Position numbers and translations under genes: made by a program | Sequence record: PV805632.1 | Length of the DNA stretch: 64,000 nt | Origin: a phage | Strand: one strand, 5' to 3' | Shown: one piece after another, positions 1-64,000 of the stretch | Layout of the letters: each line of letters opens with the position of its first letter | Numbering within the stretch: position 1 is the first letter of the stretch | The notes under the pieces: generated by a model | Database searches by the model: none | What the model saw: the letters and a program-made list of their open reading frames with translations, nothing else | Told to the model about the DNA's origin: nothing

Positions 1-95
1 TGGCTAGGGCTACACCCTTACACGTTAACTACCCCCCCCCCCCCCGGTATGTTGACTCATGGGTGTACTACCCTACCCCACCTTACACGTTACAC

Positions 96-115
96 GTTGC
101 TCCGCAACTTATGGA
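96..115 (+). promoter_or_regulatory. N4-type virion-RNAP early promoter: hairpin GTTGC-TCC-GCAAC followed by TTATGGA
   Basis: 5-bp inverted repeat with 3-nt loop plus TTATGGA; template strand reads 3'-CAACGAGGCGTTGAATACCT-5', one base off the N4 early promoter consensus as I recall it; about 40 nt upstream of the first ORF. Confidence 0.55.
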
Positions 116-151
116 CATGTCGTCCTATCATCAACTATTGGAGCTATCATC

Positions 152-475
152 ATGACTACTACCGCTACTGTACGTATGACCGCAGGAACTCTGCTGGGTA
201 CTGTTAACTCTGCTGCTACTACTGTTGCAGATTCATTCGGTGCTGCTACTAAAGCAGTTGGTATGCTTAATTCTTACGTAGCTACTATGGCAAAGAAACA
301 AGCCATTCGTACTAAATTAGAAATGCATACTTTCGAAAACAAATTAGCTGAAGAAACAGCTATGAACGAGACTATGCGTAAGAAAAGTATCGAAGAATTC
401 TGCAAAGATCCAGAAAACGCTCGTATCTACAACGCAGAATATTCAAGAATAATTGACATCCTGTCTAAAGACTAA
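152..475 (+). CDS. hypothetical early protein (107 aa)
   Basis: ORF track 59..475; start moved to ATG 152 preceded by GGAG 8 nt upstream. Confidence 0.5.
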   Translation: MTTTATVRMTAGTLLGTVNSAATTVADSFGAATKAVGMLNSYVATMAKKQAIRTKLEMHTFENKLAEETAMNETMRKKSIEEFCKDPENARIYNAEYSRIIDILSKD

Positions 476-480
476 ATCAA

Positions 481-503
481 TAGGAGGCTCTTCGAGCCTC
501 CTA
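481..503 (+). promoter_or_regulatory. perfect 10-bp hairpin TAGGAGGCTC-TTC-GAGCCTCCTA without T-run
   Basis: inverted repeat read directly; sits just after the stop of the first ORF; no U-tract, so either a weak terminator, a processing site or a promoter-like hairpin. Confidence 0.3.
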
Positions 504-564
504 TTAAGGGCATTAGATAGATAGATAGTCAGTTCTGTATAAAAAGATAGGAGAGATACCTACT

Positions 565-711
565 ATGAGCAAACTAAAAAACGCATTCATGCTGATTGTC
601 AGTGTCCTTGCACTTGTTGCTATGGTTTCCGTATACATTGGAAAACCTCTGGTAAACACTGACTATGGTCATGGTCAGAAAGTAAAATCCATCCTGCTAA
701 TGGATAAGTAA
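565..711 (+). CDS. small hydrophobic protein (48 aa), not in ORF track
   Basis: manual translation MSKLKNAFMLIVSVLALVAMVSVYIGKPLV...; AGGAGAG RBS about 10 nt upstream. Confidence 0.3.
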   Translation: MSKLKNAFMLIVSVLALVAMVSVYIGKPLVNTDYGHGQKVKSILLMDK

Positions 712-774
712 AATGTCCCTGAATCTAAATCACCGTAAGAATCTCTGGATATCTTACATACCCTAAAAGACAAC

Positions 775-794
775 GACGCTCCGCGTCTTATGGA
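775..794 (+). promoter_or_regulatory. N4-type virion-RNAP early promoter: GACGC-TCC-GCGTC + TTATGGA
   Basis: same 5-bp stem, TCC loop and TTATGGA geometry as 96-115, with compensatory stem changes. Confidence 0.55.
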
Positions 795-895
795 TGATGT
801 AAATGCATCCACTAATCATTGAAATTTTATCCTTTTGTTTGGGTGTTCTCACCGACGAGTTCACCCGTAAATCACATAAATCTGGAGAGTACAAA

Positions 896-1279
896 ATGTC
901 TATTCAAAAATTCACTTTCGGTCAATCTAACGCTGCTGCTACTTCTACTGCTAAAACTGATAAACCAAAAGCTCAGTTCTGGCTGAACATTGGTTATGTA
1001 GCTAATGAAGGCTCTGATGATGAGAAATTCATCTCGCTGCCTACTGGTATTCCACTGGATACTCAGGAACCACTGCCAACTAACAGCAGCAATGCTGACT
1101 TCCGTGCTATGCGTTGTGCACAGAACGATTTGTTAGAACAGTTAATCGAATATGCTCAGAACCTGAAACCAGGTGAAGAAGGCATCATTAACCTGCAAGT
1201 TCAACTTCGTCGTGTGAAAGCAGAGGCTGCTGACATCCCAGCAGACGAGAATAAATATGCTCGTAAACTGACTTTCTAA
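896..1279 (+). CDS. hypothetical early protein (127 aa)
   Basis: ORF track 803..1279; start moved to ATG 896 with GGAGAG RBS; followed by terminator. Confidence 0.5.
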
Positions 1280-1289
1280 TCAACCACTG

Positions 1290-1317
1290 GACTCCCTTCG
1301 GGGAGTCTTTTATTTTT
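1290..1317 (+). terminator. intrinsic terminator GACTCCC-TTCG-GGGAGTC + TTTTATTTTT
   Basis: 7-bp stem, tetraloop, T-run read directly. Confidence 0.7.
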
Positions 1318-1422
1318 AACTCAGCGATAAACTAAGTTTAACTTTTAGGGGCTTTTCGACGAAGAGTCACTAAAACTTAAACGTAAACAGAAGCAGATAA
1401 CTTAGAGTAAGGAGTAATCAAG

Positions 1423-1722
1423 ATGCGTACACTATGTAACCGTTATAATCCAACCGGACTGATTAACATCATGGCCTTATATGGTAGCAAAATGACTTAT
1501 GGTGCTCGTTGGCAAGTGTCTGTAGAAGACAAGAATGGCAAATGTCATGACCACTACTTCGTAGCTAAGCCTACTCGTAAACAAATCCGTAAACTTCACA
1601 AAGTACGTAAGCATTACTTACTAAGTAAATGCTACGAATGTGGCAAAAGGATAGAACTAGGTAAAGAATTTACTTTTGATGATCTCAACTATGCTCACAA
1701 TAACTGCTTAGGAACTAAATAA
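1423..1722 (+). CDS. small Cys-rich protein (possible zinc ribbon), 99 aa
   Basis: ORF track; GGAG RBS (taaGGAGtaatcaag) before ATG; C..C/H..C..C spacing. Confidence 0.5.
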   Translation: MRTLCNRYNPTGLINIMALYGSKMTYGARWQVSVEDKNGKCHDHYFVAKPTRKQIRKLHKVRKHYLLSKCYECGKRIELGKEFTFDDLNYAHNNCLGTK

Positions 1723-1723
1723 A

Positions 1724-2128
1724 ATGACTACTCATAAAATTGTAAAAAGCTGGACTACTGAAGCTGGTTTATCTGCTGTAATCCTGCTAGTAAATGATGG
1801 TTCTCACCATTGTGGTTACGTAGCATTGCCTGCTGATTTAGCAGACAAAGACTTTATTAATTATGATCCAGAAGAATCCATTTCTGTTCATGGTGGTGTT
1901 ACCTATCAAGATGCACTTCCTCAATTAGAGGATAAAATCGCTATCGGTTTTGATTGTGCTCATCACGGTGACCTCATGAAATGCCCTGAGAAGTACAAAG
2001 GTACTCCTCTGGAAGGACTGCGCATGTATTCAGAAGGTGTATGGCGAGATGAGCAATATTGCACCAATGAGTGTGAGTCTATGGCTAAACAACTAATGGC
2101 AATGTTGCCTAAACAACTAGAAGGATAA
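1724..2128 (+). CDS. hypothetical protein (134 aa)
   Basis: ORF track; starts 2 nt after previous stop. Confidence 0.5.
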   Translation: MTTHKIVKSWTTEAGLSAVILLVNDGSHHCGYVALPADLADKDFINYDPEESISVHGGVTYQDALPQLEDKIAIGFDCAHHGDLMKCPEKYKGTPLEGLRMYSEGVWRDEQYCTNECESMAKQLMAMLPKQLEG

Positions 2129-2132
2129 TGCT

Positions 2133-2285
2133 ATGAAGCTACTAGCAGAGATTCTGTGTATTTTATTAATGATACTGCTGGTAGCTGCATTTCCGTGGCT
2201 ATTAGCCGTAGGCATTATTATTGGTATGCTCGTAGCCGGAGCGAGTGATGCTCGTGGCAGAGATGAGCCAGGTGGAGATGTGTAA
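2133..2285 (+). CDS. small membrane protein (50 aa), not in ORF track
   Basis: manual translation MKLLAEILCILLMILLVAAFPWLLAVGIIIGMLVAG...; AAGGA upstream. Confidence 0.3.
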   Translation: MKLLAEILCILLMILLVAAFPWLLAVGIIIGMLVAGASDARGRDEPGGDV

Positions 2286-2317
2286 ACACTGCCAGAAGAG
2301 TATGTACGGGGGAACCA

Positions 2318-2491
2318 GTGATATTCACTAACATTGAGGATGCCATTGAAGAATGTATCTTCCGTAGATATCACACTGGAGTACAGAAACGACACTATGG
2401 TGTTGTGCAACTCAATGGCTATCAAATGGCTGTAAGAATTGTACGTAACAATAAACCTTTTAACTTTATGTGGAGTACTAAACATGCGTAA
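2318..2491 (+). CDS. possible small ORF (57 aa, GTG start)
   Basis: manual translation; competes with antisense ORF 2117..2593, which looks low-complexity. Confidence 0.2.
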   Translation: MIFTNIEDAIEECIFRRYHTGVQKRHYGVVQLNGYQMAVRIVRNNKPFNFMWSTKHA

Positions 2492-2612
2492 GTCATTAAT
2501 CATGGGAACCAAAGCTGACGTACAAAAGATGAAAGAGCGTCTGGCTGCTAAGCAACAGGCATCTGAACCAGTACGTAAGATTGTTACCTTCAATCATCCG
2601 TGCATCAAATAG
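2484..2612 (+). CDS. possible small basic protein (42 aa)
   Basis: manual translation MRKSLIMGTKADVQKMKERLAAKQQ...; ends just before terminator hairpin. Confidence 0.25.
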   Translation: MRKSLIMGTKADVQKMKERLAAKQQASEPVRKIVTFNHPCIK

Positions 2613-2615
2613 TAA

Positions 2616-2653
2616 GGAGTCCTCCAATAGGAGGCTCCTATTTTTTATTTTTG
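2616..2653 (+). terminator. intrinsic terminator (imperfect GGAGTCCTCC/GGAGGCTCC stem + TATTTTTTATTTTT)
   Basis: hairpin followed by long T-run. Confidence 0.6.
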
Positions 2654-2689
2654 AATAGTTAGATATGTATTTAAATAGGAGAAAGAACC

Positions 2690-2998
2690 TTGAATGAAAT
2701 AGTATGCATACTTCCACACTTAGCTAAAGTAGCTGATAGGAATATACGGATACATTTACCCTTCCCATTAAGTAACCCATTCACTCGTAATGAAAGAACC
2801 ACAGTAGAGGATATAGAGGTAGCTTATGAAGCTTACCTTCGTAATCGTCTTATTAGTGGTGACAAATTAATTACAGCAGAGATGGAAAGGATTGCTGGCT
2901 TTGTCACAGATAGTACAAAGAAACCTGTTGGTTTAATTGGTACTGAATCTGATGTTAACGTTATTCGTAAAATATTAATGGAGGCATTAAGCCAATGA
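2690..2998 (+). CDS. hypothetical protein (102 aa, TTG start)
   Basis: ORF track; AGGAGA 8 nt before TTG; N-terminal codon usage atypical so true start may be later. Confidence 0.4.
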   Translation: MNEIVCILPHLAKVADRNIRIHLPFPLSNPFTRNERTTVEDIEVAYEAYLRNRLISGDKLITAEMERIAGFVTDSTKKPVGLIGTESDVNVIRKILMEALSQ

Positions 2999-3216
2999 TG
3001 TACTCAAACGATTATGGTATATGCCCAGTCTGTAAGAAAGGACGTGGAGTTGCCAATCATAAGCGTTGTAGTCGTATATTGCAGAAACAACGGAACCAGA
3101 AAGAATGGTCTAAGGTGCTGGAAAATCAGCATAAAGAAGAGAATCAACAAATGGCTGTTAGGGCATCTACTCAACGTATTCGCCGTATTAACTATATACA
3201 AGGATACCAAAAGTGA
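2995..3216 (+). CDS. small basic protein with CxxC/HxxC motif (73 aa)
   Basis: ORF track; ATGATG overlap with upstream stop. Confidence 0.45.
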   Translation: MMYSNDYGICPVCKKGRGVANHKRCSRILQKQRNQKEWSKVLENQHKEENQQMAVRASTQRIRRINYIQGYQK

Positions 3217-3470
3217 TTATTACATTCCCTGTAACTAAATCATTTAACTATATGGGACAAACTATTGAAGTCCCATTATGGGTTAAATATGTAGCCTTAT
3301 TACCTCGACCACAGAAGAGTAAGAATGCCTCACTAATTGGATTTAGTAGAAAGCCTAAGCTAACCGAAAACTGTATTTGGAAGTCTAGTGGTAGACAAGA
3401 GGAAATTGGTTTTTGTGACTATGTACCTCAACCAAATACAGTATACCTAACCCTGGAGAAAGTAGAGTGA
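3213..3470 (+). CDS. hypothetical protein (85 aa)
   Basis: ORF track; coupled to neighbours. Confidence 0.4.
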   Translation: MIITFPVTKSFNYMGQTIEVPLWVKYVALLPRPQKSKNASLIGFSRKPKLTENCIWKSSGRQEEIGFCDYVPQPNTVYLTLEKVE

Positions 3471-3781
3471 ATAATATTGTAGTAGTACATGATAGTACAT
3501 TTACTGATGTAGATAAGATGATGCGTAATATTGATTATGTATCTCAGACCAGTAAAGCATTTAACGAAGAGTTCACTATTTACTGTGAACCAGAGTCACC
3601 ACTGGTTCCTGTATTAAAAGAAGCTGGTCTACCGTTCTCTACAAAGAACTTCCCAGAGGAACCAGAGTATATGATTACATTCATATATGACTTACATGAT
3701 GGATCTCCTGCCAGTGAACTAGCTATGAACCAGTGGAGTAGTAAACGTCCTGTATATGCTTTCCAGGTACTCAAACCATGA
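3467..3781 (+). CDS. hypothetical protein (104 aa)
   Basis: ORF track; 4-nt overlap coupling. Confidence 0.5.
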   Translation: MNNIVVVHDSTFTDVDKMMRNIDYVSQTSKAFNEEFTIYCEPESPLVPVLKEAGLPFSTKNFPEEPEYMITFIYDLHDGSPASELAMNQWSSKRPVYAFQVLKP

Positions 3782-4020
3782 TCTATGAAGAATATTATGT
3801 ATTCAAAAAGGGAGATGATTTTATAGCTATGTCCAATGATTACATGGATTGGCATACAACTCCTGTATTAAAGGAAGCATTTTCCGTACCTAACCTGGAA
3901 GAGGTTAATAAAGTAATGAACGGAGTAATGCTAACAAGAGGTATGGCTTACAAAATAGACGCATTAGAAGGAGCTTCTGTATGCAAAGTAACTACATCCA
4001 TTGAGGTACTTAAACCATGA
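3778..4020 (+). CDS. hypothetical protein (80 aa)
   Basis: ORF track; 4-nt overlap coupling. Confidence 0.5.
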   Translation: MIYEEYYVFKKGDDFIAMSNDYMDWHTTPVLKEAFSVPNLEEVNKVMNGVMLTRGMAYKIDALEGASVCKVTTSIEVLKP

Positions 4021-4397
4021 AAACTATCTCATTAGGTGATAACACCAATGCTCTGATAGGTATATCTGCACATCCAATTACTATTGTTAATAAGCATCAC
4101 GGTAAATCCGGTGAGTATATTGGACGTGGTTCACCATTAGGCAATCCATTCATCATTGGTAAACATGGAACCAGAGAGCAAGTAATTGCTAAGTATAAGG
4201 TCTGGCTACAAGAACAGATTGATAAAGGTAATCCAGTTGTACTGGATGAACTTAATCGTCTTGGTAATAAAGCCATTGACGAGAAAGGGCTGGCCTTACA
4301 GTGCTTCTGTTATCCGAAGCCATGTCATGGTGAGGTTATTAAAGAGAAGCTCGTTCGGGCTATGTATAACTATTTTGTAGAAAATCCAAAAGGGTAA
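4017..4397 (+). CDS. hypothetical protein (126 aa)
   Basis: ORF track; 4-nt overlap coupling. Confidence 0.5.
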   Translation: MKTISLGDNTNALIGISAHPITIVNKHHGKSGEYIGRGSPLGNPFIIGKHGTREQVIAKYKVWLQEQIDKGNPVVLDELNRLGNKAIDEKGLALQCFCYPKPCHGEVIKEKLVRAMYNYFVENPKG

Positions 4398-4400
4398 CTA

Positions 4401-4751
4401 ATGAAAGAAATCTTCGTATTCACTACCAATGTACTTGGGCAGCATACCAATGCTGCTGCCAAGTTAGCTTATAAGAAGCACGGTGCACGTTGGGGTATGG
4501 CTTACGGTCATTATGGTAATAGCTTTGCCATTCCAGTAAGGGATGGCAATGGTAACCGAATTAAAGAGGGTGCTATCTATGGCTTCGTTGAAGGCTTTAT
4601 TTCCTATGCATCTACTAATCCACAGTGGGATTTCAAAGTAATGGGAGATGACTTTCTGGACCCATACCTGTTCAATAATGTTACTGGCAATGTACTGTTA
4701 CCTGAAGCATGGCGTAAACACTTAGGTGATGCTTACAACTACTGGTCATAA
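4401..4751 (+). CDS. hypothetical protein (116 aa)
   Basis: ORF track. Confidence 0.5.
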   Translation: MKEIFVFTTNVLGQHTNAAAKLAYKKHGARWGMAYGHYGNSFAIPVRDGNGNRIKEGAIYGFVEGFISYASTNPQWDFKVMGDDFLDPYLFNNVTGNVLLPEAWRKHLGDAYNYWS

Positions 4752-4755
4752 GAAG

Positions 4756-4775
4756 GGTGCTCCGCACCTTGTGGT
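4756..4775 (+). promoter_or_regulatory. N4-type virion-RNAP early promoter variant: GGTGC-TCC-GCACC + TTGTGG
   Basis: same hairpin geometry and TCC loop as 96-115 and 775-794, stem differs by compensatory changes; in the 48-bp gap upstream of the RNAP II genes. Confidence 0.5.
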
Positions 4776-4799
4776 AATTAACTAATTGGAGAATATGCG

Positions 4800-5615
4800 A
4801 TGTACTCATCTATCGAACATCAGAAGCAACTCGAAGTACTATTCAATAAAAATCAGCTCCTGCCAAGGATGCGAAAAGAGTTCGAGGACTCCAAAGAAAT
4901 TGACTTTAAGGCATTCGCTGCCTATTTAGAAATTGATTATAAGCTGCTCATTGATGCAATGGTGCAGATTGCCCTACATAAACGTGCTGACATCCAGACT
5001 ATGATTGGCTCCCTCATGAGCCACTCAGATGATGCTCAGTACATCGCTGACTGTCTGTATAAGATGGCAGAGAATGACTGTTTCAACTATGACCCTACTA
5101 TCGACAAATTCGGTGTTATCTATGAGATTAGTGAAGATGTTCAGATGGAACTGGAAGCATTCCAGTATCCATTACCTATCGTAAGTGCTCCTAATCCTGT
5201 CAGAACTAACAGGGATACTGGTTATTACCAGACTAAAGGAAGCATCATCCTCAAGAAGAACCATCATGAGATGGATGTCTGCCTTGACCACATCAACCGT
5301 ATGAACAATCAACGTCTCTGTGTTAACTGGGACGTTGCTAACTATGTAAAAGACTCTCGTCCTAACATGGATAAACCCAAAGAGGGTGAAACCCGTCAGG
5401 ACTATGAGAAACGAGTTAAAGCCTTTGAGAAGTACAGTCGTACTGCTAAGGAAGTAATGGAGTTAGTGACTCAGGAAGGTAATAACTTCTCACTAGCACA
5501 TAAGTACGATAAGAGAGGGAGAACCTATGCCTGTGGTTACCACATTAACTATGCGGGAACCTCTTATAACAAAGCAGTCATAGAGTTCGCAGATAAAGAG
5601 CTTGTGGAGGACTAA
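4800..5615 (+). CDS. phage RNA polymerase II, small subunit (N4 gp15-like), 271 aa
   Basis: size and position match the N4 two-subunit T7-like RNAP II (about 269 + 404 aa); partner gene downstream carries the catalytic motifs. Confidence 0.6.
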   Translation: MYSSIEHQKQLEVLFNKNQLLPRMRKEFEDSKEIDFKAFAAYLEIDYKLLIDAMVQIALHKRADIQTMIGSLMSHSDDAQYIADCLYKMAENDCFNYDPTIDKFGVIYEISEDVQMELEAFQYPLPIVSAPNPVRTNRDTGYYQTKGSIILKKNHHEMDVCLDHINRMNNQRLCVNWDVANYVKDSRPNMDKPKEGETRQDYEKRVKAFEKYSRTAKEVMELVTQEGNNFSLAHKYDKRGRTYACGYHINYAGTSYNKAVIEFADKELVED

Positions 5616-6229
5616 TGAAAATGTGCAAAGACTGTGGAGAAGTTAAAGACCTCTCCCAGTTTGTACCTAAAGCATCCTGCACAGACGGCTACGAAGTACG
5701 CTGCCGTAGTTGCAGGGTACTCAAATACAATAAAGCTGATCCAGTTAAGATGTTTAAAAAGACATATATCTCTCAGGTGAACCACTCTGTAACGAGAGGT
5801 CATCCACCACCAGCTTATAGTCTGGAAGAGTTATATGACTGGCTGGATAACCAGCCAAACATTCATGAACTATGGGATGCTTACGTCACCAACAACTATG
5901 CTAAGGACTTAAAACCATCAATCGACCGCATAGATGACCTTAAGCCGTATACTCTTGATAACATTCAGTTAATGACGTGGAAAGAGAATAGGAACAAAGG
6001 TGCCAAGAGCAAAAAAGAAGGTGTTATTGGGAAGCATAAACCAGTGATTGCCTACCACTTGGATGGCTCAATCTATAAAGAATTTGTTAGTACCATTGAA
6101 GCTGCTAGACATGTGTCAGGCAGAGCATGGGGAATCACCACGGTAGCTGATGGCATACCAGTAAAGGATGGAAGGGGTAAGCTCTACAATCCTAAAACAT
6201 ACAAAGGCTACATCTGGGCCTGGAAATAA
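5615..6229 (+). CDS. HNH homing endonuclease with C-terminal IENR1/NUMOD-like DNA-binding motif (204 aa)
   Basis: N-terminal Cys cluster CKDCG...CRSC; HNH-like core IDRIDDLKPYTLDNIQLMTWKENRNKG; C-terminal KPV...F.S..EAARH..G.....GYIW motif typical of intron-encoded nuclease repeats. Confidence 0.6.
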   Translation: MKMCKDCGEVKDLSQFVPKASCTDGYEVRCRSCRVLKYNKADPVKMFKKTYISQVNHSVTRGHPPPAYSLEELYDWLDNQPNIHELWDAYVTNNYAKDLKPSIDRIDDLKPYTLDNIQLMTWKENRNKGAKSKKEGVIGKHKPVIAYHLDGSIYKEFVSTIEAARHVSGRAWGITTVADGIPVKDGRGKLYNPKTYKGYIWAWK

Positions 6230-6270
6230 TCCATTAAGCAGGGCTTACGCCCAAGAAGCGGAGAAATATC

Positions 6271-7488
6271 ATGCAATTACTTACTGCTCGCGAATATTTG
6301 AAAGTAGACATCGCTAATTCTTATGGTCTGGATAAGAAGACATGGGATGAACGTATTAGCTGGTTCGATGAGAACGAAGCTAACCTGCTTAATCTGGTAG
6401 ATGAAGCTGAAGAATCTGCACTGTTCTATGCAGGTGTAAACGCATGGAAAGATATGAAAGCTGGTAAGCCTATCGGTTATGCCGTAGCTCTGGATGCTAC
6501 ATCATCTGGTTTGCAGTTACTGGCTTGCCTGACTGGTGACCGTTCTGCTGCTGAACTGTGTAACGTAGTTAACTACATGGGAGAGAATGGTAAGCCATTA
6601 CGTCGTGATGCTTATACAGTTATCTATCACAAGATGCTGGACATCCTTGGTGAAGCATCCCGTATTAAACGTAGTGATACTAAGCAGGCAGTTATGACTG
6701 CATTCTATGGTTCAGAAGCTAAGCCTAAAGAAGTATTCGGTGAAGGTATCCGTCTCAAAACTTTTGAGAATGTAATGGAAACAGTTGCTAGTGGACCTTG
6801 GGCACTGAACAAGTTCTTACTGCAATGTGGTAACCCGGATGCTAACCGTTACGTATGGGTACTGCCTGACAACTTCCATGCTGTCATTAAGGTCATGGTT
6901 CCGGAAGTACAGACTGTTAACTTCTTAGGTAAGCCTTTCGACATCACCCGTATGGTTCAGGGTACTGAAGAGAAGACTCGTATGCTCTCTGCTAACATCA
7001 CCCACTCTATTGATGGGATGGTGGTACGTGAGATGCTGCGTCGCTGTAACTTCAACATGAACCAGGTGAACTATATTAAGTCCCTCTGTGAAGGAACCAG
7101 TGAGTATATGCTGGGTACTAGCGAGAATTACGATATGGTTAGTCAACTGTGGCATAACTATGAGAAATCAGGATTCCTGTCTACCCGTATCTTTGATTAT
7201 CTGGATTCTGACTCAATTAAACTGGTTGATACAGATGTAATCATGGCTATGCTTAATACCATGCCTAAGAAACCATTCCCTGTAATGACTGTACACGACT
7301 GCTTCCGTTGTCACCCTAACTATGGCAATGACTTGCGTCGTCAATACAATCAGATTCTGTCTGACATTGCTAAGAGTGATCTACTGGGCTTCATCCTGTC
7401 TCAGGTACTGGGGCAAGAGTTCTCTGCTGGTAAGCTGGATGACAGCCTCTGGCAGGACATTCTTGAAACAGACTATGCATTAAGTTAA
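6271..7488 (+). CDS. phage RNA polymerase II, catalytic subunit (N4 gp16-like, T7-like RNAP), 405 aa
   Basis: T7-RNAP-like motif A (ALDATSSGLQ), motif B (RSDTKQAVMTAFYG) and motif C (TVHDCF). Confidence 0.7.
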   Translation: MQLLTAREYLKVDIANSYGLDKKTWDERISWFDENEANLLNLVDEAEESALFYAGVNAWKDMKAGKPIGYAVALDATSSGLQLLACLTGDRSAAELCNVVNYMGENGKPLRRDAYTVIYHKMLDILGEASRIKRSDTKQAVMTAFYGSEAKPKEVFGEGIRLKTFENVMETVASGPWALNKFLLQCGNPDANRYVWVLPDNFHAVIKVMVPEVQTVNFLGKPFDITRMVQGTEEKTRMLSANITHSIDGMVVREMLRRCNFNMNQVNYIKSLCEGTSEYMLGTSENYDMVSQLWHNYEKSGFLSTRIFDYLDSDSIKLVDTDVIMAMLNTMPKKPFPVMTVHDCFRCHPNYGNDLRRQYNQILSDIAKSDLLGFILSQVLGQEFSAGKLDDSLWQDILETDYALS

Positions 7489-7496
7489 TAAACTGG

Positions 7497-7530
7497 CCTC
7501 ATACCTTCGGGTATGGGGCTTTTATTTTTT
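7497..7530 (+). terminator. intrinsic terminator (CCTCATACC-TTCG-GGTATGGGG + TTTTATTTTTT)
   Basis: hairpin plus T-run read directly. Confidence 0.7.
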
Positions 7531-7547
7531 GCTTGGAGGTAGTCAAC

Positions 7548-7730
7548 ATGACAGACATCTATGATGTTATTACTAAAACCGTACTGATAGTTTTATCTGC
7601 TATTGTGATATTCACTATAGCCAATGTTCATAAATCCAAGTTTTCCTATTGCTACTATGGAGCATATTCTGCCGGATGTTTTGTATTAGCCGGTTGGATA
7701 GCTTACTGGATTTACTGCATCATCAACTAG
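7548..7730 (+). CDS. small membrane protein (60 aa)
   Basis: ORF track 7533..7730; ATG 7548 preferred, GGAGG 8 nt upstream; one hydrophobic helix. Confidence 0.4.
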   Translation: MTDIYDVITKTVLIVLSAIVIFTIANVHKSKFSYCYYGAYSAGCFVLAGWIAYWIYCIIN

Positions 7731-7757
7731 CCACCCTCATGGGTGGCTTTCTTTTTA
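7730..7757 (+). terminator. intrinsic terminator GCCACCC-TCAT-GGGTGGC + TTTCTTTTTAT
   Basis: hairpin plus T-run; overlaps stop codon. Confidence 0.7.
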
Positions 7758-7803
7758 TCAGCCTTCATAATGATTAGGCATATTTACTCAAGAGGATACA
7801 TGC

Positions 7804-8637
7804 ATGCCAACCCTAAAGATTGCGTTTAATAAAACTACCAACGTTGCTACCGTGCTTGATTCAGATGGCAATGTTCCAGATGGTTCTGTGGAAGTAGGTA
7901 CTTTTGTACATCCAGATGCCACTTACCCAGATAGCTTAGTTATCTATCACGGTGTACGCGACCTGTTGTATAAATGCTCAGCTGAAGACCCTGCTGAAGA
8001 AGGTTTCTGGCCTAACAACATCGTGGATATGCAGTCGATCACTATCGACATGCAAGCTACTCCACGACTGACTATTGCTACCAAACTGCCTCGTGTAATC
8101 TCCACCATCGAAGGTGAAGATATTAACTGGCATGTTGATGTAGCAGGCGGTAAAGCACCATTTACTTATGAGTGGCAATATAAAGCTAACACTGCTGATG
8201 CAGTATTCGCTGATATTGATTCTGATGACAACGAATCTGCTGCTACTGCAACATTGACCCTTAATGGCGTAACCGCTGCTTCTGCTGGTACTTATAAAGT
8301 GATTGTTACTGATGCTAATGGAACCACGGTGGAAGATACCTCACTGCTGGCTGTAGGCTACCACGAAGCAAGCTCACTGGTAGCTACCCCAGATTCACTG
8401 GAACTGTCTGTTGCTGACGATGCCACTGATGGTAAGACTGTAACCATTACTGCTATGCCTGTTGGAGCGTCTGTTGGTACTTTATCTATCAAGACTGCTC
8501 CGGATTCTGCCCGTGCTACAGCTACCATTGCTGGTAACGTACTGACAGTTAAACCTGTGGCAGAAGGTGAAGATACTTCTGTAGTAGTTACCAATGGTAA
8601 TGTCGATGTAACCATCGCTGTTACTGTTGCAGAGTAA
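7804..8637 (+). CDS. Ig-like (BIG2-type) domain protein, possible capsid decoration protein (N4 gp17-like), 277 aa
   Basis: Thr/Val/Ala-rich beta-strand repeats typical of Ig-like domains; sits after the RNAP II genes as gp17 does in N4 (recalled). Confidence 0.5.
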   Translation: MPTLKIAFNKTTNVATVLDSDGNVPDGSVEVGTFVHPDATYPDSLVIYHGVRDLLYKCSAEDPAEEGFWPNNIVDMQSITIDMQATPRLTIATKLPRVISTIEGEDINWHVDVAGGKAPFTYEWQYKANTADAVFADIDSDDNESAATATLTLNGVTAASAGTYKVIVTDANGTTVEDTSLLAVGYHEASSLVATPDSLELSVADDATDGKTVTITAMPVGASVGTLSIKTAPDSARATATIAGNVLTVKPVAEGEDTSVVVTNGNVDVTIAVTVAE

Positions 8638-8687
8638 GGGTATACCTTATTTGGGGTTATAAACCCTGAAAGGAATCCCTCTAGTTT

Positions 8688-8717
8688 GACCTCCCTATTG
8701 AAGGGAGGTCTTTTTTT
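8688..8717 (+). terminator. intrinsic terminator GACCTCCC-loop-GGGAGGTC + TTTTTTT
   Basis: 8-bp stem and T7 run. Confidence 0.7.
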
Positions 8718-8742
8718 GACTTAAACAAACTGGAGCCAGGAA

Positions 8743-8931
8743 ATGTATAAAGAGATTGCATTCTTCTCGTTCTTGTTAGGTGGGTTAATTGGTGCAGGAA
8801 TTGTAGCTATTTCTAATAACTACTTTGGTTCTACTCCAAATTCTGTAACACAAACCCTCAAGCATGAATGTGAATTGAATATCCCTCGTAATCAAAGCTG
8901 CGTAATGCAGTTCGTACCGGAGAAGAAATGA
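8743..8931 (+). CDS. small membrane protein (62 aa)
   Basis: ORF track; N-terminal hydrophobic helix. Confidence 0.4.
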   Translation: MYKEIAFFSFLLGGLIGAGIVAISNNYFGSTPNSVTQTLKHECELNIPRNQSCVMQFVPEKK

Positions 8932-9188
8932 ATATTCATAACCTACGTTTGGTTGAAAGACTGTATGAAGAATACAACGACAACCGACAGCAATTGGCTA
9001 GTCTAAAAAAGTCCCCGCATATGGTGAAAGTAACCTTCTGTGATACAGATTTGGGGGTACAAGCTCGTGCAAGCATAATCCCTAAATTACTAGCATTTTA
9101 TCAAAAGAAAGTGGATGACTTAGAGAAACGCCTGAAGCATTTAGGAGTTGATCTATCTTTATTACCTGAAGAAGAGGAAGAAGAGTGA
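8928..9188 (+). CDS. hypothetical protein (86 aa)
   Basis: ORF track; overlap coupling. Confidence 0.45.
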   Translation: MNIHNLRLVERLYEEYNDNRQQLASLKKSPHMVKVTFCDTDLGVQARASIIPKLLAFYQKKVDDLEKRLKHLGVDLSLLPEEEEEE

Positions 9189-9370
9189 AACTTACTCAGT
9201 CCCAAGCAATTTTCCTTCGCATGGTTCAAGGTGGTTCTGCCACCAGCAACCGTAATAACAAAACCGCACAGTCTCTTAAGAAGCTAGGCTTAGTACAGTT
9301 CAATGCTGGTCTTGGGTGGTCATTAACCCCTACCGGTGTACTTCAACTCAACGAGTTAAAAGGTAACTAA
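9185..9370 (+). CDS. hypothetical protein (61 aa, GTG start)
   Basis: ORF track; GAGGAAGAAGA upstream. Confidence 0.4.
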   Translation: MKLTQSQAIFLRMVQGGSATSNRNNKTAQSLKKLGLVQFNAGLGWSLTPTGVLQLNELKGN

Positions 9371-9697
9371 ATGAAAACTTTAATTGCTGTTGTTCTAGTA
9401 GCTCTATCAGTTCTGTCATTCGGTGCTCAAGCATCCAGTCGTGCAACCTTGTTGGAAGCTGCTGCTGATTACAAAGCCAATGAGGGTAACTTTTTGAACC
9501 AGGGTTACTTCATGGGCATGGTTACCATGGCAGCAGAGGCAGGGGATAACTGTGTACCTGATGGTATAAAGTTAGGTCTCCTTTTTGACAAAGTGGCTTC
9601 TATTATTCTGTATGACCGAAAGGTTAATGCAGTAAAAAAACCATCAGACATGATTCTGTTAGCGATAGATACAGCGTATCCATGCGTTAAATCTTAA
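9371..9697 (+). CDS. secreted/periplasmic protein with signal peptide (108 aa)
   Basis: N-terminus MKTLIAVVLVALSVLSFGAQASS has signal-peptide features. Confidence 0.45.
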   Translation: MKTLIAVVLVALSVLSFGAQASSRATLLEAAADYKANEGNFLNQGYFMGMVTMAAEAGDNCVPDGIKLGLLFDKVASIILYDRKVNAVKKPSDMILLAIDTAYPCVKS

Positions 9698-9731
9698 TTA
9701 GTAATTCCATTAACTTTAGGAGAGTAAGTAA

Positions 9732-10784
9732 ATGGCGAGCATTGACTCCTTGACTGTATGTAATACACGTCAAGCCCGTAACTTTATTATCCGTGCCTTG
9801 CAAGCAGGTAACGTACCGTTCCTGACTTCATCACCGGGTATGGGTAAGTCTGCAATTATTCGTTCTATTGCAGAAGAATTTGGTATGAAGCTGATTGACC
9901 ATCGTCTGTCTACTTCTGCCCCGGAAGACTTATCTGGTCTACCATTCCGTAATGGTGACCGTGCAGAGTTTATTCCATTTGCTGACTTATTCCCTATCGA
10001 GGGTGACGAAGTACCAGAAGGCTATAATGGCTGGCTCCTGTTCCTTGATGAGTTCAACTCAGCTAAAAAAGAAGTAGTAGCTGCTGCATACAAACTGATT
10101 CTAGACCGTATGACCGGGCAGAAAAAACTTCACCCTAATGTGATGATTATCTGTGCCGGTAATAAAGCTACTGACCGTGCTATCGTTAACCCACTGGGTA
10201 CTGCAATGCAGTCTCGCGTTGTCCACTTCGAAATGGAACTTAACTTCGACATTTTTGTTGAAGACGTAATGATTCCTCAAGAATGGGATGAGCGTCTGGT
10301 TGCATTCTTACATGCTAACCCTGGTTATCTGCACGACTTCGACCCTGCCCATAAGAACAAAACATTCTGTTGTCCACGTACCTGGGACTTTGTTAACAAA
10401 GACCTCAAGAACCGACCAGAAGGTGCTTTGCCTGATGAAGATTCTATCTACTATGCAGGCCACGTTACTGCTGGTAAGGCTACAGAGTTTGTTCAGTTCA
10501 CTCAGGTATACAATCGTATGATTACGATTGATAAGGTAGTCAAAGACCCTTTGGGCTGTGCACTACCAGAGGATAATAACCTGTGCTGGGCTACCGTTAA
10601 CCACCTGGCTAACAAGACCACTGAAGATAACTTCGTTGATGTACTTAAGTACATTGAACGCTTTAAAACGTTCACCCATAAGATTCTGTACTTCCGTACA
10701 GCAGGCAAAGCATTACCAGAAATTCAGGCTACCCCTGAATGGCGTAAAGCTGCTGCCAATATATCTCGTTACATTCACGGATAA
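9732..10784 (+). CDS. MoxR-like AAA+ ATPase (350 aa)
   Basis: Walker A SPGMGKSA, Walker B LLFLDEF; paired with VWA gene downstream. Confidence 0.6.
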   Translation: MASIDSLTVCNTRQARNFIIRALQAGNVPFLTSSPGMGKSAIIRSIAEEFGMKLIDHRLSTSAPEDLSGLPFRNGDRAEFIPFADLFPIEGDEVPEGYNGWLLFLDEFNSAKKEVVAAAYKLILDRMTGQKKLHPNVMIICAGNKATDRAIVNPLGTAMQSRVVHFEMELNFDIFVEDVMIPQEWDERLVAFLHANPGYLHDFDPAHKNKTFCCPRTWDFVNKDLKNRPEGALPDEDSIYYAGHVTAGKATEFVQFTQVYNRMITIDKVVKDPLGCALPEDNNLCWATVNHLANKTTEDNFVDVLKYIERFKTFTHKILYFRTAGKALPEIQATPEWRKAAANISRYIHG

Positions 10785-10791
10785 TCACAAC

Positions 10792-11967
10792 ATGAACCAG
10801 ATACCTCAGCACACACTTAGTGATGAACAACTCATGCGTGAGTATGACCGTATTCAGGCGCAGGCATTTCTTGGACGCAGTGCAGCGTTTTTTGGTTCAT
10901 TGCTGTGTAGTCTTAAGTTCTCATGGAAACGTGAGGGCTGTCCCACTGCATGTACCGATGGGATAGAACTCCATTTCAACCCAGACTTCTTTATCTGGAT
11001 GTGCCCTGATGCAAGAGAAACGGTGCTAATGCACGAACTCTGGCATGTGGCATACCTACATGGCATCCGTTGTGGAAGCCGTGACCCAGAAGTCTGGAAC
11101 CAGGCATGTGACCACTTCATTAACCTTCAGTTAGAGGAAGATGGTTACAAGTTCACTGGTATCGACGAAGGCATTTGCAAAGACCCTCAATATAAAGGAT
11201 GGGTCGAAGAAGACATCTACGATGACCTGATGAAGAACCCTCAGAAAAGGCAGAAGCCGTCAGGGGGTGCTGGAGCAGGTCTTGCTGGCGACATGAAAGC
11301 TCCCTCTTCGGGGCAGTCCCAGGGTGCTGTTGTCAACAACGTAGTACGTGCAATGCAAAGCCAGAAGATGGCTGGTGGAATGATGCCCGGTAAAGGTGCT
11401 GGTCGTATGGAAGAGGTTATTACCCAATTCCTTAAACCAGTGGTTCCTTGGCAGGAAGTCCTGCTGAACTTCTTTACCGACATTGATGGTACACACTATA
11501 CGTGGGCCAGACCTAACCGTCGTTTCACTGACGTCTATCTACCTTCTCTGGAAGATGATGAAGGACGCTTACGACACTTAGCCTACTTTGAGGATGTATC
11601 TGGTTCTATTAGTAGTGCTGACTCTCTGCGTTTTAACTCAGAGGTTGCCTACGTTAAGAGCCAGTTCAATCCTAAGAAGATGACCCTAATTACCTTCGAC
11701 GATATTATCCAAGAAGAAATAGACATCACTGAAGAAGATACTTTTGAAGAGATTAAGATTACTGGTCGTGGTGGTACAAACCTTGAACCAGTGCGTGAAT
11801 GGATCATTAAGAATAAGCCAACCGCTGCAATCATATTCTCCGATATGTATGTTCGTCCTATGGAAGAATTGCCATTTGATATCCCTATCATCTGGTGTGT
11901 TCTGAATAATCCTAATGCTACCGTACCTTTTGGGGAGGTAGTTCATATCCCTAAAGGAATGAAATAA
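10792..11967 (+). CDS. VWA-domain protein with N-terminal HExxH metallopeptidase-like motif (392 aa)
   Basis: HELWH motif; MIDAS-like DVSGSISS; ORF-track ORF 10558..11967 trimmed to first ATG after the upstream stop. Confidence 0.55.
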   Translation: MNQIPQHTLSDEQLMREYDRIQAQAFLGRSAAFFGSLLCSLKFSWKREGCPTACTDGIELHFNPDFFIWMCPDARETVLMHELWHVAYLHGIRCGSRDPEVWNQACDHFINLQLEEDGYKFTGIDEGICKDPQYKGWVEEDIYDDLMKNPQKRQKPSGGAGAGLAGDMKAPSSGQSQGAVVNNVVRAMQSQKMAGGMMPGKGAGRMEEVITQFLKPVVPWQEVLLNFFTDIDGTHYTWARPNRRFTDVYLPSLEDDEGRLRHLAYFEDVSGSISSADSLRFNSEVAYVKSQFNPKKMTLITFDDIIQEEIDITEEDTFEEIKITGRGGTNLEPVREWIIKNKPTAAIIFSDMYVRPMEELPFDIPIIWCVLNNPNATVPFGEVVHIPKGMK

Positions 11968-12473
11968 TGATTGTTAATGGTAATTCTCTATACCGTTCAT
12001 CTCAATTGCTGGATGTCCCAGACCGTAAGGTATCCGAGCATGGTGTAAGCTATGGATTAGGCGAAGCTGGTTATGATATTCGTATCAAACAAGACATTAC
12101 CTTCTATCGCTTATTTGGGTTAATTCCAATGGTGAAAATCGTTGATGGAAAACAAGTATCACGCCATCTCGGTAAATTCGCATTGGCTTCAGCAATTGAG
12201 AAATTCAACATGTCTCCGTCCTGTGTAGCTATCGTTCACGATAAGTCCACATGGGCAAGACGTGCATTATCTGTGTTCAATACCGTAATAGAACCAGGAT
12301 GGAAAGGGTATCTTACCCTCGAACTGGTCTATCATGGTCGTAAGAAACTGCATATCCCGGCTGGTGCTGGGATAGCTCAAGTATTATTTCATCTGGTTCA
12401 AGAGCCTGCTAATTACAACGGCAAGTATCAGAACCAGGAGGACAAACCAGTAGCTGCAAGAAGCAGTAAATAA
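11967..12473 (+). CDS. dCTP deaminase/dUTPase-family protein (168 aa)
   Basis: weak match to the dUTPase-fold motifs (GYDIRI, VIEPGWKGYLTLEL); motif-level only. Confidence 0.4.
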   Translation: MIVNGNSLYRSSQLLDVPDRKVSEHGVSYGLGEAGYDIRIKQDITFYRLFGLIPMVKIVDGKQVSRHLGKFALASAIEKFNMSPSCVAIVHDKSTWARRALSVFNTVIEPGWKGYLTLELVYHGRKKLHIPAGAGIAQVLFHLVQEPANYNGKYQNQEDKPVAARSSK

Positions 12474-12482
12474 GGAAACAAC

Positions 12483-12683
12483 ATGTCAGTATTTCAAGTA
12501 ACTCCTGTTGACAGTACCCAACGTAAAACTATTGTTGCAACTAACGTAGTAGATGTAGATGAAACTCCGGCTGGTGCTGTAGTTCATCTGATTGATGGGC
12601 GAACTGTAACTGTAAAAGAAAGCTATCGTTCAGTACGTGGTTACGTCCGTAAAGCTTTAACTGCTGACTCTGACGCAGAGTAA
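12483..12683 (+). CDS. hypothetical protein (66 aa)
   Basis: ORF track. Confidence 0.45.
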   Translation: MSVFQVTPVDSTQRKTIVATNVVDVDETPAGAVVHLIDGRTVTVKESYRSVRGYVRKALTADSDAE

Positions 12684-12695
12684 GTAGCTGCCTAA

Positions 12696-12722
12696 ATAGC
12701 CCAGCATAGCTGGGCTATTTGT
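12696..12722 (+). terminator. hairpin ATAGCCCAGC-ATA-GCTGGGCTAT + TTT
   Basis: 10-bp stem, short T-run. Confidence 0.5.
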
Positions 12723-12756
12723 GAAGAAACTAACTCAACCCCACATAGGAACCATC

Positions 12757-13017
12757 ATGGAATCTTTAGCAGCAATTCTCGTTCTGTTATTTGCACTTGC
12801 TATATACCTTATCCCTACTATTATTGCTTTTGCACGAGGCCATGCCTCTAAGTGGGGCATTGGTGTACTCAATATCGTATTAGGCTGGTCTTTAGTCTTC
12901 TGGGTAGTAGCACTGATTTGGTCACTGTCTAATAAAGGACAGTCTCAGACTACAATCGTTAACGTTGGTAGTGGTAACCAGTACAACGTGTCTCAAACGA
13001 GCCAGTCTGATAAGTAA
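12757..13017 (+). CDS. superinfection-immunity (T4 Imm-like) membrane protein (86 aa)
   Basis: PTIIAFARGH...LNIVLGWSLVFWVVALIWSL resembles the Imm family signature; start moved to ATG 12757 downstream of the hairpin, AGGAA RBS. Confidence 0.45.
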   Translation: MESLAAILVLLFALAIYLIPTIIAFARGHASKWGIGVLNIVLGWSLVFWVVALIWSLSNKGQSQTTIVNVGSGNQYNVSQTSQSDK

Positions 13018-13091
13018 CTAACTTAAGCATCATTGTATAGTGGTGCTTGTGGAAGTTGCTTCCAGCTCATTACTTATCCATCTCCTAATCC

Positions 13092-13118
13092 AAGCCCACC
13101 TAACCCGTGGGCTTTTTT
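13092..13118 (+). terminator. intrinsic terminator AAGCCCAC-loop-GTGGGCTT + TTTTAATT
   Basis: 8-bp stem plus T-run. Confidence 0.7.
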
Positions 13119-13139
13119 AATTACAGGTAGTAAATACTA

Positions 13140-13583
13140 ATGCGTATCCCATTCCTAAGAAAAAGGGAACGAAATCCTGTTCTTTATAATAAAGGCATAG
13201 AGGATGAGTACGAACTCAACCGTAAAGCTCGTTCCTACGCAACAAAATTATTCATGGGGACTAGCAACCCTAATAGATTACTGGACTTTGTTTTCGAACA
13301 AGTCTTTATCATATACAGCTTAGCTATGTCTGCTGGTTCACAAGAAGTAAGTGATAAGGCAAGATATGCTCTCTGTATGCTCCGGAAAGAGTACGAAGCC
13401 ATCCTGTATGAAGACTTGTACTCCTTTAAGAAAGAAACCGCTGTAGCGTGTTCTGTGGCTCTTACTGAAGGTATAGCAGTATTACAAGAACTGCCCCGTA
13501 GTGAGTTTAAACTGGTATATGTCCAGGCCAGGAGAATTACAGAAAACCGTAGTGGTATTACCAACTATCTAAGGTCATTCTAA
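13140..13583 (+). CDS. hypothetical protein (147 aa)
   Basis: ORF track. Confidence 0.45.
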   Translation: MRIPFLRKRERNPVLYNKGIEDEYELNRKARSYATKLFMGTSNPNRLLDFVFEQVFIIYSLAMSAGSQEVSDKARYALCMLRKEYEAILYEDLYSFKKETAVACSVALTEGIAVLQELPRSEFKLVYVQARRITENRSGITNYLRSF

Positions 13584-14527
13584 TGATTAAGGCAACTGTC
13601 ATTGCAGATTCCGTTCATCATGTAACGGGTACTCGTATTACTACCTTTGAATTGGTTTATCCTCGATTCATTCACAGTGAGTTTATGACCCACCGTGTAT
13701 TCAACCGCAATGCTTCAAGTAGTCGTGCTATCCCTACTTCTAAGTTTATTGAACAGGTTCGTAATGAACCAGTAATGCCAAGTCACTGGGGCAAGAACCA
13801 GAAAGGTATGCAGGCATTTGAAGAATTGTCTGAAGACCAACGTAGTGATGCAACCTTTATCTGGGAACAGGCTGCATCCAGTGCTGCTACCTATGCAGAA
13901 ATGCTACGTCGTGGACAAGTACATAAGCAGATTGTTAACCGCATTCTGGAACCATTCACACATATCCGTGTAGTGGTAACTTCAACTAGCTGGGCTAACT
14001 TCTACGGCTTACGTGACCATGAGGATGCCCAACCAGAAATTCGTTTACTGGCTCAGGCCATGAAGAAAGCTCATGAAGAATCTGTTCCGCAAAAGCTCAA
14101 GAAAGGTGACTGGCATCTGCCTTATATTCGCAGGATTGATTGTATTAACGCTTACGATCATTGCAAATATCAACGAGTTACTTGTGATAAACCAAGTGAT
14201 GAAGAAGTTTTAGGCTTACTGCTTAAAGTCTCTGCTGCTCGTTGTGCTCGTGCCTCCTATAACAACTTTGAAGGCAAGCCATCTACTATTAGTGATGACC
14301 TTGCTCTCTTTGCTAAGTTGGTAGAGAAACAACCAATACATGCATCACCTACTGAGCATCAAGCTACCCCTATGGACTTCAGTACCAAGTTTGTTAACAA
14401 CCAGAACCCATTAACCTGGGAACAAGGTGTTACCTCTATGGACCGTGAAGGTAAGCTGTATTCTGGTAACTTAATGGATTTCATCCAATTCCGTAAACTA
14501 ATCCCCGGAGAAACAATTACAGAATGA
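13583..14527 (+). CDS. possible flavin-dependent thymidylate synthase (ThyX-like), 314 aa
   Basis: HRVFNRNASSSR resembles the ThyX RHR-x7-S signature; longer than typical ThyX, so tentative. Confidence 0.35.
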   Translation: MIKATVIADSVHHVTGTRITTFELVYPRFIHSEFMTHRVFNRNASSSRAIPTSKFIEQVRNEPVMPSHWGKNQKGMQAFEELSEDQRSDATFIWEQAASSAATYAEMLRRGQVHKQIVNRILEPFTHIRVVVTSTSWANFYGLRDHEDAQPEIRLLAQAMKKAHEESVPQKLKKGDWHLPYIRRIDCINAYDHCKYQRVTCDKPSDEEVLGLLLKVSAARCARASYNNFEGKPSTISDDLALFAKLVEKQPIHASPTEHQATPMDFSTKFVNNQNPLTWEQGVTSMDREGKLYSGNLMDFIQFRKLIPGETITE

Positions 14528-14760
14528 AACGTCTAGCTATCCAAGCAACGATTATAAGTATCATCCTGGTTCTGGAATTTGTATTTGCACTGCATGGTGC
14601 ACAGAGCCTGGAAGAGATGTTTTTCGTAGTAGCCCGTTTCTCTGCGTGTGTTCTTGGTTTATGGTGTGTGTATTACTATGCACGCGACTATGTAGCTATC
14701 AAGGAACACGATGATGCTAAGGAACGTCTACGGCAATTCGTAGAAGAGAATCGTAAGTAA
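14524..14760 (+). CDS. small membrane protein (78 aa)
   Basis: ORF track; two hydrophobic segments. Confidence 0.4.
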   Translation: MKRLAIQATIISIILVLEFVFALHGAQSLEEMFFVVARFSACVLGLWCVYYYARDYVAIKEHDDAKERLRQFVEENRK

Positions 14761-14766
14761 ACCTAA

Positions 14767-14791
14767 GACCTCCTCCGGGAGGTCTTTTTTT
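14767..14791 (+). terminator. intrinsic terminator GACCTCC-TCCG-GGAGGTC + TTTTTTT
   Basis: 7-bp stem, tetraloop, T7 run. Confidence 0.75.
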
Positions 14792-14819
14792 GGTTTCAAT
14801 TACTGTCCCAGGAGGACTT

Positions 14820-15044
14820 ATGGCAAGTTGGTACGCAACTATGTTGGAGAAGGATTCCAATGGACTATACAGGGAATCCGTCGGTAGTTTTAAAAACATC
14901 TGTATAGATGGGCGTTTACATGAAGGTAATGCAATGGATATTGCAGAAGAAGCCCTGTCTAAAGAGTCAGGTTATGCAGGGTTTAAGCTGGAAAAACTTA
15001 ATAGAGCCTGGGATTACAGAAATCCTTTTATTTATAAAAATTAA
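14820..15044 (+). CDS. hypothetical protein (74 aa)
   Basis: ORF track 14790..15044; ATG 14820 preferred, GGAGG 5 nt upstream. Confidence 0.4.
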   Translation: MASWYATMLEKDSNGLYRESVGSFKNICIDGRLHEGNAMDIAEEALSKESGYAGFKLEKLNRAWDYRNPFIYKN

Positions 15045-15053
15045 GGAAACAGT

Positions 15054-15266
15054 ATGCCTGCTAAATACCGTATCAAAGACACTCCACTAATGTGTGAGGG
15101 TGAGAAGGGTGACATTGTATATGCCTGTATACAGGATGATTTCAATGCTGCTCTGATGTTAACCCAAATGACAAATACACTGCATGTATCAGTAACACTG
15201 GACCCTACCGGGGACTATCCATGCTTCCCTATCCCTGCTCATAACCTGGAGCAAATCCGTGATTAA
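15054..15266 (+). CDS. hypothetical protein (70 aa)
   Basis: ORF track. Confidence 0.45.
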   Translation: MPAKYRIKDTPLMCEGEKGDIVYACIQDDFNAALMLTQMTNTLHVSVTLDPTGDYPCFPIPAHNLEQIRD

Positions 15267-15573
15267 TCCTGAAGTTATTCATAGTAAAACTGGTAAGGCT
15301 GTACCACTTAGTGATATTGCAGTTACTGGTGATATTGCTGCTTGCCCAGCTAATATCGCCTCCCTATGTATGTGCATTGCTGCACTAGCAGAAGAACGTA
15401 AATTATGGCTGGAACCAAGCAAAGAAATGGTACTGGCTGGCATGTCTGAACTGAATGCACTTCTGAAAGAAATGTATGACGAGGATGGACAATTAGTTGA
15501 GCCAACTGATGATCAGATTTCGGATGCTGTAGTATTCGTCCTTCAAGCAATGGCAGGTAAACGCAATGATTGA
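15259..15573 (+). CDS. hypothetical protein (104 aa)
   Basis: ORF track. Confidence 0.45.
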   Translation: MINPEVIHSKTGKAVPLSDIAVTGDIAACPANIASLCMCIAALAEERKLWLEPSKEMVLAGMSELNALLKEMYDEDGQLVEPTDDQISDAVVFVLQAMAGKRND

Positions 15574-15706
15574 AGTATTCATCTATTTCATGGCTCTACC
15601 CTACATACTTAATGAGTTATTGGGTACATACGGTACAGCCGTAGGCATTTCTGTAGTTGTATTCAGTCTTTTCCTATAAGCAACATTTAAACTGGAGAGT
15701 AAATAA

Positions 15707-18271
15707 ATGTTAGTCGCAGATACCAATCAATCAGCCACTTCAGCGACACTGGGTGGCAAAGAAGCAATCGCTTTTGCCATCTCAGATGACCCGGCATTCT
15801 TTCATGTATTAAGTACCTCCTTGTATAACAACCCTACTCTGGCAGTAGTCCGTGAGACTATCTGTAACAGTTGGGATGCTCATATTGAAGCAGGTAAGAC
15901 TGATACTCCTATCCGTATTACTATTGATACAGACAATTTTATTACCTTCCGTGACTTCGGTAATGGGATACCAGATGAACTCATTGGTTCCATTTACGGT
16001 GTCTATGGTGCATCTACCAAGAAGTCCAACAGTAGTGTTACTGGTGGCTTTGGTCTGGGATGTAAATCCCCATTCGCTTATACAGATAGTTTCCAGGTTA
16101 CTTCATGGAACCAGGGAAAGATGTCGGTATATAACGTAGCTAAGGCTGCAATTGAGAATGATGGTAAACCGGGTATTGTCCCTATTGTTACTGGTATTCC
16201 TACTGAAGAATCCGGTCTGGAAGTTAAATTCCAACTGGGTAAGCATGATGTAAATACCTTTGTACATTACATCACATCAATTGTATTTAACGGCGAGATT
16301 AAGGCTGAGCTTAATATTCCTAAACTTGTTCGTGAAGAAACGGGTAATAGTATTCAGCAAGGTAACTACACTCTACTGAATACTCTAGGTATGTCATTTG
16401 AACCTGGTTCATATGATATGTCTGATAGATGGTATCAAGGCTATATGGGTAACAGCACCATCTTTGTTCGCTACGGTAACGTAATGTACCCAATAGTATC
16501 TAGTCCGGCTAGTGAAGAGGCTGTAGGTCTTATTCTCAACTTCATGAATATCATTGGAGCTGATAATTTAGTAGTTCAGGCTGCACCGGATACCTTAGCT
16601 ATTGCCCCTAGTCGTGAAACTCTGTCTAACCAGAAGTTAACCGACGATGGTATTACTACTCTATGCGTAAATTTAGTAGATCGTATGGAGAAAGAAATTA
16701 AGGCTAAGATTCCTGAAGCTATTAAGCAGATTGAAGAATATGCCTCCAAATCTTCTACTCGCTACTGGGAATACCCATCTTTCATTCTTGCTGTTACAGA
16801 TGAGATTGTTAGACGCTATATGTCCTCTAGCTTGTGGGCTAAGCAACGTAAGCATCATATTAAGCACTGGCGTAATCTATCTAATAAGGCATTACTAGCT
16901 CGCCCTGAATATGCAGGTCTTAAAAGACTGTATGGTAAGGCTATGCGTGCTCTTAAGGATACCCGTGAAGATAGTACCAACCATTCTTTCCAGGATTTGG
17001 TATATCGTCATCTGCACCTACCTCAGCTTGCTGCTTTAAAAGCTACAGGTATTAAGTGGTCTGGTTACATAATGAACCAAGGTAACTGTGTTGACTTAGT
17101 GAAGGGTAAACTTACTGACTACTTTAAGATGGGTTATAACTCCCACCTAGGTATTGGTATTTTCACTACCAGGAACGTTGTAGTTACCCGACGTTTATCT
17201 GACTGTGCAGACTCTTTCTCATACTTCCCAGAGTACATCCAAGGTGACCTGGAGCGAACAGCTTTTGTTCACGTCGTTGGTCCTAAGAAAGGGGAAGCAG
17301 AGAAAGCTGTAGCTAAGTTCACTGCTATGGGTTATCGGGTTATTGACCTTACTCAATATAATGAGTGGGACAGGCCAACTAACTTCCGCAGGGAACAGGC
17401 TAAGATAGCTGCTGAGAAGCGGGCTAAGACAATAGCTGCCAATAAAACCAAAGCAGGTGGTAAAACTAATGCACTGGTTTCATTGAATGCAGTACTTGGT
17501 ACTTCCCCTGTACGAGATAAAAATGGAGATTTGGTATCTAAACCACACATTGACAAGGATTTTGCTGACCCAAGATTCCATGAGGAACCTAGATTCGTTG
17601 AGGTGGATCTGCCTAAGTACTACGTACCAGCCAGTCAGGTTGTTTCTGGTAGACCAGAAACTGCCAAGATTGGAACCATGTGGAAATGGTGGGAGTTGTC
17701 TGATGAGATGAAGGCAGAGACTGTTGTCTGTCGTAATCAAATCGAAGTTAACAAAGCCAAACGACGTGGTGCTATTCATATTGATGATGTTCGTTTTAAC
17801 GAACTGATGTCCGTCATTACCAGTAAAGGATTCAAGAAATATGCTACTGAACAGCGTATCGGTGTTCTTGAGTATCTTGATTTAAATGACAAAGAGTACT
17901 GTGAAATCCTCGACATTCTTGGACTAACATTCAAACCATTACAGAGTCTGGTTCTTAAACCAGAGTATGAATGGGCATGTAACTTCCTAAGAAATCATTC
18001 GAGTAACAAAGATAAACTGGTTGAGAAGGGCCTCATTAAGTCAGTAGATGACTTGGAACCATATGTAAAGATGGTTAATCCTCGTATGCATAAGCATTTC
18101 GAAGTACTTAACGAGTACAAAGGGTTATTTAGATATAGCTGGGCTAAAAATGACATCCTACAGACGCTAGACTTAGGTAGTTTAGTTAAACACCTCAAGA
18201 AGAATCCAGAGGATATCCCTGGGTTTAAGTCCCTCTACCGTAATCGTCTAAATAAACTGAAAGGTAAATAA
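15707..18271 (+). CDS. rIIA-like protein with N-terminal GHKL-type ATPase motifs (854 aa)
   Basis: NSWDAH...FRDFGNGIP...GGFGLGCKS resembles the GHKL Bergerat fold of rIIA; followed by an rIIB-like gene. Confidence 0.55.
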   Translation: MLVADTNQSATSATLGGKEAIAFAISDDPAFFHVLSTSLYNNPTLAVVRETICNSWDAHIEAGKTDTPIRITIDTDNFITFRDFGNGIPDELIGSIYGVYGASTKKSNSSVTGGFGLGCKSPFAYTDSFQVTSWNQGKMSVYNVAKAAIENDGKPGIVPIVTGIPTEESGLEVKFQLGKHDVNTFVHYITSIVFNGEIKAELNIPKLVREETGNSIQQGNYTLLNTLGMSFEPGSYDMSDRWYQGYMGNSTIFVRYGNVMYPIVSSPASEEAVGLILNFMNIIGADNLVVQAAPDTLAIAPSRETLSNQKLTDDGITTLCVNLVDRMEKEIKAKIPEAIKQIEEYASKSSTRYWEYPSFILAVTDEIVRRYMSSSLWAKQRKHHIKHWRNLSNKALLARPEYAGLKRLYGKAMRALKDTREDSTNHSFQDLVYRHLHLPQLAALKATGIKWSGYIMNQGNCVDLVKGKLTDYFKMGYNSHLGIGIFTTRNVVVTRRLSDCADSFSYFPEYIQGDLERTAFVHVVGPKKGEAEKAVAKFTAMGYRVIDLTQYNEWDRPTNFRREQAKIAAEKRAKTIAANKTKAGGKTNALVSLNAVLGTSPVRDKNGDLVSKPHIDKDFADPRFHEEPRFVEVDLPKYYVPASQVVSGRPETAKIGTMWKWWELSDEMKAETVVCRNQIEVNKAKRRGAIHIDDVRFNELMSVITSKGFKKYATEQRIGVLEYLDLNDKEYCEILDILGLTFKPLQSLVLKPEYEWACNFLRNHSSNKDKLVEKGLIKSVDDLEPYVKMVNPRMHKHFEVLNEYKGLFRYSWAKNDILQTLDLGSLVKHLKKNPEDIPGFKSLYRNRLNKLKGK

Positions 18272-18275
18272 TCTG

Positions 18276-20320
18276 ATGAAAATCGAACTGATTTCTATCA
18301 TCGCACTGGCAGTTGACAGTCGAAACCTCACACTGTGGAAGCCTGATGGCTCCACGGTTGTATACCCTCAGAGCGACCCACGGGTTGCTCGTATTGTATC
18401 TGAAGCACAGACTAAAGGTCTGGGCACTACCCAGGATCAAATAGAAGTAAACATTGCACCAGAAGTAGAACTTCGTACTGAATACCTGGAAGCAGAGAAG
18501 AACACCAACGGATTCGTTCGTTTCTTTAAGGTAGCTAAAGCTAAACTCAAAGAGTTCTTCGAAGATGGTACAGGTGTTTCACCAGCCCGTACCGTTTCAG
18601 ATATTAAGCTGGGTAATCCTACTAAGACACTAGTGTCTAAAGCTATGGATACTTTTCTGGCTGTCCAGGCTAATGAACCAGAAGTAACGGTAGCAGATGG
18701 TTACTACGACAAACGTGACAATCTGATGTGGGTTACCGGTTGGGATAAAGACCATAACCATCTTGCACTGGTTCGTTTTATTGACTACGTACTTTGTTGG
18801 AGTCATAAGCATACTGATCATATTCTTGCACAGGAGTGGCCTATTGCAATTCGTGCAGTATCTGATGATGAAATGGGTGAGTTTGCTAAACAAGCCCAAT
18901 ACATCAAAGGTGTACACATTGTATTTACCAACCGTGGAGAAACACCACTGCCTTACGTGGAAGTAGCTAAAACCTCGAACCAGGATAAGCTGGCTGCTGC
19001 TTCAGAGAAACTGGCTGCATTAGGTGCTATCAGTACTGATGACACTAACTTCCATACTGATGTGAAGGAAGATGAAGTGGTTGTTGCTGTTACCAACAAT
19101 GGGGTTATCCCTGGGGTTGAGAACCTGCAACGCCACCTGCGTCAGTCTGCCAAGCTGAAAGACTATAAGGGCTTTACTAAGTTCCTTGAGCGTCTGGCTC
19201 CGGTTATTAAAGACCGTCTGCACTCAGTGGAAGACCTGATGAAGTTCATGGAAACTGCTGAACTGCCTATCGCTGATGATGGCTCTATCCTGTTCCTGAA
19301 ACGACTTAAGTTCAGAGGTGAAGAAATGGTAAGCGTGTATTCGTTGACTGTCACTCAGGCAACATTCGTCAGTGGGTAGGTTGTAAAGTACAGGTACGAG
19401 AAGACCTGGTAGACCCTGACCGTCGTCAGGACTGCTCTAATGGTCTGCACGTAGCATCTATGAGCTATATCCGTACCTTCGGTGGTAACGTAACTATCCT
19501 TGGTAAAGTAGCACCAGAAGATGTATTTGCTGTTCCTGAGTACAACACTAATAAGATGCGTGTAGCTGCGTATCACATTATTGCTGAACTACCAGAAGAG
19601 GAACGTTGCAACGTTAACAATGGTATCTATCTGTCTAATACAGAAGTGGGTAAGAAGTTACTTAATGATGCCATCGTTGGGAACCATAGTTCACCTACCA
19701 CACTTGTTATGGTTGGTGGGCATCGTGGTACTAACCTCAAATACACCAATCTATCGTCTGGTTCTGTAGAACAATTCCGTACAGTTGCTAATAAAGAGGC
19801 ACTGAATATGGAAGAGTCACTGAATGAAGCTGTAGCTGCTGAACCAGTGAAGGCTACTGACCTTAAACCTATTGTTAATAAGGCTCCTACCGTGAAAGAA
19901 CAAATCCAGGAACTGATTAAAGAGTTCCTTAACGCTGCTACTCCAGAAGATAAATTAGCTGCTGCTGATTTACTTGTGGAAATGCGAGGTAAGGCTCGTA
20001 AGCCATGGGCTGCTTTAGGTGTTGGTTCCGATGTGGTATCTAAGATTGCTGATGTACGTAGTACTCGCATTCCTGCACCAAAAGCGAAACCAGTGAAGAA
20101 AACTAAGGTTCACCGTTCGGCTACTGCTACTAAGGTAGCACCGTCTGGTAAACACGCTGATAATCTGCGTAGCATCCTGAATGATACGTCCTACTCTGAC
20201 TATCAGAAAGGTCATGCTCTGCAAGACTATAAGCGTCATGCTAAGAAGTCATTCACTGCAATGGGTCTGACTGAAGAAGAAGCTAAGTTAGCTACCAAGC
20301 TGGTCAAGGCCGTTAAGTAA
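18276..20320 (+). CDS. rIIB-like protein, reading frame interrupted by an apparent -1 shift near 19320-19330
   Basis: downstream frame encodes DCHSG...CSNGLHVASMSYIRTFGG...APEDVFAVPEYNTNKMR, matching the T4 rIIB core (DCHSG...CSRGLHVCSKSYIRHFG) as recalled; ORF-track ORFs 18276..19379 and 19460..20320 are in frames 0 and 2; no RBS before ATG 19460. Confidence 0.6.
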
Positions 20321-20335
20321 TAGCCTGTTCAAATG

Positions 20336-20359
20336 CCCTCACTTATAATAAAGTGAGGG
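20336..20359 (+). terminator. hairpin CCCTCACTT-ATAATA-AAGTGAGGG, weak T-tract
   Basis: 9-bp perfect stem after the rIIB-like stop. Confidence 0.4.
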
Positions 20360-20382
20360 TAAATTTGAAGAGGAAATGTACT

Positions 20383-20778
20383 ATGAGTTCTGTATACAGA
20401 GTTAATCGCAAAGCAACTGATGAAGACATCATTCGTATGAATGCTGTTGGTCTGTCCCTCGCAACTATCGCTAAGACGTTGGGGGTTCACCCCACTACGG
20501 TTACTTTGCGATTGCGTTCTTTAAACATTGAACCAGCCGACACACGTCGGACGTTCATGGAGAATGTACTCCGTCCATTACCAACCCATGTGGTAGATTG
20601 GCTATCAGAGCAAGTTGGTCCTGCTTATGAGATTCGTTCATATGTAAGGGACTTGATTCTGGAGGCATATAATAATCGCCACCTTAACCAAGAGAGTGAG
20701 CATGACAAGTTCATCCGTTTGTACGCTGGAAAACACACGGCAATGGTTTCTAAAAGCCGTACCAAATCCGACGAGTAA
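20383..20778 (+). CDS. putative HTH DNA-binding protein (131 aa)
   Basis: ORF track 20353..20778; ATG 20383 with GAGGAAA RBS; helix-turn-helix-like GLSLATIAKTLGVHPTTV; C-terminus overlaps the putative MazG start. Confidence 0.4.
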   Translation: MSSVYRVNRKATDEDIIRMNAVGLSLATIAKTLGVHPTTVTLRLRSLNIEPADTRRTFMENVLRPLPTHVVDWLSEQVGPAYEIRSYVRDLILEAYNNRHLNQESEHDKFIRLYAGKHTAMVSKSRTKSDE

Positions 20779-21156
20779 GAATATTAGTACCCAGATTGGT
20801 TGCCATCTGGAAGAAGTAGAGGAAATGCTTCAGACCATTTATCCAATGGTAGTTACGATGCAGAACTACTACAACGTGCACAGGATGCCATTACAAATCT
20901 GGCAAACCATATGAAGCGTAAGGCCGATGCCTACCGTATTGACGTTAGTACTGACCTGCTGGATGCACTGGCAGACCAGATTGTTACAGCAACTGGCGTC
21001 GGTACTTTCCTTGGGATGAATGTCCCCGGAGCATTGGCTGAGGTCAATCGCTCAAACTATTCCAAGTTCGAAGATGGGGAACCTATCTTCAACGAGAACA
21101 AGAAAGTCATGAAGGGGAAAGATTATACTCCCCCTGATTTAAAACCTTACATCTAA
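20702..21156 (+). CDS. MazG-like NTP pyrophosphohydrolase, apparently split across two frames (break between about 20840 and 20912)
   Basis: frame 2 carries RQWF...HLEEVEEMLQ (EExxE motif), frame 1 carries IDVSTDLLDALADQ...AEVNRSNYSKF (second MazG motif and C-terminal box); ORF-track ORFs 20696..20914 and 20800..21156. Confidence 0.35.
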
Positions 21157-21176
21157 CCCTCTACGGAGGGTTTTTT
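21156..21176 (+). terminator. intrinsic terminator ACCCTC-TACG-GAGGGT + TTTTT
   Basis: hairpin plus T-run. Confidence 0.7.
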
Positions 21177-21189
21177 ACTGGAGATTTAA

Positions 21190-22500
21190 ATGTTTTCCAA
21201 ACCTACCAAAGCCCCATTGAACCAGGGGCAAGAAGCGGTTGCGAAGGAGTTCTTCGACTTCCTGCTCGACCCTAATGCCACAGAGTTCGGAATCAGTGGA
21301 CCTGGAGGAACTGGTAAGACATTCCTGATGTCGCACCTCATTGATGACACTATGCCTGCATATATGGAAACCTGTTCTCTAATGGGAACCAAGCCTCTGT
21401 ATAACGAAGTTGTCATGACTGCGACCACGAACAAAGCTGCTGAAGTTCTGGCTCAAGCTACTGGGCGTCCAACGTCTACCTATCATTCCTTCCAGGGGCT
21501 GATTGTTAAGAATGACTTTAAAACCGGTGAGGCTACTGTCGTACCGTCTAAGTCATTCGCTATTAAGAAGAACAAAATCATCTTCGTAGACGAAGCATCC
21601 ATGATTGACCGTCAATTACTTAAGTATGCACGTGAAGGCACTCACCAGTGCAAACTGGTATTCGTAGGTGATGCTTCTCAGCTTCTGCCTGTTAAAGAGA
21701 GTAAATCTCCAGTGTATGCTGGCAATATTCCAACACACTATCTGACTGAACAGATGCGTACCGATACACCAGAACTCAAAGCGTTGCATCAGCAATTGCG
21801 TGATACGGTGGAAGGTAAGACAGGCTTCCTGCCTATTAAATGTATTCCAGGCATTATTGACTGGGTACAGGGGGAAGAGATGGAGAAACTGGTTCTCAGT
21901 CACTTCACTCAACCCACCAATAGCCGCATTGTTGCTTACACCAATGACCAGGTTATTAATTACAATAACTACATTCGTGAAGCTAACGGTTACGTGGGGG
22001 AATATTCCATCGGTGAGCAGCTAGTTTCTAACTCAGCCGTTCGCTTGGGCGTGGAAGACCGTCTGTCTATTGAGCAGGACGTAAAACTTATTGACCAGGA
22101 TAGTAGTACTCGCATGATTCAAGTCACGGGAGACCTGGAACTGGAAGTCCGTGATAGTACTCTAGACCTTGGTTATGGTGGTATTGTTAGTGAAGTACCA
22201 GTTCCTACCGACCCAGACTACTTCAACCGTTTGGTTAAGTGGTTAGGTAAAGAGAAGAACTGGGAACCTTACTTCCGCCTTAAAGAAACCATTCCAGACC
22301 TGCGTGCTACTCATGCATGTACTGTTCATAAATCACAAGGCTCTACTTACGACACAATCTTCATTGATGCAAATGACCTCTCAAGCTGTCGCCAACCTGA
22401 TATGGTTGCCCGTCTGCTTTACGTCGCTGTGTCTCGTGCCCGTAAGCGAGTAGTGTTCTATGGCAATCTTGCCAGTAAGTATGGTGGTCTAACTTTCTAA
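21190..22500 (+). CDS. SF1 DNA helicase, RecD/Pif1-like (436 aa)
   Basis: Walker A GPGGTGKT, Walker B IIFVDEASM, C-terminal TVHKSQGST and VAVSRAR motifs. Confidence 0.65.
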   Translation: MFSKPTKAPLNQGQEAVAKEFFDFLLDPNATEFGISGPGGTGKTFLMSHLIDDTMPAYMETCSLMGTKPLYNEVVMTATTNKAAEVLAQATGRPTSTYHSFQGLIVKNDFKTGEATVVPSKSFAIKKNKIIFVDEASMIDRQLLKYAREGTHQCKLVFVGDASQLLPVKESKSPVYAGNIPTHYLTEQMRTDTPELKALHQQLRDTVEGKTGFLPIKCIPGIIDWVQGEEMEKLVLSHFTQPTNSRIVAYTNDQVINYNNYIREANGYVGEYSIGEQLVSNSAVRLGVEDRLSIEQDVKLIDQDSSTRMIQVTGDLELEVRDSTLDLGYGGIVSEVPVPTDPDYFNRLVKWLGKEKNWEPYFRLKETIPDLRATHACTVHKSQGSTYDTIFIDANDLSSCRQPDMVARLLYVAVSRARKRVVFYGNLASKYGGLTF

Positions 22501-22510
22501 GGGAGGGTAT

Positions 22511-23041
22511 ATGCCTCAGATTGGTTCAGCGACTATTGGTCAGGTTGCCAATAGTAGTGAGATAGTCAAACACCTGTTCTTAGCAGAGCTGGTTCGTCTT
22601 GATGGTGTGTTAAACGGCATTATTGATAAGAATGATCGTATCAATGGTGTAGATGTATCGGCTGGATTCCTTCACCAAGGGGAGTTCTATCAGCGTTCTA
22701 ACGCTACCAGACCTCCAACCTACGGTGAGCGATTAACACTTAATCCAGAACTTTGGCCTGCAATGGACAAGTATCTGAAAGCCTCCAGTCGTCTGATTAT
22801 GGAAGTACACCTTGTGAACCAGACTGTATATCGTCTGGTTCGTGGTTGTATGTCCTATCAGGATGTACGTGATGCTTTACCTGAATGTCTGGTAGCACAA
22901 GACCAAACTGGTCAGTACAAAGGACTACCACGTACTCGTGAAGCAGCTTGGACTCTTGCTGGTGACGCTATGGCAATCAAACAGTATGAGAAGATTCTAC
23001 CTTCTATTGAGTACTATGCAGCTTCACATCTGATCTTCTAA
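22511..23041 (+). CDS. hypothetical protein (176 aa)
   Basis: ORF track. Confidence 0.45.
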   Translation: MPQIGSATIGQVANSSEIVKHLFLAELVRLDGVLNGIIDKNDRINGVDVSAGFLHQGEFYQRSNATRPPTYGERLTLNPELWPAMDKYLKASSRLIMEVHLVNQTVYRLVRGCMSYQDVRDALPECLVAQDQTGQYKGLPRTREAAWTLAGDAMAIKQYEKILPSIEYYAASHLIF

Positions 23042-23050
23042 GGTAAAGCT

Positions 23051-25630
23051 ATGCGTTACATCACCTCTCAGGATACTGGCAAGTATCCTATTGCTATCCT
23101 CGGTCATCAAATCCGAAGGGAGGAGATGATTAAAACCTACCTGCTGCCTTATGACCTAAGCATGGAAGATTTCATCTTCCTTGAACTCCATTCTGCCCCC
23201 GGCAAGAAGAAAACTCCTGCAAGGGAGATTAAAGAGTTCATACAGCAGGAACTACAGCAAGTACTGGATGATGCAGAGACTCAGTACATTATCTGTACCG
23301 ATTCTGACTACTTCAAAATACTGACTAAAGAAGCTAAAGCAGAGGCTAACCTCGGCTATGTTTGTGATTCAGTATGGGGTAAGCAGAAGGTTATCTATAC
23401 ACCTAGCTACAGACAGGTCTTTTATGACCCACCTGTAGTGAAAGCCAAGATTGCTCAGGGAATGGATGCATTACTTAACCACATTCGCGGACAGTATGCT
23501 GAACCAGGGCAGGGAATAATTGAGTTTGAAGCCTACCCAGATACACCCGAAAAGATTAAAGCCTGGTTGGACCAGTTGCTTGAGATGAATAAGCCTCTGG
23601 CTATAGACATCGAATCGTTCGGTTTAAAGCACTATAACGCAGGTATAGGAACGATTACGTTCTGTTGGAGTAAGACACAAGGCATAGCCTTTAATGTGGA
23701 CTATGAGCCGATTAAGGGGGCTACTGAAGCTCCTTATGGGCGTATTAACAGGAACGATGTTGTTCGTAACCTGTTACGTGAGTTCTTCATTAAGTACACT
23801 CAACGGCAGATGTATCACAACATTAGCTATGACGTGTACATACTTATCTATCAGTTATTCATGGATAACCTGATTGATACAGAAGGCTTACTACATGGCA
23901 TGGAAATCATGCTGCGTAATTGGGACTGTACTAAGTTAATCACCTACCTGGCTACTAACAGTTGCGCCGGTAATCACCTTAGTCTGAAAGAACAGGCTCA
24001 GGAATATGCTGGTAACTATGCTCAGGACGATATTAAAGACATACGTCTTATTCCTAATGAGCAACTGTTACGCTACAACCTCATTGATGGTTTATGTACG
24101 TGGTACACCTACGAGAAGCACTGGGATACTCTCATTGCTGATGACCAACTGGATGTTTACAACAACATCTTTAAACCAGCCTGTGAAGACATTATTCAGA
24201 TGCAGTTAACCGGTATGCCCATGAACATGGAAACCGTTAACCAAGTGGCTGAAGAGATGGAAACTGACAGGAACCAGGCTTTGAAAACTATTCGTGAATC
24301 TAAGCTCATGAAGAATTTCACCCTGATGCTGCGTCAGGAATGGGTAGATGATAAGAATGCTAAGCTTAAGAAGAAGCAGGTAACACTGGCTGATTGTGAC
24401 ATTGAGTTTAATCCTAACTCCGGTCCTCAATTACAGAAGCTGTTATTTGATTATATTGGCTTACCGGTTCTTGGTCTTACTAAGAGCAAGCAACCTGCTA
24501 CTGACGGTGACACTATTAAAGCACTGCGTACACATACGCAGAGTGAAGATGTTAAGGAACTGCTCAATGCACTTATCGACTATAAACTTGTGGATAAGAT
24601 TATCACTAGTTTTATACCAGCTTTCAGGAATGCCCAACCGGGGCCGGATGGCTGGCACTATCTGTTCGGAAACCTCAATCTGGGAGGCACAGTCTCCGGC
24701 AGGTTATCGGCTTCAGAGCCAAATCTACAAACAATTCCATCCGGCTCTAAATATGCCAAGAAGATTAAGAAATGCTTCGAAGCCCCTCCTGGCTGGATAT
24801 TTTGCGGTTTGGACTTCGCCTCGCTGGAAGACAGAATATCTGCATTGACTACTAAAGATCCTCAGAAACTTAAGGTGTATACCGATGGTTACGATGGTCA
24901 TAGTCTTCGTGCGTATGCTTACTTTGGCGAGCAGATGCCAGATATAGTAGACACAGTTGAGTCAATCAATTCTATTCAGACGAAGTACAAGCACTTGCGC
25001 AGCGATTCTAAAGCCCCAACATTCTTGCTTACCTATGGTGGCACGTATATGGGCTTGATGAAAAACTGTGGCTTCTCAGAAGAGAAAGCTAAAACAACAG
25101 AGAAGCGTTATCACGATCTCTATGTAGTTAGTGATGCGTGGGTTCAGGCTAAGCTAGACGAAGCTGCCAAGACTGGCTATGTTACTGCTGCATTTGGTTT
25201 GAGAGTGCGTACTCCTTTACTGGCTCAGGTATTACGTGGGACATGTAAGACTCCATATGAAGCAGAAGCTGAAGGTAGAACTGCTGGTAATGCTTTAGGG
25301 CAAAGCTGGTGTCTACTTAATAACCGTGCTGGTTCAGAGTTTATGCGTAAAGTCAGAGCCAGTGAGTTCAGGTTAGATATACGTCCTAGTATTCATATTC
25401 ATGATGCTCAGTACTTCATGATTCGTGACAACATGGATACTTTGCAGTACACGAACAAGCATTTGGTTGAGGCTGTTAACTGGCAAGACCATCCTGATAT
25501 TGCTCATCCAGAAGTTGGTTTGGGTGGGGAACTATCCTTGTTCTACCCAACGTGGGCTAACGAGATTGAGATTCCAAATCACGCTACCCCGGAAGAAGTT
25601 CATCAAATAATTCAAAAGGCATTCGCATGA
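23051..25630 (+). CDS. family A DNA polymerase with 3'-5' exonuclease domain (859 aa)
   Basis: Exo I-like DIESFGL; motif A LDFASLEDR; motif B RSDSKAPTFLLTYGG; motif C HIHDAQ. Confidence 0.7.
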   Translation: MRYITSQDTGKYPIAILGHQIRREEMIKTYLLPYDLSMEDFIFLELHSAPGKKKTPAREIKEFIQQELQQVLDDAETQYIICTDSDYFKILTKEAKAEANLGYVCDSVWGKQKVIYTPSYRQVFYDPPVVKAKIAQGMDALLNHIRGQYAEPGQGIIEFEAYPDTPEKIKAWLDQLLEMNKPLAIDIESFGLKHYNAGIGTITFCWSKTQGIAFNVDYEPIKGATEAPYGRINRNDVVRNLLREFFIKYTQRQMYHNISYDVYILIYQLFMDNLIDTEGLLHGMEIMLRNWDCTKLITYLATNSCAGNHLSLKEQAQEYAGNYAQDDIKDIRLIPNEQLLRYNLIDGLCTWYTYEKHWDTLIADDQLDVYNNIFKPACEDIIQMQLTGMPMNMETVNQVAEEMETDRNQALKTIRESKLMKNFTLMLRQEWVDDKNAKLKKKQVTLADCDIEFNPNSGPQLQKLLFDYIGLPVLGLTKSKQPATDGDTIKALRTHTQSEDVKELLNALIDYKLVDKIITSFIPAFRNAQPGPDGWHYLFGNLNLGGTVSGRLSASEPNLQTIPSGSKYAKKIKKCFEAPPGWIFCGLDFASLEDRISALTTKDPQKLKVYTDGYDGHSLRAYAYFGEQMPDIVDTVESINSIQTKYKHLRSDSKAPTFLLTYGGTYMGLMKNCGFSEEKAKTTEKRYHDLYVVSDAWVQAKLDEAAKTGYVTAAFGLRVRTPLLAQVLRGTCKTPYEAEAEGRTAGNALGQSWCLLNNRAGSEFMRKVRASEFRLDIRPSIHIHDAQYFMIRDNMDTLQYTNKHLVEAVNWQDHPDIAHPEVGLGGELSLFYPTWANEIEIPNHATPEEVHQIIQKAFA

Positions 25631-25932
25631 CTAAAAGTACTAAAGAAACCGTCGTCAAAAAATATCATTGGATGGTGGCAGCACAGGTAATCTTCCAGCT
25701 TCCTAAAGCCGATGATGGTTCCCTGCTTACCATGAACACAATGCTGCTCACTGACGAACCTCATGTGACTTATAAAGATTTGGCCCGTGTCAATCACTCC
25801 CTGAAAATTAGTCTGGACCAGCGTTTCGACACCTCAGTTGACCTGAAAGATATTGTTTATCTGTCTCTTAGCAACCTGGGTCTGATGTCTGAACCAGAGT
25901 TCCAGGCAAACATGATTCCCAAGGGGGAATAA
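25627..25932 (+). CDS. hypothetical protein (101 aa)
   Basis: ORF track. Confidence 0.45.
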   Translation: MTKSTKETVVKKYHWMVAAQVIFQLPKADDGSLLTMNTMLLTDEPHVTYKDLARVNHSLKISLDQRFDTSVDLKDIVYLSLSNLGLMSEPEFQANMIPKGE

Positions 25933-26216
25933 TGACTAAGCTCTCCGGTGGTCTTAATAACTACTATGTAGTTTCAATTAAGAATCCCCAACGGAAAGAG
26001 CAAGAGCCATATCAAGCAGAGTGTGAGGATATTATCCAAGCACTGGGCATGACCTTCGATGAAGGTTGTGCCTTTAAAGCTCTATGGCGAAATGCTGCTG
26101 CCCGTATGGGTAATGGTAAACCTGGCAACTCTTCAGTGTACGACTCAGAGAAGATTGTGCATTATGCCAATCGAATATTGAAAAAGGCTTACAATGAAAG
26201 TAACCAACAATCATGA
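25932..26216 (+). CDS. hypothetical protein (94 aa)
   Basis: ORF track. Confidence 0.45.
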   Translation: MTKLSGGLNNYYVVSIKNPQRKEQEPYQAECEDIIQALGMTFDEGCAFKALWRNAAARMGNGKPGNSSVYDSEKIVHYANRILKKAYNESNQQS

Positions 26217-27174
26217 TGTCTCACTGGCTCTGGCTGTATGGCTATTACATGATGAGTATGATTATGTAGACAATCCCAAGTACCTGTCTGCTACTACATT
26301 GCTTAAGCCCATTAAGCAAATCGTCATGAAGCATCGTGTAGATTTTAGTGACCAGTCCATTGATGTTATGGATTTTGTTTCCACATCAATGGGTACTGGC
26401 TTACATGATTCTATCGAGAAAGCCTGGAAGCTAGGCCATAAGACTGCATTGAAGAAGCTAGGTTATCCTCAGCGAGTAATTGATGCAGTAGTCATTAACC
26501 CAACCAAAGAAGACTTTGCTGCTAACCCTGACCTTATCCCAATCTACATTGAACAGCGTGGAACCAAGCAGGTTAAGGGATGGACTATTGGTGGTAAATT
26601 CGACATCGTAACAGAAGGTCTGTTGCAAGACTTCAAGTCTACCTCAACCTATTCCTGGGTTGCTGGTTCCCGTGATGATGAACACAAGATGCAAGGCAGC
26701 TTGTACCGTTGGATTCACAACGACATCATTACTGAGGATGTCATTCGTATTAACTACATCTTCACCGACTTCATGAAACACATGGCTAACAGCAATCCGA
26801 ACTATCCTGCTAATCGTATTATGCATAAGGATATACCATTGCTATCTGTCGAGAAGACTGAGCGTTGGGTGGAAGAGAAGATTCACTTAATCGAAAAGTA
26901 CTGGGATGCACCTGAAGAGGAAATCCCTGAATGTACTGACGAGGAGTTGTGGCGAACAGAGCCACAGTTCAAATACTTCTCTGATGCTTCTAAGGTAGAT
27001 GTACCTGGGGCCAGAAGTACCAAAAACTTTGGCGATATGGCATCTGCCCGTATCTTCATGGCTGAAAAAGGTGGCAAGGGTGCTATCAAGGTTGTGGAGG
27101 GGCAGGTTAAACGCTGTTTATATTGCCCTGTCGCATCCATTTGCAAACAAAGAGAGAGATATTTTCCATCATGA
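26194..27174 (+). CDS. possible PD-(D/E)xK nuclease with C-terminal Cys cluster (Cas4/RecB-like), 326 aa
   Basis: FDIV...QDFK candidate catalytic motif and C-x2-C-x5-C near the C-terminus; motif-level only. Confidence 0.4.
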   Translation: MKVTNNHDVSLALAVWLLHDEYDYVDNPKYLSATTLLKPIKQIVMKHRVDFSDQSIDVMDFVSTSMGTGLHDSIEKAWKLGHKTALKKLGYPQRVIDAVVINPTKEDFAANPDLIPIYIEQRGTKQVKGWTIGGKFDIVTEGLLQDFKSTSTYSWVAGSRDDEHKMQGSLYRWIHNDIITEDVIRINYIFTDFMKHMANSNPNYPANRIMHKDIPLLSVEKTERWVEEKIHLIEKYWDAPEEEIPECTDEELWRTEPQFKYFSDASKVDVPGARSTKNFGDMASARIFMAEKGGKGAIKVVEGQVKRCLYCPVASICKQRERYFPS

Positions 27175-29324
27175 GCATTGACCTTACCGGAGTAGTGCAT
27201 CATCCAGCGATTGAAGAAATCGTAGATGTGCTCTGCAATAAAACCCAGAATAACGACCGGGGATTCTTCCGTGTCGAAGTAGCCTACTTCTTGGCTAAAA
27301 TGGCATCCTGCATGGGTGCAACCATCGTAACTAAAGACCGTGGTGACCTGCCGGTAAACATCTACGCTATGGCGTTGGCTACATCTGGTTTCGGTAAAGG
27401 TCACTCGGTAAATATCATTGAAGACGGGTTCATGACTGGCTTCCGTAAACGTTTTATGGAAGACACCATGCCCGTCATTGCAAATGACCGTTTATGGAAG
27501 ATTGCTAACGAACGTGCTGCTCGTCAGGGTACGGACCAGAATGATGAGTTCGATAAAGTTGAGGCAGAGTATAAGCGTGCTGGGGCATTCCCATTCACAT
27601 TCGACTCTGGTACAGCACCTGCTGTAAAACAGCTTCGTCACAAGCTGCTTATGGCTGGTTGTGGTGCTATTAACTTACAAATTGATGAGATTGGTTCCAA
27701 CCTCATTGCCAACGTTGAAGTTCTTAACCTGTTCCTTGAGTTGTATGACCAGGGGAAAGTAAAACAGAAGTTAACCAAGAACACTGCTGAAAGTATTCGT
27801 GGTGAAGAACTGGATGGTAAAACTCCTGCTAACCTGCTGCTGTTCGGTACTCCGAGTAAGCTGCTGGATGGTGGTCAGACCGAAGACCAGTTCTATGACT
27901 TCCTCGATACAGGGTATGCACGTCGTTGTCTATTTGCCATTGGGCACTTAGATAAACGAGCACATGCAACGATGACTCCGGAAGAAATCTACCATAACCT
28001 GATTAAGCAGGATAACGTTCAGTCTCTTGGTAAGTGGGCCAACCACTTCCATAGTCTGGCTGACCCAAACCTGTTTGGCTTTAAGATGATTGTGGAAGAT
28101 GCAGTGGGTATTGCTCTGATTGCTTACAAAATTGATTGTGAGAAACAAGCAGAGGCTATGGCTGACCACGAAGAAATTCGTAAGGCTGAAATCTCCCATC
28201 GTTACTTCAAGGCTCTTAAACTGGCAGGTGCATTGGCGTTTGTTGACCAGAGTTCATTCATTGAGATGTCTCACCTTAAACAAGCAATCCTGCTCGTAGA
28301 AGAATCTGGGGCAGCATTCCAGGGTATTCTCAATCGTGAGAAAGCCTATGTGAAGCTGGCTAAGTACATTGCCTCCGTAGGTAAAGAGGTTACTCATGCT
28401 GACTTGCTGGAGTCGTTACCATTCTATAAGAGTGGTAATGCAGCTCGTAATGAGATGATGACTCTTGCTACAGCATGGGGTTACAAACAGCACATCATTA
28501 TTAAGAAGACCTTCAATGAAGGTATTGAGTTCTTCCGTGGGGAGACTCTGAAAGAGACTGACACCAATGAGATGATAGTGGCATATAGTGATAGCTTTGC
28601 TTATGACTATGTTGGTGAACGTGTACCGTTTGACCAGCTACATGTATTAACCCAAGCTCCCGGTATGCACTGGGTAAACCATCACATGAAGAATGGGCAT
28701 CGTTCTGAAGAGAACGTTATTCCAGGATTTAACATGATTGTTATTGACTGTGATGGTGGAGTACCACTGCATACGTGCCATGAACTGATGAAGGAATATA
28801 AGTTCATGACCTATACCACTAAGCGTCATACCGATGAAGAGAACCGTTTCCGTTTGATTATTCCAATGAACTATGAGTTACACCTCGACACTGAGGAATA
28901 CAAAGAGTTCATGAATAACGTTATGGCTTGGCTACCATTCGAAACGGATGAGTCTGCTAACCAACGAGCTAAGAAGTGGATGTCCTGTGAGACTGGTTCC
29001 TATCATTACAACCTTGATGCGAATCTGTTGGATGTACGTGACTTTATTCCTCGTACCAGTAAGAACGAGCAGTTCCAGAACCAGATGAAGGAAGTTCAGT
29101 CGTTGGATAATCTGGAGCGTTGGTTCGCTGGTCGTATTGCCTCCGGTAATCGTAATAATCAAATGATTAAATACGCACTGGCATTAGTAGACAGTGGTTG
29201 GGACTTTGCTCAGGTACAGCAAGCCGTCTACTCATTCAATAAGAAACTGGCTAATCCATTACCAGATGATGAATTGAATTCAACCGTAATGGTCACCGTG
29301 GCTAAACGCTTCGCTGGCAAGTAA
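27171..29324 (+). CDS. primase-like replication protein (717 aa)
   Basis: ORF track 27123..29324 trimmed to ATG 27171 (ATGA overlap with upstream stop); VIDCDGG resembles a primase-polymerase DxD motif; position between polymerase and recombination genes. Confidence 0.4.
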   Translation: MSIDLTGVVHHPAIEEIVDVLCNKTQNNDRGFFRVEVAYFLAKMASCMGATIVTKDRGDLPVNIYAMALATSGFGKGHSVNIIEDGFMTGFRKRFMEDTMPVIANDRLWKIANERAARQGTDQNDEFDKVEAEYKRAGAFPFTFDSGTAPAVKQLRHKLLMAGCGAINLQIDEIGSNLIANVEVLNLFLELYDQGKVKQKLTKNTAESIRGEELDGKTPANLLLFGTPSKLLDGGQTEDQFYDFLDTGYARRCLFAIGHLDKRAHATMTPEEIYHNLIKQDNVQSLGKWANHFHSLADPNLFGFKMIVEDAVGIALIAYKIDCEKQAEAMADHEEIRKAEISHRYFKALKLAGALAFVDQSSFIEMSHLKQAILLVEESGAAFQGILNREKAYVKLAKYIASVGKEVTHADLLESLPFYKSGNAARNEMMTLATAWGYKQHIIIKKTFNEGIEFFRGETLKETDTNEMIVAYSDSFAYDYVGERVPFDQLHVLTQAPGMHWVNHHMKNGHRSEENVIPGFNMIVIDCDGGVPLHTCHELMKEYKFMTYTTKRHTDEENRFRLIIPMNYELHLDTEEYKEFMNNVMAWLPFETDESANQRAKKWMSCETGSYHYNLDANLLDVRDFIPRTSKNEQFQNQMKEVQSLDNLERWFAGRIASGNRNNQMIKYALALVDSGWDFAQVQQAVYSFNKKLANPLPDDELNSTVMVTVAKRFAGK

Positions 29325-29380
29325 GTAAACAGGAGTCTTTCTTTGGTTTGAAGGACTCCTAAACTAAACGAGGAAAAATA

Positions 29381-30133
29381 ATGTCCGAAGAAATCTCCAA
29401 TGATATGAACACTCAGCTAATTCTGATTGCAGGATTCTCAGCGAGTGGTAAATCAGCATCATTGCGTAATATCCGGAACCAGGATCGCTGGTTGTATCTG
29501 AATACGGAAGCAGGTAAGCGTCTACCTTTCCGTAATAAGTTCAACACCTACAACATTGAAGACCCATATCAGATTTGGGAAGCATTTGATGTTGCATCTC
29601 CGGGTGGTGAAATGGCAGACGATGTTGATGGTATCATTATCGACTCTGCTACCTTCATGATGGACATGCTGGAATCCCAGTATGTATTGCCATCTGCTAA
29701 TACCCAGAAAGCCTGGGGAGACTTTGCACAGTTCTTTAAAATACTGCTGCAACAAAAAGTCGTTAAGTTTGGTAAGCCAGTAATCATTACTGCTCATGCC
29801 AAAGATGAACTCGATGAAGCTGCTGGTGTGATGAAAACATTCATCCCAGTTAAGGGTTCACTGAAGAACAATGGCCTTGAGGCTTACTTCTCTACAGTGG
29901 TTTACGCAGAACGCGTAGACATTAAAGAGCTGGAGAAGTATGGCAACAAGATGCTTGATATTACGGAAGAAGAACGTGACTTAGGCTATAAGCACGTATT
30001 CCAGACACGTCCAACCAAGAAGTCTGTTGGTAAACGACTTCGCTCACCAATGGGTATGTTTGATAAGTCGCAGACTTATATTGATAATGATGCCCAAAAA
30101 CTCTTAGACCATCTGGCTGAATACTACGCTTAA
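29381..30133 (+). CDS. RecA-like/Sak4-like P-loop ATPase (250 aa)
   Basis: Walker A GFSASGKS, Walker B GIIIDSATF. Confidence 0.45.
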   Translation: MSEEISNDMNTQLILIAGFSASGKSASLRNIRNQDRWLYLNTEAGKRLPFRNKFNTYNIEDPYQIWEAFDVASPGGEMADDVDGIIIDSATFMMDMLESQYVLPSANTQKAWGDFAQFFKILLQQKVVKFGKPVIITAHAKDELDEAAGVMKTFIPVKGSLKNNGLEAYFSTVVYAERVDIKELEKYGNKMLDITEEERDLGYKHVFQTRPTKKSVGKRLRSPMGMFDKSQTYIDNDAQKLLDHLAEYYA

Positions 30134-30173
30134 GCGTTTGCCTGGTTGTTAATCACTTATTAGGAAAAATATT

Positions 30174-30977
30174 ATGTCACTGTTCGGTAACTTGAAAGAA
30201 AAGACCAAAAACGTTGAAGCTGCAAAAGACACTCTTGGTGGTGGTGGCTTCGGTGTGAAAGAATCTGATATCTACACCGGTACTGTAAAAGTAGCTTACG
30301 TAGGTAAAGCTGATTCTGGTGCAGACTGGATGCAATTAATCATCGAAAACCTGAAAGGTTCTGACGGCAATAATGCTGGTGAGTTCCGTGCTCAGGTGTA
30401 CTTTACTTCTGGTAATGCTAAAGGCAATAAGCCAACTTACGAGAAGAATGGTAAAGAATACTTCCTGCCTGGTTACACTGTCATTAATGACATGATGCTT
30501 ATGGCTACTGGTTGTGAACTGCCGGATGCAGACTTTGAAGAGAAGATTGTTAAAGTCTATGACTTCGATCTGAAAGCTGAAACCAACAAGTCTGTCATGG
30601 TTCCAGTTGACCTGGTTGGTCAGACTGTTACCTTCGCTCTGGAAAAGGTTCTGGAAGCTAAACAGGTTAAAGGTGACAACGGTTACGTTGACTCCGGTGA
30701 AACTCGTGAAGTAAACGAGATTCAGAAAGTGTTTCACCCGGAACTGCTGGTCACAGTCGTCGAGGCTCAGGAAGCAGAGAAGGCTGAGAAAGAACTGACT
30801 CCAGAACTGGCTGTATTCTATGGAGCATGGCTGGAAAAGAACAAAGGTAAAACCCGTGATAAGACCAAGGGTTCTGCTGGTGGCAATGGTAAAGGTGGAT
30901 TGCCTCCTAAACCAGGTGCAGGTGCTGGCACTGGTACTACTCCAGCTGGTGGTAAATCTCTATTCGGTAAGCGTTAA
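30174..30977 (+). CDS. putative single-stranded DNA-binding protein (N4 gp45-like by position and size), 267 aa
   Basis: size matches N4 SSB (about 265 aa, recalled) and sits next to recombination genes; Gly-rich C-terminal tail; no motif evidence. Confidence 0.35.
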   Translation: MSLFGNLKEKTKNVEAAKDTLGGGGFGVKESDIYTGTVKVAYVGKADSGADWMQLIIENLKGSDGNNAGEFRAQVYFTSGNAKGNKPTYEKNGKEYFLPGYTVINDMMLMATGCELPDADFEEKIVKVYDFDLKAETNKSVMVPVDLVGQTVTFALEKVLEAKQVKGDNGYVDSGETREVNEIQKVFHPELLVTVVEAQEAEKAEKELTPELAVFYGAWLEKNKGKTRDKTKGSAGGNGKGGLPPKPGAGAGTGTTPAGGKSLFGKR

Positions 30978-31531
30978 TGAAAATCCCAATTGTCGGCGCA
31001 GATATTAGCCTCCGCAATTGGGGATTAGCTCGTGGGATGCTGGACATTGAGTCCGGCGTCTTCGAGCAGGTCGAACTTAAACTGGTTCAAACTGAAGTTG
31101 ACCATAACAAACAAGTTCGAACCAACTCCAAAGATATACAAGCTGCCCATGATTTGTTTCTTGGTTGTGAAGAATGGTTACGGTCTGCTAAAGCAGTATT
31201 TGTAGAAGTACCAGTAGGCTCTCAGTCTGCTAATGGTATGAAGTCCTATGGTGTATGCGTAGGATTAATCGGTGCATTCCGTGCATTGGGTTGCCCAATC
31301 TTTGAAGTATCCCCAATTGAAAACAAACTTGCACTGGTCGGTGATAAAACTGCATCCAAAGACACGATGATTCGTGCTGCTCATGCCATCTATCCTGAAG
31401 CCAACTGGCTCACGGATAGTAAAGGTAAACTTCTGAATAAGAATGAGCACTTAGCTGATGCAATCGGTGCAATCCACGCTGGGGTAAATCTTCCAGCTTT
31501 CCAGAATCTCATTAAATTAATAAAGGCATAA
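30977..31531 (+). CDS. RuvC-like Holliday junction resolvase (184 aa)
   Basis: N-terminal acidic IVGAD and C-terminal EHLADAIGAIHAG resemble RuvC-family catalytic motifs. Confidence 0.45.
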   Translation: MKIPIVGADISLRNWGLARGMLDIESGVFEQVELKLVQTEVDHNKQVRTNSKDIQAAHDLFLGCEEWLRSAKAVFVEVPVGSQSANGMKSYGVCVGLIGAFRALGCPIFEVSPIENKLALVGDKTASKDTMIRAAHAIYPEANWLTDSKGKLLNKNEHLADAIGAIHAGVNLPAFQNLIKLIKA

Positions 31532-31532
31532 T

Positions 31533-31982
31533 ATGCAAATCGTTCTGAACCAGTCTGAAGTTGAAGCTGCTATTGAAGCTTATGTAAATGAGCAAGTTAA
31601 TCTTGCCGGGGACATTAATATCCTGGTGAATGCAGATGGTACTGCCACTATCGGTATTAATGAAGAGGCCGGTCATAGTGATGACACTCCCCCCGTGGTA
31701 GAGAAGAAGACTCGTCGTTCTCGTAAGAATCCACAAGAAGCCAAACACCGTCCGGTAGAACCGGAACCGGTTGTTGAGGATGAAGCTGAAGAAGAGGTAA
31801 AGGAAGAAGAAATCCAGACCTCTACTGGTGGTGTGAACGGGAGTTCTACGCCGGAACCTGAAGAAGTAGTAGCTGAACCAGAAGCACAAGAAGAAGTTGT
31901 GCAGGAGGAAGTTAAGGCAGAAGAACCAGCAGAGAAACCTGCTGCGAAGCCTTCACTGTTCGCTGGCCTAAAACGTAGTTAA
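31533..31982 (+). CDS. highly acidic protein with Glu/Pro-rich C-terminal half (149 aa)
   Basis: ORF track; composition only. Confidence 0.45.
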   Translation: MQIVLNQSEVEAAIEAYVNEQVNLAGDINILVNADGTATIGINEEAGHSDDTPPVVEKKTRRSRKNPQEAKHRPVEPEPVVEDEAEEEVKEEEIQTSTGGVNGSSTPEPEEVVAEPEAQEEVVQEEVKAEEPAEKPAAKPSLFAGLKRS

Positions 31983-32213
31983 TCTGGTAGGTGGCTCAGA
32001 AGCTGCTGCTAGGTGTGGTAGTGTTTATAGTCCTGATGCTACTACTGGTCAGGATTATAGACGTGTCGGCTCCATACATAGCTTTTATCATCACTGTCAT
32101 TATCCTGTGGAAATGCAGTGGTAAACACGGTGGTGACAAGCCGCCAGAATAACAACAACCGAACCAGTGGATTGGAATACTCTCCCCAGTCCATTGGTTC
32201 AACCGAGGCTAAT

Positions 32214-32384
32214 ATGAACAAATTTACTATTCACTGGCTCAATGGAATAGTTAGTTCTTTCATGGGTGGGGAACCTGTTGAAGGAAACAAAGCATTCCAC
32301 ATTGATTCAGAAGGCTGCAAAATCTTAGTACCATACGCTTGGTATAAGAATGGTGAAGTTGAAGCATTGAAAAAGAGCAGTTAA
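32214..32384 (+). CDS. hypothetical small protein (56 aa)
   Basis: ORF track 32118..32384; ATG 32214 with CCGAGG RBS preferred. Confidence 0.35.
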   Translation: MNKFTIHWLNGIVSSFMGGEPVEGNKAFHIDSEGCKILVPYAWYKNGEVEALKKSS

Positions 32385-32922
32385 TATCGTGAAGGGTTCT
32401 GTCAGAATCCTTTGAGATAGGAACTCCTATCATAACCTTTCTTAACTTAATCTTTGCCGTATGGCACTGACGCTAGGGGTGGCCCCCCATCCGTCAGACA
32501 GACTATTTTAAGAATAGGTTATCTCAGAAAATGTAAAGCAACATTCGGGTTAATCAATGGCCTCTTCTATAGGGGCCATTTCTGAATCTTAGGCTATATC
32601 CCAAAGGTTAGTATCTTTGGGATAAGGCTTCAGATCCCTTATCAAACTAACTGCTCAATGTTGAGTATATTAACTAACCAAGCCCAGTAAGGGGGCGGGA
32701 GTTTAATGCCGGTAAGCATAAGCCTATCCGTCTACGACATCGAACTGTTAGATCTTACGTGCAACATAGGGTAATGGGAGGATTCGTCCCCTCCCACCTA
32801 TTATGAACCAATTCGAAGTAGCACTGATTGATTAGCTGTGGAAGGTAGGCCGATGTCCACAAGCATGGCCCAGAATCAGTGCTACCCCTAATTGGAAGAA
32901 TTAAGACGGGTCTGGTGAAGTA

Positions 32923-33016
32923 GATGGGGTTCGATTCCCTCCGGTGGAGTAATCCACTAGCGTGCTTGGTGCACGAATAAGACTTAGTACTGGTGGTTCG
33001 ATTCCATCCCCCGTTA
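32923..33016 (+). other. tRNA-like element: two tandem consensus T-arm motifs (GGGGTTCGATTCCC at 32926-32939 and GGTGGTTCGATTCCATC at 32992-33008) that do not fold into canonical cloverleaves
   Basis: GGTTCGATTCC 11-mer twice, 69 nt apart, inside a 1.1-kb ORF-free region; a partner 5' acceptor strand is absent for the first copy, and for the second only as GATGGGG giving a 94-nt span. Confidence 0.25.
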
Positions 33017-33442
33017 CCCGAAGTCGCCAGGTACTTATGGCAAACAACGAGGTAGTAACGAACTAGTCATTCGTCAAACGCCTCACCTAATTATGAGTCA
33101 GCAAGAACGCCTTCACCTAAACTTAAACAAAAAAGCTTAACGCAATAATTATGTAGGGGTATGTAAGGATTGCGAAGAAGGAGCCAGTTAGAGCCTGGTA
33201 TGACTCACCTATTTAGCAGTAACATAGTCCTGATTGCATAGCACTCTAAAGACAACACTGGTAAGACAGTCCAGTGGCTGCTAATGTATAGTTATTCCCC
33301 TCGACGGGAATTTCGCTAGTGAAGGTAACACTTAAAAATCCAAACCTACGTCTTACTACTATCGGGCTATCAACCCACGGTCGCTTAACCCACTGGTGGT
33401 AGCAGTTTGACGGCCTGCCTCGTTGACTGCGTTAAAGTCACT

Positions 33443-33480
33443 AAGTCCCTCGGAGCCGTCACTCTGGGGGACTTTTTTAT
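33443..33480 (+). terminator. hairpin AAGTCCC...GGGACTT with TTTTTT
   Basis: 7-bp stem, large loop, T-run at the end of the ORF-free region. Confidence 0.35.
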
Positions 33481-33507
33481 TTGAGAACTACTTATGAGAC
33501 GTTTTAT

Positions 33508-33660
33508 ATGATTGACCTAATCTTAACCCCGTATGCCTATGAGGTAACGGATAACCGAGGACGTAAGTCTTTGGTGTTTGCAGGTAGCGTAGCCTATAAC
33601 AACGCAGTCATGTTTAAATACAAACTTAAACCACTCTATGAGGCTAACAATGGAATTTGA
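33508..33660 (+). CDS. possible small ORF (50 aa), not in ORF track
   Basis: manual translation MIDLILTPYAYEVTDNRGRKSLVFAGSVAYNNAVMFKYK...; overlaps start of next small ORF. Confidence 0.25.
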   Translation: MIDLILTPYAYEVTDNRGRKSLVFAGSVAYNNAVMFKYKLKPLYEANNGI

Positions 33661-33787
33661 TGATTTAGATTTTGAAGCTATTGAAAAGGCGAACCAGGAG
33701 AAGCTGGAACAGGCTAATCGTGAAGCTGAAGAGCTAGAAAACGCTAAAGGTAACAACGATTGCACGAGTGGTGGTTGCACCATTTAA
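33650..33787 (+). CDS. possible small acidic helical protein (45 aa), not in ORF track
   Basis: manual translation MEFDDLDFEAIEKANQEKLEQANREAEELENAKGNNDCTSGGCTI; codon usage matches the genome; preferred over antisense ORF 33523..33783. Confidence 0.3.
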   Translation: MEFDDLDFEAIEKANQEKLEQANREAEELENAKGNNDCTSGGCTI

Positions 33788-33860
33788 CAAACAAGTGTAA
33801 GGTAGTTTTTACCGAAAGGTACTGAACTACTTACGTAGTGAGGCTGTAATAGCCAAAACA

Positions 33861-33898
33861 AAGAAAGCCCCTCATTTGAGGGGCTTTCTTATTTATAC
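33861..33898. terminator. bidirectional intrinsic terminator (13-bp stem AAGAAAGCCCCTC / GAGGGGCTTTCTT)
   Basis: long perfect stem with T-runs on both strands, between convergent + and - units. Confidence 0.7.
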
Positions 33899-34495
33899 AG
33901 GATTTACTGTTTGAAATACCCTGACAGATACCTTAGTGAGTGTAATAGTTTGTCCACTAACGTTATGCATACCTAATTGTATGCCATTGACCATAAATGG
34001 GTCAGTGCTGCCCATGGTATATGTTGCAAGGTTTACTTCCTCGTTGCTTATATCATTACCCTGGAATTTAGAACTAAAAGCAGAACCCCTTATAGTTGTT
34101 CCATTGGGTCGTCTTGTTTGTGTTCTCCACTCTCTAACTGTCCCATCATCCCCGGCAATACTACCAGTAATCCGTACTACGAAAATTACTTGTGTATTGC
34201 CTTCTCTAGCAGGGAAGAGTAGATTGTTATCTAATATAGTAGTACCAGCAGTTCCTGCCGGATCCTTAGTTAAGCCTTCCAAACTAAAATAATTGAACCA
34301 GCTTGTATCAGTGATTGTCTGGCTTCCAGCCCAATCCCATATATCTAATAAAAAAGGATTTGGCAATTCTTTTGCCAAATCCTCGTCCGTTTTGGATGCA
34401 AGTATGCTTTTCCCCTTGTCTCCGATAAGGGTCATTCCACCCATAACCAAAGGCATTGCATCAAAACCCTGATCGTATTTGTCTTTAATGGTCAT
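33893..34495 (-). CDS. hypothetical protein downstream of the virion RNAP gene (200 aa)
   Basis: ORF track 33893..34531; start moved to ATG 34495 (MTIKDKYDQ) with GGGGA RBS, since 34531 lies inside the terminator hairpin. Confidence 0.5.
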   Translation of the reverse strand: MTIKDKYDQGFDAMPLVMGGMTLIGDKGKSILASKTDEDLAKELPNPFLLDIWDWAGSQTITDTSWFNYFSLEGLTKDPAGTAGTTILDNNLLFPAREGNTQVIFVVRITGSIAGDDGTVREWRTQTRRPNGTTIRGSAFSSKFQGNDISNEEVNLATYTMGSTDPFMVNGIQLGMHNVSGQTITLTKVSVRVFQTVNPV

Positions 34496-34523
34496 AAAGT
34501 CCCCGTAGATAATAATAAAAAGA

Positions 34524-34550
34524 AAGCCCACACTACTGGTGGGCTTTATT
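34524..34550. terminator. terminator hairpin AAGCCCAC-loop-GTGGGCTT with T-rich flanks
   Basis: 8-bp stem immediately after the virion RNAP stop. Confidence 0.6.
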
Positions 34551-34553
34551 TTA

Positions 34554-37500
34554 TCAATTTACAAGGTTTATCCAAGGGTTCAGGTTGTGAGCACGAAGAC
34601 CCTGACCAAAGCCCCATGAGTAATCCAGACTACCCTTAGCAGCAATACTAAAGATGTTGTCCTGAATAGGTAAGCCAACATTACCAAACATGGTAGGAGT
34701 TGGAGCCAACATCGCCATTGCTGCATGTACTGGGTTGTTACGAATCATGGACACTGCAACCTTAGCTGAACGAATCTTAAAGTTGTAGAACCACATCAAA
34801 CCAACGCTTTCCATATACCCACGGAAGCGACCAGGCAGACGGTCATAGTTAATGAACTCTTCGGTTACACGTCCCAGTGCTTCTTCACGAGTCTTACCTT
34901 TACGCTGGGTCAATTCATCATAGATGATTGCTTTAGCGATAAAGTCAGAGTACTCAACCGTCTTCTGGATACCCTGGAACAGAGCAGTATCCTTAGTGAT
35001 AAGTGCATAACGACCAGCAGCACGTACAGACTTAGGTAACTTATCCGCCAGCTTTTCCATGTATTCGTGAAGTTTACCTTCAGTAATCAGGATGTCATCA
35101 CGACCAATACCAGCATCTGCAATTGAAGAGAACTCACCAGCTTCTATCAGAGGCCAGATACTCATACGCTTATGGCTATCAGTAATGGACTGAATCTCAG
35201 CCTTAAGTTTACGAATCTGGTTCGGGTTAGTAGCTGCACGTAATTCTGCTTCTGCATCTACCTGACGTAAACGAGATTTAAGGTATTGGTTAATCTCAGC
35301 AGTCTTCCGTGGAATGCTCTTAGCAATGCTCTTAACCGGTACACCACGAGCAACCATCTGGTAAAGGTTAGCCAAAAAGTTAACAACAGGTACGACTACT
35401 GACTTAACTACAATCAGAGTCTTAGCATCTTTAACTAAATTTTGAACCAGGTTCTCACCACCCATTAAGTACTTATAGGCACGGTTACCGGCTAAACCCA
35501 GAATAGCTTTTTTAAAAGTATTAAGCGTTTCCGGGGACCAACGAGAATTACCAGACCAAGCATCACCAATCGAAGCTGCACGATAGCCAAGTGCATCATT
35601 CAGCATGTCACGACGTACCCACAGTTCACCCTCACCAAACAGTTTTTCTGCTTTCCGTCGAGTTTCACTGTTCATCAGCTTAAGAGCATCAGCAGTTACT
35701 GGGTCCAGTTTAGAACCAAAAAGGTTCACGTACTGGGACTTATTAGCAGCAGACATCTTAATGTCTTCCTTGTACATGCTATACAGGTTCTCAATCAGCA
35801 TATCGTTGAAACGCTGAGCCTTAGCTTCTTCCACCTGACGACCACGCCATACACCAATTGCACGGGCAAGATGATTTTCACCTTCAATATGCTTCAGCAT
35901 ATTAGGGTTAATTGATTCCTCATAAGCAACCACATCACCTTTAGCATTATATACGGGCAATAGTGGTTCATTACCACGTTCACCACGAGCTAGTGCTTTA
36001 GCGATACGGTCTACAGAAGGCTTGTCAGTAATACGACCAGCTACCATGGAACCCATCGTAAAGCCTGTACCGAGGTCTACACCACCAGCAGTATTACGAA
36101 CGTTCTGTAGAATACCTTGTGAGAACGGAGCCTGTGCCTGTACTGGGGCAAAGTAGTAGCTACGTGCCAGACCTCGGTTAGCAGAGCTACCTTGATAAGT
36201 ACTCAGACGTACATAGGACTTCTCTATCAAATCACCAAACTGGCTATCTTCAGCAACAACCAGACTAACACCCTGTTTAGTCTCACTAGGGATATACCCT
36301 TTGTACTGGTTCAGGGTTGCACGCATATTAGATTTGGCTTTAGCCATTTCATCTTTACGCTGCCCAACCAGGTAAGAAGTAGCAAAGTCCATTCCCTCAA
36401 CTTCTGTCTGAGCCAGTGAAGATAACATCTCACGGTCGGACTTGTTCATTGCTTCCAGTGCATACAGGGTAATAAGTTTATCCAGTTGAGCTACATCTAC
36501 AATAGAGCGAGTAGTCTTACGTTCACCTAACATACGAGAGATTGCAGTAGCATTCCGCAGCAAGTTTTTACCGACTGTGCCATTAATCATGTACTGAGCC
36601 AGTTGCTTAGATTTACGGTTAATCAGAGGCCAGTTACGACCAGCTTGTTTCTGCAAATCTGCTTCCAGCTTATTCACTTCACGGTCAACAATCTTCTGGT
36701 CAGATAGCAGGTCACGGATTTCAGCCAGAGACATGGTGTCACGCAGGACAGCTAAGTCAGTTTTACCCATACCAGTGTACATTGCTTTCCACTCATCCTT
36801 AGTCAGCTTACGGCTGAACTTAGATGCGATAGTGGTAGGCAGGTGTTCACGGAACTGCTGACGGTCAGCCTGCACCTGTGCACGAACTGCTTTAATCAAA
36901 TCGTATACAGAAGCATTACTCTTAGTACGACCGGTTAAGTCATTAACCAGGTCATGGAAAGGTTGCCATACTTTACCCTGGTTCATTGCAACCATAACGC
37001 CTTCAGCTACGTTTGCACCATTCTTCTCTGTAGCAATAGCAGCCATTAGTTGTGCAGCATGAGCAGCACCCTTAACCAATGGATTTTTGGTATTGGCTGC
37101 AACTTCACGAGCACTTTCTAAAACACGGGTAGACAGTACATCAATAGAGTCCACCAAATACTGGTTAGCACGGTCAATAGCATTACCACTAGGAGTAGCA
37201 ACGGAATCATAGAATGACTGTGCATTAAGGCTAGTCTGCATGATTGTTTGAGCCAGTGCATCCATACCTTCCTGTACGTTGGTAGCTTTAGTGTCACCTG
37301 CTACACGAGCATTCAGGCTTGCCATTGCAGCAGTACCAATGTTAGTCAGCATTGCATCGACGGTATTCCCAGATTTCTTATCTGCTTTCATAACAGGAAT
37401 GTTAGCCAGTACATTACGTACCTCTTCACTTACCATTGCCAGACCAACAAAGGTAGGCAGTATTGAAGAACGACCCTGCGCATCAAACTCAATATTGTTA

Positions 37501-40500
37501 GCACCCATGATGGTATCGAACTTCTGCTGTGCATAGTAACGGTCAGCAGGGTTAGTACTATCTGGGTCAGTCATGAATGATTCAACAGTCAGGTTCTTAG
37601 TAACGTGTGCATAGTATTCCTGTGCACGAGAAAGAGCAGCCGGACTAATAGCAGCTTCAGTAGCGAGTGCAGCAACAATGTTAGTAAAGAGACGCTGCTC
37701 CTGCATATTCATAGTGAAGCCATGAGCCTGAACATCACGGGTTACTTTAGTTGCGTGCTTTTTCGCATCAGAGAACTTACCTTCACGGATTACTTGCTGT
37801 ACTGGTTCTGAACCAATGTAGTTAGTAATCAGCTTATCAAATGTCTGTCCTAACTCTTCCAGACGGGTATTGTCACCATATGCTTTGTTATGGAACAAGG
37901 TAGTATCTTTGGCTACAGCAGCCGTAGGAGCCTGTCCACGCATAACTACTGAAGAGTTAAACAGTAAGCCAGAGAACATATCATCTGCATTAGCAGGTGC
38001 TTTCTTGCGACCAAATACCAGACGTTTGATTGCTTCATATACTGACTGAACCATGGCTTTCAGTGCAGTGGTCTTCTTCTGCTTACTAATTAATTCACGG
38101 TTAGTTAAGCCCCAAGCCATGTACTCATTCAGTGCAGCAGCTTTAGCCATTGCTGGTTCAATAAAGCCGTTAGACAAGTGACCATTAATGGTATTAAGTG
38201 CATCAGCATATGCTTCACGTACTGCCGGAGATTCATCCATAACATCCAGATTACGGAACTGGTTCATCAAGTCTTCAATATTCTGGACTGCTTCATTAGG
38301 AGTACCCTCATAGTGAGCCAGTACAGATTCAAAAGTAGAAGCATGTACTAATTCATGAACCAGAGTCTCTAGGGAAGGGGTAACTAAGTAGATGGTTTTA
38401 TCATCAAAGTTAGTCCAGCCATACGCATTACCAGCTTCGGCAGCTTCAATATCTTCCGGTGCTGGACGAGTAATGTTCTTCTCAATAGCATAGGCATCCA
38501 GTTGAGCAGGAGTACCGTAAACAACTTTGTAGTCTTTAGCAGCAAGGGATTTCTGTATCTCTTTCAATACTGCTTGCTGTTCTGGAGACATCTCTTTAGC
38601 CAGCTTGGTAATAGCAGTATTAGACAATAGACGTACACCAGACTTAAGTACACGACCAACTTGTTCCATTGCTGGCACTTCTTTAACAGGTGCTTCTTTA
38701 GTAGGTACTTCTTTCACTGGATCTGCTTTAGCAGCACGTACTGCATCACGACGCTTATTTAATTCAGCATCAAACAGTTCGTTCAGCTTAGCTACTTGCT
38801 GGTCTACAGTCAGTCCCTCAAGAGAAATTTTACCGTTGTTCACATAAGGAGCACCTACAGCAGCCATCTGGTCAACAGTGGTCTGTACCTGGTTCATTAC
38901 TTTGTGGCGAATATCCACACTTAAAGCAATGTTACGCAGGTTACGCTCAATAAGGTTAACACCTGAATTCTTAATCATATCAATCTTATACTGCCTGTCT
39001 CCCTCAACGCGACTGATATGAGAAAGCTGTTCAAAATCTAAAGCGGAACGGGCAATGTCATCAATTGTCTTATCTGACAACTTATCAAAGTCTACATTCT
39101 TCAAGAACTCAGAGAAGGATTCATATACAGCCTTGATAGGATTCCCCTGCCAGGAAGTGTATACAGCCTCGTTTGCTTTACGACTTGCATCAGTGATGTC
39201 ACTAATACCAATGTTCATACCATCAAAGATTTTCAGGGTATTCTTCGGAGCACCTTTCATAGTAGAAAGGGTCTGCATCATCATGCCATCACCAGTACCG
39301 ATGGTCATAAATGGAATACCTGCAACACCTGCTTGTGAAGGAGCATAGATGCTCATTGGCACACGCATACGGTCATCTAAGTTGGTAGCCAGTACTTGGT
39401 TAGCAACGTCAGTACTCTCACTGCCAGCAAGGTAGAAAGTCTGTGAGCCAGTCTCAATCATTGGAGCCAATGGAGATAATGATTCCTGGATTTCATTCAG
39501 TTCTTTCTGTGTTAAGAAATCACCCTTCTTCCAGGTTGGGTCTTTTTCTTTTTCTGCTAGCTTAGCCTGTACTGCTTGCTGGAACATATCCTGCAATACC
39601 AGAGACTGAATCTGAGTAGCCTTCTGCAAGTTCTCAGTAGAGTACATCAGACCTTCACCAACAGTATTACGGATACCGGTACGCATTGGCTCAACGAACA
39701 AATGGAGCATGTTCTCTTGTAAGTTCTTCAGAGCATTACCGGATACGGTAAATTTCTGAGGGTCTAACTTACCAGTCAGAGCACCATCTACTTCCTTAAT
39801 AAATAACTTACCTTTGCGCTTAGCTGGAATTTTACCAGTCAGTGCTTCCATAGAAGTAAGGAAGGTATCCAGCATAGCCTGAGCATCTGCCTCAGACGCA
39901 GCCTCTTTACCAAACATTGCCATAGCCGGGGAAATGCTGGGGTCAGCAGCACGTGCTTGCAGAACGTCGCTGAAACGTTCGTAGATGGTGTCAGTAATTG
40001 CACCGACTATATTACCAGCAATACCACGTGCACCAGCACCATAGATGGTAATGGTCAGGGGGTTTTTAGCGATGCCACGTTTCAGGTCCAGAGTACCATC
40101 TTCATTCAGGTTAAAGTCTTTAATGAACAGGTCCATTAACTTCTGGAGATGATTTATCTGGTTTATAACTGGAACGTTGTTACGGTAAGTAGTACGTAAC
40201 GCATTCAGTGCTTGTTGCAGACCATTGGTAGATGCTTCATACAAGTCAACATTATCGTCGATAGAACAATGTTCGTTCATCGTTTTACCAGCACGACCGA
40301 AGAACAAACCACCTTTGGCAGTATTCTTAATCCAGTCTGGGGTGAACTTACCACCAGTCATTAATACCATTGCGTTGATTGGGCCGTTGGTTACACCATC
40401 AGCTTCAACGTACAGAGGGGTAGTAAAATTAGCACGGTCATCACTGTTCAGGTAACGGGCATATTCCATCAGGGCCATGAGAGCTACGAAGGATTTGTTA

Positions 40501-43500
40501 TCACCCAGAGAGGTTTTCAGAATATCTACTGCATCAGTAGGTAAATAACCAGACTTATCAAACTCAACCATCATATCAACAGCAGGTTTCAAATTACCTT
40601 CCAGAGCTTTGGTCAGATTTTCAGACATAGCTTCACGGGACATTTTATGTACCTTGATGCCCAATGCCTGAGCCAGACCTAACTGGAAGTCAGAGAATGC
40701 TTGGCTGTTTTCATTACTCAAGTCGATAGTGGAGAAGGTTGGCAGAATTGCTTCACGAACCAGTTTACTGGATTGTGGGTTATTCTTACCAAGCATCTGC
40801 ATACGACCTACACGGGTCATGTTGTAACCGTAGTGAATGGGGGTATCCAAACCATTCTCTTGTTCTTTTAGCTGATTAATTAAACCGAACAAAGAATCAT
40901 ATGCCATAGATACCGATAAGTTCTTACCTTCCAGAGATTTGGCAGTGTTTTCATTCAGCAAATCAGGATTAAGAGAACCAGCACCCATCAGTTCCAGAAT
41001 GCCGTCTCGGCCTAATGCTTCATAGAAGTTAACCATCGGCATGTGTACACGGAACTCCGTAGCCTGTTCAGCTTTCAAAGCAGCTTTCTGTTCCGGGGTA
41101 TTCCTAACAGCAGGGTTACGTAACTGAGTTTGAGCCACGGAAGGAATGTCATCACCGAAGTACGTTTTCTCTTCCGGATTTACCAGCACAGCTTCCTCAA
41201 TTGCTGTAGGGAAATTATTAATAGGGTCTTTATCTGCCAACTTATTAATAGTGTACAAACCAATAGTCTTATTAGAATCCGGGTCAATCTCAGACACATC
41301 CAGCATAGTCTCAGTAACTGCACCCATCTCGATGAGGGAAGACAGAATCTCTGTAGCCATTGCCACTGGAATACCCTTGGTATAACCCAGTGGTGCATTA
41401 GGGTTACGGTTTAAACCCCAGTAGGATTCAATCTTTTGAGCCAGTGAGTTAGTAGCCTCAATCAGAGTCTGGGCATTCTCGAACTCAGCCAGAATACTTT
41501 CTGGTAACAGAGATGCATCTACACCAGTAATAGCAGCCACGTCTTTCATATCTTTAATGGCAGCATTCTGTGTAGCAGTCAGTCGCCATTGCAGACCAGC
41601 AAGTACAGCAGTCTCTAACAACTGGTCATTGAACTTAAAGGTATCTCCATCTTTCTCTACGATGTTAAGTAACTTACCACCTACCCAACGGTTAGCCTCA
41701 GTACCTTCTGCAAAACGTTTACCAACATTTTTATTAGCAAGGAACTTAGCCAGTCGTTCAGACAGAGTAGCCTTCAGAGTTTCCCCAAAGTCCATCAAGT
41801 CTTGATAGCGTTCTAACACATCACCTGCGAGAACGTTATTTTCTTTTTGAGTGAACGCTTCAAAGCGAGCAGCAGAAGACAGTGCTTGCTTGATATCAGC
41901 CAAAGGAGATTCAGAACCAATGGTACGGGACTTAGGTTCTTCCGGTAGGGTAAATGCCTTCAGGAACTGGTTCGGTGTCTTCTCATTGTTATAGACAGGG
42001 AACACTGCTTCCATTCCAGAAAGGGGTTTGCCACCCACTGTATAATCTGCTTTCAGCTGAGCCAGTGATACTTCATCCTTCTCCACGTTGTTAGTGTTAC
42101 GACCAGTGGTATCTACACCAACCAGAATCTGTGCATTATTGGCTTCAACGAAAGACTGAACAGTATTGAATTGTTCAGCAGTCAGCTTCTGATTATCAAA
42201 CAGTTGCAGAGATACAAATGGTTGTTCACTGCCTTTATAGAAGGTAGAGCGAATAGCACCTGTATCCAGGGACATATCACGATACCCATCATGCCCAAAT
42301 ACGTCGGACAGGCTGATATGGTCGCCATTAGAACCAACCACAGTACCATCAGCAAACAGCCATGGACTCTCCCTACGATCACCATACTTATTAAGAGTTT
42401 CCTGTGAAATAGTATTTTCTTTCACATAGGCATCTCTTTCAGATTCAGTAGGTTGCTCGATGGTATCCTCATTAGTGGGGGTAGCATCATCTACAACCGG
42501 GCTAGTCTTTTCAGACTTAGGTACTTTCTCTTCCTGTACAGGTGTAACTTCTGGCTGGGAGAATGTATTACGTACATAGTTCATAAAATCATTACGTGCT
42601 TGAGAAGGAGAAGACCATACTTCCCGTGTGCTACGTAAACTAAAGATTCGACCTTCAGGAGTCATTACGTAAGGTACATTTGTTTTACCGTACTTAAATG
42701 AAGTGAGTACATCTGACTTACCAGTAACAGTGCTTTCCCCTGGAATGACAATAGTCTTACCACCAGTAGAGGGAACAGCACGAACACCCTCAATATCCTT
42801 ACCAAGAGAAATATACTCTTTACCGTTGTAATCAAAGTACTGACCTATCTGCATATAGGTAGCTTGTTGCTTACCAGTAAACTCAGCAGTTTTCATCTCC
42901 GGGCCGTTAGGTACAGACGTACTTTCAGACTTAGGCTTAGATACTTTCTCTGGTTCTGACTTAGACTCTACAGTGTTAGGAGCAGTTTTATTGTTTACCA
43001 CTGGTTTAGCTTTAGACTGTACAGTAGTAGTGTCCTCTTGCACTGGTGCAGGGGTTTCATCAACCTGATTCACTGGTTCATTAGTCTGTTGGGACTGAGT
43101 GGCATTAAGACCACCTTGACGGAACTCTTTAACTACCTGGGCAGCTGGCTTGTTCAGACGTGAATCCAACGAGGTAACTTTCACATGAGAAACATTAAGC
43201 TCCGGGTAAGCCGTAGCAAGTGCGTTAGCAATATCAGCTACGGTCTTAGCTTCCAGCGCTACTTGCTGGGCAAACTTAACAGACTTGGTATCATAAGGAT
43301 TAACACCGAGGCCAGTACGACTACGTACCCATTCACGCGTAGGCGTGAGAGCCTGATAATGAACAGACTTATTCTTATCCGCATTCCCCGAAATCAGATG
43401 CTCATTCAACGCTCCGACCTTATTCTGCATGTGCTGGGCGAACTTCATAAAATCGCTCAGATAAGCGGAGGCCAAATCGAAGTTACCAGAGTTATACGCA

Positions 43501-45815
43501 GAACGAATGCGTTTCGCATGTTGCAACGCAGAGTACTGTCCTTCATTAGAACGAGACTCGTCGGTTTTAATCTGTTTACTAACGATGTCTTGACGACGTA
43601 AGCCCAGTTCTTCTGCTTTAGCATCATACTCACGTGCACCCTGTAACAGAGCAGCAGCTGATTGCAGGGCAGCACGTTGACGATTATTCAGTGTAATCTT
43701 ACCCTCACTCGCATGCTTCAGAACCATGTTCACTGAATCTGCATCCAGTACTTCTGGAGACACATCAGCAGCCATAGCAATGTTGTTTGCTTGGGCTTGG
43801 TTAGCTTCTTCAGTAGCTTTCAGCTTACCTGCTTCAGCCTGTTCCTGAATCATAGAATGGATGGCACGGAATGCACGAAGTACTTTAGGGGTATTCTGTA
43901 TGTTAGCCATCAGACCGGAGAACTGGTCTACGATTGCAGCAGCAGGGGAACCTTGTTCCAGATTAGCCAGTGCACCTGGGTCACGGTTAATGAAGCTATC
44001 CATAGACATGATGTTGTCATACATCTGGATTGCAGCTTCCATTTGAACGTTAGGGTCTTCAGCAGTATTAACCAGGTCAGCCATCTTCTGAATAGCTTCC
44101 ACACGGTTAGTGGAACCAGAAACAGCTTCGCGGATTACTGGGTTAGCTTGCTCCAATTCTACTGGGTCAAACTTCATTGCCTGAGTTAAATCAGCAGCAT
44201 ACTGGGTAGCAGCAGCCTTCTCTTCTGGAGTGATATCCATTGCATCTACTGCTTCCTGTACAGTTGCTTGTGCTTGCTCTGCCTGAGCAGCAGCTTCCTG
44301 TGCAGCAGCATTAACCGTAGCATCAGCTACAGGGGATGCTTGTTCATTACGCTTAGCAACTTCTTCACCACGTTGAACCAGGATGTTAGTAAGAGGAGAT
44401 GCAGCTTTTGCTAATGTTTTACCAACCAGAGAAGCACCAGCCAGAGTAGTACGAAGAGCAGGGCCAGCAGCAGCACCGGCAGCTTTAACAGTTGCACCAG
44501 GAGCTTGAGCAACCCCAGCACTACCGAAGCCATAAAGTGCACCAAGACCAGCTTGCTCACCAACCCCTTTGAGAGTATCTCGGGATGCATCAACATTTTC
44601 CTTGATTGCACGGTTCTGGGCATACTGACCAAAGCCTGACTGAATACCTTCTTCAACTGTTTCACGTAGCATATTGGAACCAGCACCAGCCAGTGAACCT
44701 ACCTTAAGTGGGTTAAGTTCAAAGCGAGATACCAGTGGACCGGTAGCAGCAGCAACTGGAGCAGTTAAGCCAGCAGCAAGGATACCTGTTTCAGATGCAG
44801 TCTGACGACGTGCTTCATCAGGAGATAAACCATCGGCAATATGTTGTTGGTAAACAGGAGACTTACTTGCCAGTTCTGGATGGGACATCTTCATGATTTC
44901 AGAAGCAGTCTGTTGGTATGCACCACCAGCTTCCATAGCACCGATTGCAATAGCAGGTGCAGCAACACGACCAGTAGACAATGCAACCTGTGCAGGACGT
45001 GAACCCAACCCAGCAGCTAAGGTAATACCCTTAACAGCTTTATCACCACCTACCATTACTTTACCGAGTGCAGATACACCACGGATAAGTGGACCACCGG
45101 TAAAGAGGGAACCAACACCTTCACTCAGTCCATCTGAGGCAGCCATACCATTATCAAGTGTGTTAGCAACAGAGTCGAAAGCGTCACGACCAATACGAGA
45201 CAGGGAGGCAACCAAATCGCTCTCCCCGTTTTTGATATCCTGTTCATAGAGTTTCTGGTTCTTTTGGGCAGAAATCTGGTTCTGATTCTGAACAACTTTA
45301 CGGGTAGCATTCAGTGCATCAGACTGTAGATTGTGTACACCTTCATTCAACCAATCCATCCCGGAAGCAATGGTTGCCCCGGCATTATCATTGACCAGAC
45401 CTGCGCCAAGAGCAGCAATGCCCCCAAGGGTATTAGCAACACCAAGACCAACACCAGAAAGAGTATCGCCAAATGCTTCTGCGTTAGTACGCTGTTTAGA
45501 TAAGTCCTGACGTACAGCATCCGCAGCATTAGCTCGGCTATTAAGAATCTGTAAACCTTGCTCATTACCGTACTTATTAATGATTTCTAATGGGGAGGCT
45601 TGAGTGAAATCTGCCTGAAGTGAACCTGGTTCGAATGCACCGATTCCAAGATTACCTACTCGTCCAGTCTGGAGATTGTAAGCATTCTCTGGGGTTAATT
45701 GGAAAGGGTTTTGCCCTTGTGCAGCTTGCTTCTGAGAGGTTGCAGTAGAGACATCGACTTGCTTAGCATTAGTGATGCTGTCTGCGAAACCTGCCAGACG
45801 GTCAAATGTTGACAT
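34554..45815 (-). CDS. giant virion-encapsidated RNA polymerase (N4 vRNAP-like), about 3,750 aa
   Basis: single uninterrupted ORF of about 11.3 kb, the hallmark of N4-like phages; start set to ATG 45815 (MSTFDRL) with AGGAAA RBS; no catalytic motif verified by eye. Confidence 0.8.
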   Translation of the reverse strand: MSTFDRLAGFADSITNAKQVDVSTATSQKQAAQGQNPFQLTPENAYNLQTGRVGNLGIGAFEPGSLQADFTQASPLEIINKYGNEQGLQILNSRANAADAVRQDLSKQRTNAEAFGDTLSGVGLGVANTLGGIAALGAGLVNDNAGATIASGMDWLNEGVHNLQSDALNATRKVVQNQNQISAQKNQKLYEQDIKNGESDLVASLSRIGRDAFDSVANTLDNGMAASDGLSEGVGSLFTGGPLIRGVSALGKVMVGGDKAVKGITLAAGLGSRPAQVALSTGRVAAPAIAIGAMEAGGAYQQTASEIMKMSHPELASKSPVYQQHIADGLSPDEARRQTASETGILAAGLTAPVAAATGPLVSRFELNPLKVGSLAGAGSNMLRETVEEGIQSGFGQYAQNRAIKENVDASRDTLKGVGEQAGLGALYGFGSAGVAQAPGATVKAAGAAAGPALRTTLAGASLVGKTLAKAASPLTNILVQRGEEVAKRNEQASPVADATVNAAAQEAAAQAEQAQATVQEAVDAMDITPEEKAAATQYAADLTQAMKFDPVELEQANPVIREAVSGSTNRVEAIQKMADLVNTAEDPNVQMEAAIQMYDNIMSMDSFINRDPGALANLEQGSPAAAIVDQFSGLMANIQNTPKVLRAFRAIHSMIQEQAEAGKLKATEEANQAQANNIAMAADVSPEVLDADSVNMVLKHASEGKITLNNRQRAALQSAAALLQGAREYDAKAEELGLRRQDIVSKQIKTDESRSNEGQYSALQHAKRIRSAYNSGNFDLASAYLSDFMKFAQHMQNKVGALNEHLISGNADKNKSVHYQALTPTREWVRSRTGLGVNPYDTKSVKFAQQVALEAKTVADIANALATAYPELNVSHVKVTSLDSRLNKPAAQVVKEFRQGGLNATQSQQTNEPVNQVDETPAPVQEDTTTVQSKAKPVVNNKTAPNTVESKSEPEKVSKPKSESTSVPNGPEMKTAEFTGKQQATYMQIGQYFDYNGKEYISLGKDIEGVRAVPSTGGKTIVIPGESTVTGKSDVLTSFKYGKTNVPYVMTPEGRIFSLRSTREVWSSPSQARNDFMNYVRNTFSQPEVTPVQEEKVPKSEKTSPVVDDATPTNEDTIEQPTESERDAYVKENTISQETLNKYGDRRESPWLFADGTVVGSNGDHISLSDVFGHDGYRDMSLDTGAIRSTFYKGSEQPFVSLQLFDNQKLTAEQFNTVQSFVEANNAQILVGVDTTGRNTNNVEKDEVSLAQLKADYTVGGKPLSGMEAVFPVYNNEKTPNQFLKAFTLPEEPKSRTIGSESPLADIKQALSSAARFEAFTQKENNVLAGDVLERYQDLMDFGETLKATLSERLAKFLANKNVGKRFAEGTEANRWVGGKLLNIVEKDGDTFKFNDQLLETAVLAGLQWRLTATQNAAIKDMKDVAAITGVDASLLPESILAEFENAQTLIEATNSLAQKIESYWGLNRNPNAPLGYTKGIPVAMATEILSSLIEMGAVTETMLDVSEIDPDSNKTIGLYTINKLADKDPINNFPTAIEEAVLVNPEEKTYFGDDIPSVAQTQLRNPAVRNTPEQKAALKAEQATEFRVHMPMVNFYEALGRDGILELMGAGSLNPDLLNENTAKSLEGKNLSVSMAYDSLFGLINQLKEQENGLDTPIHYGYNMTRVGRMQMLGKNNPQSSKLVREAILPTFSTIDLSNENSQAFSDFQLGLAQALGIKVHKMSREAMSENLTKALEGNLKPAVDMMVEFDKSGYLPTDAVDILKTSLGDNKSFVALMALMEYARYLNSDDRANFTTPLYVEADGVTNGPINAMVLMTGGKFTPDWIKNTAKGGLFFGRAGKTMNEHCSIDDNVDLYEASTNGLQQALNALRTTYRNNVPVINQINHLQKLMDLFIKDFNLNEDGTLDLKRGIAKNPLTITIYGAGARGIAGNIVGAITDTIYERFSDVLQARAADPSISPAMAMFGKEAASEADAQAMLDTFLTSMEALTGKIPAKRKGKLFIKEVDGALTGKLDPQKFTVSGNALKNLQENMLHLFVEPMRTGIRNTVGEGLMYSTENLQKATQIQSLVLQDMFQQAVQAKLAEKEKDPTWKKGDFLTQKELNEIQESLSPLAPMIETGSQTFYLAGSESTDVANQVLATNLDDRMRVPMSIYAPSQAGVAGIPFMTIGTGDGMMMQTLSTMKGAPKNTLKIFDGMNIGISDITDASRKANEAVYTSWQGNPIKAVYESFSEFLKNVDFDKLSDKTIDDIARSALDFEQLSHISRVEGDRQYKIDMIKNSGVNLIERNLRNIALSVDIRHKVMNQVQTTVDQMAAVGAPYVNNGKISLEGLTVDQQVAKLNELFDAELNKRRDAVRAAKADPVKEVPTKEAPVKEVPAMEQVGRVLKSGVRLLSNTAITKLAKEMSPEQQAVLKEIQKSLAAKDYKVVYGTPAQLDAYAIEKNITRPAPEDIEAAEAGNAYGWTNFDDKTIYLVTPSLETLVHELVHASTFESVLAHYEGTPNEAVQNIEDLMNQFRNLDVMDESPAVREAYADALNTINGHLSNGFIEPAMAKAAALNEYMAWGLTNRELISKQKKTTALKAMVQSVYEAIKRLVFGRKKAPANADDMFSGLLFNSSVVMRGQAPTAAVAKDTTLFHNKAYGDNTRLEELGQTFDKLITNYIGSEPVQQVIREGKFSDAKKHATKVTRDVQAHGFTMNMQEQRLFTNIVAALATEAAISPAALSRAQEYYAHVTKNLTVESFMTDPDSTNPADRYYAQQKFDTIMGANNIEFDAQGRSSILPTFVGLAMVSEEVRNVLANIPVMKADKKSGNTVDAMLTNIGTAAMASLNARVAGDTKATNVQEGMDALAQTIMQTSLNAQSFYDSVATPSGNAIDRANQYLVDSIDVLSTRVLESAREVAANTKNPLVKGAAHAAQLMAAIATEKNGANVAEGVMVAMNQGKVWQPFHDLVNDLTGRTKSNASVYDLIKAVRAQVQADRQQFREHLPTTIASKFSRKLTKDEWKAMYTGMGKTDLAVLRDTMSLAEIRDLLSDQKIVDREVNKLEADLQKQAGRNWPLINRKSKQLAQYMINGTVGKNLLRNATAISRMLGERKTTRSIVDVAQLDKLITLYALEAMNKSDREMLSSLAQTEVEGMDFATSYLVGQRKDEMAKAKSNMRATLNQYKGYIPSETKQGVSLVVAEDSQFGDLIEKSYVRLSTYQGSSANRGLARSYYFAPVQAQAPFSQGILQNVRNTAGGVDLGTGFTMGSMVAGRITDKPSVDRIAKALARGERGNEPLLPVYNAKGDVVAYEESINPNMLKHIEGENHLARAIGVWRGRQVEEAKAQRFNDMLIENLYSMYKEDIKMSAANKSQYVNLFGSKLDPVTADALKLMNSETRRKAEKLFGEGELWVRRDMLNDALGYRAASIGDAWSGNSRWSPETLNTFKKAILGLAGNRAYKYLMGGENLVQNLVKDAKTLIVVKSVVVPVVNFLANLYQMVARGVPVKSIAKSIPRKTAEINQYLKSRLRQVDAEAELRAATNPNQIRKLKAEIQSITDSHKRMSIWPLIEAGEFSSIADAGIGRDDILITEGKLHEYMEKLADKLPKSVRAAGRYALITKDTALFQGIQKTVEYSDFIAKAIIYDELTQRKGKTREEALGRVTEEFINYDRLPGRFRGYMESVGLMWFYNFKIRSAKVAVSMIRNNPVHAAMAMLAPTPTMFGNVGLPIQDNIFSIAAKGSLDYSWGFGQGLRAHNLNPWINLVN

Positions 45816-45880
45816 AGCATGTTTCCTGTTCAAACTTATATCGTATATAGGTAACCTACTCTACAGTAAGCCAGTGTAAG

Positions 45881-45902
45881 AAAAAAGCCCCGTAGGGCTT
45901 TT
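45881..45902 (-). terminator. intrinsic terminator AAAGCCC-CGTA-GGGCTTT with U-tract on the - strand
   Basis: between upstream virion gene stop (45919) and virion RNAP start. Confidence 0.6.
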
Positions 45903-45918
45903 ATTAGTATGAAGTATT

Positions 45919-47865
45919 TTAAGGCATTTTCACATACCCAGGTATGCCTTGGGCTTGGCGTATATACCGTATAGCACGCTCCTGGTTTTCTTTCTCAGCC
46001 TCCCGATCTACAGAAGCCTGTGATCGAAAATTACGTGGAGCCAGGTTTTGAGGGTCAGCCTGAACTTGGCCCTGGGCATTTTTAAGCATTTCAGCAGCTC
46101 TACGTACTTGTTCCTGTCGTGCAGGTAACAGTGCAGTAAGTCCAGTCTGCCCAGTAGCAATCTTATTCTGAGTATTTGTCAGTGCAGCTACAGCAGCATC
46201 ATATGCAGTCTGTGCTGCCTGAATATTCTGCATAGCCTGAGCACGACCAAGGTTACGTACACTTGCTTCAAGGGGTTCACCACGTTTTAGCCCCTCAATC
46301 ATTTGGTCTACCTGACGGTCATTAAGTCGCAAGCCATTACCGGCTTCTGGGGTTTGTCCTATGGTTAGATAATCAATAAGACGTCCTGTATTACTTTCCG
46401 GTACGTTAGTCATTGCACGTTGAACAACAACACCTGCCATAGCCGGGGATACATTAGCACGCTGAGCAATATCATTGATACGAGCCACAACCCATTGTTT
46501 ATCTGCCCCCTTAAAGTCACCCTCTAGTAATCTGTTAGCAACTTCCCCAACAGTAGAAGTGTCATTTAAGGCAGGTAAATAATCGGGGGCAATACTTCCA
46601 GCATTGTCCTCCATAGAACGAGTACCAATCATACCGGTAGCCAGAGTAGATACTGCCTGATTGCCCTGAGCCATAGCAAGTGGGTCAGCCCCTACTTCAG
46701 CTTGAGCAATAACAGGTTTCATCTCTTCCCATGTCTTATCCTTATAAGCACCTGGAGTAGCGTTAGGCAGAGCAGCCCAGGTATCTTTAAGGTTACCGTT
46801 CTTACGAGCCTCGAAGATAGCCCTACCAATCTTATCCTGGTTCTCAGGAGAAAGAGGCTGGCTTTGCCAATCTGAACCAAGAACTTTGGGAGCGAAGTCT
46901 AGCAGAGTAGCTTGGTTAATCTGGAATGCACCAACAGGAGAAGCACCCTGCTTCGTCTTCATACTATCCTGGTGTTTAATTACATCACCAATACTCATTT
47001 GAGTAATAGGGGTAGATGTACCAGCAAACTGGTAAGTAACATCATAAGGGGAACCCTGACGAGTACCAGCAGTGCCTGGTGCAGACGTAGCACCAACATT
47101 GTTACCGTAAACACCTGGATATGCTCGTGCAAGCATTTCCTGCAAACGTGCCTGTGCAACCGGAGACAGATTCTTACTATAGGATTCTGCCAGAATACGG
47201 GCATCGTCAGCATTCTCAGCACCTCTAGTAATCAGTGCCATTACACCCGTAGCAGCCTGACTATCAGCATCATTACGTTGAGCAACACCCAAATCAAAAC
47301 GGTTCTGTGCCTGATTAATAGCCTGACCACTTTGGCCTTGAAGACGGCTCAGCATGTCCAATTGCTGGTCAGCAGGGAGTGCAGACAATGCATCGCGGGT
47401 CTGACTTAATGCAGCATTAATACGGTTCTGGTCTCCAGACTGATAAGCCTCAGACAGTAAACGAATAGCTGGGGAAGCATTATCTAATGCAGAGTTAGTA
47501 TCTTGTAACCGTCCAAGGTTATAAGAATTGTAGTCATTGGTTCCCTGCTGACCTTGTTGAGTCAGCAATGTACCTGCTCGCTCATCCAGGTTTTGGAGGG
47601 TACGCTGGTTTATCAATGAACGGTCAACCCCCTGAAATAATGCACCAGATGCCAAAGCATTACGGTACTCAGTAGGGTCTTGGTACTGCATAGCATTCAT
47701 CATGACGGCATTGCCAGCCTCCTGCTTGGCAGCGTTCTGGAAATTACCCAGTGCATCACTTAAGCCGGAGGTGGCGTTACCAATCATGCTACCAAATGTG
47801 CGAATGCTGTCACCAACTCCGGAGAAGTTAGGTGCATCAACATTTCTCCACGTTATCTGAGCCAT
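45919..47865 (-). CDS. virion protein (N4 gp51-like by position), 648 aa
   Basis: ORF track; AGGAAACC RBS; Gln/Ala/Asn-rich. Confidence 0.5.
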   Translation of the reverse strand: MAQITWRNVDAPNFSGVGDSIRTFGSMIGNATSGLSDALGNFQNAAKQEAGNAVMMNAMQYQDPTEYRNALASGALFQGVDRSLINQRTLQNLDERAGTLLTQQGQQGTNDYNSYNLGRLQDTNSALDNASPAIRLLSEAYQSGDQNRINAALSQTRDALSALPADQQLDMLSRLQGQSGQAINQAQNRFDLGVAQRNDADSQAATGVMALITRGAENADDARILAESYSKNLSPVAQARLQEMLARAYPGVYGNNVGATSAPGTAGTRQGSPYDVTYQFAGTSTPITQMSIGDVIKHQDSMKTKQGASPVGAFQINQATLLDFAPKVLGSDWQSQPLSPENQDKIGRAIFEARKNGNLKDTWAALPNATPGAYKDKTWEEMKPVIAQAEVGADPLAMAQGNQAVSTLATGMIGTRSMEDNAGSIAPDYLPALNDTSTVGEVANRLLEGDFKGADKQWVVARINDIAQRANVSPAMAGVVVQRAMTNVPESNTGRLIDYLTIGQTPEAGNGLRLNDRQVDQMIEGLKRGEPLEASVRNLGRAQAMQNIQAAQTAYDAAVAALTNTQNKIATGQTGLTALLPARQEQVRRAAEMLKNAQGQVQADPQNLAPRNFRSQASVDREAEKENQERAIRYIRQAQGIPGYVKMP

Positions 47866-47877
47866 GATGGTTTCCTA

Positions 47878-48339
47878 TTAACGGGTTAGTTTATTAGCTG
47901 CAATGTAAGCGTCAGCCGAAGACTGGTCACGGTTCTCTGCTGTAGCACGACTACGAGCACGGTCTTCCAGTGCAGTGTTATAAGACTTAATCTGATTATT
48001 CAGGTTAGTGTTAGTAACGCTCTTAGCAAAGTTCAACTGGTTTTTGGCTAACTTGTTAGCCTGGAAACCGCCATAGATATTGGCTAAGGAACCAAGTGCA
48101 TCCAGACCTAGTTGGAAGGTAGGAATGTTCATGCCCAATTGGTCAGTCAAGCCTGAATCGTTACCAGAACCAAACAAAGAACTATCCAAACTACCATTTA
48201 AAAAATCCATGCCAACTGTTTGTCCGGGCCGATAATTCATTGCCGGAGTACTAAAGTTTTGCTTCTGGTTGTTACCAGATAACCAGGACAAAGCCCCTGG
48301 CTGAAGGGTTTGGTTGCCTGTTAAGAATGACAAATCCAT
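47878..48339 (-). CDS. virion protein (N4 gp52-like by position and size), 154 aa
   Basis: ORF track 47878..48360; ATG 48339 preferred, AGGAGA 6 nt upstream. Confidence 0.5.
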   Translation of the reverse strand: MDLSFLTGNQTLQPGALSWLSGNNQKQNFSTPAMNYRPGQTVGMDFLNGSLDSSLFGSGNDSGLTDQLGMNIPTFQLGLDALGSLANIYGGFQANKLAKNQLNFAKSVTNTNLNNQIKSYNTALEDRARSRATAENRDQSSADAYIAANKLTR

Positions 48340-48352
48340 GGGGATTCTCCTG

Positions 48353-51003
48353 TTAAACAAGGTCTGTATTAAGAGTCATATCAGAGTAGCTGCCAATCAT
48401 GTTTAAAGACATGTCAGCTATATCCGAACCAGTCATAAGAGTACGTGAGAGGAAAGAATCCAACGACTCCATTGACACAAATTGCATAGGGTCAATTACA
48501 CCCTGCCCAGCAGTACCAAACATTTCTTCATACTGCTTATTGATTGCCATCATATCAGTATTGTACTGCTGCATTACATTCTCTGCTTTCTGAATAGTAG
48601 CAGCCGTAGATGCATTAATATACTGGCTAATACCATTACCTACTGAACTGGTAAGCTGCATAATGTTCTGAGCATTCATCATTTCACCGGCTAAGGTAGA
48701 TAAGGATGTACCAGTAGACATAGCAGTACCAACGTTCATAGCCACCATTGAAGCAATAGCAGCAATGATAAAACCTAGCTTATCACCAAACAGAGAAGTG
48801 GATACTTTAGTGACAATAGATATCATAATCATTGCAGCAATGGCGTTTGCTACAGCACCTACTATTACAGCAGCTAATCCAACAAAACCTAGCGATGCAC
48901 CAACTGCACCATAAGCCCCAAGAATACCTGCACCACCAGCACTACCAGCACCCATAGTAAATACGGATATAACGACAGCAACTACAACAACCACAATCTT
49001 AAAGGCAGAGGACTGATACCACTTTTTCTTAACCTTTTTATATGAGTTCATTACTAAGTAAGAGCAGGCAGTAGATAACTGAGTGCTACGAACTAGTGAC
49101 ATTGAACGATAGATGTTGGTGTGCAGGGGAATAATGAATCCACTCTCTTCTGCATCACCCATTGCTTCAGCAACATCAATATTTACTGACTTATTTTTAT
49201 ATACCTTGTTGCTATGATGAAGGCCCAATACCCTAAGTTTACGGTAGGTATTATTACCATCCTGCCAAAGCAACTCATATTCTTGCATAGTATAAAACGT
49301 AGGGGTAACTTCCAGCTTTTTGCTAGCACCAGCACGCATGTTCTTACGGGTAAGGGTTATATCCCCTGCATATCTGGCTCGAAGTTGTCCTTGTTTAGCA
49401 CCAGCCCATGCTTCACCGGAATGGGTAGTTTCAAATACGTAGTTCCAACTAATAGTCATATCATACTTATAATGCTTACTACTATGCACCCTAAACTCCC
49501 GCTTAGGTATAACAGGGTATTCTGGCAGAGGTGGAGGTGTTCCAACAATTTGACCTTCCTGCCTGTTCCACCATTCCTCATATGCATCAACTGCATCATT
49601 TGCTGCCTGATAACCTGCAATCACTGCTTCCAGTGTAGGGTAGGTTGGATCAGGTGGAAATGCTTCAGTAGCCATCTGAAAGAAACGGTAGATGTATTCC
49701 TTAGCAGTATCTTCTGGAGTATTAAGAGATACACCGAATGTGCCATAGATGTATTGAATATCGCCTATGTCATCATTCTTCTTAAGCTCAGTCACTACTT
49801 TATCTAGCTTACCACCAGTAGCTTTATAGAGTGCCTTCTTACAGTGGGGGTAGATTGTGTCATTCTCTACCCATTGCTTATCATTCCTGATTGGAATAAA
49901 TGGATAGAATCGGTTATCAGTAGCCTCAGTTTCAAACAGTGAATCGAGTGTAGCGTTACCTGAGTTCTTCTTATAGATAAGCATCTTAGGTGTACCAACA
50001 GCAGTCATCTCAGTGTCAGTACGAGTAGTCTGGGATGAGTACTTACGAACCAGTGTCTCTGTGGTCGTGGTGATTGTATCTGTGCGAGTAACACCACCAC
50101 CTAAATTAACTACATTAGTGGTTACAGTAGTACTGGATTGAACCTCACCGAACTTTCTATGAGTCATTACCCTATCAGATACAACTACAGTTACATCATC
50201 AGGCTTCTCAGTGAATCCTCTACGGTAAACCTTAACGTAAGAGTTCCAGTTATCCACACTTGGTACAGTAACAGTACTGTCTTCATATGGTCTACCATCA
50301 GAGTAAACAGAATGAATCTGTATAGTCTTAGTAAGATTGGTTGTGTTAGCCGTCGTATTACTTGAGATGGTAGTCCATAACAGAGTAGACGGTAAGTCAT
50401 TTTCGCTGTTATAGACAGTAGTCGGACCTACTACCGGTGGATTGGTAGCCGGGGACTTATAGAACGTGTAATCAGCATAGAGATACAAAGCACCTGGTTC
50501 AAAGTTAGTAGGTGTGAATGTAATGGGGGAACTCCATCTAAGGAGGTCATAGTGATTACATTAGTATCTTCATCAATGTCTATGTCGAATCGTTCCATGA
50601 TTCGACTTGGGGCATTCTCATAAAGATACTGATCACACCATTGCTCAAAGTCAGCAAAGCCAATCTCTGCTGCCTGAACATAGACAGATTCTCCAGCAGG
50701 TGGGGTAATTTGATCCTCTATAACAGTAGGGTCAATCTTAGCCAGTACACCTAACGAAGAACCTGCCATACCAACTTCTGAATCATAGTGATTCTTACTC
50801 CAGCTAGAAAACAGTCGCATACGTATACCAGGCCCCTTCAGATAACTATCAGAGATAGTGTCTGCCATAGTGAATCCTGTATCAGCAACAATCTTACCGA
50901 TGACTACAGTCTTCATATAGTTTGGACGCTTGTGTATATCCCCTGCCATGTTATAGACAGAGGATGCTACGTATACTTTGGTCTTACTACTGAATAAGCC
51001 CAT
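48353..51003 (-). CDS. large virion protein with C-terminal transmembrane segments, apparently one gene split by a -1 frame break at a C5 run near 50510-50525
   Basis: ORF 50431..51003 and ORF 48353..50488 overlap by 58 nt; downstream ORF has only a TTG start with poor RBS, its frame is open and well codon-adapted upstream of that TTG, and the frames meet at GGAGTTCCCCCATT. Confidence 0.45.
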
Positions 51004-51004
51004 A

Positions 51005-51847
51005 TTAATTCAGCCCGTTGTTAATCTTCAGCTTGGACAAAATGGTATCAATACTTGCGTTGGTGAAACCATTAGGTGGGTTCAAGCCTTCATCAATAGT
51101 CTTCTGTGTAATCCATGCATCAGTAAACAGCTTAGATGCTTTAACTTCTGCATCACGTTGGTAAGAAGTAATCTGTTGAGAGTACAACTCTTTCTGCTTA
51201 CCTACGGAACCCCTAACGGCTGCACCGTCTGTACGAGTATCCAATGTCTGTGCACGTTGTGCCTCAGTCTGCTCAGTAATCAGTTTAAGCTGTTGAGGTA
51301 ACATCTGGTTAGCATTAAACAATGCAGCACAGTATGTTTCAGACTCAGTAGCAATCTTCATCTTAGTGAGGGCATATTCACTTTTAGCAGACAGTGCCTG
51401 AATCTTAGCCAGCACATACTGAGCTTTAGAAGTAGCCAATGTAACACGAGCAGTAACAGCCTGAATCTGTGCCATAGCAGCAGCCCAGTATGCTTGGTCA
51501 CGACCAAGTAAGAACTGAACAGCATTACTCATGCATGATTCCATCATGGCAATATAGGCTTTGGTATATTCACCACCAGTAATACGGTTAGCTTTAAACT
51601 CAGCTTTAAGATGGTTGTGTGCAGATTCCATTAAAGCATCAAACGTACCGCTACCACCCACTTCACGGGTAGTAAGTGATTCATTAGTTACTTTAGTAAT
51701 AGCATCAAAGATTGGGGAATCATCTCCACCAGGGATATCCCATTCAGGACCAGACATATCAATGTCAGGGAGGGTAAAGTCATCACCCTTTGTTAACTCT
51801 TCTAGGAGTCGGTTAGCTTCTACCTCAGCAGAACAAGACATAATCAT
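51005..51847 (-). CDS. virion structural protein (280 aa)
   Basis: ORF track; AAGAGGA RBS. Confidence 0.5.
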
Positions 51848-51917
51848 TCCTCTTGGTTCAAAAAGAAACGGCCCACGGAGTTACCCCAGTGAGCCGTGTT
51901 GAACTGTAGCTTATACG

Positions 51918-52559
51918 TTAATCGTTCAGGCTACCAGCAGCAATCTGTGCTTGAGCCAGTTGAGCCAATTCTGCTTCAGTCAGCGGAGGCAATACTTCAA
52001 TGGAGAACTCACGTGCTTCTGTTGCACGGATATCCGGTAAGCCATTCTTACCTTTACGAGTCGTAATGTTGATGAACTTACGCTCTTTAAGGAACTCGTA
52101 GATACAGTACGGAATATGATAACCATTGTCGGTGACTTCACCGAACGGAACAAACTTACGTACAGTACCCATATATTCGTTAGCTACGGTGATAATCTCA
52201 CCCGGCAGGTCTTTCTTCTTAGGATCAAGGTTCTGGATACGTACACGAATCAGTCGAGTCTGCTCTGCACGAATCTTCTGACCCAGAGTCATCTTCTTAA
52301 CACCAGCTTCCTGTTTTTCACCCAAAGGGTTAACAGCAGCTTCTTTTACTTCTGGTTCATCTTTTGCTTGTGCAGCTTCAATCTTCTCACGGAGTTTCTC
52401 AACGGAGATGTTGTTAGAGAACTTAATATTCATCAACGTTGCACGTTGCTTAAGAACCTCAAGTTCGCTAGGCATTGCAATATCGTTAACGGTATCTTCG
52501 TTGCCCTGTACGTCCAGTTCTACGCCAGTGGTCGGTTTATCGTTAATGCTCATGTTCAT
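51918..52559 (-). CDS. structural-module protein (213 aa)
   Basis: ORF track; AGGAAA RBS. Confidence 0.5.
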   Translation of the reverse strand: MNMSINDKPTTGVELDVQGNEDTVNDIAMPSELEVLKQRATLMNIKFSNNISVEKLREKIEAAQAKDEPEVKEAAVNPLGEKQEAGVKKMTLGQKIRAEQTRLIRVRIQNLDPKKKDLPGEIITVANEYMGTVRKFVPFGEVTDNGYHIPYCIYEFLKERKFINITTRKGKNGLPDIRATEAREFSIEVLPPLTEAELAQLAQAQIAAGSLND

Positions 52560-52588
52560 ATTTCCTGTGGTTCAACTAGTTTTATTAA

Positions 52589-52620
52589 GAGGGGGACACT
52601 AGTCCCCCTTATTTTATTTA
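52589..52620. other. strong hairpin AGAGGGGGAC-ACTA-GTCCCCCTT with T-run only on the + strand
   Basis: 9-bp stem; in a - strand gene gap just downstream of the putative capsid gene but oriented like a + strand terminator. Confidence 0.4.
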
Positions 52621-52626
52621 GGACTA

Positions 52627-53829
52627 TTACAGAGGAGCAACAGTCTTAATCAGAGCCAGACGTTCCGGACGTTTAACCAGGATACCGTAGTACCACTTGA
52701 TGGAGCTGAAGCCAGTCTCACCATACGGGTCATTACGGTCAGCAGTTTCTCGACCAGGCATCTTAGTCATGATGGAGAACTTAACAGACTTACCATCAGT
52801 CTGGAAGCCAATGGTAGAGAAGGAGTCATCACCAACTACCAGCATCGGGAATACGTCGTAGTGTTCTTGACCACTAACCATAGAAGAACGGTAACCTGGG
52901 TTAGTAGAGACTTGAGCACCAGCACCTGCCCAATGCAGCATCTCAGGAACCTGGATAATACGGAACTTGTCGATACAACCAATCTCACCATTCATCAGAG
53001 TACCAGCATCAGCATAGTGCTGAACCTCGATGAATGCTTTATTACCGAACAGATCTTTCATCGCTTTCAGTTCTGGAACCAGTTCAGAACCAACGTACAT
53101 TACACGAGTACCACCAAGTACTTTGGTATCGGTAAGTTTAGAGCCAGTGATGATAGTAGTCTGAGTCGGAGTACGGTTCTCAGTAAGAATCTGGTCAAGA
53201 CGCATCAGGTTCTTATAAGAAACTACAGACGGGGTAGCACCTTCACCAGTGATGGTAGCATCGGAGGTAGCAGCACCTGCATACAGTACAGTACCAGCAG
53301 CAGCCAACAGGTCTTTCTGGAGAACAGCTTCAGTCAGCTGTACAGCACCGTTCATCAGTTCGCGAGACAGGTGTTCTTTCAGTTGGTCATCAGAATCAAA
53401 GTCCAGGGACTCTTGAGTAAATTCGTAGAAGAAACCAAACTTATGAATGGAACCTTCACGAGACAGACGGGTAAAGCCTACACGGTTAACACGACCACCG
53501 TTCTCTGTCAGCAGAGGCAGTTTAGAGGTGATGTTACCAACGTCTCGGGAAGAACCATACAGGTTACCGTTAACGATGGTAGCACCATTAGCATCAATAC
53601 CCTGGTCGTTGATGTTCTTATCGTCAAGCAGTGGAACGTACTCATACACCTTAACAGTCTTACCATAGTTCTTCGGCATGTTAATGGTGTTAGCCAGTGG
53701 CATGAAGTACTGGTCTTTACGGGACTGAATAATAGCTTTCTTCAGCCAGTAATAGGTATTCATCTGGTCGGAACCAGCACCATCAATGCTAGATTTCTGG
53801 CCGTCAATTGGGGCGTTATAGTTTAACAT
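52627..53829 (-). CDS. putative major capsid protein (N4 gp56-like by size and position), 400 aa
   Basis: size matches N4 capsid protein (about 44 kDa, recalled); position between scaffold-like and portal-side genes; no motif evidence. Confidence 0.5.
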
Positions 53830-53845
53830 ATCATCTTATTCCTGT

Positions 53846-55078
53846 TTAAAGACTACCCGGTACTGGGAGTTTAGCGAAATCTTCATCACTCATGGCGAGT
53901 GGGTTTACAATAGGTGTTGCTTTACGTGTAGCAGCCCGATTAAGGGAAGCTGCTTTAGCTTGCTCACTGTTAGCCAGAGTCTGCTTAGGTTGTGCTACTC
54001 GCACTACCGGCTGAACCACTGGTTTAACTGCTTGTACCGGTTCTGGCTTAGCTACTCGGTTAAATGCCCCCTGCTGTGCAAGGAGGTTACCGACGTGGTT
54101 ATAAGCCTGAATGAACGGAGTACCTACCGGAATCTGGCCTAACATCTGAAGACGGTTCACTTCGTTTGCAATGGTGTCATAAATACCATTCTCACGTTGT
54201 TCGTGAATAGTCTGGAGTAGGCCACGATTCTGGTAAAGAGCTTCTTTACTGGCAGCATCCCATGTCGAGCCGATAACACCTAATGTAGCTTGTCCTTCTT
54301 GAGTAGACTTTAAGTCGTCAATTTCGGTTGCAAAATCTGCTTCGGTGTCGGTAACACGGTGATTGCCACCCTGGTAGTTAATTTCCTCATCTGGGTTAAA
54401 GTCCAGAGGATCTGTACCAGAGTCTTTGAGCAACTTCTTAATGGCTTCTGGATTCTTTTTATCCAGGTCAATCAGGAAGGAAAGTTTATCCTCATCCATT
54501 AAACCGTTGTTCTGTAACATCAGCATTACCTTACGGTAAGGCTTCAGTTCTTGCATCTTACGAGTATAGTTAGCACCCATCTGCATCAGGCTAATGGCCT
54601 CCTCCGGTGAACGGGGAGTAATCACTTTGCCGTTAGCTTTAAAAGGAGCCATCAACTTCTCGTAACCTTCCTTATAGTTGAAGTCAGCAGGCAGACCTTC
54701 AGACTGTTTGCCTTCTTCTTTCTGTTCCTGGCCTAGTTCAGTAGTAGAAGGTTCAGCTTTAGTAATCGGCTCACCGTTACTATCAACTTCTGTGTCAACA
54801 ACTTTATCAACAACTTTATCATCAACTTTATCAGAAGTTAAAGAATTTGCTGAATCTTCTTCATCAGGTTCGGCTTCAGGGGGGGTTTCTTCGGTTGGTA
54901 GGTCTTCAACAGCAGGAGTGTCAACTTCTTCTTCAGGAGTCTGTACGCCGTTGGTTTCTGGGTTGTTCTGAGTGGAAGTATCTTCCTCAGCAATAATTGC
55001 TGGGGCTTCCATATTCAGAATCTCATCATCCGACATTGCGAGAATGTCGGAAGCTGTGGTTGCAGCTTCCGTAGTCAT
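53846..55078 (-). CDS. acidic structural-module protein, possible scaffold (410 aa)
   Basis: ORF track; strongly acidic N-terminal third; immediately upstream of the capsid gene. Confidence 0.4.
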   Translation of the reverse strand: MTTEAATTASDILAMSDDEILNMEAPAIIAEEDTSTQNNPETNGVQTPEEEVDTPAVEDLPTEETPPEAEPDEEDSANSLTSDKVDDKVVDKVVDTEVDSNGEPITKAEPSTTELGQEQKEEGKQSEGLPADFNYKEGYEKLMAPFKANGKVITPRSPEEAISLMQMGANYTRKMQELKPYRKVMLMLQNNGLMDEDKLSFLIDLDKKNPEAIKKLLKDSGTDPLDFNPDEEINYQGGNHRVTDTEADFATEIDDLKSTQEGQATLGVIGSTWDAASKEALYQNRGLLQTIHEQRENGIYDTIANEVNRLQMLGQIPVGTPFIQAYNHVGNLLAQQGAFNRVAKPEPVQAVKPVVQPVVRVAQPKQTLANSEQAKAASLNRAATRKATPIVNPLAMSDEDFAKLPVPGSL

Positions 55079-55097
55079 AGGAAATATCTCCGGTTAA

Positions 55098-55442
55098 TTA
55101 TTCGTCTTCAGGTTCAGCACGAACTGCGTCGAGTTCTTCTTCTACCTGTAGAATAACGTCAGCTTCGTTTTCGCCCATACGAATGGCAAGATCAAGCCAA
55201 CGACGTAAGTGACCAGCAGCTTGAGCCATGTTCAATGCATCTGCACGGTTATTAGGTTCAAGCAGTGGGTCACCAGACTCTTGCACGTAACGTGCACAAT
55301 CTTCCGTACAGAACTGGCGAAGAATTACTTTACGGAACAGTGGATTCTCCAGAAGTTTACGTACATCTTCTGCATGTGCAACTGCACCTTTAGCAGCTTC
55401 CAGTCGATGTTCCAGTCCAGCGATTGTTGATTCTTTACTCAT
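55098..55442 (-). CDS. hypothetical structural-module protein (114 aa)
   Basis: ORF track. Confidence 0.45.
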   Translation of the reverse strand: MSKESTIAGLEHRLEAAKGAVAHAEDVRKLLENPLFRKVILRQFCTEDCARYVQESGDPLLEPNNRADALNMAQAAGHLRRWLDLAIRMGENEADVILQVEEELDAVRAEPEDE

Positions 55443-55455
55443 GTGAAGGTCTGCC

Positions 55456-57726
55456 TTACAGGTTCATGCCAAGAGCCGATGCTGGGTCTTGGCTAGGGTC
55501 ATAGTATTGGGAACTAAGTGAATAAGCTGGGTCTTGCTGAGCAGCTAAATCCCGTTCTGGTATAGAGTTCACGTTAGTCAAAGTATTATATCCAACAGCT
55601 GCAGATATGTTGGGGGTAGTTTCCCCTTCTTTAATAGGTGTTGTCAATGCCTTAGTTATCTGAAGGTTCTGGTTTCCTTGGGATTGTGCTTTTTGTTTTT
55701 CCATATCACGAGCATGTTTAGTACCAGATTCCTGTTCCAGATAATCCAGGTCTTTAAGGTCACCACTGGAAGCAGCCTCTTTAGCCTTAGCCATATTGAG
55801 TGCAATCTTACTTTGTAACTCTTCATTCTCAAGCTGTGCTTTCTGAATTGCCAATTGCTTAAGCTGTTCTTCCATAGGGTCTGGCTGTGGTTGCCAGGTA
55901 CGTAACTCATGAGCCAGGTCGGGCATACGTTTAAGTTCTGCAATCTTAGCTACGAGAGATAACGTAATAGTTTGGTCAACCGTATTACCCAATGTTTGAA
56001 CCATGAAGCTCAAGTCCTGGGATTTCTGGTTATCAATTTCAGCAGTGTTGATATCAACCTCAATATCGAAGTTACCTTTAAGGTCTTCACGGTTAATCTC
56101 TACATACTGCTCGTTAGTAATACGTACTACTTCTTTCTCAGATAAGAACACAGCATTCATTGCACAAATCTTAGTACCAATGTCTGCCATGCCCTTAGCT
56201 AATCGGCGAAGGATTGCCATCTCACGTTTGGATGCTGCATCAAGTGCACCACGAATACCGGCAGCCACTTCCCCGTATGCTGAACCAGTTACACCACCAG
56301 AGAATGCTTTAACACCAGTTAATGATTCAGCTTCCTGGTTTTGCATCTGGGTCATTATTATTGCCGACTGAGGTAACTCAGGGAACTTATGTTCCATAAT
56401 GGCCTGACTAGGATTACCCTGCATTGGGTTGTATTCGTAGTCTTGCCCATCGTCATATCGACGACGGTTTAGTGTATCCAACATCCCTTTAGGATAACCA
56501 CGTTGACCGTTTGCACTTCGACCTAACAGGTCAATCATCCCACGCATAGTTGCACCAAGAATTGCTTGGTTATCCCCTAACAGTTCAGCATCAGCTTCAC
56601 CGAAGAGTTCGCGTTTACGGGGCATGTAAGGAACAACTACTAAAGGTAATTTACCGTCAGGGAATGGGTTCCTCTCCATACGAATAAGAGTAGAACCAAT
56701 CCAGGTAGCAACAATAGGTTCCAGAGAACCATCATCATTGATGTCGTAAAATCCCCAGTATTCGTAGGCAACAACTTTCTTACGAAGTGCATCCTTAAAC
56801 TGAAAGTCACTTGGAGTCTTACTTTCATGGTCTGGGTCGGTCATAGGGCTAGAACTTTCCCAGTCAATCTTATCTAAATTGTGATAACGATCTTTGTTCT
56901 TCATGAGGTCTGCTTTGCATGTCTCAAAGGAGATAACTGCATACAGAGCCTTATCCAAATCACCGTTACAGCTTGGGTCAATAACTACGTTATTAGGGTT
57001 AAGCATTTCAACGGTAGGTCTGTTAACTAGTGCCTTCTCTACTTCTACTTCAGTAACTCCAGTCTGGATTGCATAGGTAGCTTCCCCAGTTTCATTAAAG
57101 TAGTTAACAGCTTCCTTAATATCTTCCGGCATTGTCTCATCGTACTCACGAGGATTCTCTGCCTGAAGCTGTAAAGCCTGTTGAAGAACATCTGCTTGTT
57201 CCTGGTTCTCGATTGGATATAACTGGAAGACTGGTGTTTCTGTTTTAATCTTAACAGTCTTACGTTCCCAACCAATACGAGCAATACCAGTACCGTCATC
57301 TACAACACTGTGTACGTAATCATCCACCAGTTTTACTTTATTAAGCTGGGTACGAAATTGGTAGTTAAGAACTAATTCATTCTGTCGTGCAGCTAACTCA
57401 TCCTCAAAAGTAACCGGAGTTACTTTAAAGAGCTTATTAGATGAGAGGAATGGCTCAGACAATGGAGCATATCGCCACTCTGCCTGACGGCGAACCAGTC
57501 TGGGTTGGACTTGTGAGCGTCCCTTAACCTTTGGGGGTTTAGCCTTACCTTTAACTTCCATCAGGTCATTCCACTCACGAATCTGAGCCATAATTGCATC
57601 GTGAGCAGGTTTAGCCGATTCCAAATCACCCTTCAGTAATTGGATACTTGGTTCCTTCTTCCAGTCCGTTAGCTTCTCTGATTGAGCTGGGTCTGGTAAA
57701 GGCTTAAAAGTGTCTTGGTGTTCCAT
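55456..57726 (-). CDS. putative portal protein (N4 gp59-like by size and position), 756 aa
   Basis: large ORF between lysis cassette and capsid module, as in N4; no motif evidence. Confidence 0.5.
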
Positions 57727-57734
57727 AGTTAATC

Positions 57735-58262
57735 CTATTCAAAAAGTTTACGGTCAGCCTGAATTTGTTTACCCAACTCAATTAGTTGGTTGTCACGGAG
57801 TCTAACAGTTGCCCGGAGTTCTTCAACCAAACGTCTGCCTTCTTCAAGACTGTTGTCGAGTCTGGCTGCATGGCTTGCAAGACTTCTGCACTCAAGGGTT
57901 CCGGCTTCGGCTTGACGTTTATATACCGATGCTCGTCTTTCAGACTGTTGCATCCGGCTGTCGTAATCACTGCTAACGCGAGCAAGCTCGCTTGCGTAAT
58001 TACTCTCAGCCGTCTGCAACCTAGAGGTGAGTATCCCGACTTCATAACTATGGTTTCTTTGGAGAGCATTGTATTTGTCCTGTATTTTTTGTGTTGCCTT
58101 CAGGTCTTCGGCTTTTTGGGCATCCCACTTCTTTTGAACAGTAGACTGTCCATTGGAATTGCCCCAAAAGTAAATGGTGGCCCCGAGGACCACCACCAGA
58201 AGATAAGGCCAACCTTTAGAGATTAGCATCTTCATTACATGCCTCCAGTGGTACATTACCAA
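57735..58262 (-). CDS. i-spanin (Rz-like): N-terminal TM segment plus coiled coil
   Basis: hydrophobic [16 protein letters not shown] followed by charged helical sequence; downstream of endolysin; true start probably an internal Met. Confidence 0.5.
57782..58045 (-). CDS. o-spanin (Rz1-like) lipoprotein nested in the i-spanin gene in another frame
   Basis: signal sequence ending in lipobox LAVITTAGC, then Pro-rich mature region; ORF track 57782..58069 trimmed to internal Met. Confidence 0.4.
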   Translation of the reverse strand: MKSGYSPLGCRRLRVITQASLLALAVITTAGCNSLKDEHRYINVKPKPEPLSAEVLQAMQPDSTTVLKKADVWLKNSGQLLDSVTTN

Positions 58263-58851
58263 TTCGGTTAGCTACCCAACCATACGTAAAGTCTGGCATG
58301 TTCAATGAGGTGTAGTGGTTCAGTTGTTTAGCATCGAGTAACTTAATCATTACCTTACATGCTGCAACTTTGCCTCGTTTTTTCTGTAATGCTTTATATG
58401 CATTAACAGTACCTGCACCGACTTTACCATCAACTTGTATTTTAGGGTAGTCTTTGCCATCACGGGACATTTCATTAAGAGATTGCTGCAACCACTTGGC
58501 TGGTCTGGTTACACCAGTGTTAACACCAGCATCAACCAGTTTGTGTGTTACAGCAGGAGATATATCAGCGAAGGCTACGAAGTTAGGCTTAATAACGTAG
58601 TCATCAATGTATATCTCAGCAGCCATCTCTTTAGATAAACCCTTCATGGAACCATCCCAACCATACTCAGTAGCCAGAACTTCTTTATGAGACTTAGCTA
58701 CTGATTGGGTAATACCATGATTAGTTTCCCCACCCGGGTCACGAGGATTGTTTACGTACCCTCCTTCCATATAGAACACTGCCCCCAGAATAGCAGCGAT
58801 AACTCCTCCCACTGCACCCCCTTTTGCAGCAAGTTTCTGTTTAGCTTTCAT
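58216..58851 (-). CDS. SAR-type endolysin, GH108 N-acetylmuramidase with peptidoglycan-binding domain (211 aa)
   Basis: Gly/Ala-rich weakly hydrophobic N-terminus GGAVGGVIAAILGAVF, then GH108-like MEGGYVNNPRDPGGETNHGIT. Confidence 0.65.
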   Translation of the reverse strand: MKAKQKLAAKGGAVGGVIAAILGAVFYMEGGYVNNPRDPGGETNHGITQSVAKSHKEVLATEYGWDGSMKGLSKEMAAEIYIDDYVIKPNFVAFADISPAVTHKLVDAGVNTGVTRPAKWLQQSLNEMSRDGKDYPKIQVDGKVGAGTVNAYKALQKKRGKVAACKVMIKLLDAKQLNHYTSLNMPDFTYGWVANRIGNVPLEACNEDANL

Positions 58852-59101
58852 GAGAATCTTCCTTTGGATGGAATCGTATTAGTCTGCCTACAATATTTAA
58901 GGCAAACAGTGCGATTGTAATACTGGAACCATGGGGAATATATTCAAGGATGTGACGTGGTAGTCCCGTCAACATTGGTTGGATAATATCTACTGTAGAA
59001 AACAGAATTAATCCAAATGCACTAATCTGAACAGATGCCCACTTCCAGGACTTCTTCCAGTTAGGAACTAGCCCTATTTTTCTTTTTAGCTTGTGAACCA
59101 T
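58841..59101 (-). CDS. holin, two transmembrane domains (pinholin-like), 86 aa
   Basis: ORF track 58841..59167 trimmed to ATG 59101 with GGAGATA RBS; two hydrophobic helices; adjacent to SAR endolysin. Confidence 0.5.
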   Translation of the reverse strand: MVHKLKRKIGLVPNWKKSWKWASVQISAFGLILFSTVDIIQPMLTGLPRHILEYIPHGSSITIALFALNIVGRLIRFHPKEDSHES

Positions 59102-59418
59102 GCGAATATCTCCCGTCTTGCAGCAGCCAATACACCAATAATTGCACCTGCACCAGCCCACACCCACTTACCAAAAATTCCAGCACCTGCAACCTTATGT
59201 TTAATGGTGATGAACTCTTCGATGGTAGGTTCAGACTTAGTGATGCTCTCCTCTACCCGTCTAAGTCGGGTACTAAGATCACCCATAGACTCGCTTAGCT
59301 TTTTAATAGACTCATCCATTTTCTCCCTTTCCCTCGATTCACGAGTTTGGTTTTCGAAAATGTTTCTCAGTCTCTCTTCGAGTCGGGCTAGAGTTACGTT
59401 ATCTGGTTCATTTCCCAT
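59086..59418 (-). CDS. coiled-coil protein with C-terminal transmembrane segment, possible lysis regulator (110 aa)
   Basis: ORF track; overlaps holin start by 16 nt. Confidence 0.4.
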   Translation of the reverse strand: MGNEPDNVTLARLEERLRNIFENQTRESREREKMDESIKKLSESMGDLSTRLRRVEESITKSEPTIEEFITIKHKVAGAGIFGKWVWAGAGAIIGVLAAARREIFAWFTS

Positions 59419-59488
59419 AGGGATTTTCTCAGGTTAGTTAAGTCGTAATTGACTGAAACAGTCTACATAAAGGTTTGATTGGGGTACA

Positions 59489-59515
59489 ACAAAAAAGCCC
59501 CTCCCTCATGGGCTT
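59489..59515 (-). terminator. intrinsic terminator AAGCCC-loop-GGGCTT with U-tract on the - strand
   Basis: hairpin plus T-run on - strand, downstream of tail-spike gene. Confidence 0.55.
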
Positions 59516-59540
59516 CGAAGATTAAATACTTTTTCTGATG

Positions 59541-59566
59541 ATAAAAATAACCCCGCCGAAGCGGGG
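59541..59566 (-). terminator. intrinsic terminator CCCCGC-CGAA-GCGGGG with U-tract on the - strand
   Basis: hairpin plus TTATTTTTAT on - strand; same core as 62170-62192. Confidence 0.65.
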
Positions 59567-59594
59567 CATAATTTTAGTTAACTGCTATGCCAGA

Positions 59595-62150
59595 TTAGCC
59601 CACATTACCAATAGTCATGCTGTACTCAAGAGTAAATAACTGACTAGAAGCAGACGTGTTATATAATCCTACATAACCAGATGTAGCTACAGTAGTAGAG
59701 AATGCAGACGTAGTTGCCGTGCCATCATCTGACTCTACGGTAAAGGTATGAGCACCAGTAGAGGCGGAAGTATATTCCCATACTTTAAAGCCTTTATCTT
59801 CACGAGTAGTATCACCAAATACTACCCAGTCAGTTGGGTTAGTATTGTTGAACGTACCGATGCACATATTACCTGCAGCATTCACACCGACTAACACACC
59901 AACATTAGTAAGTGGGTTATAGTTAAGTGCAATATAGGTGTTTTTCTTAAGACCTTTCGGTACAGCCAGATAACCTACAGATGCAGCATTATAAAGGTGA
60001 GAGTCTGCGGTTTTACTGAACTGAGTACCAGACAAAACTTCACCAAATACACCATAGTCATTGGCGTTAGACTGCTTCATTACTGGAGCAGGGCGGGTCA
60101 TGTTAGGTTCTTTGCTAAGACGAACCATCGGCAGCTTAACCCCATCCGTTTTGTAAGAACCAAACTTCAGCATAGGGAAGTAAGCATCAGTAGGACTACC
60201 ATCAATGATATAACGGATAAAGTTCAAACCTTTACGTAATCGCCCCATATAGGTAGTAAGGGTTTTGCCACCCCCAAAGTAACTCATGGCAGTCTTGCCA
60301 TTAAGCACGGTACGGTAGGCATTAATTTGAGTATTACGCTCTTGGTATTCACCGGACTCAATCAATGCTTTGCCCGCAGGAGACTCAACACGGATGTTGT
60401 GCTGTTGCCCAACAACGGCAGCATTAGTCCATGGTTCTAGAAGGGATACAGTCATACCTTCTTCTTCACACCATACCATTGTGGTCATGGTTACATTTTC
60501 ATTAGTTACACACTTAGACAGAAAACGGAATACGTTCAGAGCAGGAGCACCAGATACAGGTACATACTGTGGTGCATAGTGAGTACCGGAAGGATACCCT
60601 ACACAATCCCAATAGTTTTCTACAGCAGCCTGAGTGATCATATCCCCCGGTCTAACACGACGACAGTACTTATTACCAAGGGTCTGCATATACATCGCAT
60701 TACCCATAGCCATTTGTCCAAGTTCTTGTGGGTGAGTAGTATCCCAGGTTCCATCCTTCTTAACATAGTAGTAGTACCCAGTTTGCTCATTGCGGCTACT
60801 TGCACTAGTCAGATTTGGTCCCAAGTTAAAATACTCAACACCTAGTTTATCTGCCATGTACTTCTTAGTACTAAGCTCAAATGCCATACGTACTGAGTCA
60901 TTATCGTTGACTGTTACAATACCAACAGCACAACCGTAGCCCCATGCTTTACGAACAAACTTGTCAATCTGGTCACGGTAGGTAGCGATACTAGCACTAC
61001 TGTCATTCCAACCCATTGCAAGGATACATACACGAGGAGCTTCTGCACCATAGCGTGTGTTACCGAAGAACCCACGGTCGAAGTTACGATAGCCCCAACC
61101 GTCGGATAACTTCTTACCAGATACGGAACAGTTAGCTGATTGGTAAATAGTTTCACCACTACGACGAGACTGTGTGAGCAACAAGCCATTCATCCAGTGT
61201 TCAGTCCATGAGTGGGAACCTCCAGATAAAGAATGATTGTATGTACTTGGGGCATCTAAGTCACCATCTGAGTTAGTTGGCGGAGAACTCCAGTCCTGTT
61301 TACCCCATGCACCATCAGTAATGGAATCGCCAATGATACCGATACGACAAAATGTCTGGTCACGGAATGCACAGTATATTTCGTCATTAACGGTTTTATT
61401 GTTACCATTCATTGAAGCAGCAATGTCAAACGTATGGTCCTTTGCATACCACTGGTTTTTAACAATAAGTTTGCCTTCCCCAACAAACTTACGGACATCA
61501 TCATCGGGGAGTAAGTTACAACGAATGGTAACACCCTTAGGGATAAAGATTTTACCGGGGAAAGCATAAGCAGCTGCACGGTTATCCGTAGTAGTATTAA
61601 CAACAATACCAGGAACATCATATACGGAAGTAGAACCAACAGGAGGAATTAGACCACTGTTTAATTCTTGTCGTATTAATTCATCATTAGCAATAACCCA
61701 TGCAGTGGGAGAAATACCACCTGCACTAAACGGAGTAGAGTTAAGTGGTACGCTCTTGGGTAACCCACCAGCCCAGCGATACTGCGTGCCATTATGAGTA
61801 AGCAACTCATTCTTGGTCTGTATAACTGAGCCAGAAGTAAACGTATCCGGTAAAGTTACATATTCTTTGCGAGTAACAGCTAATGCACCTAAGTCCACGC
61901 TACCAGCAGAGTGAACTAATACACCAGCAGGGCTAAGGCTTATAGCAGTAACACCTGAACCAATGTTAGCAGGTAAGGAATAAGCACGTTGTGTAGCTTT
62001 GTCATAGATGACTTTGTAACCAGTAAGCAGAGCACCCACTGAGAAGTAAACAACCTCAGATTGTTTAACCCCAAAGTGACGTGCTATTGCTTGTTTATTG
62101 GTTAGGATTCCTGTTGAACCCTTACCGCCTTGTGAGAACATTTCGTTCAT
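59595..62150 (-). CDS. tail spike with SGNH/GDSL esterase domain (851 aa)
   Basis: GDSL block GIIGDSITDG, GxND block AMGWNDSS, DxxH block WDTTHP; resembles the esterase tail spike of G7C-type N4-like phages (recalled). Confidence 0.6.
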   Translation of the reverse strand: MNEMFSQGGKGSTGILTNKQAIARHFGVKQSEVVYFSVGALLTGYKVIYDKATQRAYSLPANIGSGVTAISLSPAGVLVHSAGSVDLGALAVTRKEYVTLPDTFTSGSVIQTKNELLTHNGTQYRWAGGLPKSVPLNSTPFSAGGISPTAWVIANDELIRQELNSGLIPPVGSTSVYDVPGIVVNTTTDNRAAAYAFPGKIFIPKGVTIRCNLLPDDDVRKFVGEGKLIVKNQWYAKDHTFDIAASMNGNNKTVNDEIYCAFRDQTFCRIGIIGDSITDGAWGKQDWSSPPTNSDGDLDAPSTYNHSLSGGSHSWTEHWMNGLLLTQSRRSGETIYQSANCSVSGKKLSDGWGYRNFDRGFFGNTRYGAEAPRVCILAMGWNDSSASIATYRDQIDKFVRKAWGYGCAVGIVTVNDNDSVRMAFELSTKKYMADKLGVEYFNLGPNLTSASSRNEQTGYYYYVKKDGTWDTTHPQELGQMAMGNAMYMQTLGNKYCRRVRPGDMITQAAVENYWDCVGYPSGTHYAPQYVPVSGAPALNVFRFLSKCVTNENVTMTTMVWCEEEGMTVSLLEPWTNAAVVGQQHNIRVESPAGKALIESGEYQERNTQINAYRTVLNGKTAMSYFGGGKTLTTYMGRLRKGLNFIRYIIDGSPTDAYFPMLKFGSYKTDGVKLPMVRLSKEPNMTRPAPVMKQSNANDYGVFGEVLSGTQFSKTADSHLYNAASVGYLAVPKGLKKNTYIALNYNPLTNVGVLVGVNAAGNMCIGTFNNTNPTDWVVFGDTTREDKGFKVWEYTSASTGAHTFTVESDDGTATTSAFSTTVATSGYVGLYNTSASSQLFTLEYSMTIGNVG

Positions 62151-62169
62151 ATAAACCTCTTTGTTTTTC

Positions 62170-62192
62170 TAAGAAACCCCGCCGAAGCGGGG
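62170..62192 (-). terminator. terminator hairpin CCCCGC-CGAA-GCGGGG (second copy)
   Basis: identical core to 59551-59566; in the 47-bp gap between the two tail-spike genes. Confidence 0.5.
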
Positions 62193-62197
62193 GTATT

Positions 62198-64000
62198 CTA
62201 CCTGATAATGAACTTACCGAGGCTAATATCATTTATCAAAGTTGCTACTATGTTTGCCAGTTGGGTGGTTGTTAACGTGTTCACATCACCACCACGCAAC
62301 TGTCCGGCGTTGGTGAACGGGAACTGCTGAGGCTGAGCGCTATTGTAGAACTGGTTACCCTCTTCATACCGAGAAGACGGCGTAGAAGTGTAAAGGATTC
62401 CTTTAGTAGTCGCAGGAACAGAACAATTCACGATGTTTACATGACCAGCGATGCCAACGCACTCGATAGGGCGATCAACAGTACCAAACGGTTGAACACC
62501 AACCAGGCGATGCACGTTCAAGCTCTGAGCTGCCTGCGCGTACAGATAAGAACTAGGCTGCCCGTTAACACCTCTGATGTTCCAGTTATCCACTTCAATA
62601 TGACGGGCATTATGAATCTGACAGATTGCTTGACCGTCTGCATCAGGAAATGCGCCAACAATACGCACGTTCTTCATAGTGATGTCGGAAGTAGCTGTTG
62701 CGTTCAACCCGCAGTTAATCATAACAGCTTTAGACCCAGATTGTGTGCAGTGGATTGTTAACCCATCGAATTCAATATCACCTAGATTTACCGTGTGAGA
62801 GGATCCATCCTTACGCAAAAAGAATACAGCCCAATCTGTGTGACCTGTTATTAAGATATTACTAAATCGCAGGCGTGTGCAGACTACCGGATAATATCGA
62901 CAGAGGATTGGCTGTGAACAATTCTTGATTGTGATGTTGTCATACGTGACATCACTGGAACCCTCAATCGCAATACCCGCATTACATGCTTCAATGTAAG
63001 CACCGGTCACACTTCCGTTGGTGAAGTTTGCGCGGATGCCATGCGATTCACAGTTCTTAATTGTTACGTTGCTAATGTTGACGCGAGTAATTGCAGTACC
63101 ATTACCGCCGCCAACACCAGTAACCAAATCGTCAGACTGAAGACGCAAACCGTTACCGCCGGATCCATTAATACTAATATCATGAATCATCACATTAAGC
63201 GTGCGACCGGGACGTGTTGAAGTCATAAACACAGAAGATGCCCATGTGTCTCTAGTACGGATATGATGTATATGTGCTTCTGTTGCGTTCCCAACAATAA
63301 TCGCCATACCCTGACGGTTGCTGCCGTCCGGCTGTTGGATTTGTCCACGCCCACAATCGTGAGAATACAGGTTGTTTGCAAGCGTCCATCTACCATAATC
63401 CATTGTTACGTTGCTATTCCATGCCCCCTGCAATTCACACCCTGAAAGCTCAAGCGTACCAGCAGATTGCATAGCCAACCCAACGCCAGGGTCAAATGAC
63501 GCATCCTGTCGGTAGAAATCAAAAAGGAAGTTACCGACAATGCGGATGTCATAAGGGGTATAGTCATATTCATTGTTTGTATCATTCCATGTTCTCGGTG
63601 AACGCAGCCAGAACTGACGCGAATCTACCGTCACTTTCGGTAATAGCGGTTTGAGGTGAATATCCCCCTGGATGGTGAATATACCCTCAACTGTAACCGG
63701 TGAATAGCCAATGTAAATATTACCTGCCTTTGGTAGTAGGCGCGAAAGCTGCGCATCGTTCTGCGCAATCTTCCAGCCAGTGATCACTTCGTTGAAGAAC
63801 GAAGCCGGATATAGCTCGTGAGCGCCGTTAATGACGGTCTGGTCGAAACTGGTGACTGTCACAGATGACGTAAGCGCGGAACCCAACATCATCAGATTGC
63901 CACTCACCCTGACAAACAGTACTCCTGACGGAATAACATCACCGACAGACAACGAACGGTTATTTTCTGTTGGGAAGCACGAACCACCGTAAAAACCTGA
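62198..64000 (-). CDS. tail spike/fibre with right-handed beta-helix repeats; 5' end beyond the window
   Basis: repeated NVTIKNC / ITIKNCS segments; frame stays open on the - strand to position 64000, so the N-terminus is outside the window. Confidence 0.5.
   Translation of the reverse strand, partial: SGFYGGSCFPTENNRSLSVGDVIPSGVLFVRVSGNLMMLGSALTSSVTVTSFDQTVINGAHELYPASFFNEVITGWKIAQNDAQLSRLLPKAGNIYIGYSPVTVEGIFTIQGDIHLKPLLPKVTVDSRQFWLRSPRTWNDTNNEYDYTPYDIRIVGNFLFDFYRQDASFDPGVGLAMQSAGTLELSGCELQGAWNSNVTMDYGRWTLANNLYSHDCGRGQIQQPDGSNRQGMAIIVGNATEAHIHHIRTRDTWASSVFMTSTRPGRTLNVMIHDISINGSGGNGLRLQSDDLVTGVGGGNGTAITRVNISNVTIKNCESHGIRANFTNGSVTGAYIEACNAGIAIEGSSDVTYDNITIKNCSQPILCRYYPVVCTRLRFSNILITGHTDWAVFFLRKDGSSHTVNLGDIEFDGLTIHCTQSGSKAVMINCGLNATATSDITMKNVRIVGAFPDADGQAICQIHNARHIEVDNWNIRGVNGQPSSYLYAQAAQSLNVHRLVGVQPFGTVDRPIECVGIAGHVNIVNCSVPATTKGILYTSTPSSRYEEGNQFYNSAQPQQFPFTNAGQLRGGDVNTLTTTQLANIVATLINDISLGKFIIR

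Follow-up and report, generated by a model that had tools for sequence, protein, structure and literature searches.

The 14-nt run of cytosines at positions 32-45 of the window, by which we mean the whole 64,000-nt stretch of phage DNA analysed here, is a length-expanded allele of a conserved A-C7-GGT box located about 30 bp inside the left genome end. The feature is real, non-random and deeply conserved, and C14 is its longest known allele. As a phage that injects its own RNA polymerase, N4 is the model of its kind, and the literature searched leaves unexplained both how its exact left end is formed and how the leading end is held for gyrase. The A-C7-GGT box, embedded in TACAC repeats approximately 30 bp from the end and 50-60 bp from the first early promoter, P1, is a short and deeply conserved candidate element.

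The C-tract and its alleles among relatives

Direct reading of the plus strand bore out the 14-nt C run at 32-45 that a sequence-only reading of the window had singled out. It is the sole homopolymer longer than 7 nt in the 64-kb window, the next longest C-runs being two of 6 nt, and it is followed by the conserved 3' flank GGT(ATGTTGAC) at 46-56. The length of 14 is that of the deposited record and may be either a true allele or a sequencing or assembly error.

Relatives were sampled as 26 sequences from GenBank and IMG/VR and then as IMG/VR contigs sharing an exact 18-mer. Metagenome contigs found via gp1 were added, as were contigs matching a pattern of C-run and promoter core (C6, a gap and the core). 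About half of the pattern matches arose by chance and were removed by eye, and the gp1-based locus searches of IMG/VR and metagenomes returned mostly close relatives. An uninterrupted C-run occupies the same place in all homologues behind the count of 47 distinct contexts, with C7 in 30 of them, C6 in five, C8 in two, C9 in five and each length from C10 to C14 in one; the modal length is 7, and the tract of the window is the longest. Length varies even behind an identical 100-nt right flank (C6 to C11 in one group, C7 or C9 in another, C7 or C12 in a third), and between the window and phage G7C, which has C7 in both deposited copies, it differs twofold at 97% identity. Tract length is the fastest-changing character of the region, and its differences between identical flanks fit slippage, sequencing error, or both. 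In line with the instability predicted for so long a homopolymer, tract length ranges from C6 to C14 among relatives. A uniform length, together with absence of the motif from related genomes, had been named as the pattern to be expected of a functionless tract, and the relatives depart from this pattern on both counts. In practical terms, the box is a landmark by which N4-like genome assemblies can be oriented and trimmed, and the C-run is a predictable hotspot of homopolymer error or true length heterogeneity in therapeutic-phage records.

The box extends well beyond the close relatives of the window. In N4, a C9 tract begins at base 32, the same coordinate as in the window, and is followed by TGT, not GGT. 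The Klebsiella Kaypoctavirus relatives have C7, with one C13 allele standing behind a wholly replaced spacer. In LUZ7, a Pseudomonas phage of a different subfamily whose ends are annotated as determined by run-off sequencing, the run occupies 29-35 within GGTACT-C7-GGTGGTG; JWAlpha, an Achromobacter phage of a third subfamily, has ACACA-C7-GGTGTC, with a GACGC-TCC-GCGTC promoter downstream of it. Seven uncultured lineages carry (A/T)A-C6/7-GGT(A/C/G) with CACAC or TACAC boxes on both sides. The A-C7-GGT box is accordingly present in three subfamilies and seven uncultured lineages, and in all cases it stands upstream of the first hairpin promoter of the virion RNA polymerase (vRNAP). When 15 diverged lineages were compared with the tract as anchor, the most information lay in the tract itself, in the A that precedes it (-1) and in the GGT that follows (+1 to +3); these two flanks carried 1.4-2.0 bits (1.6-2.0 bits for GGT), and nearly all other flank positions carried less than 1 bit. 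Conservation is also apparent in the surrounding DNA: the identity of the leader (1-151) versus that of the gp1 coding sequence is 75% versus 73% against N4, 77% versus 71% against the Klebsiella phage BaqKoxi and 62% versus 56% against JWAlpha, and the next intergenic region is 55% identical. On these alignments the non-coding leader is conserved to the same degree as the coding sequence of gp1.

Our literature search, which had the primary N4 end and promoter papers outside its scope, found no paper that locates or explains the terminal C-run. In the comparison by Fouts et al., the longest homopolymers of any phage included, up to 12 nt, were those of N4-like phages, and their significance was called unclear (PMC3670811); full-text searching for poly-C tracts or homopolymers in N4-like phages or Schitoviridae returned this general remark and nothing else.

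The left terminus and the repeats around the tract

The window belongs to a G7C-like Gamaleyavirus (an N4-like podovirus of the Schitoviridae); 84 phage records match it, and the best match, vB_EcoP_G7C (HQ259105), is 97.4% identical over the first 1.5 kb. Its base 1 aligns with base 1 in the records of N4 (NC_008720), PD38 and PhAPEC7 and with base 2 in those of Mimir124 and 24-32N, and the G7C record starts at the same place with a difference in the first six bases. For IME11, read-start pile-ups were reported on (T)GTGGCTGGGG, TGTGGCTGG and TGGCTGGGG (PMC3896407), positions that correspond to 0-2 nt before window base 1 and mark the physical end there; that end was called 'right' in a record of opposite orientation, with a terminal repeat of 401 bp (PMC3896407). 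By homology, window position 1 is the physical left terminus of N4, G7C, IME11 and Mimir124 to within 2 nt, in agreement with the earlier suggestion that the C-tract lies near a genome end. The record of the Vibrio phage VCO139 does not start at a homologous end and was uninformative on this point.

We predict that positions 1-410 (plus strand) constitute the left copy of the direct terminal repeat. Its left boundary follows from the record starts and the IME11 pile-ups, and its right edge is inferred to lie at about 410, where the repeat boundaries of IME11 and Mimir124 map (410/411, within gp1). Mimir124 is annotated with a 403-bp 'DTR (short)' repeat, and the first 1160 bp of the G7C record are annotated as containing the terminal repeat. 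The repeat is seen in the window as its left copy alone, the right-hand copy being beyond the 64 kb. A unique left end and a repeat of this size agree with the N4-type class of direct terminal repeats (about 390-440 bp), N4 itself having an accurate left terminus and several right termini (PMC5557969; PMC3896407). In permuted, concatemer-like assemblies, the sequence immediately to the left of the repeat is a conserved ...TGATAGCTATGTATGGCTGTAGTGGTG| block, and distant lineages keep GATAG-N~18-CAGTGTTG| just outside the left cut, such that termini of the window type show conservation on both sides of the cut. At the JWAlpha right-end junction, we observed an ACAC-rich leader just outside the annotated repeat, which resembles the true leader of a related contig. 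The first early gene, a gp1 homologue at 152-475 on the plus strand (64% amino-acid identity to N4 gp1, and annotated as gp1 in G7C), is context and lies outside the element; LUZ7 ORF01 was considered as a further gp1 homologue and rejected on comparison.

Between the terminus and P1, the C-tract is bracketed by two plus-strand copies of CCTTACACGTTA, at 16-27 and 81-92, and the 12-bp direct repeats reported by the sequence-only reading were recovered at 100% identity both by direct reading and by a repeat search. We estimate the probability of an exact 12-mer being repeated within 100 nt at roughly 3e-4. The 12-mer and its 8-mer core CCTTACAC have three matches in 64 kb, two of them in this region, and the idea of a dispersed motif was rejected for want of enrichment elsewhere in the window. 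Relatives in the Enquatrovirinae share just the 8-bp core CCTTACAC (TTACAC), the first copy being CCTTACACTCAA in most of them, and identity over the full 12-mer is specific to this genome. The second copy runs into a tandem pair of ACACGTT units at 85-98 (85-91 and 92-98), with TACAC boxes at 84-88 and 91-95. A third ACACGTT copy had been described at 92-99 as feeding into the promoter hairpin; the second tandem unit does overlap the left arm of that hairpin, and its true span is 92-98. N4 has ACACGTT twice, as in the window, and most G7C-like relatives have ACACGTTACACATGC in this place.

These repeats, which had been proposed as possible protein-binding sites or boundary elements of a terminal repeat, fall inside the terminal repeat (left boundary about 1 and right boundary about 410 by homology) and are the local version of a conserved, strand-specific (T/C)ACAC-box array. 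With four occurrences of TACAC in the first 100 nt, where 0.086 would be expected (Poisson P about 2e-6), this is the densest 100-nt stretch for the motif in the window; on the plus strand, 14 of 15 lineages have 4-6 copies of ACAC per approximately 100 nt, with 0-2 occurrences of the complement. Two of the TACAC boxes, at 11-15 and 19-23, belong to the terminal leader at 1-31, together with a conserved GGCTACACCCTTACAC block; the alignment of 26 relatives shows no variation in GGCTACA or CCCTTACAC, and the 8-nt spacer at 24-31 varies in sequence. In N4, the G7C-like and Klebsiella phages, L066, L105 and LUZ7, the leader is 28-33 nt long and the tract starts 29-34 nt from the end. A C-rich block, CCCTACCCCACC, at 71-82 is likewise invariant among the 26 relatives; a search with an exact 18-mer spanning the block brought up 17 stretches in IMG/VR, and JWAlpha and L066 carry the related TACCCACCCC.

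The closest known counterparts are the left ends of N4 and G7C, which carry the same element with a shorter run. Bases 1-115 of N4 are collinear with the window, and the 151-nt leader is 75% identical. Both phages have TGG...GGGGCTACACCC..TTACAC, a C-run from base 32, an inverted copy GTGTA(GCC), CCTACCCCACC, the ACACGTT tandem, the hairpin GTTGC-T(T/C)C-GCAAC and TTATGGAC, and then gp1. They differ in the tract and its 3' flank (C9-TGT in N4, C14-GGT in the window), in the hairpin loop (TTC versus TCC), in the 8-nt spacer before the tract and in the segment after it. G7C shares with the window the leader, the inverted copy GGGTGTA and the stem of P1, and differs in extra genes further to the right, for example an HNH endonuclease, and in its second repeat copy, which has one substitution (CCTTACACCTTA). 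A different tandem duplication in G7C (CCTTACA twice) was considered and rejected, the difference being a single G-to-C substitution relative to the window.

The first early promoter

Conservation in the vRNAP promoters of N4 extends from -17 to +1, and inverted repeats lie on either side of a GC-rich heptamer whose centre is at -11 (PMC4496689). A matching plus-strand hairpin at 96-108 of the window has a perfect 5-bp stem (GTTGC/GCAAC) and a 3-nt loop (TCC), with the heptamer GCTCCGC at 99-105, and the segment 96-115 conforms to the inverted repeats of an N4-type vRNAP promoter (5-7 bp arms, 3-nt loop). The hairpin is collinear with the first hairpin-promoter site of N4, GTTGC-TTC-GCAAC (N4 P1 by position), and the loops TCC and TTC on the plus strand correspond to GGA and GAA on the template strand, placing a purine at the centre of the loop. 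Thirteen promoters from diverged lineages align without gaps over the hairpin and the initiation region; pairing holds in all 65 of their 65 stem cells and three of the five pairs have changed on both sides in a compensatory way, giving a covariation score reached by none of 500 shuffles, and controls slid along the alignment were 17-59% paired. The hairpin is followed at 109-115 by the initiation region TTATGGA, of which TT(A/G)TGG is invariant after all 13 hairpins. Transcription is predicted to start at about G113, because the loop centre is taken as -11 (PMC4496689).

The assignment of 96-108 as a promoter hairpin is well supported by this homology and covariation, and the C-tract does lie just upstream of the putative first promoter, as had been proposed. 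The window has plus-strand hairpins at 96-108, 775-787 and 4756-4768, the same number as the three early promoters of N4. The P1 hairpin is also the sole consistent element across single-strand folds of the window, ECBP1 and N4. An Rfam scan of positions 1-1500 gave no match within 1-600 and three chance-level matches (E about 0.7) at 1099-1318.

Possible roles of the box at the left end

We suggest, with a confidence somewhat short of even, that the box and its flanking repeats act in cis in the formation or handling of the invariant left terminus. Tailed phages follow a last-in, first-out rule, whereby the end that is ejected first has been packaged last. Since the left end of N4 is the first to be injected (PMC4496689), this rule leads us to infer that N4 is packaged with its left end last. 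The left end of an N4-type genome would then be the final DNA packaged and its exact left cut the termination cut, and a terminase travelling leftward would encounter the G/C tract with about 31 bp still to go before that final, precise cut. C counts above about 6 appear to be tolerated, and the tract would drift upward by slippage.

Lambda offers a comparison, in that its cosQ site sits within the packaged DNA, a few tens of bp short of where the final cut is made. In size, in degree of conservation and in placement with respect to the exact left end, the C7 box is comparable to cosQ. The lambda site differs in having no sequence similarity to the N4-type box, which moreover varies in length, and in belonging to a phage that makes cohesive ends, whereas N4-type phages make terminal repeats. 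Highly conserved and 7 bp long, cosQ is the termination subsite that lambda requires for a precise terminal cut (PMC4669245).

Specificity of the box for the genome end is supported by the lack of a nearby C-run at the promoters at 775-787 and 4756-4768, by the natural occurrence of 26-nt insertions between the box and P1 (in U1G, PE007 and PD205), and by the conserved sequence just outside the left boundary of the repeat. A generic element of vRNAP promoters was rejected on the grounds that P2 and P3 are without any C-run. A signal acting at a fixed distance from the end is harder to reconcile with the deposited left ends of the Achromobacter phages JWAlpha and JWDelta, which lie 5 nt and 12 nt, respectively, before the tract, unless those ends are imprecise, and the TGT that replaces GGT after the N4 tract also argues against a role in forming the terminus. 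A fixed-distance signal would further be expected to disfavour a 7-bp expansion, yet alleles from C9 to C14 exist. The distance from the box to the centre of the P1 hairpin, 49-62 bp in most lineages, is fairly constant, and a role linked to the promoter is possible.

One such role would be activation of P1 by anchoring of the entering DNA, which we regard as unlikely. Here the box and the TACAC array would be bound during entry by a protein of the host or by one that is ejected, either a vRNAP domain or a different ejection protein; with the free end thus fixed, gyrase would supercoil the short segment that has entered, and the P1 hairpin, about 100 bp from the end, would be extruded. The vRNAP promoters do require gyrase-dependent negative supercoiling, for which an injected linear genome must be topologically constrained, and the first approximately 500 bp of the N4 genome enter first (PMC4496689); the N4 literature searched names no anchoring element. 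The box is invariably found on the end-proximal side of P1, at the spacing given above in most lineages, and co-occurs with the conserved vRNAP promoter type across subfamilies. Against anchoring, P2 and P3 work without a box, although neither adjoins a free end, and in natural isolates and contigs the box and P1 are separated by insertions, some of 26 nt and others of over 100 nt.

End formation and anchoring could also be facets of one function. It is conceivable, if doubtful, that the Schitoviridae as a family possess a dedicated leading-end element made up of the A-C7-GGT box and the TACAC array, a candidate docking site at which either the ejected vRNAP or ejectosome, or the terminase at termination, would grip the end that is first in and last packaged, with the slippage-prone C-run serving as a tunable spacer. 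Such an element, if it exists, would explain together the topological closure needed by gyrase-dependent promoters and the exactness of the left end.

It seems rather improbable that the tract is a functionless, slippage-prone relic tolerated in the non-coding leader, or that its length of 14 is a sequencing or assembly error, or both. Homopolymer miscalls would also give different lengths behind identical flanks, the longer alleles come from mixed sources such as metagenome assemblies and the 'UNVERIFIED' record of PE007 (C12), Fouts et al. corrected homopolymer errors in N4-like genomes (PMC3670811), and the tract of JWDelta is interrupted (CCCACCCCC). However, at least six uninterrupted cytosines are kept in 47 contexts across genera and subfamilies with replaced spacers, and neutrality is disfavoured because substitutions would break a neutral run over that divergence. 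Nor would neutrality predict a mode of exactly 7 in lineages as distant as LUZ7, JWAlpha and G7C, or a leader that matches the neighbouring coding sequence in conservation.

A function in replication or in duplication of the terminal repeat is, in our view, quite improbable. Terminal inverted repeats and the G-rich strand that ends 3' at the terminus would form a fold-back, a G-quadruplex or a pause site, serving priming, end protection or the copying of the terminal repeat from concatemers; terminal repeats of this kind are thought to arise by extension from staggered nicks (PMC5557969). In the window, GGGTGTA at 61-67 is an inverted copy of TACACCC at 11-17, such that the C-tract forms the loop of a 7-bp inverted repeat, equalled in 69 of 2000 shuffles. 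Most relatives and N4 instead have GGCTACAC(C)/(G)GTGTAGCC, of 9 bp in the ECBP1 type (4 of 2000 shuffles as good) and 8 bp in N4 (10 of 2000), and inverted repeats of 7 bp span the tract in LUZ7 (with a different sequence), L066 and L108. The strand whose 3' end lies at the terminus is G/T-rich (a G-run, GTGT, GGGG), and the segment 21-45 has the most extreme G4Hunter-type score in the 64-kb window, -2.32, a value that depends on the C14 expansion. On the other side, the usual C7 has far lower quadruplex potential than C14, and a quadruplex in the C7 relatives would have to draw on runs far apart, joined by long loops. The inverted repeat reached significance in the ECBP1 type, N4, the window, LUZ7, L066 and L108, whereas in L112, L106, L103 and JWAlpha it is missing or no better than chance, and it was taken as a lead and not as a feature that defines the element. 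Single-strand folds of the first approximately 110 nt, calculated for both strands of the window, ECBP1 and N4, were no stabler than those of shuffles (z -0.6 to -1.75), and the 3' terminus is unpaired in the predicted folds, leaving self-priming unsupported.

Least of all do we credit a contingency (phase-variable) switch in which gp1 and early-operon expression would be set by changes in C-run length, a highly improbable reading: the length polymorphism between near-identical genomes is indeed typical of simple-sequence contingency loci, and Fouts et al. speculated that long homopolymers of N4-like phages regulate expression via polymerase slippage (PMC3670811), but the tract lies outside any ORF (gp1 starts at 152) and between no sigma-70 -35 and -10 hexamers (a promoter scan found zero sites in 1-150, and TTGAC at 52-56 is part of no recognisable promoter), it is upstream of the conserved vRNAP recognition region (-17 to +1), and, unlike contingency loci, it has a strong single-length mode (7 in 30 of 47 contexts) and is without on/off frame logic.

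A C-run near a left end is also found in T7, which shows no homology to the window and differs from it in having a C5-ATA-G5 palindrome at 26-38 and arrays of the heptamer CCTAAAG. T7 is like the window in being a podovirus with exact direct terminal repeats and transcription-driven entry of the left end first, and in carrying its C-run at a distance of about 26-30 nt from that end, with short repeats confined to one strand beyond it.

Boundaries of the terminal repeat

Sequence conservation at the left boundary of the predicted terminal repeat is not confined to the repeat itself. The ~50 nt directly to the left of the repeat start are conserved in relatives (e.g. 1205-1258 of L002, and also in the related sequences L034, L036 and L071-L083), where they read TTTTTGCAT..AAAA..TGATAGCTATGTATGGCT(A/G)(C/T)AGTGGTG, with the repeat starting at the TGGC that follows. 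In distant lineages, GATAG-N~18-CAGTGTTG is retained immediately to the left of the repeat start. Since this conserved sequence lies outside the left boundary, there is conservation on both sides of the cut site. At the other end, homology to IME11 and Mimir124 places the predicted right boundary at ~410/411, within TTCTGCAAAGAT (window 398-411), and the same segment encodes the invariant residues F83-C84-K85-D86 of gp1, the first early gene. Constraints from end formation and from coding may thus overlap at this boundary.

The C-run, the TACAC boxes and the first promoter

In the Achromobacter phages JWAlpha (L048) and JWDelta (L114), the C-run lies at 6-12 and 11-21, respectively, only 5-12 nt in from the left end as deposited; the JWDelta tract is interrupted (CCCACCCCC). 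At the right end of JWAlpha (L070), an ACAC-rich leader lies just beyond the annotated repeat, and the deposited termini of the two phages may be imprecise. A more distant contig, IMGVR_UViG_3300020383_000001 (L042), keeps AATA-C6-GGGG and ACCCTACCCCACCTTACAC on its minus strand at ~3030-3120; no GCTCCGC-type hairpin is present near this C6 box, which can therefore exist without the canonical promoter core. In the left terminal repeat of T7 (L113), C5-ATA-G5 occupies 26-38, roughly as far from the end as the N4-type C-run, and CCTAAAG repeats come after it.

Spacing between the TACAC boxes, the short strand-specific repeats around the C-run, and P1, the first vRNAP hairpin promoter, is altered by insertions. 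These are 26 nt long and contain a hairpin in U1G (L014, 76-101) and in PE007 and PD205 (L015 and L016, ~392-417); hairpin-containing insertions occur at this position in L041, L056 and L084 as well, and in one metagenomic lineage the insertion exceeds 100 nt. They look like miniature hairpin cassettes, mobile or duplicated.

Early promoters and other features of the window

Beyond P1, vRNAP-type hairpin promoters were found at 775-787 (GACGC-TCC-GCGTC, then TTATGGA) and at 4756-4768 (GGTGC-TCC-GCACC, then TTGTGG), which together with P1 make up the expected three early promoters. Directly 3' of gp1, a perfect 12-bp hairpin with a 3-nt loop, AATAGGAGGCTC...GAGCCTCCTATT, occupies 477-507; read on the minus strand it resembles a terminator, and it probably functions as a bidirectional or early one. 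Apart from C14, the only homopolymer of at least 7 nt in the window is a G7 at 54879-54885.

Follow-up and report, generated by a model that had tools for sequence, protein, structure and literature searches.

Three short inverted repeats at the left end of a phage genome (sequence record PV805632.1) are very probably the early promoters of the phage's own virion-packaged single-subunit RNA polymerase (vRNAP), orthologous to promoters P1-P3 of phage N4 and working as they do in N4. The stretch of DNA that we analysed, here called the window, is 64,000 nucleotides long. An earlier note on this DNA had placed the repeats in the N4 virion-RNAP promoter class, and the sequence tests of that proposal, namely architecture, base determinants, synteny and orientation, contacts of the cognate vRNAP and stem covariation, all came out in its favor. 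The three sites are as follows.

96-115, + strand: site 1, predicted early promoter 1 (P1 equivalent), GTTGCTCCGCAACTTATGGA = GTTGC-TCC-GCAAC-TTAT-GG; stem 96-100/104-108, loop 101-103 TCC (template 3'-AGG-5'), spacer 109-112, predicted +1 = G113.
775-794, + strand: site 2, predicted early promoter 2 (P2 equivalent), GACGCTCCGCGTCTTATGGA = GACGC-TCC-GCGTC-TTAT-GG; stem 775-779/783-787, loop 780-782, spacer 788-791, predicted +1 = G792.
4756-4775, + strand: site 3, predicted early promoter 3 (P3 equivalent), GGTGCTCCGCACCTTGTGGT = GGTGC-TCC-GCACC-TTGT-GG; stem 4756-4760/4764-4768, loop 4761-4763, spacer 4769-4772, predicted +1 = G4773.

The earlier note had described three hairpins with the same architecture, a description that is exact to the base at 96-115, 775-794 and 4756-4775. 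Each site contains a perfect 5-bp stem enclosing a 3-nt loop (96-108, 775-787 and 4756-4768). The motif is written here on the + strand, and all three sites are read on the template (-) strand, which at site 2 contains 5'-...TCCATAAGACGCGGAGCGTC...-3'. By sequence, the predicted starts G113, G792 and G4773 lie 10 nt 3' of the last loop base. Conservation of the loop and of a downstream box, TTRTGG, had also been claimed. The loop is indeed TCC at all three window sites; what was taken for a box is better described as a spacer of four T/A-rich nucleotides (-4 to -1) and, directly after it, the start GG (+1, +2).

A scan of the whole stretch, which the note had recommended, found only the three sites on both strands of the 64 kb. 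When we used the pattern GCTCCGCNNNTTRTGG, which covers the core and the 3' side, and allowed one mismatch, there were three matches in 64 kb on both strands compared with 0.07 expected, and none of 100 shuffles reached three. The heptamer GCTCCGC is found at the three sites only on both strands of the window, where base composition leads one to expect about 1.9 occurrences per strand. On the + strand there are 111 perfect hairpins with a 5-bp stem and a 3-nt loop, and the only three with a TCC loop are these sites. The search pattern left the 5' arm unspecified, so that pairing at the variable stem positions is an independent result. These three positions are fully paired at all three sites, for which the chance probability is (1/64)^3 = 3.8e-6. 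The outermost stem pair is G:C at each site, and differences between the stems within the window are confined to the second pair (T:A/A:T/G:C) and the third pair (T:A/C:G/T:A).

A relaxed scan for GC-T[CT]C-GC on both strands returned four GCTTCGC matches, which are not further sites, each of them pairing over 2 bp only. The hairpin at 12706 (ATAGC-TGG-GCTAT-TTGTG) was discarded as a candidate promoter on account of the pyrimidine at the center of its template loop. At 12701-12718 there are two overlapping GC-closed 5-bp hairpins, CCAGC-ATA-GCTGG and ATAGC-TGG-GCTAT (then TTGTG), an arrangement that may be due to chance.

At each of the three sites, the template strand has the 5-bp hairpin as its DNA fold of minimum energy. 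Folding energies range from -4.3 to -6.8 kcal/mol (z about -1.9; 8-13 of 200 shuffles fold as well) and are by themselves unremarkable, the nearest-neighbor DNA folding model missing the sheared G:A loop. The template core at all three sites is 5'-GCGGAGC-3', that is, a GCGNAGC mini-hairpin with N = G. DNA mini-hairpins of this type are extra stable, as has been noted specifically for N4 (Hirao; PMC13037366), and their stability goes beyond what nearest-neighbor parameters capture (PMC13037366). Since these parameters miss the stability of GCGNAGC, the computed folds only modestly beat shuffles. With such a template core, the hairpin of one strand alone should persist, and a very short stem should be stable.

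The first 5.2 kb of the window shares 96% identity with Escherichia phage vB_EcoP_G7C (Gamaleyavirus, Schitoviridae), and its identity to many other G7C-like coliphages is 86-94%. The window opens with the same terminal sequence as the genomes of N4 and G7C and, judging from this shared terminus, its start is the physical left end of the genome of a G7C-like Gamaleyavirus (Schitoviridae). Site 1 lies within the region corresponding to the G7C terminal repeat, and its flanks are conserved across three genera. The right end of G7C (record 71758-72917) repeats the 1160-bp terminal region, including a second copy of promoter 1 (GCTCCGCAACTTATGG, about 71849); the window stops short of the right end of its own genome, and this second copy is visible for G7C only. 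A run of 14 C is found at 32-45, 31 nt from the left terminus. At the same terminal position, G7C and a KP8-like genome each have 7 C and N4 has about 9, and the terminal sequence around the run (GGGCTACACCC..TACAC) is conserved across three genera. The run might play a part in packaging or injection, or be connected with the DNA end.

The genome of N4 (NC_008720) contains three copies of the motif: at 93-108 ahead of gp1 (GTTGC-TTC-GCAAC-TTATGG), at 562-577 ahead of gp2 (AAGAAGC-TCC-GCTTCTT-TTGG) and at 4551-4566 ahead of gp15 (AAGCTGC-TCC-GCAGCTT-TTGG). The early hairpin promoters P1-P3 of N4 were reportedly the subject of work by Haynes and Rothman-Denes in 1985, Glucksmann in 1992 and Gleghorn in 2008. 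The published template oligo for N4 P2 contains CCAAAAGAAGCGGAGCTTC and has the same layout as the window sites (PMC13492108), so that the second N4 site can be equated with P2 and the numbering anchored. In this numbering the template loop reads 3'-A(-12) G(-11) G(-10)-5'; beyond it come C(-9), G(-8), the remaining three bases of the stem, a spacer of four bases and C(+1). Alignment with N4 P1-P3, another check that had been called for, showed that all three window sites match them in architecture and determinants. The statement that copy 1 is one base off the N4 early promoter was accurate as well, N4 P1 being GTTGC-TTC-GCAAC-TTATGGA and the difference a change from -11A to G.

In N4, extrusion and stability of the hairpin need the loop-closing pair -13G:-9C and the loop bases -12A and -10G (PMC4496689). 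The N4 polymerase recognizes -11A/G, -10G, -8G and +1C, and a purine at -1 is required (PMC4496689). We found -13G:-9C, -12A, -11G, -10G, -8G, -1A and +1C/+2C on the template at all three window sites and, counting along the letters alone, +1C is eight nucleotides downstream of -8 in every case. The sites precede homologues of gp1, gp2 and gp15 and point in the same direction as these genes, so that their positions are equivalent to those of N4 P1, P2 and P3. The downstream genes and terminator-like elements are the following.

152-475, + strand: gp1 homologue, the first early gene, 3' of predicted promoter 1 (G7C annotation 'similar to N4 gp1'; phrog_5020, E = 5e-44).
803-1279, + strand: gp2 homologue, 3' of predicted promoter 2 (G7C annotation 'RNAP1 subunit A').
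1289-1308, + strand: terminator-like GC-rich hairpin, then TTTATTTTTA, just 3' of the gp2 homologue (consensus match only).
4800-5615, + strand: gp15 homologue, N4-like middle RNA polymerase subunit, 3' of predicted promoter 3 (phrog_2166 'N4-like RNA polymerase', E = 1e-114).
6271-7488, + strand: gp16 homologue, second middle RNA polymerase subunit and last gene of the predicted promoter-3 unit (phrog_2051 'RNA polymerase', E = 7e-177).
7495-7520: terminator-like hairpin and T-run after the gp16 homologue (terminator scan).

The gp15 homologue is 64% identical to N4 gp15, and site 3 lies 27 nt 5' of its ATG; P3 of N4 is equally placed before gp15. In N4, gp2 is a cofactor of the middle polymerase. 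The annotated ATG of the gp2 homologue (803) is 11 nt from the predicted start G792 and lacks a Shine-Dalgarno sequence. An alternative in-frame ATG at 896 follows GGAGAG (Shine-Dalgarno), and the PHROG family profile covers the protein from residue 32 onward. The 31 codons ahead of this point are nevertheless conserved with the N4 protein (MHP..EIL.FCLG.LTD), and both ATG 803 and ATG 896 stay candidate starts. Between the gp15 and gp16 homologues is an ORF encoding a 204-aa endonuclease VII-like protein (5615-6229, + strand; PHROG 1035) that is probably a homing-endonuclease insertion; the two N4 genes are adjacent.

Directly 3' of the gp1 stop codon there is a perfect 14-bp inverted repeat at 477-507 (TCAATAGGAGGCTC-TTC-GAGCCTCCTATTAA) that is conserved in G7C. 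It is likely to be the terminator of the promoter-1 transcript, though its T-run is on the opposite strand. The hairpin at 1289-1308 likely marks the end of the promoter-2 transcript. One could read the three sites themselves in this way, as intrinsic terminators or attenuators that act at the RNA level on upstream transcripts and use the T-rich stretch as a U-tract. A stem followed by TTAT or TTGT is superficially terminator-like, sites 2 and 3 come after ORFs whose stop codons are at 711 and 4751, and N4 P2 and P3 are followed by TTTT. We nevertheless regard this reading as very improbable because the sites on the + strand fail even a lax terminator scan, which flagged the reverse strand of sites 2 and 3 only, opposite to all local genes, and because site 1 has no gene upstream of it, the end of the genome being 96 nt away. 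An invariant asymmetric TCC loop, a GC/GC core and a GG exactly 4 nt past the stem are needless for a terminator. Moreover, proper GC-rich hairpins with T-runs are found separately, at 1289-1308 and 7495-7520.

We examined the stems in related phages using the gp15 homologue as an anchor that is independent of the motif. This retrieved 30 related loci from viral contigs. The covariation set comprised the window and the 16 loci with a gp15 at least 54% identical, making 17 genomes, and sites in the relatives were chosen only by GCTYCGC-N7-GG, with the 5' arm unused. In these 17 genomes, 50 of the 51 GCTYCGC-N7-GG sites are on the gene-sense strand at the left end. The 5' arm is fully paired in all 50 of the gene-sense sites, and the lone match on the opposite strand is the only mismatched one. 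There are three or four sites per complete left end and one only in two incomplete or more divergent loci.

Collapsing these to 31 distinct sites, we found that 155 of 155 stem pair cells are Watson-Crick. The compensatory stem changes proposed in the earlier note are thus real, the stems differing between the window sites and always remaining complementary. Both partners vary at three of the five stem pairs, where the pair types are GC/CG, AU/CG/GC/UA and UA/CG/AU. Shuffles gave a covariation score of 0.107, and none of 500 reached the 0.582 of the 31 sites; the sites share descent, so this control overstates their independence. When the partners were slid by 1-3 columns, pairing fell to 13-47%. 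By our own count there have been at least about five separate double substitutions among orthologous sites (P1 GTT to CAT; P3 GGT, GCT, GCA; P2 GAC, GAA). The two inner pairs, the loop (TYC in the site selection), the GG and its spacing are invariant across the relatives, the presence of GG at 31 of 31 sites being partly a result of the selection criterion. The spacer varies at its four bases, though these are rich in T and A. The P1 stem GTTGC is common to the window, G7C, N4 and KP8-like genomes, which represent three genera.

These data also bear on whether the inverted repeats are double-stranded operators for a dimeric DNA-binding protein, either a phage or a host regulator. Palindromes are typical of operators, and the repeats are intergenic and located before regulatory genes. 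However, the outer three stem pairs vary both within the genome and among relatives and are always complementary, which argues for selection for pairing rather than for a sequence read in the duplex. In addition, the core GC-TCC-GC is asymmetric, 50 of 50 sites share their orientation relative to the downstream genes, and a fixed distance to GG would not be expected of an operator. We therefore give this alternative very little credence.

Distant Schitoviridae loci (gp15 27-39% identical) were kept out of the covariation test, and the GC-TCC-GC motif is absent from them. On three distant metagenomic Schitoviridae-like contigs with a gp15 that is 33-37% identical (L043 2565-4900, L036 4270-5130 and L034 5612-6640), we observed three to five co-oriented GC-TTC-GC hairpins 5' of the gp15 homologue. 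Their GG is two bases further from the stem than in phage N4, as in TGGGC-TTC-GCCCA-TG-N4-TGG. They are probably promoters of this class that have -11A and are spaced differently.

Promoters of this kind call for a cognate vRNAP, and the window contains a gene for one.

34554-45815, - strand: vRNAP gene, homologous to N4 gp50 (about 3753 aa when counted from the ATG aligned with the start of the N4 protein; as called mechanically, the ORF extends to TTG 45833).

The ORF matches solved N4 vRNAP chains over their full length (E = 0). An alignment with N4 gp50 showed 66% identity over the whole protein and 70% within the polymerase domain. In the 3759-aa ORF, this domain comprises about residues 1263-2368, the part that aligns with N4 mini-vRNAP. 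All seven residues that contact bases or backbone of the hairpin outside the intercalating hairpin (K114, R119, W129, K849, K850, D901 and R904) are conserved in the window vRNAP, and so are K268 and the catalytic residues D559 and D951. The window vRNAP is predicted to be the enzyme that reads the three hairpins. At position 267 in the beta-intercalating hairpin, the K of N4 is N in the window phage. K267 and K268 of N4 melt the base of 7-bp stems. We considered a link between K267N and the short 5-bp stems and rejected it; N-K is the usual combination in 15 relatives with 5-, 6- or 7-bp stems, and K-K at 267/268 in N4 is the exception among the relatives compared. The window vRNAP also has an insertion of about 255 extra residues compared with N4 gp50 (approximately 42040-42910, - strand; residues approximately 975-1262), located between the N-terminal and polymerase domains. 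Its composition is not low-complexity, it looks like one or two folded domains, and a Pfam search with this vRNAP-specific insertion yielded no match.

It is conceivable that a different polymerase uses the sites, either the host sigma-70 RNAP or the phage middle polymerase formed by the gp15 and gp16 homologues. The positions are promoter-like, and middle promoters of phage LUZ7 have been reported to be GC-rich hairpins too (PMC9163698). Against this, the sites are free of overlapping sigma-70-like matches, of which the region contains 10 versus 19.9 in shuffles. The middle polymerase cannot be the first to read sites that drive its own genes, and in N4 the middle promoters have T at the start and another consensus (PMC9163698). 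The match to the vRNAP determinants is complete, and use by another polymerase is highly unlikely.

For the preferred reading, early promoters served by the vRNAP, the injection of the enzyme, initiation on extruded hairpins, SSB dependence and the start sites are inferred from N4 biochemistry (PMC4496689). In N4, hairpin extrusion is gyrase-dependent and driven by supercoiling, and host SSB activates transcription (PMC4496689). In the window phage, the left end of the genome would enter the cell and gyrase-driven negative supercoiling would extrude each inverted repeat as a cruciform. The template arm, 5'-GCGGAGC-3' plus the three variable pairs, would fold into a mini-hairpin of unusual stability in which -10G and -12A form a sheared pair, and the opposite arm would be melted by host SSB. 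The injected vRNAP would then bind the template hairpin, holding -11G in a pocket (R119, W129) and contacting -10G with K114, while its specificity loop would contact -9C/-10G through D901 and -8G through R904. RNA would begin with GTP opposite +1C, eight nucleotides from -8, at G113, G792 and G4773. The resulting early transcripts would encode gp1, gp2 and the two middle RNA polymerase subunits.

A more speculative and on balance rather doubtful idea is that the variable stem pairs are not neutral filler and may set a promoter-specific extrusion threshold or polymerase affinity. It would fit with the way in which the stem at each genomic position tends to stay the same even between distantly related phages and with the reduction of all three promoters in the window lineage to 5-bp stems with -11G. 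If true, such tuning could give a hierarchy of early promoters unlike that of N4, perhaps with a different timing of transcription-coupled genome entry, and would refine a known system in quantitative terms.

These results provide an early transcription map of a G7C-like phage in which predicted starts at 113, 792 and 4773 lead to gp1, gp2 and the middle-polymerase genes. The hairpin-promoter code of N4, comprised of a GC-TCC-GC core, a free but paired outer stem and a GG four bases past the stem, is exceptionless in the sampled Enquatrovirinae genomes. Because the code holds across these genomes, GCTYCGC-N7-GG with a paired 5' arm should be a reliable annotation rule for Enquatrovirinae. The mechanism is textbook for N4, so the sites raise no new question.

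The window sites share with N4 P1-P3 a template hairpin closed by a G:C pair next to a 3-nt loop (3'-A-R-G-5'), with -8G, four A-rich spacer nucleotides on the template and +1C/+2C, and like them they occur as three copies at the left end. They differ in several details. All three window sites have -11G compared with -11A in N4 P1. The window stems are all of the minimal 5 bp, whereas N4 P2 and P3 can pair over 7 bp, and the variable stems of sites 2 and 3 are GAC and GGT compared with GAA and GCT in N4. The spacer is TTAT or TTGT in the window and TTTT at N4 P2 and P3. The polymerases differ as well, the window vRNAP having N at 267 and about 255 extra residues ahead of the polymerase domain. 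The GCGNAGC mini-hairpin is a structural motif and not a functional family; in the window it is embedded in a longer stem and is predicted to be read by a polymerase.

Among closer relatives, the putative P2 of Klebsiella phage KP8 (AAGACGCTCCGCGTCTTATGGA) holds the hairpin and start of window site 2 (GACGCTCCGCGTCTTATGGA) (PMC6950046, Table 1), and KP8 P1 has the same stem and loop as site 1 (PMC6950046). KP8 has four putative promoters, P1-P4, with two before gp2, compared with exactly three in the window (PMC6950046). G7C (HQ259105) contains 25-mers identical to all three window sites. It also has an extra TCC hairpin just after gp1, AACGC-TCC-GCGTT (503-515 of its locus, L001), followed by GTTTCG and with no GG start. 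This extra hairpin lies within an 85-bp segment that is absent from the window (compare window 466-467). The window also lacks, at approximately 700-740, a segment of about 370 bp that carries gp1.2 in G7C (about 790-1195 of G7C). The gp1.2 segment is bounded in G7C by a direct repeat (GATAAGTAAAATGTCCCTGAATCTAAATCACCGTAAGAA), suggesting that it was deleted or inserted by recombination between the repeats. The GenBank record of G7C has no annotated promoters, and our search of the literature other than the original G7C paper found no description of hairpin promoters for Gamaleyavirus or G7C.

In LUZ7, a phage of a distant genus, the 5' ends of early hairpin promoters have been mapped by ONT-cappable-seq (PMC9163698). 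These promoters are also vRNAP-dependent and early; their stems have 4 bp or more, their 3-nt loop is conserved and the start is a G (PMC9163698). However, the start in LUZ7 is 13-14 bp from the hairpin center compared with 11 nt (-11 to +1) in the window and N4, and LUZ7 has nine early starts compared with three (PMC9163698). Comparable hairpin promoters have been predicted in LUZ7, LIT1 and PEV2 (PMC3715699) and in CB1, CB3 and CB4 (PMC6027278). N4 early transcription is defined by hairpin promoters of this type, and the set in the window is what would be expected of such a phage.

Follow-up and report, generated by a model that had tools for sequence, protein, structure and literature searches.

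The inverted repeat GGTGC-TCC-GCACC at 4756-4768 on the + strand of record PV805632.1 is very probably early promoter P3 in an N4-like phage of the G7C type. At this promoter, the injected virion RNA polymerase (vRNAP) would start to transcribe the genes for RNAPII, the middle-gene polymerase. The stretch of DNA analysed here (the window, 64,000 nucleotides) covers the left 64 kb of the genome of an N4-like coliphage that resembles G7C (Gamaleyavirus). A megablast search with window 3500-8000 matched N4-like coliphages of the genus Gamaleyavirus, the top match being vB_EcoP_G7C with 96% identity over 85% of the query, and the gene order gp1, gp2, small ORFs, gp14, gp15, gp16, gp17 is common to the left ends of the G7C and N4 records. 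Since window position 96 is equivalent to position 89 in G7C and 90 in N4, the beginning of the window is approximately the left end of the genome. The hairpin site is found on the + strand before gp15, 4.76 kb into a genome of ~72 kb.

The hairpin is located in the 48-nt gap (4752-4799) between the stop codon of the gp14 homologue (4401-4751, + strand, phrog_2072, with the TAA at 4749-4751) and the ATG of the gp15 homologue at 4800, and begins 5 nt past the gp14 stop codon. It comprises GGTGC from 4756, TCC from 4761 and GCACC at 4764-4768, forming five perfect pairs and a 3-nt loop, with the sequence TTGTGGT (4769-4775) directly 3' of it. Pairing can be extended to 4754-4770 by one A-T pair plus a G.T mismatch. 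A GGAG Shine-Dalgarno sequence, read from the sequence, is present at 4788-4791 (+ strand), 8 nt before the gp15 ATG. The sequence-only reading had placed this hairpin in the gap before the RNAPII genes, in agreement with the sequence and the ORF bounds, and had called it a variant, a fair description given the stem triplet GGT/ACC (vs GTT/AAC and GAC/GTC in the other two GC-TCC-GC hairpins of the window) and the G rather than A at position -2. Folded as single-stranded DNA, either strand gives the 5-bp hairpin at about -4.3 kcal/mol, and on the template strand the 5-bp hairpin is the minimum-energy structure, of modest energy (-4.3 kcal/mol, z -2.1). We infer that the working form is the template (-) strand hairpin 5'-GGTGC GGA GCACC-3'.

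The early promoters of N4 are conserved from -17 to +1 and contain a GC-rich heptamer centred at -11 between inverted repeats (PMC4496689; PMC13492108). The N4 hairpins at 90-102 (GTTGC TTC GCAAC), 557-573 (AAGAAGC TCC GCTTCTT, just before gp2) and 4546-4562 (AAGCTGC TCC GCAGCTT, 41 nt before the RNAP1/gp15 CDS at 4603) fit the published early promoters P1, P2 and P3. The oligonucleotide of P2 in the cryo-EM work (…CCAAAAGAAGCGGAGCTTC…) corresponds to the template strand of N4 557-573 (PMC13492108), and N4 P3 was mapped as a true start site in vivo as well as in vitro (PMC4496689).

Judged by position and sequence, the window site is the orthologue of N4 early promoter P3. The two sites share their placement in the gp14-gp15 gap about 6.5% from the left end, their orientation, the GC-TCC-GC heptamer (GC-GGA-GC on the template), the 3-nt loop, the -11G, -10G, -8G and +1C of the template, and the GG start, as well as the downstream genes gp15 and gp16 and the position of a terminator past gp16. 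They differ in that the N4 stem has seven pairs (AAGCTGC) and the window stem five perfect pairs (GGTGC) with a G.T mismatch at the sixth position, in the exchange of one stem pair (G-C in the window for C-G in N4), and at -2, which is G in the window and T in N4 P3. In addition, the predicted leader from 4773 to the gp15 ATG is 27 nt, compared with 38 nt in N4, and the window contains an endonuclease ORF between gp15 and gp16 that N4 lacks.

The requirements for promoter function have been described for N4. According to a 2015 review, hairpin extrusion requires a C:G loop-closing pair together with a 5' G and a 3' A in the template loop, while vRNAP recognises -11A/G, -10G, -8G and +1C, of which -8G and -11G are also given in a later paper. 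In mini-vRNAP, R119 reads -11G and W129 stacks on it, and GTP was used to form the initiation complexes of N4 vRNAP (PMC13492108). In the window, with the loop centre C4762 set at -11, the template strand has a 5'-GGA-3' loop with C(-9):G(-13) as its closing pair, and the non-template residues C4762, C4763, C4765 and G4773 correspond to template -11G, -10G, -8G and +1C. Every sequence determinant published for the template strand is found in the window site. The N4 register, with 4762 as -11, places the predicted transcription start (+1 G and +2 G, with C at template +1) at 4773-4774 on the + strand. Among 31 related sites, GCTCCGC is invariant except for one loop base in N4 P1, and the start GG at +1/+2 is invariant in all. 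Loops of the type GC-GNA-GC, containing a sheared G.A pair, form unusually stable DNA mini-hairpins. This stability is in line with the resistance of the template-strand loop reported in the 2015 review.

To examine the occurrence of the hairpin in related phages, gp15 was used to scan viral contigs twice for homologous loci. Of the 17 relatives with a gp15 of at least 54% identity, 16 have a GC-TCC-GC hairpin ahead of this gene, the exception being L029 (gp15 54% identity), where there is no GC-TCC-GC hairpin before gp15. The more distant Schitoviridae of the set (gp15 27-39% identity) also have no GC-TCC-GC hairpin upstream of the gp15 homologue, and the motif is therefore specific to the N4/G7C/KP8-like group. 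The spacing between the hairpin and the gp15 start codon is bimodal, being either 31-38 nt, or about 270-290 nt with a small ORF in between. This small extra ORF between the P3 hairpin and gp15 is found in L005, L007, L011 and L026 (spacing about 270-290 nt).

The P3 stems of the relatives are GGTGC, GCTGC or GCAGC. The triplet GGT/ACC occurs in the window, G7C and three contigs, GCT/AGC in N4, PhAPEC7, IME11, ECBP1 and pSb-1, and GCA/TGC in KP8-like contigs. Among 12 P3 orthologues, all 72 of 72 stem cells are paired and two of the six pairs change on both sides, compared with 7-57% pairing in slid registers. When all 31 P1, P2 and P3 sites are taken together, four of the six pairs covary and 98.6% of cells are paired (10-48% in slid registers). 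Such compensatory changes in the stem indicate that the hairpin has been under selection among the relatives. The orthologous sites amount to a natural mutagenesis series, in which GC-TCC-GC and GG are invariant and the stem covaries freely, in agreement with the biochemical determinants. The number of vRNAP promoters varies from three to four within the group: the G7C-like contigs L005 (1083-1097 and 1339-1353) and L006 (147-161 and 431-445) each contain two hairpin promoters between gp1 and gp2 and four in all, as for KP8.

Another possibility is that the hairpin is conserved but weak or silent, and that expression of the RNAPII genes depends mainly on read-through, either from P2 or from upstream middle promoters. 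We consider this improbable, even though the stem is shorter than that of N4 P3, with a G.T at its sixth position, and the terminator scan detected no + strand terminator-like site between 2642 and 4756. N4 P3 in the equivalent place is a start site mapped in vivo and in vitro, the window site retains all of the known determinants intact, and the compensatory stem changes extend across the relatives. Read-through and initiation at P3 are also not mutually exclusive: with no + strand terminator-like site between 2642 and 4756, upstream read-through could also supply gp15/gp16 mRNA and may coexist with P3 initiation. The strength of P3 in the window could differ from that of N4 P3, given the shorter stem, the sixth-position G.T and a -2 G instead of A or T.

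The hairpin might alternatively serve to end the gp9-gp14 unit upstream of it, as an intrinsic terminator or RNA stem-loop, and not be a promoter. Its location 5 nt past the gp14 stop and the 5-7 bp stem that the RNA could form would be consistent with this role. However, the + strand tail is TTGTGGT, with no T-run, and the terminator scan makes no + strand call at the site. In addition, the RNA fold of 4735-4800 is no stabler than that of shuffled sequences (z +0.45), and the conserved features (the loop sequence, GC closing pairs and a GG located 11 nt downstream) are determinants of vRNAP, not features of terminators. Other parts of the region contain clear terminators, which have long stems and T-runs, and the + strand terminator-like sites at 1289-1308, 2621-2642, 7495-7520, 7729-7748 and 8688-8710 are syntenic with those of N4. 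A terminator function is therefore very unlikely on these grounds. The scan also called a terminator-like site on the - strand (4768-4756), where that strand carries no genes; this call is a by-product of the palindromic sequence.

The assignment as a promoter is further consistent with the distribution of the motif in the window. A search of both strands of the 64 kb gave only three copies of the heptamer GCTCCGC, at 99, 778 and 4759, all on the + strand. Each copy is the core of a perfect hairpin with a 5-bp stem and a 3-nt loop, followed by TT[A/G]TGG, and all three are intergenic. The other two copies correspond to the predicted P1 (GTTGC-TCC-GCAAC followed by TTATGG, 96-108, + strand; N4 P1 at 90-102) and the predicted P2 (GACGC-TCC-GCGTC followed by TTATGG, 775-787, + strand; N4 P2 at 557-573), the latter located just before the gp2 homologue (803-1279). 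In 1000 dinucleotide-preserving shuffles, GC-TCC-GC hairpins with 5-bp stems occur with a mean of 0.039 and a maximum of 1, and none is accompanied by the downstream box.

A covariance model was constructed on 31 sites taken from N4 and ten other relatives, with the window and G7C excluded, and was used to scan the whole window on both strands with filters off. The matches are 771-796 (34.3 bits, containing predicted P2), 92-117 (33.9 bits, containing predicted P1) and 4752-4777 (27.4 bits, E about 1e-6). The last of these, on the + strand, is the predicted P3 as a full early-promoter model match from -21 to +5. The fourth-best match (12.6 bits, E 0.16) is a terminator-like hairpin at 2621-2642 on the - strand, and neither relaxed patterns nor the model with filters off revealed further degenerate vRNAP promoters above 12.6 bits in the window. 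Although 5-bp palindromes with 3-nt loops are common (111 in the window), the notion of a chance palindrome without function is effectively refuted by the shuffles (0.039 of the GC-TCC-GC form expected per window, three seen, always with the downstream box), by the model E-value of about 1e-6, and by the conservation of the position in N4 and 15 other relatives.

The genes downstream of the hairpin encode the two subunits of RNAPII. The small subunit (271 aa, 4800-5615, + strand) is the homologue of N4 gp15/RNAP1, with 64% identity over the full length, and matches phrog_2166 (N4-like RNA polymerase, 1e-114). The large catalytic subunit (405 aa, 6271-7488, + strand; PF00940, phrog_2051) is the homologue of N4 gp16/RNAP2, with 69% identity over the full length. 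Between them lies an endonuclease VII/HNH-like ORF (204 aa, 5615-6229, + strand; phrog_1035, 1.7e-27). The sequence-only reading had described a two-subunit RNAPII operon, which holds for the presence of both gp15 and gp16 homologues (64% and 69% identity) and needs amending for the endonuclease ORF at 5615-6229, which makes this a three-gene unit. A strong intrinsic-terminator-like hairpin with a T-run is present just after gp16 (7495-7520, + strand, identified by the terminator scan; the N4 equivalent is 6680-6705), and the P3 unit most likely ends there. The slot between gp15 and gp16 is empty in N4, and the gene occupying it in G7C (15.1) is only 33% identical to the window endonuclease. 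This low identity, together with the absence in N4, gives the gp15-gp16 gap the appearance of a swappable homing-endonuclease site in the earliest transcription unit.

The cognate polymerase is also encoded in the window. The vRNAP gene (N4 gp50 homologue, 34554-45833, - strand) is a 3759-aa ORF with 66% identity to N4 vRNAP overall and 69% in the mini-vRNAP region. It keeps the equivalents of R119 and W129, and the surrounding motif GKRFA.GTEANRWVGG is conserved (GKRFAEGTEANRWVGG). The claim that the RNAPII genes are under the control of the injected virion RNAP thus gains support from the orthology with N4 P3, the presence of the determinants and a cognate vRNAP retaining R119 and W129, which together make such control probable. 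The accompanying idea of a wired-in polymerase cascade would hold as well, and corresponds to the established programme of N4 and not to a new one.

A sequence of events can be proposed for the P3 site, taken in its early steps from N4. Host gyrase would supercoil the left genome end after injection, leading to extrusion of the inverted repeat. E. coli SSB would then melt the non-template hairpin, while the template hairpin 5'-GGTGC-GGA-GCACC-3' would persist. The injected vRNAP would bind the template hairpin via the -11 loop purine (stacking on W129 and read by R119), -10G and the stem -8G, and the RNA would begin with G at 4773, opposite the template +1 C. The resulting transcript would span gp15, the endonuclease ORF and gp16 up to the terminator at 7495-7520, and would supply both subunits of RNAPII. 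For the window, we infer hairpin extrusion, vRNAP binding, the exact start site and the transcript end. N4 P1-P3 are the only promoters at which initiation by vRNAP has been shown to be rifampicin-resistant, to need no new protein synthesis and to depend on gyrase and SSB.

More tentatively, the G7C-type P3 might be tuned, with its 5-bp stem, G.T and -2 G setting a dose or timing of RNAPII different from that in N4, and the P3 unit might serve as an interchangeable landing slot for homing endonucleases. We regard this combined proposal as possible but doubtful. If it is true, endonucleases in the slot would be expressed from the first minutes by the injected polymerase, favouring homing in co-infection. 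The promoter assignment itself adds little new biology, as the vRNAP-to-RNAPII cascade and P3 were worked out for N4 decades ago and equivalents have been predicted in other N4-like phages.

Several of these equivalents can be compared directly with the window site. One is that of vB_EcoP_G7C, in which an identical hairpin with identical flanks (AAGAAG GGTGC TCC GCACC TTGTGGTAATTAACTAATTGGAGAA) is present at 5221-5233 in the same gp14-gp15 gap. The site is unannotated in the G7C GenBank record, where only terminator stem-loops are marked. G7C has a fourth GC-TCC-GC hairpin at 503-515 (AACGC TCC GCGTT), followed by GTTTCG and not TTRTGG, at a place where the window sequence differs. It has no GG where the start would be expected, and may be a copy that has decayed or does not initiate.

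In the Klebsiella phage KP8, the predicted promoter P4 (AAGCAGCTCCGCTGCTTGTGGG) was placed by the authors before the RNA polymerase subunit B gene. It shares with the window site the core, the TTGTGG start box and the placement relative to an RNAPII subunit gene, and differs in its 7-bp stem (AAGCAGC) and in being one of four predicted promoters in KP8, compared with three in the window; in both phages the promoters are predictions. Hairpin early promoters have also been predicted for the Pseudomonas phages LUZ7, LIT1 and PEV2, and were experimentally mapped for LUZ7. The LUZ7 promoters (determined by ONT-cappable-seq) resemble the window site in having a stem of at least 4 bp, a conserved 3-nt loop, a G start and an injected vRNAP, but differ in sequence, in the distance of the start from the hairpin centre (13-14 nt) and in the number of early start sites (nine).

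Our literature search, which did not extend to the original G7C paper, found no description of these sites for G7C-like phages. Their assignment is of value for annotation, as the promoters are unmarked in G7C-type records. The three sites fix the starts of the early transcription units. For example, the longest ORF of the gp1 homologue (59-475, + strand) has its ATG at 59, upstream of the predicted P1 start (~113). The PHROG match begins at residue 33 and the G7C annotation is equivalent to ~152, suggesting that the true gp1 start is probably near 152-155.

Right after gp1, the window contains a perfect 12-bp palindrome with a TTC loop at 479-505 (AATAGGAGGCTC TTC GAGCCTCCTATT). Its position corresponds to that of the N4 terminator at 493-512, and it has a T-run on the - strand side only. 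The vRNAP of the window, at 3759 aa, is longer than that of N4 (3500 aa) owing to a block of ~265 aa (about ORF residues 972-1236), which is inserted immediately ahead of the polymerase (mini-vRNAP) domain, at a point between residues ~970 and 976 of N4. Residues 1070-1145 within this block resemble N4 residues 908-1004 (35% identity), suggesting a diverged local duplication.

Follow-up and report, generated by a model that had tools for sequence, protein, structure and literature searches.

The window analysed here, the whole 64,000-nucleotide stretch of phage sequence record PV805632.1, carries a 204-aa open reading frame between the genes for the small and catalytic subunits of RNAP II (RNAP1 and RNAP2), which raises the questions of what this frame encodes, how it came to lie there, and whether it bears on the origin of a polymerase encoded in two parts. 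The phage is a Gamaleyavirus (Schitoviridae), an N4-related coliphage collinear with Escherichia phage vB_EcoP_G7C (G7C) at 95–97% across 48 kb. In the region of the locus the identity to G7C is 96.7%, a value that applies to the flanks only; the homology stops at position 5605 and restarts at 6292, i.e. exactly around the predicted homing endonuclease gene (HEG).

The interval between the RNAP II subunit genes

The ORF listing of the window places the 204-aa frame at 5615–6229 on the + strand, within the following arrangement:

4800..5615, + strand: RNAP1, RNAP II small subunit gene (N4 gp15 homologue), 271 aa; phrog_2166, E 1e-114
5601–5612, + strand: last four RNAP1 sense codons, CTT GTG GAG GAC; cassette-specific, and including the HEG Shine-Dalgarno sequence
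5606–5610, + strand: Shine-Dalgarno sequence GGAGG of the HEG, 4 nt before its ATG, as read from the sequence
5613–5615 and 5615–5617, + strand: RNAP1 stop codon TAA and HEG start codon ATG, with one base in common (TAATG)
5615..6229, + strand: predicted free-standing HEG of type A, 204 aa; phrog_1035, E 1.7e-27
6230..6270, + strand: native RNAP1–RNAP2 spacer kept 3′ of the HEG, alignable with the spacers of N4 and HEG-free Gamaleyavirus
6271..7488, + strand: RNAP2, RNAP II catalytic subunit gene (N4 gp16 homologue), 405 aa; PF00940, E 1e-14; phrog_2051, E 7e-177
7495..7530, + strand: terminator-like hairpin (7495–7520) and T-run closing the RNAP1–HEG–RNAP2 unit, from a consensus scan only

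An earlier note on this DNA had placed the gene between the two subunit genes with an overlap of the upstream stop codon, and had described the subunit genes as adjacent in N4. Both statements hold: the RNAP1 stop and HEG start can be read in the window as GTGGAGGACTAATGAAAATG, and a spacer of 47 bp separates gp15 from gp16 in N4. The window RNAP1 shares 99.3% amino acid identity with G7C gp15, and in junction alignments its 3′ end has a column diagnostic of type A and lacks one Asn codon. The HEG is co-oriented with the RNAP II genes, and a consensus scan of the + strand from 4800 to 6271 found nothing that resembles a promoter or terminator, so that the HEG and these genes most likely share one transcript. 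The overlap of the RNAP1 stop with the HEG start, together with a Shine-Dalgarno sequence inside the last RNAP1 codons, further suggests that the HEG is translationally coupled to RNAP1.

The spacer retained downstream contains the box TCCATTAAGCA, a hairpin GGGC-TTAC-GCCC (6241–6252) and the RNAP2 Shine-Dalgarno sequence GGAG (6260–6263); the hairpin is weakly predicted to fold in the window (z –1.3), and more strongly so in PhAPEC7 (z –2.8). Since RNAP1 still ends at a stop codon of its own and RNAP2 begins at its own start codon, just as in N4, the HEG lies outside any intron or intein, and a search for an intron around it gave no Rfam match of any family in the window. Its GC content (0.40–0.44) equals that of the flanks, with no compositional anomaly, and other copies of the type A, B or C HEGs described below were absent from the rest of the window.

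Domain architecture and the putative active site

That the frame did not arise by chance but is a gene follows from its 110 homologues at E≤1e-5 (best identity 96%), from the 2,254 cluster representatives (clusters at 50% identity) reached by profile search at E≤1e-30, and from a dN/dS of about 0.05 for the type A HEG (0.048–0.069; against two homologues). The only precomputed Pfam domains among the 110 homologues are NUMOD1 and I-HmuI_NUMOD-like. Searched alone, the window protein had no match in Pfam (HNH models included) or NCBIfam, and none to NUMOD-type Pfam models at E<0.1, while a single-sequence phmmer search of the PDB returned noise only and a family profile was required. This profile was built from a 37-sequence alignment; residue conservation was taken from a 45-sequence alignment. 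The profile matched I-HmuI (PDB 1u3e) at E 1.2e-6 over ~140 positions, corresponding to I-HmuI residues 25–171, and PacI at E 0.054, in the latter case covering the N-terminal Zn motif and GVDRSDSFEGYSPQN...CN. In Pfam, NUMOD1 is matched by 17 of the 37 family members and I-HmuI_NUMOD-like by 14. An AF2 model of the window protein has a pLDDT of 93.5, and the top two Foldseek matches to it are I-HmuI (probability 1.00) and PacI (probability 0.97). Three domains can be delineated:

5615..5719, + strand: N-terminal Cys4 zinc ribbon (C4, C7, C30, C33; aa 1–35), its four Cys invariant in 45 homologues
5909..6019, + strand: beta-beta-alpha-metal nuclease core (aa 99–135), with the motif PSIDRIDDLKPYTLDNIQLMTWKEN
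6038..6226, + strand: C-terminal NUMOD1/I-HmuI-like helix-turn-helix DNA-binding domain (aa 142–204), aligning with I-HmuI residues 120–171

The alignment of the ribbon with the N-terminal Zn motif of PacI is weak (whole-sequence E 0.054, with an i-Evalue of 5.5 for the ribbon stretch), and the C-terminal domain carries a subfamily-specific insertion of ~11 aa. The protein possesses the beta-beta-alpha-metal fold of the His-Me finger/HNH superfamily and the I-HmuI-like layout of a nuclease core followed by a NUMOD/helix-turn-helix tail. The earlier description of the product as a free-standing HNH endonuclease with an IENR1-like tail is thus supported by the I-HmuI profile match, the NUMOD matches of family members and Foldseek; the term HNH stands at the level of the superfamily, but not in its canonical sense, given the lack of a Pfam HNH match and the replacement of the general-base His by Arg105. 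The label endonuclease VII, attached to phrog_1035 and to GenBank homologues, was also considered and rejected as a misnomer: Endonuclease_7 (PF02945), whose Zn site is embedded in the H-N-H core, is matched by one of the 37 members, at E 0.044, and T4 endonuclease VII is absent from the top structural matches.

Residues invariant in the 45-sequence alignment include C4, C7, C30, C33, S102, Y112, N116 and N125, and D104 and R105 are each conserved at 90% or more; the family core motif reads PSIDRxDDxKPYTLDNIQLMTWKEN. In the profile alignment to I-HmuI, D104 corresponds to D74, R105 to the catalytic H75, and N125 to N96, residues whose roles in I-HmuI are confirmed in PMC12724721. The metal-ligand Asp/Asn pair (D104, N125) and the structural Asn (N116) are therefore all present, but the general-base His expected at the end of the first strand is absent and Arg105 occupies its position; in P0002, a close homologue, residue 105 is a His. 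In PacI, Asp and Asn hold the metal and an omega-loop Tyr stands in for the absent His (reviewed in PMC5714182 and PMC4081073). Invariant Y112 aligns, in the sequence/profile alignment, with the sole Tyr of the PacI loop GVDRSDSFEGYSPQN. A second Cys4 site of the PacI type is absent: neither the core nor the sequence beyond it contains a Cys (LMTWKEN, against ACFICN in PacI). With D104 and N125 as putative metal ligands and Y112 in a predicted omega-loop, the pattern resembles a PacI-type active site. The HEG product is a histidine-free variant that combines an I-HmuI-like body with a putative PacI-like active site.

Junction states and the history of the site

The RNAP1–RNAP2 interval was studied in 16 Gamaleyavirus loci of about 60 records, and falls into the following states:

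Type A: window, metagenomic contig ENA ERZ27245987 (L013; its copy 96% identical to the window HEG in amino acids), and pSb-1 and HK2 (75% in amino acids); 204-aa HEG, spacer 655–671 bp
Type B: G7C, ST4, PGN829.1, Bas96 and Moonfish; 193-aa HEG, a paralogue from the type A family and 33% identical to it (E 5e-30); spacer 584 bp in G7C, Bas96, PGN829.1 and Moonfish, with ST4 also having the type B gene
Type C1: Mimir124 and PW8; canonical HNH_3-AP2 gene of 507 bp and 168 aa, unrelated to A and B
Type C2: UE-S5a; canonical HNH_3-AP2 gene of 507 bp and 168 aa, unrelated to A and B
HEG-free: PhAPEC7, Bp4, St11Ph5, KKP3715 and E20; small ORFs belonging to unrelated PHROGs, spacer 206–438 bp

The RNAP1–RNAP2 junction is a hot spot for HEGs, with at least four types. 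Relative to N4 and several close relatives the window HEG is an insertion, as the earlier note had supposed, and the comparison of the locus across relatives that it proposed found insert-free alleles; it is therefore not the case that all close relatives carry the same gene at this position. We also considered the small ORFs of the HEG-free spacers as HEG remnants, and rejected them as such: they have no tblastn similarity to type A or B and belong to PHROGs of unknown function.

The junction TAATGAAA is common to type A, C1 and C2 carriers. Type A retains the native spacer of ~40 nt (box, small hairpin and Shine-Dalgarno sequence), which is also recognisable in N4; in type B the whole native spacer is replaced and the HEG abuts RNAP2 (TAAGATG). 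Type B is always accompanied by eight linked substitutions among the 54 nt that open RNAP2, and the first ~45 nt of the window RNAP2 form a mosaic of type-A/HEG-free-like and G7C-like sequence. A search for the target site among carrier-specific flank substitutions of type A yielded one diagnostic column only. In the mosaic start of RNAP2 and the sharply bounded cassette one may see a trace, solely an indirect one, of the predicted homing.

Divergence at the locus is uneven. Between the window and HK2 the HEG has 72.7% nucleotide identity and saturated dS, versus dS of 0.42–0.60 in the flanking RNAP1 and RNAP2. The low dN/dS indicates purifying selection on the HEG, and the contrast in dS a history that it does not share with the genes beside it. 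A free-standing HEG is recognised by its variable presence at a single site among close relatives and by such a separate history. Both are found here, and together with purifying selection they lead to the reading of the gene as a free-standing homing endonuclease cassette. A polymorphic locus, a mosaic and a divergence contrast between HEG and flanks are what would be expected if a functional cassette is exchanged horizontally and takes short co-converted tracts along with it.

The association extends beyond the genus. In five divergent N4-like metagenomic contigs, HEG homologues (51–59% identity) lie 41–47 nt 3′ of RNAP1 homologues that are themselves 38–51% identical to the window RNAP1, and RNAP2 follows after 0–10 small ORFs. 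Remoter family members occur at other loci, e.g. in a crAss-like contig. In the Rhodovirinae phage EE36P1, a gene overlaps the RNAP1 stop; it was tried as a homologue of type A or B and rejected, being an HNH_3 gene unrelated to the window HEG. Group I introns with HEGs interrupt RNAP2 of Moonfish and of one metagenomic contig (RF00028, 91–96 bits), and with the junction HEGs they mark the RNAP II operon as a recurrent target of selfish nucleases. The five HNH genes of G7C had already been noted in 2013 (PMC3670811), and a classification of free-standing phage HNH enzymes from 2025 (PMC12724721) includes PacI-like and I-HmuI-like ones.

The earlier note also raised the possibility that the gene marks the place where an ancestral single-chain RNAP was split. 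Such a split of a T7-like RNAP by an HEG in the N4 lineage was proposed by Amgarten et al. 2017, who reported HNH genes between RNAP1 and RNAP2 of G7C and EE36P1 (PMC5418858). Apart from being in print (PMC5418858), the idea that the HEG is a relic of the event that produced RNAP1 and RNAP2 in an N4-like ancestor gains from two observations, namely that the two subunits, RNAP1 and RNAP2, align with adjoining and non-overlapping stretches of single-chain RNAP profiles (phrog_414, positions 227–423 and 429–595), and that HEGs sit at the junction both in Gamaleyavirus and in the distant EE36P1. However, these junction HEGs come from unrelated families and have different junctions, they are missing from N4 and many relatives, and their divergence greatly exceeds that of the flanking genes; nothing links the window copy to an event older than the whole family. 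The genes are split in all N4-like phages, HEG-free N4 included, and at least four patchy HEG types occupy the site. The phrog_2166 profile covers the junction, a hint that unsplit RNAP II genes may exist. Saturated HEG dS against flank values of 0.4–0.6, with HEGs that are so varied and patchy and younger than the genes around them, speaks for repeated invasions in recent times rather than for a relic of the ancestor. For the window copy this part of the earlier note is not borne out: it is unlikely to be a relic of the RNAP split, and we regard the descent of the HEG from that event as improbable in the extreme.

A probable homing cassette and its known counterparts

We consider it highly probable that the frame at 5615–6229 is a free-standing HEG inserted precisely at the RNAP1 stop codon of a G7C-like N4-related coliphage. 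In such a scheme, the HEG would be expressed early, together with the RNAP II genes. During mixed infection, the enzyme would nick or cut an HEG-less allele at or near the RNAP1–RNAP2 junction, and recombinational repair from the HEG-bearing genome would then transfer the cassette to the recipient along with some tens of adjoining bases. Catalysis may proceed by a one-metal mechanism, with the metal ion on D104 and N125 and with Tyr112 acting as general base or nucleophile in place of the missing His, as proposed for PacI. The window phage itself could have arisen when a type-A cassette displaced type B, or entered an empty site, in a G7C-like backbone. A broader proposal, which we advance tentatively and regard as possible but somewhat doubtful, is that the HEG belongs to a very large phage homing nuclease family, not covered by Pfam, in which an I-HmuI-like body carries a PacI-like, His-free and Tyr-dependent site, and that subfamily A is specialised on the RNAP1 3′ end across divergent N4-like phages.

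Two other readings concern what the protein does at present. It might be a dead ex-nuclease, domesticated as a sequence-specific DNA binder (e.g. a regulator of the RNAP II operon or of middle transcription) and kept for the benefit of the phage. R105 in place of the catalytic His, strong purifying selection and a conserved place beside RNAP1 in divergent N4-like contigs are all compatible with this, and His-Me fingers without catalysis have precedent, e.g. SMAD MH1 (PMC5714182). However, a mere DNA binder would have no need of D104, N125 and Tyr112, which are conserved in the 45 sequences; the gene appears dispensable, being missing from N4 and many Gamaleyaviruses, unrelated canonical HNH_3 HEGs take the same nucleotide position, and the close homologue P0002 has the His at 105. 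We therefore judge domestication to be quite unlikely. An active nuclease whose main role is other than homing, whether host DNA degradation, phage exclusion, anti-defence or junction resolution in the manner of endonuclease VII, seems to us unlikely as well. Its appeal lies in the endonuclease VII labels of the pSb-1 and rV5 homologues in GenBank, in the phrog_1035 match, in the early-gene position of the HEG and in the documented marker exclusion by phage HNH enzymes (PMC12724721). Neither the Endonuclease_7 model nor the structural search gave the label meaningful support, though, and an I-HmuI-like tail for sequence-specific DNA binding, swapped cassettes and a patchy occurrence at a single exact position are hallmarks of homing, of which marker exclusion is the same mechanism seen from the side of the phage.

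The main value of the finding is as an annotation: it corrects the labels "endonuclease VII" and "hypothetical" on the gene family, and documents the RNAP1–RNAP2 junction of N4-like phages as a recurrent insertion point of HEGs from at least four lineages. Genomes that carry, have swapped or are free of the HEG form a natural set for gauging homing and co-conversion. The histidine-free active site offers a modest enzymological lead and, if the family is active, it would provide the first homing endonucleases of the Tyr-type His-Me class with a defined and conserved target in an essential transcription gene. The understanding of N4 RNAP II is unchanged by these findings.

With regard to known systems, the best profile and structural match is I-HmuI, a nicking HNH homing endonuclease of Bacillus phage SPO1; however, I-HmuI has a catalytic His75, lacks an N-terminal Cys4 ribbon and is intron-encoded, whereas the window protein has Arg105 and the ribbon and is encoded by a free-standing gene. 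R.PacI (PDB 3ldy/3m7k), from group 20 of the His-Me fingers, is a restriction enzyme of 142 aa that forms a homodimer and has two Zn sites but lacks a NUMOD tail. The window HEG product is devoid of the second Zn site, and the sequence similarity between the two is marginal (E 0.054). The T4 seg/mob genes and the Skunavirus HNHE sites H1–H11 resemble the window locus in variable presence, in distinct HEGs at one insertion site and in co-conversion of short flanks (PMC12724721); exclusion or homing has been shown experimentally for those HEGs, whereas homing by the window HEG is predicted from sequence. Closer at hand, G7C ORF15.1 (YP_004782142, putative HNH homing endonuclease), the type B representative, shares with the window HEG its locus, genus and three-domain architecture, and its motif PSLDRLDDYKGYSLDN...TN follows the same D-R...Y...N...N pattern. 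It differs in its length of 193 aa, in being 33% identical and in the replacement of the native spacer, which the window HEG keeps. The nearest named counterparts are the type-A orthologues pSb-1 gp54 ("endonuclease VII") and HK2 WYA83887 ("endonuclease"), both of 204 aa, with the identical junction GTGGAGGACTAATGAAAAT and the spacer retained; at 72.5–72.7% nucleotide identity and saturated dS they stand apart from the window HEG, whereas the flanks are ~89–90% identical. Overall, the window HEG adds an allele to a kind of gene, and to a hot spot, that were both known before, and the idea of an HEG-mediated split was already in the literature.

HNH gene sites shared with phage G7C

Alignment to the related phage G7C revealed that four of the five HNH genes annotated in that genome (gp2.1, gp24.1, gp41.1 and gp47.1) are missing from the window, and that the sole G7C HNH site filled here is the RNAP II junction, where the allele of the homing endonuclease gene (HEG) differs from that of G7C. 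The alignment skips the G7C HNH genes at the following points:

window 1337-1349
window 10784-10801
window 26176-26194
window 32179-32221

When the window was compared with the initial 50 kb of the G7C genome, two window segments, 1603-2121 and 33888-34516, had no match there. Among these unmatched segments, the place of G7C gp2.1 is taken by two ORFs:

window 1423..1722, ORF of 99 aa
window 1724..2128, ORF of 134 aa

The RNAP1–RNAP2 junction and its upstream spacer

The phrog_2166 profile (505 positions) is matched at positions 15-320 by RNAP1 (window 4800-5612) and at positions 324-431 by the first ~100 aa of RNAP2 (window 6271-7485), which suggests that some family members may span the junction, being either unsplit or split elsewhere. 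If real, such members would bear on the origin of the RNAP1/RNAP2 split.

The spacer upstream of RNAP2 remains recognisable from N4 to Gamaleyavirus, a degree of conservation seldom seen in intergenic DNA, and comprises a TCCATTAAGCA box, a small hairpin, AAGAAGC and a Shine-Dalgarno sequence:

window 6230-6270, RNAP2 upstream spacer
L004 (compared locus) 1516-1571, RNAP2 upstream spacer
L005 (compared locus) 2503-2549, RNAP2 upstream spacer

In carriers of the type B HEG, the paralogue found at this junction in G7C and others, the spacer is wholly gone, and the RNAP2 gene is still intact and full-length. The RNAP2 entries of two relatives probably contain annotation or sequence errors: in pSb-1 the gene is represented by two overlapping ORFs (L002 2386-3180 and 3147-3602), a split likely due to a frameshift, and in Mimir124 (L028 2568-3812) the annotated start is an upstream ATG within the spacer.

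HEG relatives and RNAP2 introns in other phages

P0002, a homologue from a Logan metagenome with 77% identity to the window HEG, carries SIDHIDD in place of SIDRIDD, positioning a histidine at the equivalent of the canonical general base; judged by sequence, it is a natural R105H variant. Upstream of type-A-like HEGs, a TAGGGTA-loop-TACCCT hairpin followed by AAGGA is conserved in five divergent N4-like contigs, with the most extreme fold z-score (down to −6.6) in L021:

L015 3960-4000, hairpin
L018 3960-4000, hairpin
L019 3460-3500, hairpin
L021 3454-3500, hairpin
L023 3459-3500, hairpin

The hairpin may serve in regulation or in RNA processing, or may belong to the mobile cassette.

An Rfam search of the whole window (1-64000, both strands) returned no family at gathering score, and hence no tRNA or intron matches. 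Group I introns (RF00028; 91 and 96 bits) interrupt RNAP2 in Shigella phage Moonfish (L010) and a Logan SRR10083240 contig (L015), each followed by a HEG:

L010 2769-3012, intron; 3073-3717, HEG
L015 6599-6852, intron; 6914-7600, HEG

RNAP2 appears as split fragments in the corresponding records and gene calls. The intron-following HEG is an HNH_3-AP2 gene in Moonfish and a GIY-YIG/NUMOD3 gene in the metagenomic phage.

Follow-up and report, generated by a model that had tools for sequence, protein, structure and literature searches.

N4-like phages share 14 core genes, and gp24 and gp25 are among them, both being expressed as middle genes in N4 (PMC4193335). The G7C records cite similarity of their own gp24 and gp25 to those of N4, and the position of the pair between RNAP2 (gp16) and dCTP deaminase (gp26) is conserved. 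The N4-like phages that carry it infect hosts from several bacterial classes. A MoxR and metallopeptidase-vWA pair was also described in group 2.2 jumbo phages by Iyer et al. in 2021 (PMC7824862). In the jumbo phages JP4 and K64-1, an ATPase gene is followed by the gene of a DUF2201_N and DUF2201 protein, from the same Pfam families as here, but the identity is about 25-30%, the proteins, at 441 and 474 aa, are longer, and the flanks hold virion structural genes. The module is found as well on conjugative or mobilisable megaplasmids (Burkholderia, Cupriavidus) and on Synechocystis pSYSA, with full-length homology of both partners, the same gene order and both DUF2201 Pfam domains, at about 27-29% identity to gp25. 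These copies lie in a plasmid backbone with type IV secretion or toxin-antitoxin genes and without phage replication genes, and the betaproteobacterial plasmids differ further in that a third gene (about 305 aa) separates the ATPase from the DUF2201 partner.

Distant likenesses extend to cellular machines. Midasin (Rea1/MDN1), a eukaryotic protein, has six AAA modules fused in one polypeptide of about 4,900 aa and lacks a peptidase domain. Its AAA modules match gp24 and its MIDAS domain matches gp25. In midasin the MIDAS domain acts together with an AAA ring, of the class to which gp24 belongs, and the client is gripped via the metal site (PMC7159879). In NorQ-NorD, CbbQ-CbbO, RavA-ViaA and CobS-CobT, a separate MoxR/AAA_5-class ATPase adjoins a MIDAS-bearing VWA partner, and these systems are activases or cofactor-insertion factors, not proteases (PMC7159879). 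Searches with the pair studied here bring up NorQ, the NorD VWA domain and CbbQ as distant matches. To our knowledge, the VWA partners NorD, CbbO, ViaA and CobT have no HExxH zincin domain. CLCA proteins combine a zincin protease with a VWA domain, and in FtsH an AAA+ motor is fused to an HExxH zincin. The eukaryotic protein CLCA1 is secreted and cleaves itself; FtsH is one membrane-bound chain from an AAA clade other than that of gp24. Both are analogies only, with no evidence of shared descent for the protease parts.

The pair is thus already known, being catalogued as core genes of N4-like phages and described in its architecture in jumbo phages. Nothing is new for the present genome itself, because near-identical genes are already deposited and the domains that they encode are published. 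What is added here is the near-invariance of the active sites, a modelled VWA fold, the linkage to an upstream ATPase, the occurrence on plasmids and pSYSA, and the replication and pyrimidine neighbours.

The locus and its two proteins

The window, meaning the whole 64,000-nucleotide stretch of phage DNA that was analysed (PV805632.1), belongs to a G7C-like Gamaleyavirus, with 93-96% nucleotide identity to G7C-like genomes. The initial annotation had placed two adjacent genes at 9732-11967, and both are there on the + strand, at 9732-10784 and 10792-11967. The features of the locus are as follows.

8688-13114, + strand: probable transcription unit with gp24 and gp25 (terminator scan)
9732-10784, + strand: gp24 homologue, AAA+ ATPase, 350 aa, 39.5 kDa (ORF and translation)
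9828-9851, + strand: Walker A, SSPGMGKS, aa 33-40; G36, G38 and K39 invariant (40-sequence alignment)
10035-10052, + strand: Walker B, LLFLDE, aa 102-107; D106 and E107 invariant (same alignment)
10161-10379, + strand: N144, R162 and R216 (PRTW motif), invariant (same alignment)
10785-10791, + strand: gp24-gp25 spacer, 7 nt (sequence)
10792-11967, + strand: gp25 homologue, zincin-like and VWA domains, 391 aa, 44.4 kDa (Pfam, homologues)
11032-11112, + strand: putative zinc site, HELWH (aa 81-85) with H90 and D107 (motif, conservation)
11239-11316, + strand: linker, Gly-rich and of low complexity, about aa 150-175 (model least confident here, pLDDT 65-72)
11593-11844, + strand: MIDAS site, D268-V-S270-G-S272, T329 and D351 (VWA domain)
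11965-11969, + strand: TAATG, gp25 stop overlapping the dCTP deaminase start (sequence)
11967-12473, + strand: dCTP deaminase gene (dcd), directly 3' of gp25

The two proteins are direct orthologues of G7C gp24 and gp25 (98% and 97% identical), and the order gp24, gp25, dCTP deaminase, then ThyX is the same in N4, G7C and the window. The window differs from G7C, in which a 477-nt HNH homing endonuclease gene (gp24.1) stands between gp24 and gp25 where the window has the 7-nt spacer only; other relatives also carry inserts inside the matched region. An AGGAG lies 8 nt 5' of the gp24 ATG, no obvious Shine-Dalgarno sequence is seen in the spacer, and translation of gp25 may be coupled to that of gp24. 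For gp25, the GTG at 10558, which a program's ORF list gives and which falls inside gp24, was rejected in favour of the ATG at 10792, because the conserved N-terminus and the homologues point there. Terminator-like hairpins occupy both ends of the unit (8688-8710 and 13092-13114), and the G7C record has stem-loops annotated at the corresponding places. Two weaker terminator-like matches fall inside the unit, both within the gp25 coding sequence. Co-transcription of gp24 and gp25 in one unit is probable. Scanning the whole window for tRNA genes and Rfam families gave no matches.

The gp24 homologue passes the Pfam AAA threshold (28.3 bits, E=2.7e-6, cut-off 21.2) and matches the PHROG ATPase family 1297 (phrog_1297) with E=9e-134. 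It had been annotated at first as MoxR-like, and this holds in part. The generic AAA assignment and the family-level matches agree with it, as AAA_5 is found in 24, AAA_3 in 13 and bpMoxR in 7 of 40 family members at E<=1e-3, and the family aligns over its full length with a Synechocystis pSYSA protein that PGAP names MoxR family ATPase (hhalign, probability 100%). The window protein itself, however, stays below the cut-offs for AAA_5 (18.2 bits vs 22) and bpMoxR (13.8 bits vs 27) and lacks any AAA_3 match. We call it MoxR-class and not MoxR proper, because the support is family-level and the single protein is under the AAA_5 and bpMoxR thresholds.

At the level of its sequence, gp24 carries the full set of catalytic motifs expected of an active MoxR/midasin-class AAA+ ATPase, and the Walker B residues D106 and E107 are found in nearly all homologues. 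From their position relative to the Walker motifs, N144 would be sensor 1, R162 the arginine finger and R216 sensor 2. Searched against PDB sequences, the gp24 profile matches midasin best, with CbbQ and NorQ among the next. A special closeness to midasin was rejected, as the E=1e-25 adds up several repeated AAA modules and the best single module gives 30.9 bits, no better than the ClpB match; this modest per-module similarity (30.9 bits at most) suggests a shared class, not orthology. A conserved stretch that follows Walker A, R-L-S-x-x-x-P-x-D-L-x-G-x-P, aligns with the corresponding stretch of midasin, which is suggestive only with regard to the helix-2 insert and pre-sensor-1 hairpin that mark this clade.

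The gp25 homologue is covered by two Pfam families, both above threshold, in the order of a peptidase-like DUF2201_N domain (186.5 bits, cut-off 23.2, E=1e-54, aa 18-254) and a VWA-like DUF2201 domain (119.3 bits, cut-off 26.4, E=1.4e-34, aa 264-387). Profile searches had been proposed by the initial annotation as a check; these two profiles score above their cut-offs and AAA_5 on gp24 does not. The family is large, with 31,916 representatives at E<=1e-3. The HELWH reported earlier is confirmed at aa 81-85 (nt 11032-11046), inside the DUF2201_N match. In an alignment of 144 sequences, made of the window protein and 143 of the best-scoring cluster representatives, H81 is kept in 142, E82 in 140, H85 in 143, H90 in 140 and D107 in all 144. 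H90 and D107 are candidate third zinc ligands. The N-terminal region has a weak Foldseek match to selecase, a minigluzincin (E=0.05), and weak fold or profile matches to M48 peptidases and BepA (E about 0.7); together with the Pfam family and the motif, these point to a putative zincin. A PDB sequence search with gp25 alone gave no match. The label "HNH endonuclease", given to gp25 in phrog_1314 and many RefSeq records, is a misannotation: at E<=0.1, no HNH family is found among the Pfam matches, and DUF2201_N and DUF2201 cover the whole protein. The linker between the domains varies widely in length, and over 70% of representatives retain the acidic residue at its end (D167).

The C-terminal DVSGS (aa 268-272, nt 11593-11607), first noted as MIDAS-like, proves to be part of a stronger case, since all five MIDAS residues are there. 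D268, S270, S272, T329 and D351 are each kept in 143-144 of the 144 sequences, and the MIDAS is complete as judged by its residues. Structure prediction, also proposed at the outset, gave an AlphaFold2 model with a mean pLDDT of 87.6 from a 127-sequence alignment; this alignment was needed, and a single-sequence model (pLDDT 34.8) was set aside. The model confirms the predicted VWA (Rossmann-like) fold of the C-terminal part. In Foldseek, the MIDAS domain of midasin is its top match and the VWA domain of CLCA1 its second, and ORF892 of Acidianus two-tailed virus (ATV) is a distant structural match. Both the HExxH and the VWA/MIDAS domains are under strong purifying selection.

Gene neighbourhood in phages and plasmids

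The pairing of a MoxR-type ATPase with a VWA protein, which the initial annotation had likened to cellular systems, recurs well beyond the window. In 75 of 80 IMG/VR loci, the gp25 homologue has a gp24 homologue upstream of it in the same orientation, and the other five have less than 3.2 kb of upstream sequence present; synteny here is not independent evidence, because most loci are N4-like and the gene order is inherited. A scan of genome contigs, with patterns that were too narrow, returned seven loci, five of them in N4-like clusters. The adjacency is also found in S-TIM5, JP4, K64-1, pSYSA and the megaplasmids. In rV5-like phages and in phage G the linkage is less tight, with the ATPase about 4 kb off. 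The rV5-like gene annotated as an anti-sigma factor, just upstream of the homologue, was considered as a hidden ATPase and rejected, as neither similarity to gp24 nor a Pfam match was found for it.

Among the neighbours that can be identified in the surveyed loci, replication and pyrimidine metabolism genes prevail over virion genes. In 36 of 96 loci a dcd match follows the gp25 match in the same orientation, at a distance of 20 nt or less in 19. The neighbour clusters include DNA polymerase A (38 loci), phage RNAP2 (34), SF1 helicase (26), ThyX (26) and dCTP deaminase (23). In 16 loci selected because their ATPases diverge most from gp24 (27-32% identity), the Pfam matches of the neighbours include DNA polymerase A (11), a DUF5906 primase-helicase (8) and Nmad5 (7). 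No recognisable capsid, portal, terminase or tail family is found among the 22 matched Pfam families of these 16 loci, which is a weak negative, because many neighbour ORFs have no Pfam match. S-TIM5 also has ThyX near the pair, and the JP4/K64-1 lineage has ThyA. One other phage lineage has genes of the Nmad5 family interspersed with the pair, and the proteins that they encode share a C-terminus, LLGD(D/E), that is acidic and conserved; Nmad5 is a component of thymidine hypermodification cassettes (PMC9476957). No relation is detectable between the Nmad5-like gene of these phage triads and the third gene of the plasmid triads. The pSYSA module sits among toxin-antitoxin and DUF262 genes, and one plasmid module adjoins type IV secretion genes, which are themselves an assembly system.

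A possible remodelling protease and its alternatives

No experimental work on the pair was found in the literature on DUF2201, N4 gp24/gp25, CRISPRi-ART and transposon screens. The roles that the initial annotation suggested, host-protein remodelling or counter-defence, stay candidates on which the present evidence is neutral. Our preferred reading, at a probability of roughly 0.4 and by analogy with the systems above, is that gp24 and gp25 may be the two parts of an ATP-driven machine that remodels and cleaves proteins and captures its client through the MIDAS. As in midasin, CbbQ-CbbO, NorQ-NorD and RavA-ViaA, gp24 would assemble into a ring. The gp25 protein would dock on this ring through its VWA domain, and its MIDAS metal ion would capture an acidic residue of the client, both as in the characterised MoxR-VWA systems. 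ATP hydrolysis by gp24 would pull on or unfold the client, and the zincin domain of gp25 would then cut the exposed segment. From the genomic context, the machine would act in the middle phase of infection, with the genes of DNA replication and pyrimidine metabolism, and the client would be an intracellular protein, of the phage or of the host, and not a part of the virion.

The strongest alternative, although in our judgement an unlikely one, is that the pair acts in virion assembly, with gp24 and gp25 as a chaperone and maturation protease that help structural proteins to fold or assemble and that trim them. Iyer et al. proposed such a role for the jumbo-phage pair in 2021, by analogy with ATV, in which MoxR-VWA proteins are reported to be needed for tail development (PMC7824862); the distant match of gp25 to ATV ORF892 fits this precedent. 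Virion structural genes flank the pair on both sides in JP4 and K64-1, and in S-TIM5 an Hsp20 gene lies just upstream of it and a gene annotated as a virion structural protein downstream. A second structural module, of virion protein genes, lies near the roseophage gp24/gp25 homologues (Chan et al. 2014; PMC4193335), and in the window a Hoc-like head decoration gene (gp17) is 1.1 kb upstream of the pair. The context is mixed in this respect, and these same neighbours (the Hoc-like gene in the window and the virion genes near the JP4, K64-1, S-TIM5 and roseophage pairs) count against the remodelling protease with an intracellular client. Against an assembly role, the pair of N4-like phages consists of middle genes in a dcd-linked replication and nucleotide block, far from the late structural cluster, and the 16 loci with divergent ATPases have replication genes only among their Pfam-matched neighbours. 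Additionally, full-length modules are carried by conjugative megaplasmids and pSYSA, which make no virions.

More doubtful is a protease of host takeover or counter-defence, in which the MIDAS would pick a specific host protein, for instance a defence or housekeeping factor, gp24 would unfold it and gp25 would cleave it. The mechanism is that of the preferred reading, with the client fixed as a host protein, and it would benefit any invading DNA element. The module is indeed common to unrelated phages and to conjugative or mobilisable plasmids, the surroundings of the pSYSA copy are of a suggestive kind (toxin-antitoxin, DUF262), and expression is in the middle and not the late phase (PMC4193335). 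As the pair is core in N4-like phages across several host classes, its host target would need to be very conserved. Counter-defence genes, however, are usually accessory and variable, and the pair is core in the N4-like phages. PADLOC gave no match for gp25 and only a marginal, partial DolB match for gp24 (15.3 bits, E=0.002), and no experiment that ties the pair to any defence system was found in the literature. Membership in a known defence system was rejected on the lack of a significant PADLOC match for either protein.

We regard as improbable a non-proteolytic activase or cofactor-insertion chaperone for a pyrimidine or DNA-modification enzyme, in which the HExxH domain would bind metal or client without cutting: many characterised MoxR-VWA pairs act so (PMC7159879), NorQ, the NorD VWA domain and CbbQ are recovered relatives, and pyrimidine genes (dcd/ThyX, ThyX or ThyA) or interleaved Nmad5-family genes lie near the pair in several phage lineages, but E82 of HExxH is kept in 140/144 as expected of an active peptidase, no annotated thymidylate or dCTP deaminase genes lie near the plasmid and pSYSA modules, and no single candidate client enzyme is common to all lineages that carry the pair. 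The models for such an activity are NorQ-NorD, CbbQ-CbbO and CobS-CobT, in which remodelling loads or releases a metal or an inhibitor.

The remodelling protease that we prefer could also be given a broader and more speculative form, to which we attach about as little credence as to the host-directed protease. The pair would then be the phage representative of a widespread, uncharacterised class of two-component AAA+ proteases on mobile DNA, in which the MIDAS selects a client of replication, pyrimidine metabolism or DNA modification and the zincin processes it. Such a class would span N4-like, rV5-like and jumbo phages, cyanophages, conjugative megaplasmids and pSYSA. Within it, the interleaved Nmad5-family proteins would be candidate native clients or adaptors, and D167 in the linker of gp25 would serve as an internal latency ligand.

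The gp24 and gp25 genes are close to the last of the 14 N4-like core genes without an assigned role, and their module is present in tens of thousands of sequence clusters from phages, plasmids and cells. To name the client would account for a step of infection that annotation has so far failed to explain, and would show how a motor of the MoxR class cooperates with a MIDAS adaptor and a zinc peptidase, a combination that has yet to be characterised biochemically.

Gene layout and origin of the pair

The window carries an intact AAA+ motor gene (gp24) beside an intact zincin-plus-MIDAS gene (gp25, MIDAS being the metal site of its VWA domain), and the two are co-inherited and apparently co-transcribed. 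The initial annotation had described two adjacent genes with HELWH and DVSGS motifs in the second, and both the arrangement and the motifs hold.

Window features in and around the gene pair
6271-7488, upstream of the pair: RNAP2 subunit (gp16) of the phage middle RNA polymerase, 405 aa, 98% identical to gp16 of phage G7C
8688-8710: terminator-like hairpin, flanking the pair
9732-10784, same strand as gp25: gp24 homologue, 350 aa, good ribosome-binding site
10792 (ATG) to 11967, same strand as gp24: gp25 homologue, 391 aa, with HELWH at aa 81-85 and DVSGS at aa 268-272
11967-12473: dCTP deaminase
13092-13114: terminator-like hairpin, flanking the pair
13583-14527: thymidylate synthase ThyX

Homologue alignments place the gp25 N-terminus at MNQIPQ, and the start offered by a mechanical ORF list, GTG 10558 inside gp24, is rejected. 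Only 7 nt (10785-10791), without an insert, separate the two genes in the window, whereas G7C has gp24.1 (L001 7057-7533), a gene for an HNH homing endonuclease, exactly at this junction. The gp25 stop overlaps the dCTP deaminase start (TAATG), and the stretch between the two hairpins looks like one transcription unit. Two small genes share this apparent unit: a 108-aa ORF (9371-9697; G7C gp17.3) has two cysteines and a hydrophobic N-terminus that by eye looks like a signal peptide, and a 98-aa membrane protein (12721-13017) is likened in the G7C record to Imm, the superinfection immunity protein of the T4 type.

Over the 2.2-kb interval, DNA identity is 93-96% to about 56 deposited phages of Escherichia and Shigella that belong to Gamaleyavirus, the genus of the G7C-like phages within the Schitoviridae, the N4-like phages. 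Window gp24 and gp25 are 98% and 97% identical to the G7C proteins, which RefSeq labels as an ATPase and a VWA-like domain-containing protein, each noted as similar to its N4 counterpart, and the order after gp25, with dCTP deaminase gp26 and ThyX gp30, is alike in both. Chan et al. (2014) placed gp24 ('unknown') and gp25 ('vWFA domain') in the 14-gene N4-like core and reported them as middle transcripts in N4 (PMC4193335), and the names putative AAA ATPase and vWFA protein had already been given to the pair by Zhao et al. (2009; PMC2784036). Published work thus already covers the pair, the domains it encodes and its place in the core, and near-identical sequences are deposited. Literature searches found no experimental study of any gp24 or gp25 homologue, and nothing in the window makes the function of the pair newly testable.

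Extra DNA within the matched region is also present in Mimir124, U1G and NAN33P5, with HNH genes annotated there in the first two. PHROG family 1314 (phrog_1314) and many RefSeq records (NC_070869, NC_027399, PQ330092) label gp25 homologues themselves as 'HNH endonuclease'. This label is a propagated misannotation, as a Pfam search of window gp25 finds no HNH domain, only DUF2201_N and DUF2201; it probably spread from the real HNH homing endonuclease genes inserted between gp24 and gp25, as in G7C.

Domains and conserved sites

The VWA and peptidase-like character first proposed for gp25 is upheld by profile matches and, for the VWA part, by the predicted structure. Pfam matches DUF2201_N ('putative metallopeptidase domain', E=1e-54) and DUF2201 ('VWA-like domain', E=1.4e-34), and the predicted structure (127-sequence alignment, mean pLDDT 87.6) backs the VWA fold, its best Foldseek match in the PDB being the MIDAS domain of human midasin and its second the CLCA1 VWA domain, with the NorD VWA domain, from NorQ-NorD complexes, also recovered. 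The N-terminal domain weakly matches the minimal zincin selecase and M48 peptidases. The family is very large: at E<=1e-3 it numbers 31,916 cluster representatives, and 13,753 of them remain at E<=1e-30. When window gp25 was aligned with 143 representatives taken from among the best-scoring ones, one per 50%-identity cluster, residues H81, E82, H85, H90 and D107 and the MIDAS residues D268, S270, S272, T329 and D351 were kept in 140-144 of the 144 sequences. Strong selection therefore acts on both sites, an argument for a peptidase that is catalytically active and for a binding site that depends on metal. Between the domains runs a Gly-rich low-complexity linker (aa ~150-175, window 11239-11316), very variable in length across the family and ending in a conserved acidic residue, D167 in 'LAGDM' or 'D-x-H-x-x-W' in other branches; this residue or linker may serve as a MIDAS ligand from within the protein, as a switch for the zinc site or as a point of self-cleavage.

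The description of gp24 as MoxR-like stands at the level of the family, but not from the window protein alone, which passes the threshold of the generic Pfam AAA model only and falls below those of AAA_5 and bpMoxR. Among 40 homologues drawn from phages and plasmids, AAA_5 is matched by 24, AAA_3 (MoxR proper) by 13 and bpMoxR by 7, and all 40 share the glycines and lysine of Walker A, D106-E107 of Walker B, N144, R162 and R216. The gp24 profile finds midasin best in the PDB, followed by Clp/Hsp104, RFC, CbbQ and NorQ; the midasin E-value of 1e-25 sums several AAA modules, of which the top one scores 30.9 bits, so the match shows class and not special closeness. An alignment of 318 columns links the profile to the 'MoxR family ATPase' of the Synechocystis plasmid pSYSA, which adjoins its own DUF2201 gene (hhalign probability 100%, E=8e-63). 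We call gp24 a MoxR-class AAA+ ATPase on this family-level evidence, which is stronger than the window protein's own Pfam scores.

Linkage, distribution and neighbouring genes

Of 80 IMG/VR loci retrieved through their similarity to gp25 (28-98% identity), 75 have a gp24 homologue upstream on the same strand; in the remaining five the upstream sequence is shorter than 3.2 kb. Cyanophage S-TIM5 and the jumbo phages JP4 and K64-1 likewise have the two genes side by side, whereas in rV5-like phages and Bacillus phage G a few kilobases lie between them. By tblastn, gp25 homologues occur in 695 phage records, and a fold search of BFVD matches Bacillus phage PBS1 and a crAss-like virus, among others, with ATV ORF892 as a distant match.

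Homologues are further found in 94 plasmid records. Betaproteobacterial megaplasmids of Burkholderia, Cupriavidus and Variovorax (L098 4889-8158; L099 4939-8161; L102 4005-7293) carry a triad of ATPase, hypothetical gene of ~305 aa with a weak DUF3150 match, and VWA-like gene, in that order, and on a conjugative Burkholderia pseudomallei plasmid type IV secretion genes follow immediately after the triad. The pSYSA pair sits among toxin-antitoxin genes. One record deposited as a non-mobilisable plasmid, Acinetobacter baumannii pRBH2-3 (NZ_CP110465, 75,126 bp), has the N4-like order of phage-type RNA polymerase, AAA ATPase, HNH gene and VWA-like gene, and a length that is usual for N4-like phage genomes; the record probably represents a phage rather than a plasmid. 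An N4-like cluster of gp24, gp25, dCTP deaminase and ThyX also lies inside long bacterial contigs from Mesorhizobium yinganensis (contig2, 727 kb; L004) and a Roseococcus MAG (297 kb; L003). N4-like phages are usually regarded as strictly lytic, and on that footing these clusters are either an integrated element or a mis-assembly.

When every ORF lying no more than 5 kb from gp25 was clustered across 96 loci, the recurrent neighbours were DNA polymerase A (38 loci), RNAP2 (34), ThyX (26), SF1 helicase (26), dCTP deaminase (23), DUF5906 primase-helicase (13) and DNA ligase (9); since most of these loci are N4-like, the recurrence is largely inherited synteny. The picture is no different in 16 loci selected because their ATPases diverge most from gp24 (27-32% identity), their 115 neighbouring proteins matching DNA polymerase A (11), DUF5906 (8), Nmad5 (7), 3'-5' exonuclease (6), VapE-like (6) and PD-(D/E)XK nuclease (2), with no recognisable capsid, portal, terminase or tail family among the 22 Pfam families matched.

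Many divergent loci hold a gene of ~220 aa between the ATPase and the gp25-like gene, and in several its paralogue follows the two. Two such interleaved genes, paralogous to each other, occur in a non-N4 phage lineage, at 7345-8007 and 9327-10136 in L064 and likewise in L069, L077, L078, L079, L083, L085, L088, L091 and L096, with DUF5906 primase-helicase and DNA polymerase A downstream in most loci of this lineage. Half of 20 interleaved proteins (~220-300 aa) match Nmad5 (best E=5e-10), a family placed in thymidine hypermodification cassettes (PMC9476957); nearly all have an M-x-[ST]-V-[RQS]-[ML]-like N-terminus, and most an acidic L-[LM]-G-[DE] tail. No similarity is detectable between the Nmad5-like gene and the middle gene of the plasmid triads. 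Genes of pyrimidine metabolism are found close to the pair in phages that are not related to one another, as in the window and at L010 7961-8890, L012 7633-8304 and L104 8167-9096: N4-likes have dCTP deaminase and ThyX, S-TIM5 has ThyX, and JP4 and K64-1 have thymidylate synthase.

Possible activity and client

Midasin, CbbQ-CbbO, NorQ-NorD and RavA-ViaA are listed as MoxR-VWA systems (PMC7159879). By analogy, the gp25 VWA protein would dock on the gp24 ATPase ring, and a client would be held via an acidic residue at the MIDAS metal and remodelled by ATP hydrolysis. To this we add that the zincin domain of gp25 may then cut the client, in which case the pair would work as a split AAA+ protease guided by an adaptor.

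For jumbo phages, in which they described this architecture, Iyer et al. (2021) proposed a part in assembling virions, with peptidolytic processing (PMC7824862). A virion role, which we consider unlikely, would accord with the Hoc-like head decoration gene 1.1 kb upstream of the pair in the window, the virion structural genes flanking it in the JP4/K64-1 lineage, the Hsp20 gene adjoining it in S-TIM5 and the virion protein genes near gp24/gp25 in roseophages; however, gp24 and gp25 are middle genes in N4, they sit amid replication and nucleotide genes, and they are found on plasmids as well. Action against the host, as a counter-defence system, seems slightly less likely still, and least probable of the three is a non-proteolytic activase, by which the client would be left uncut. 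For the split protease suggested here, we lean towards a client that is intracellular and not part of the virion, in view of the pair's middle-phase expression, the replication and nucleotide genes around it and its occurrence on plasmids.
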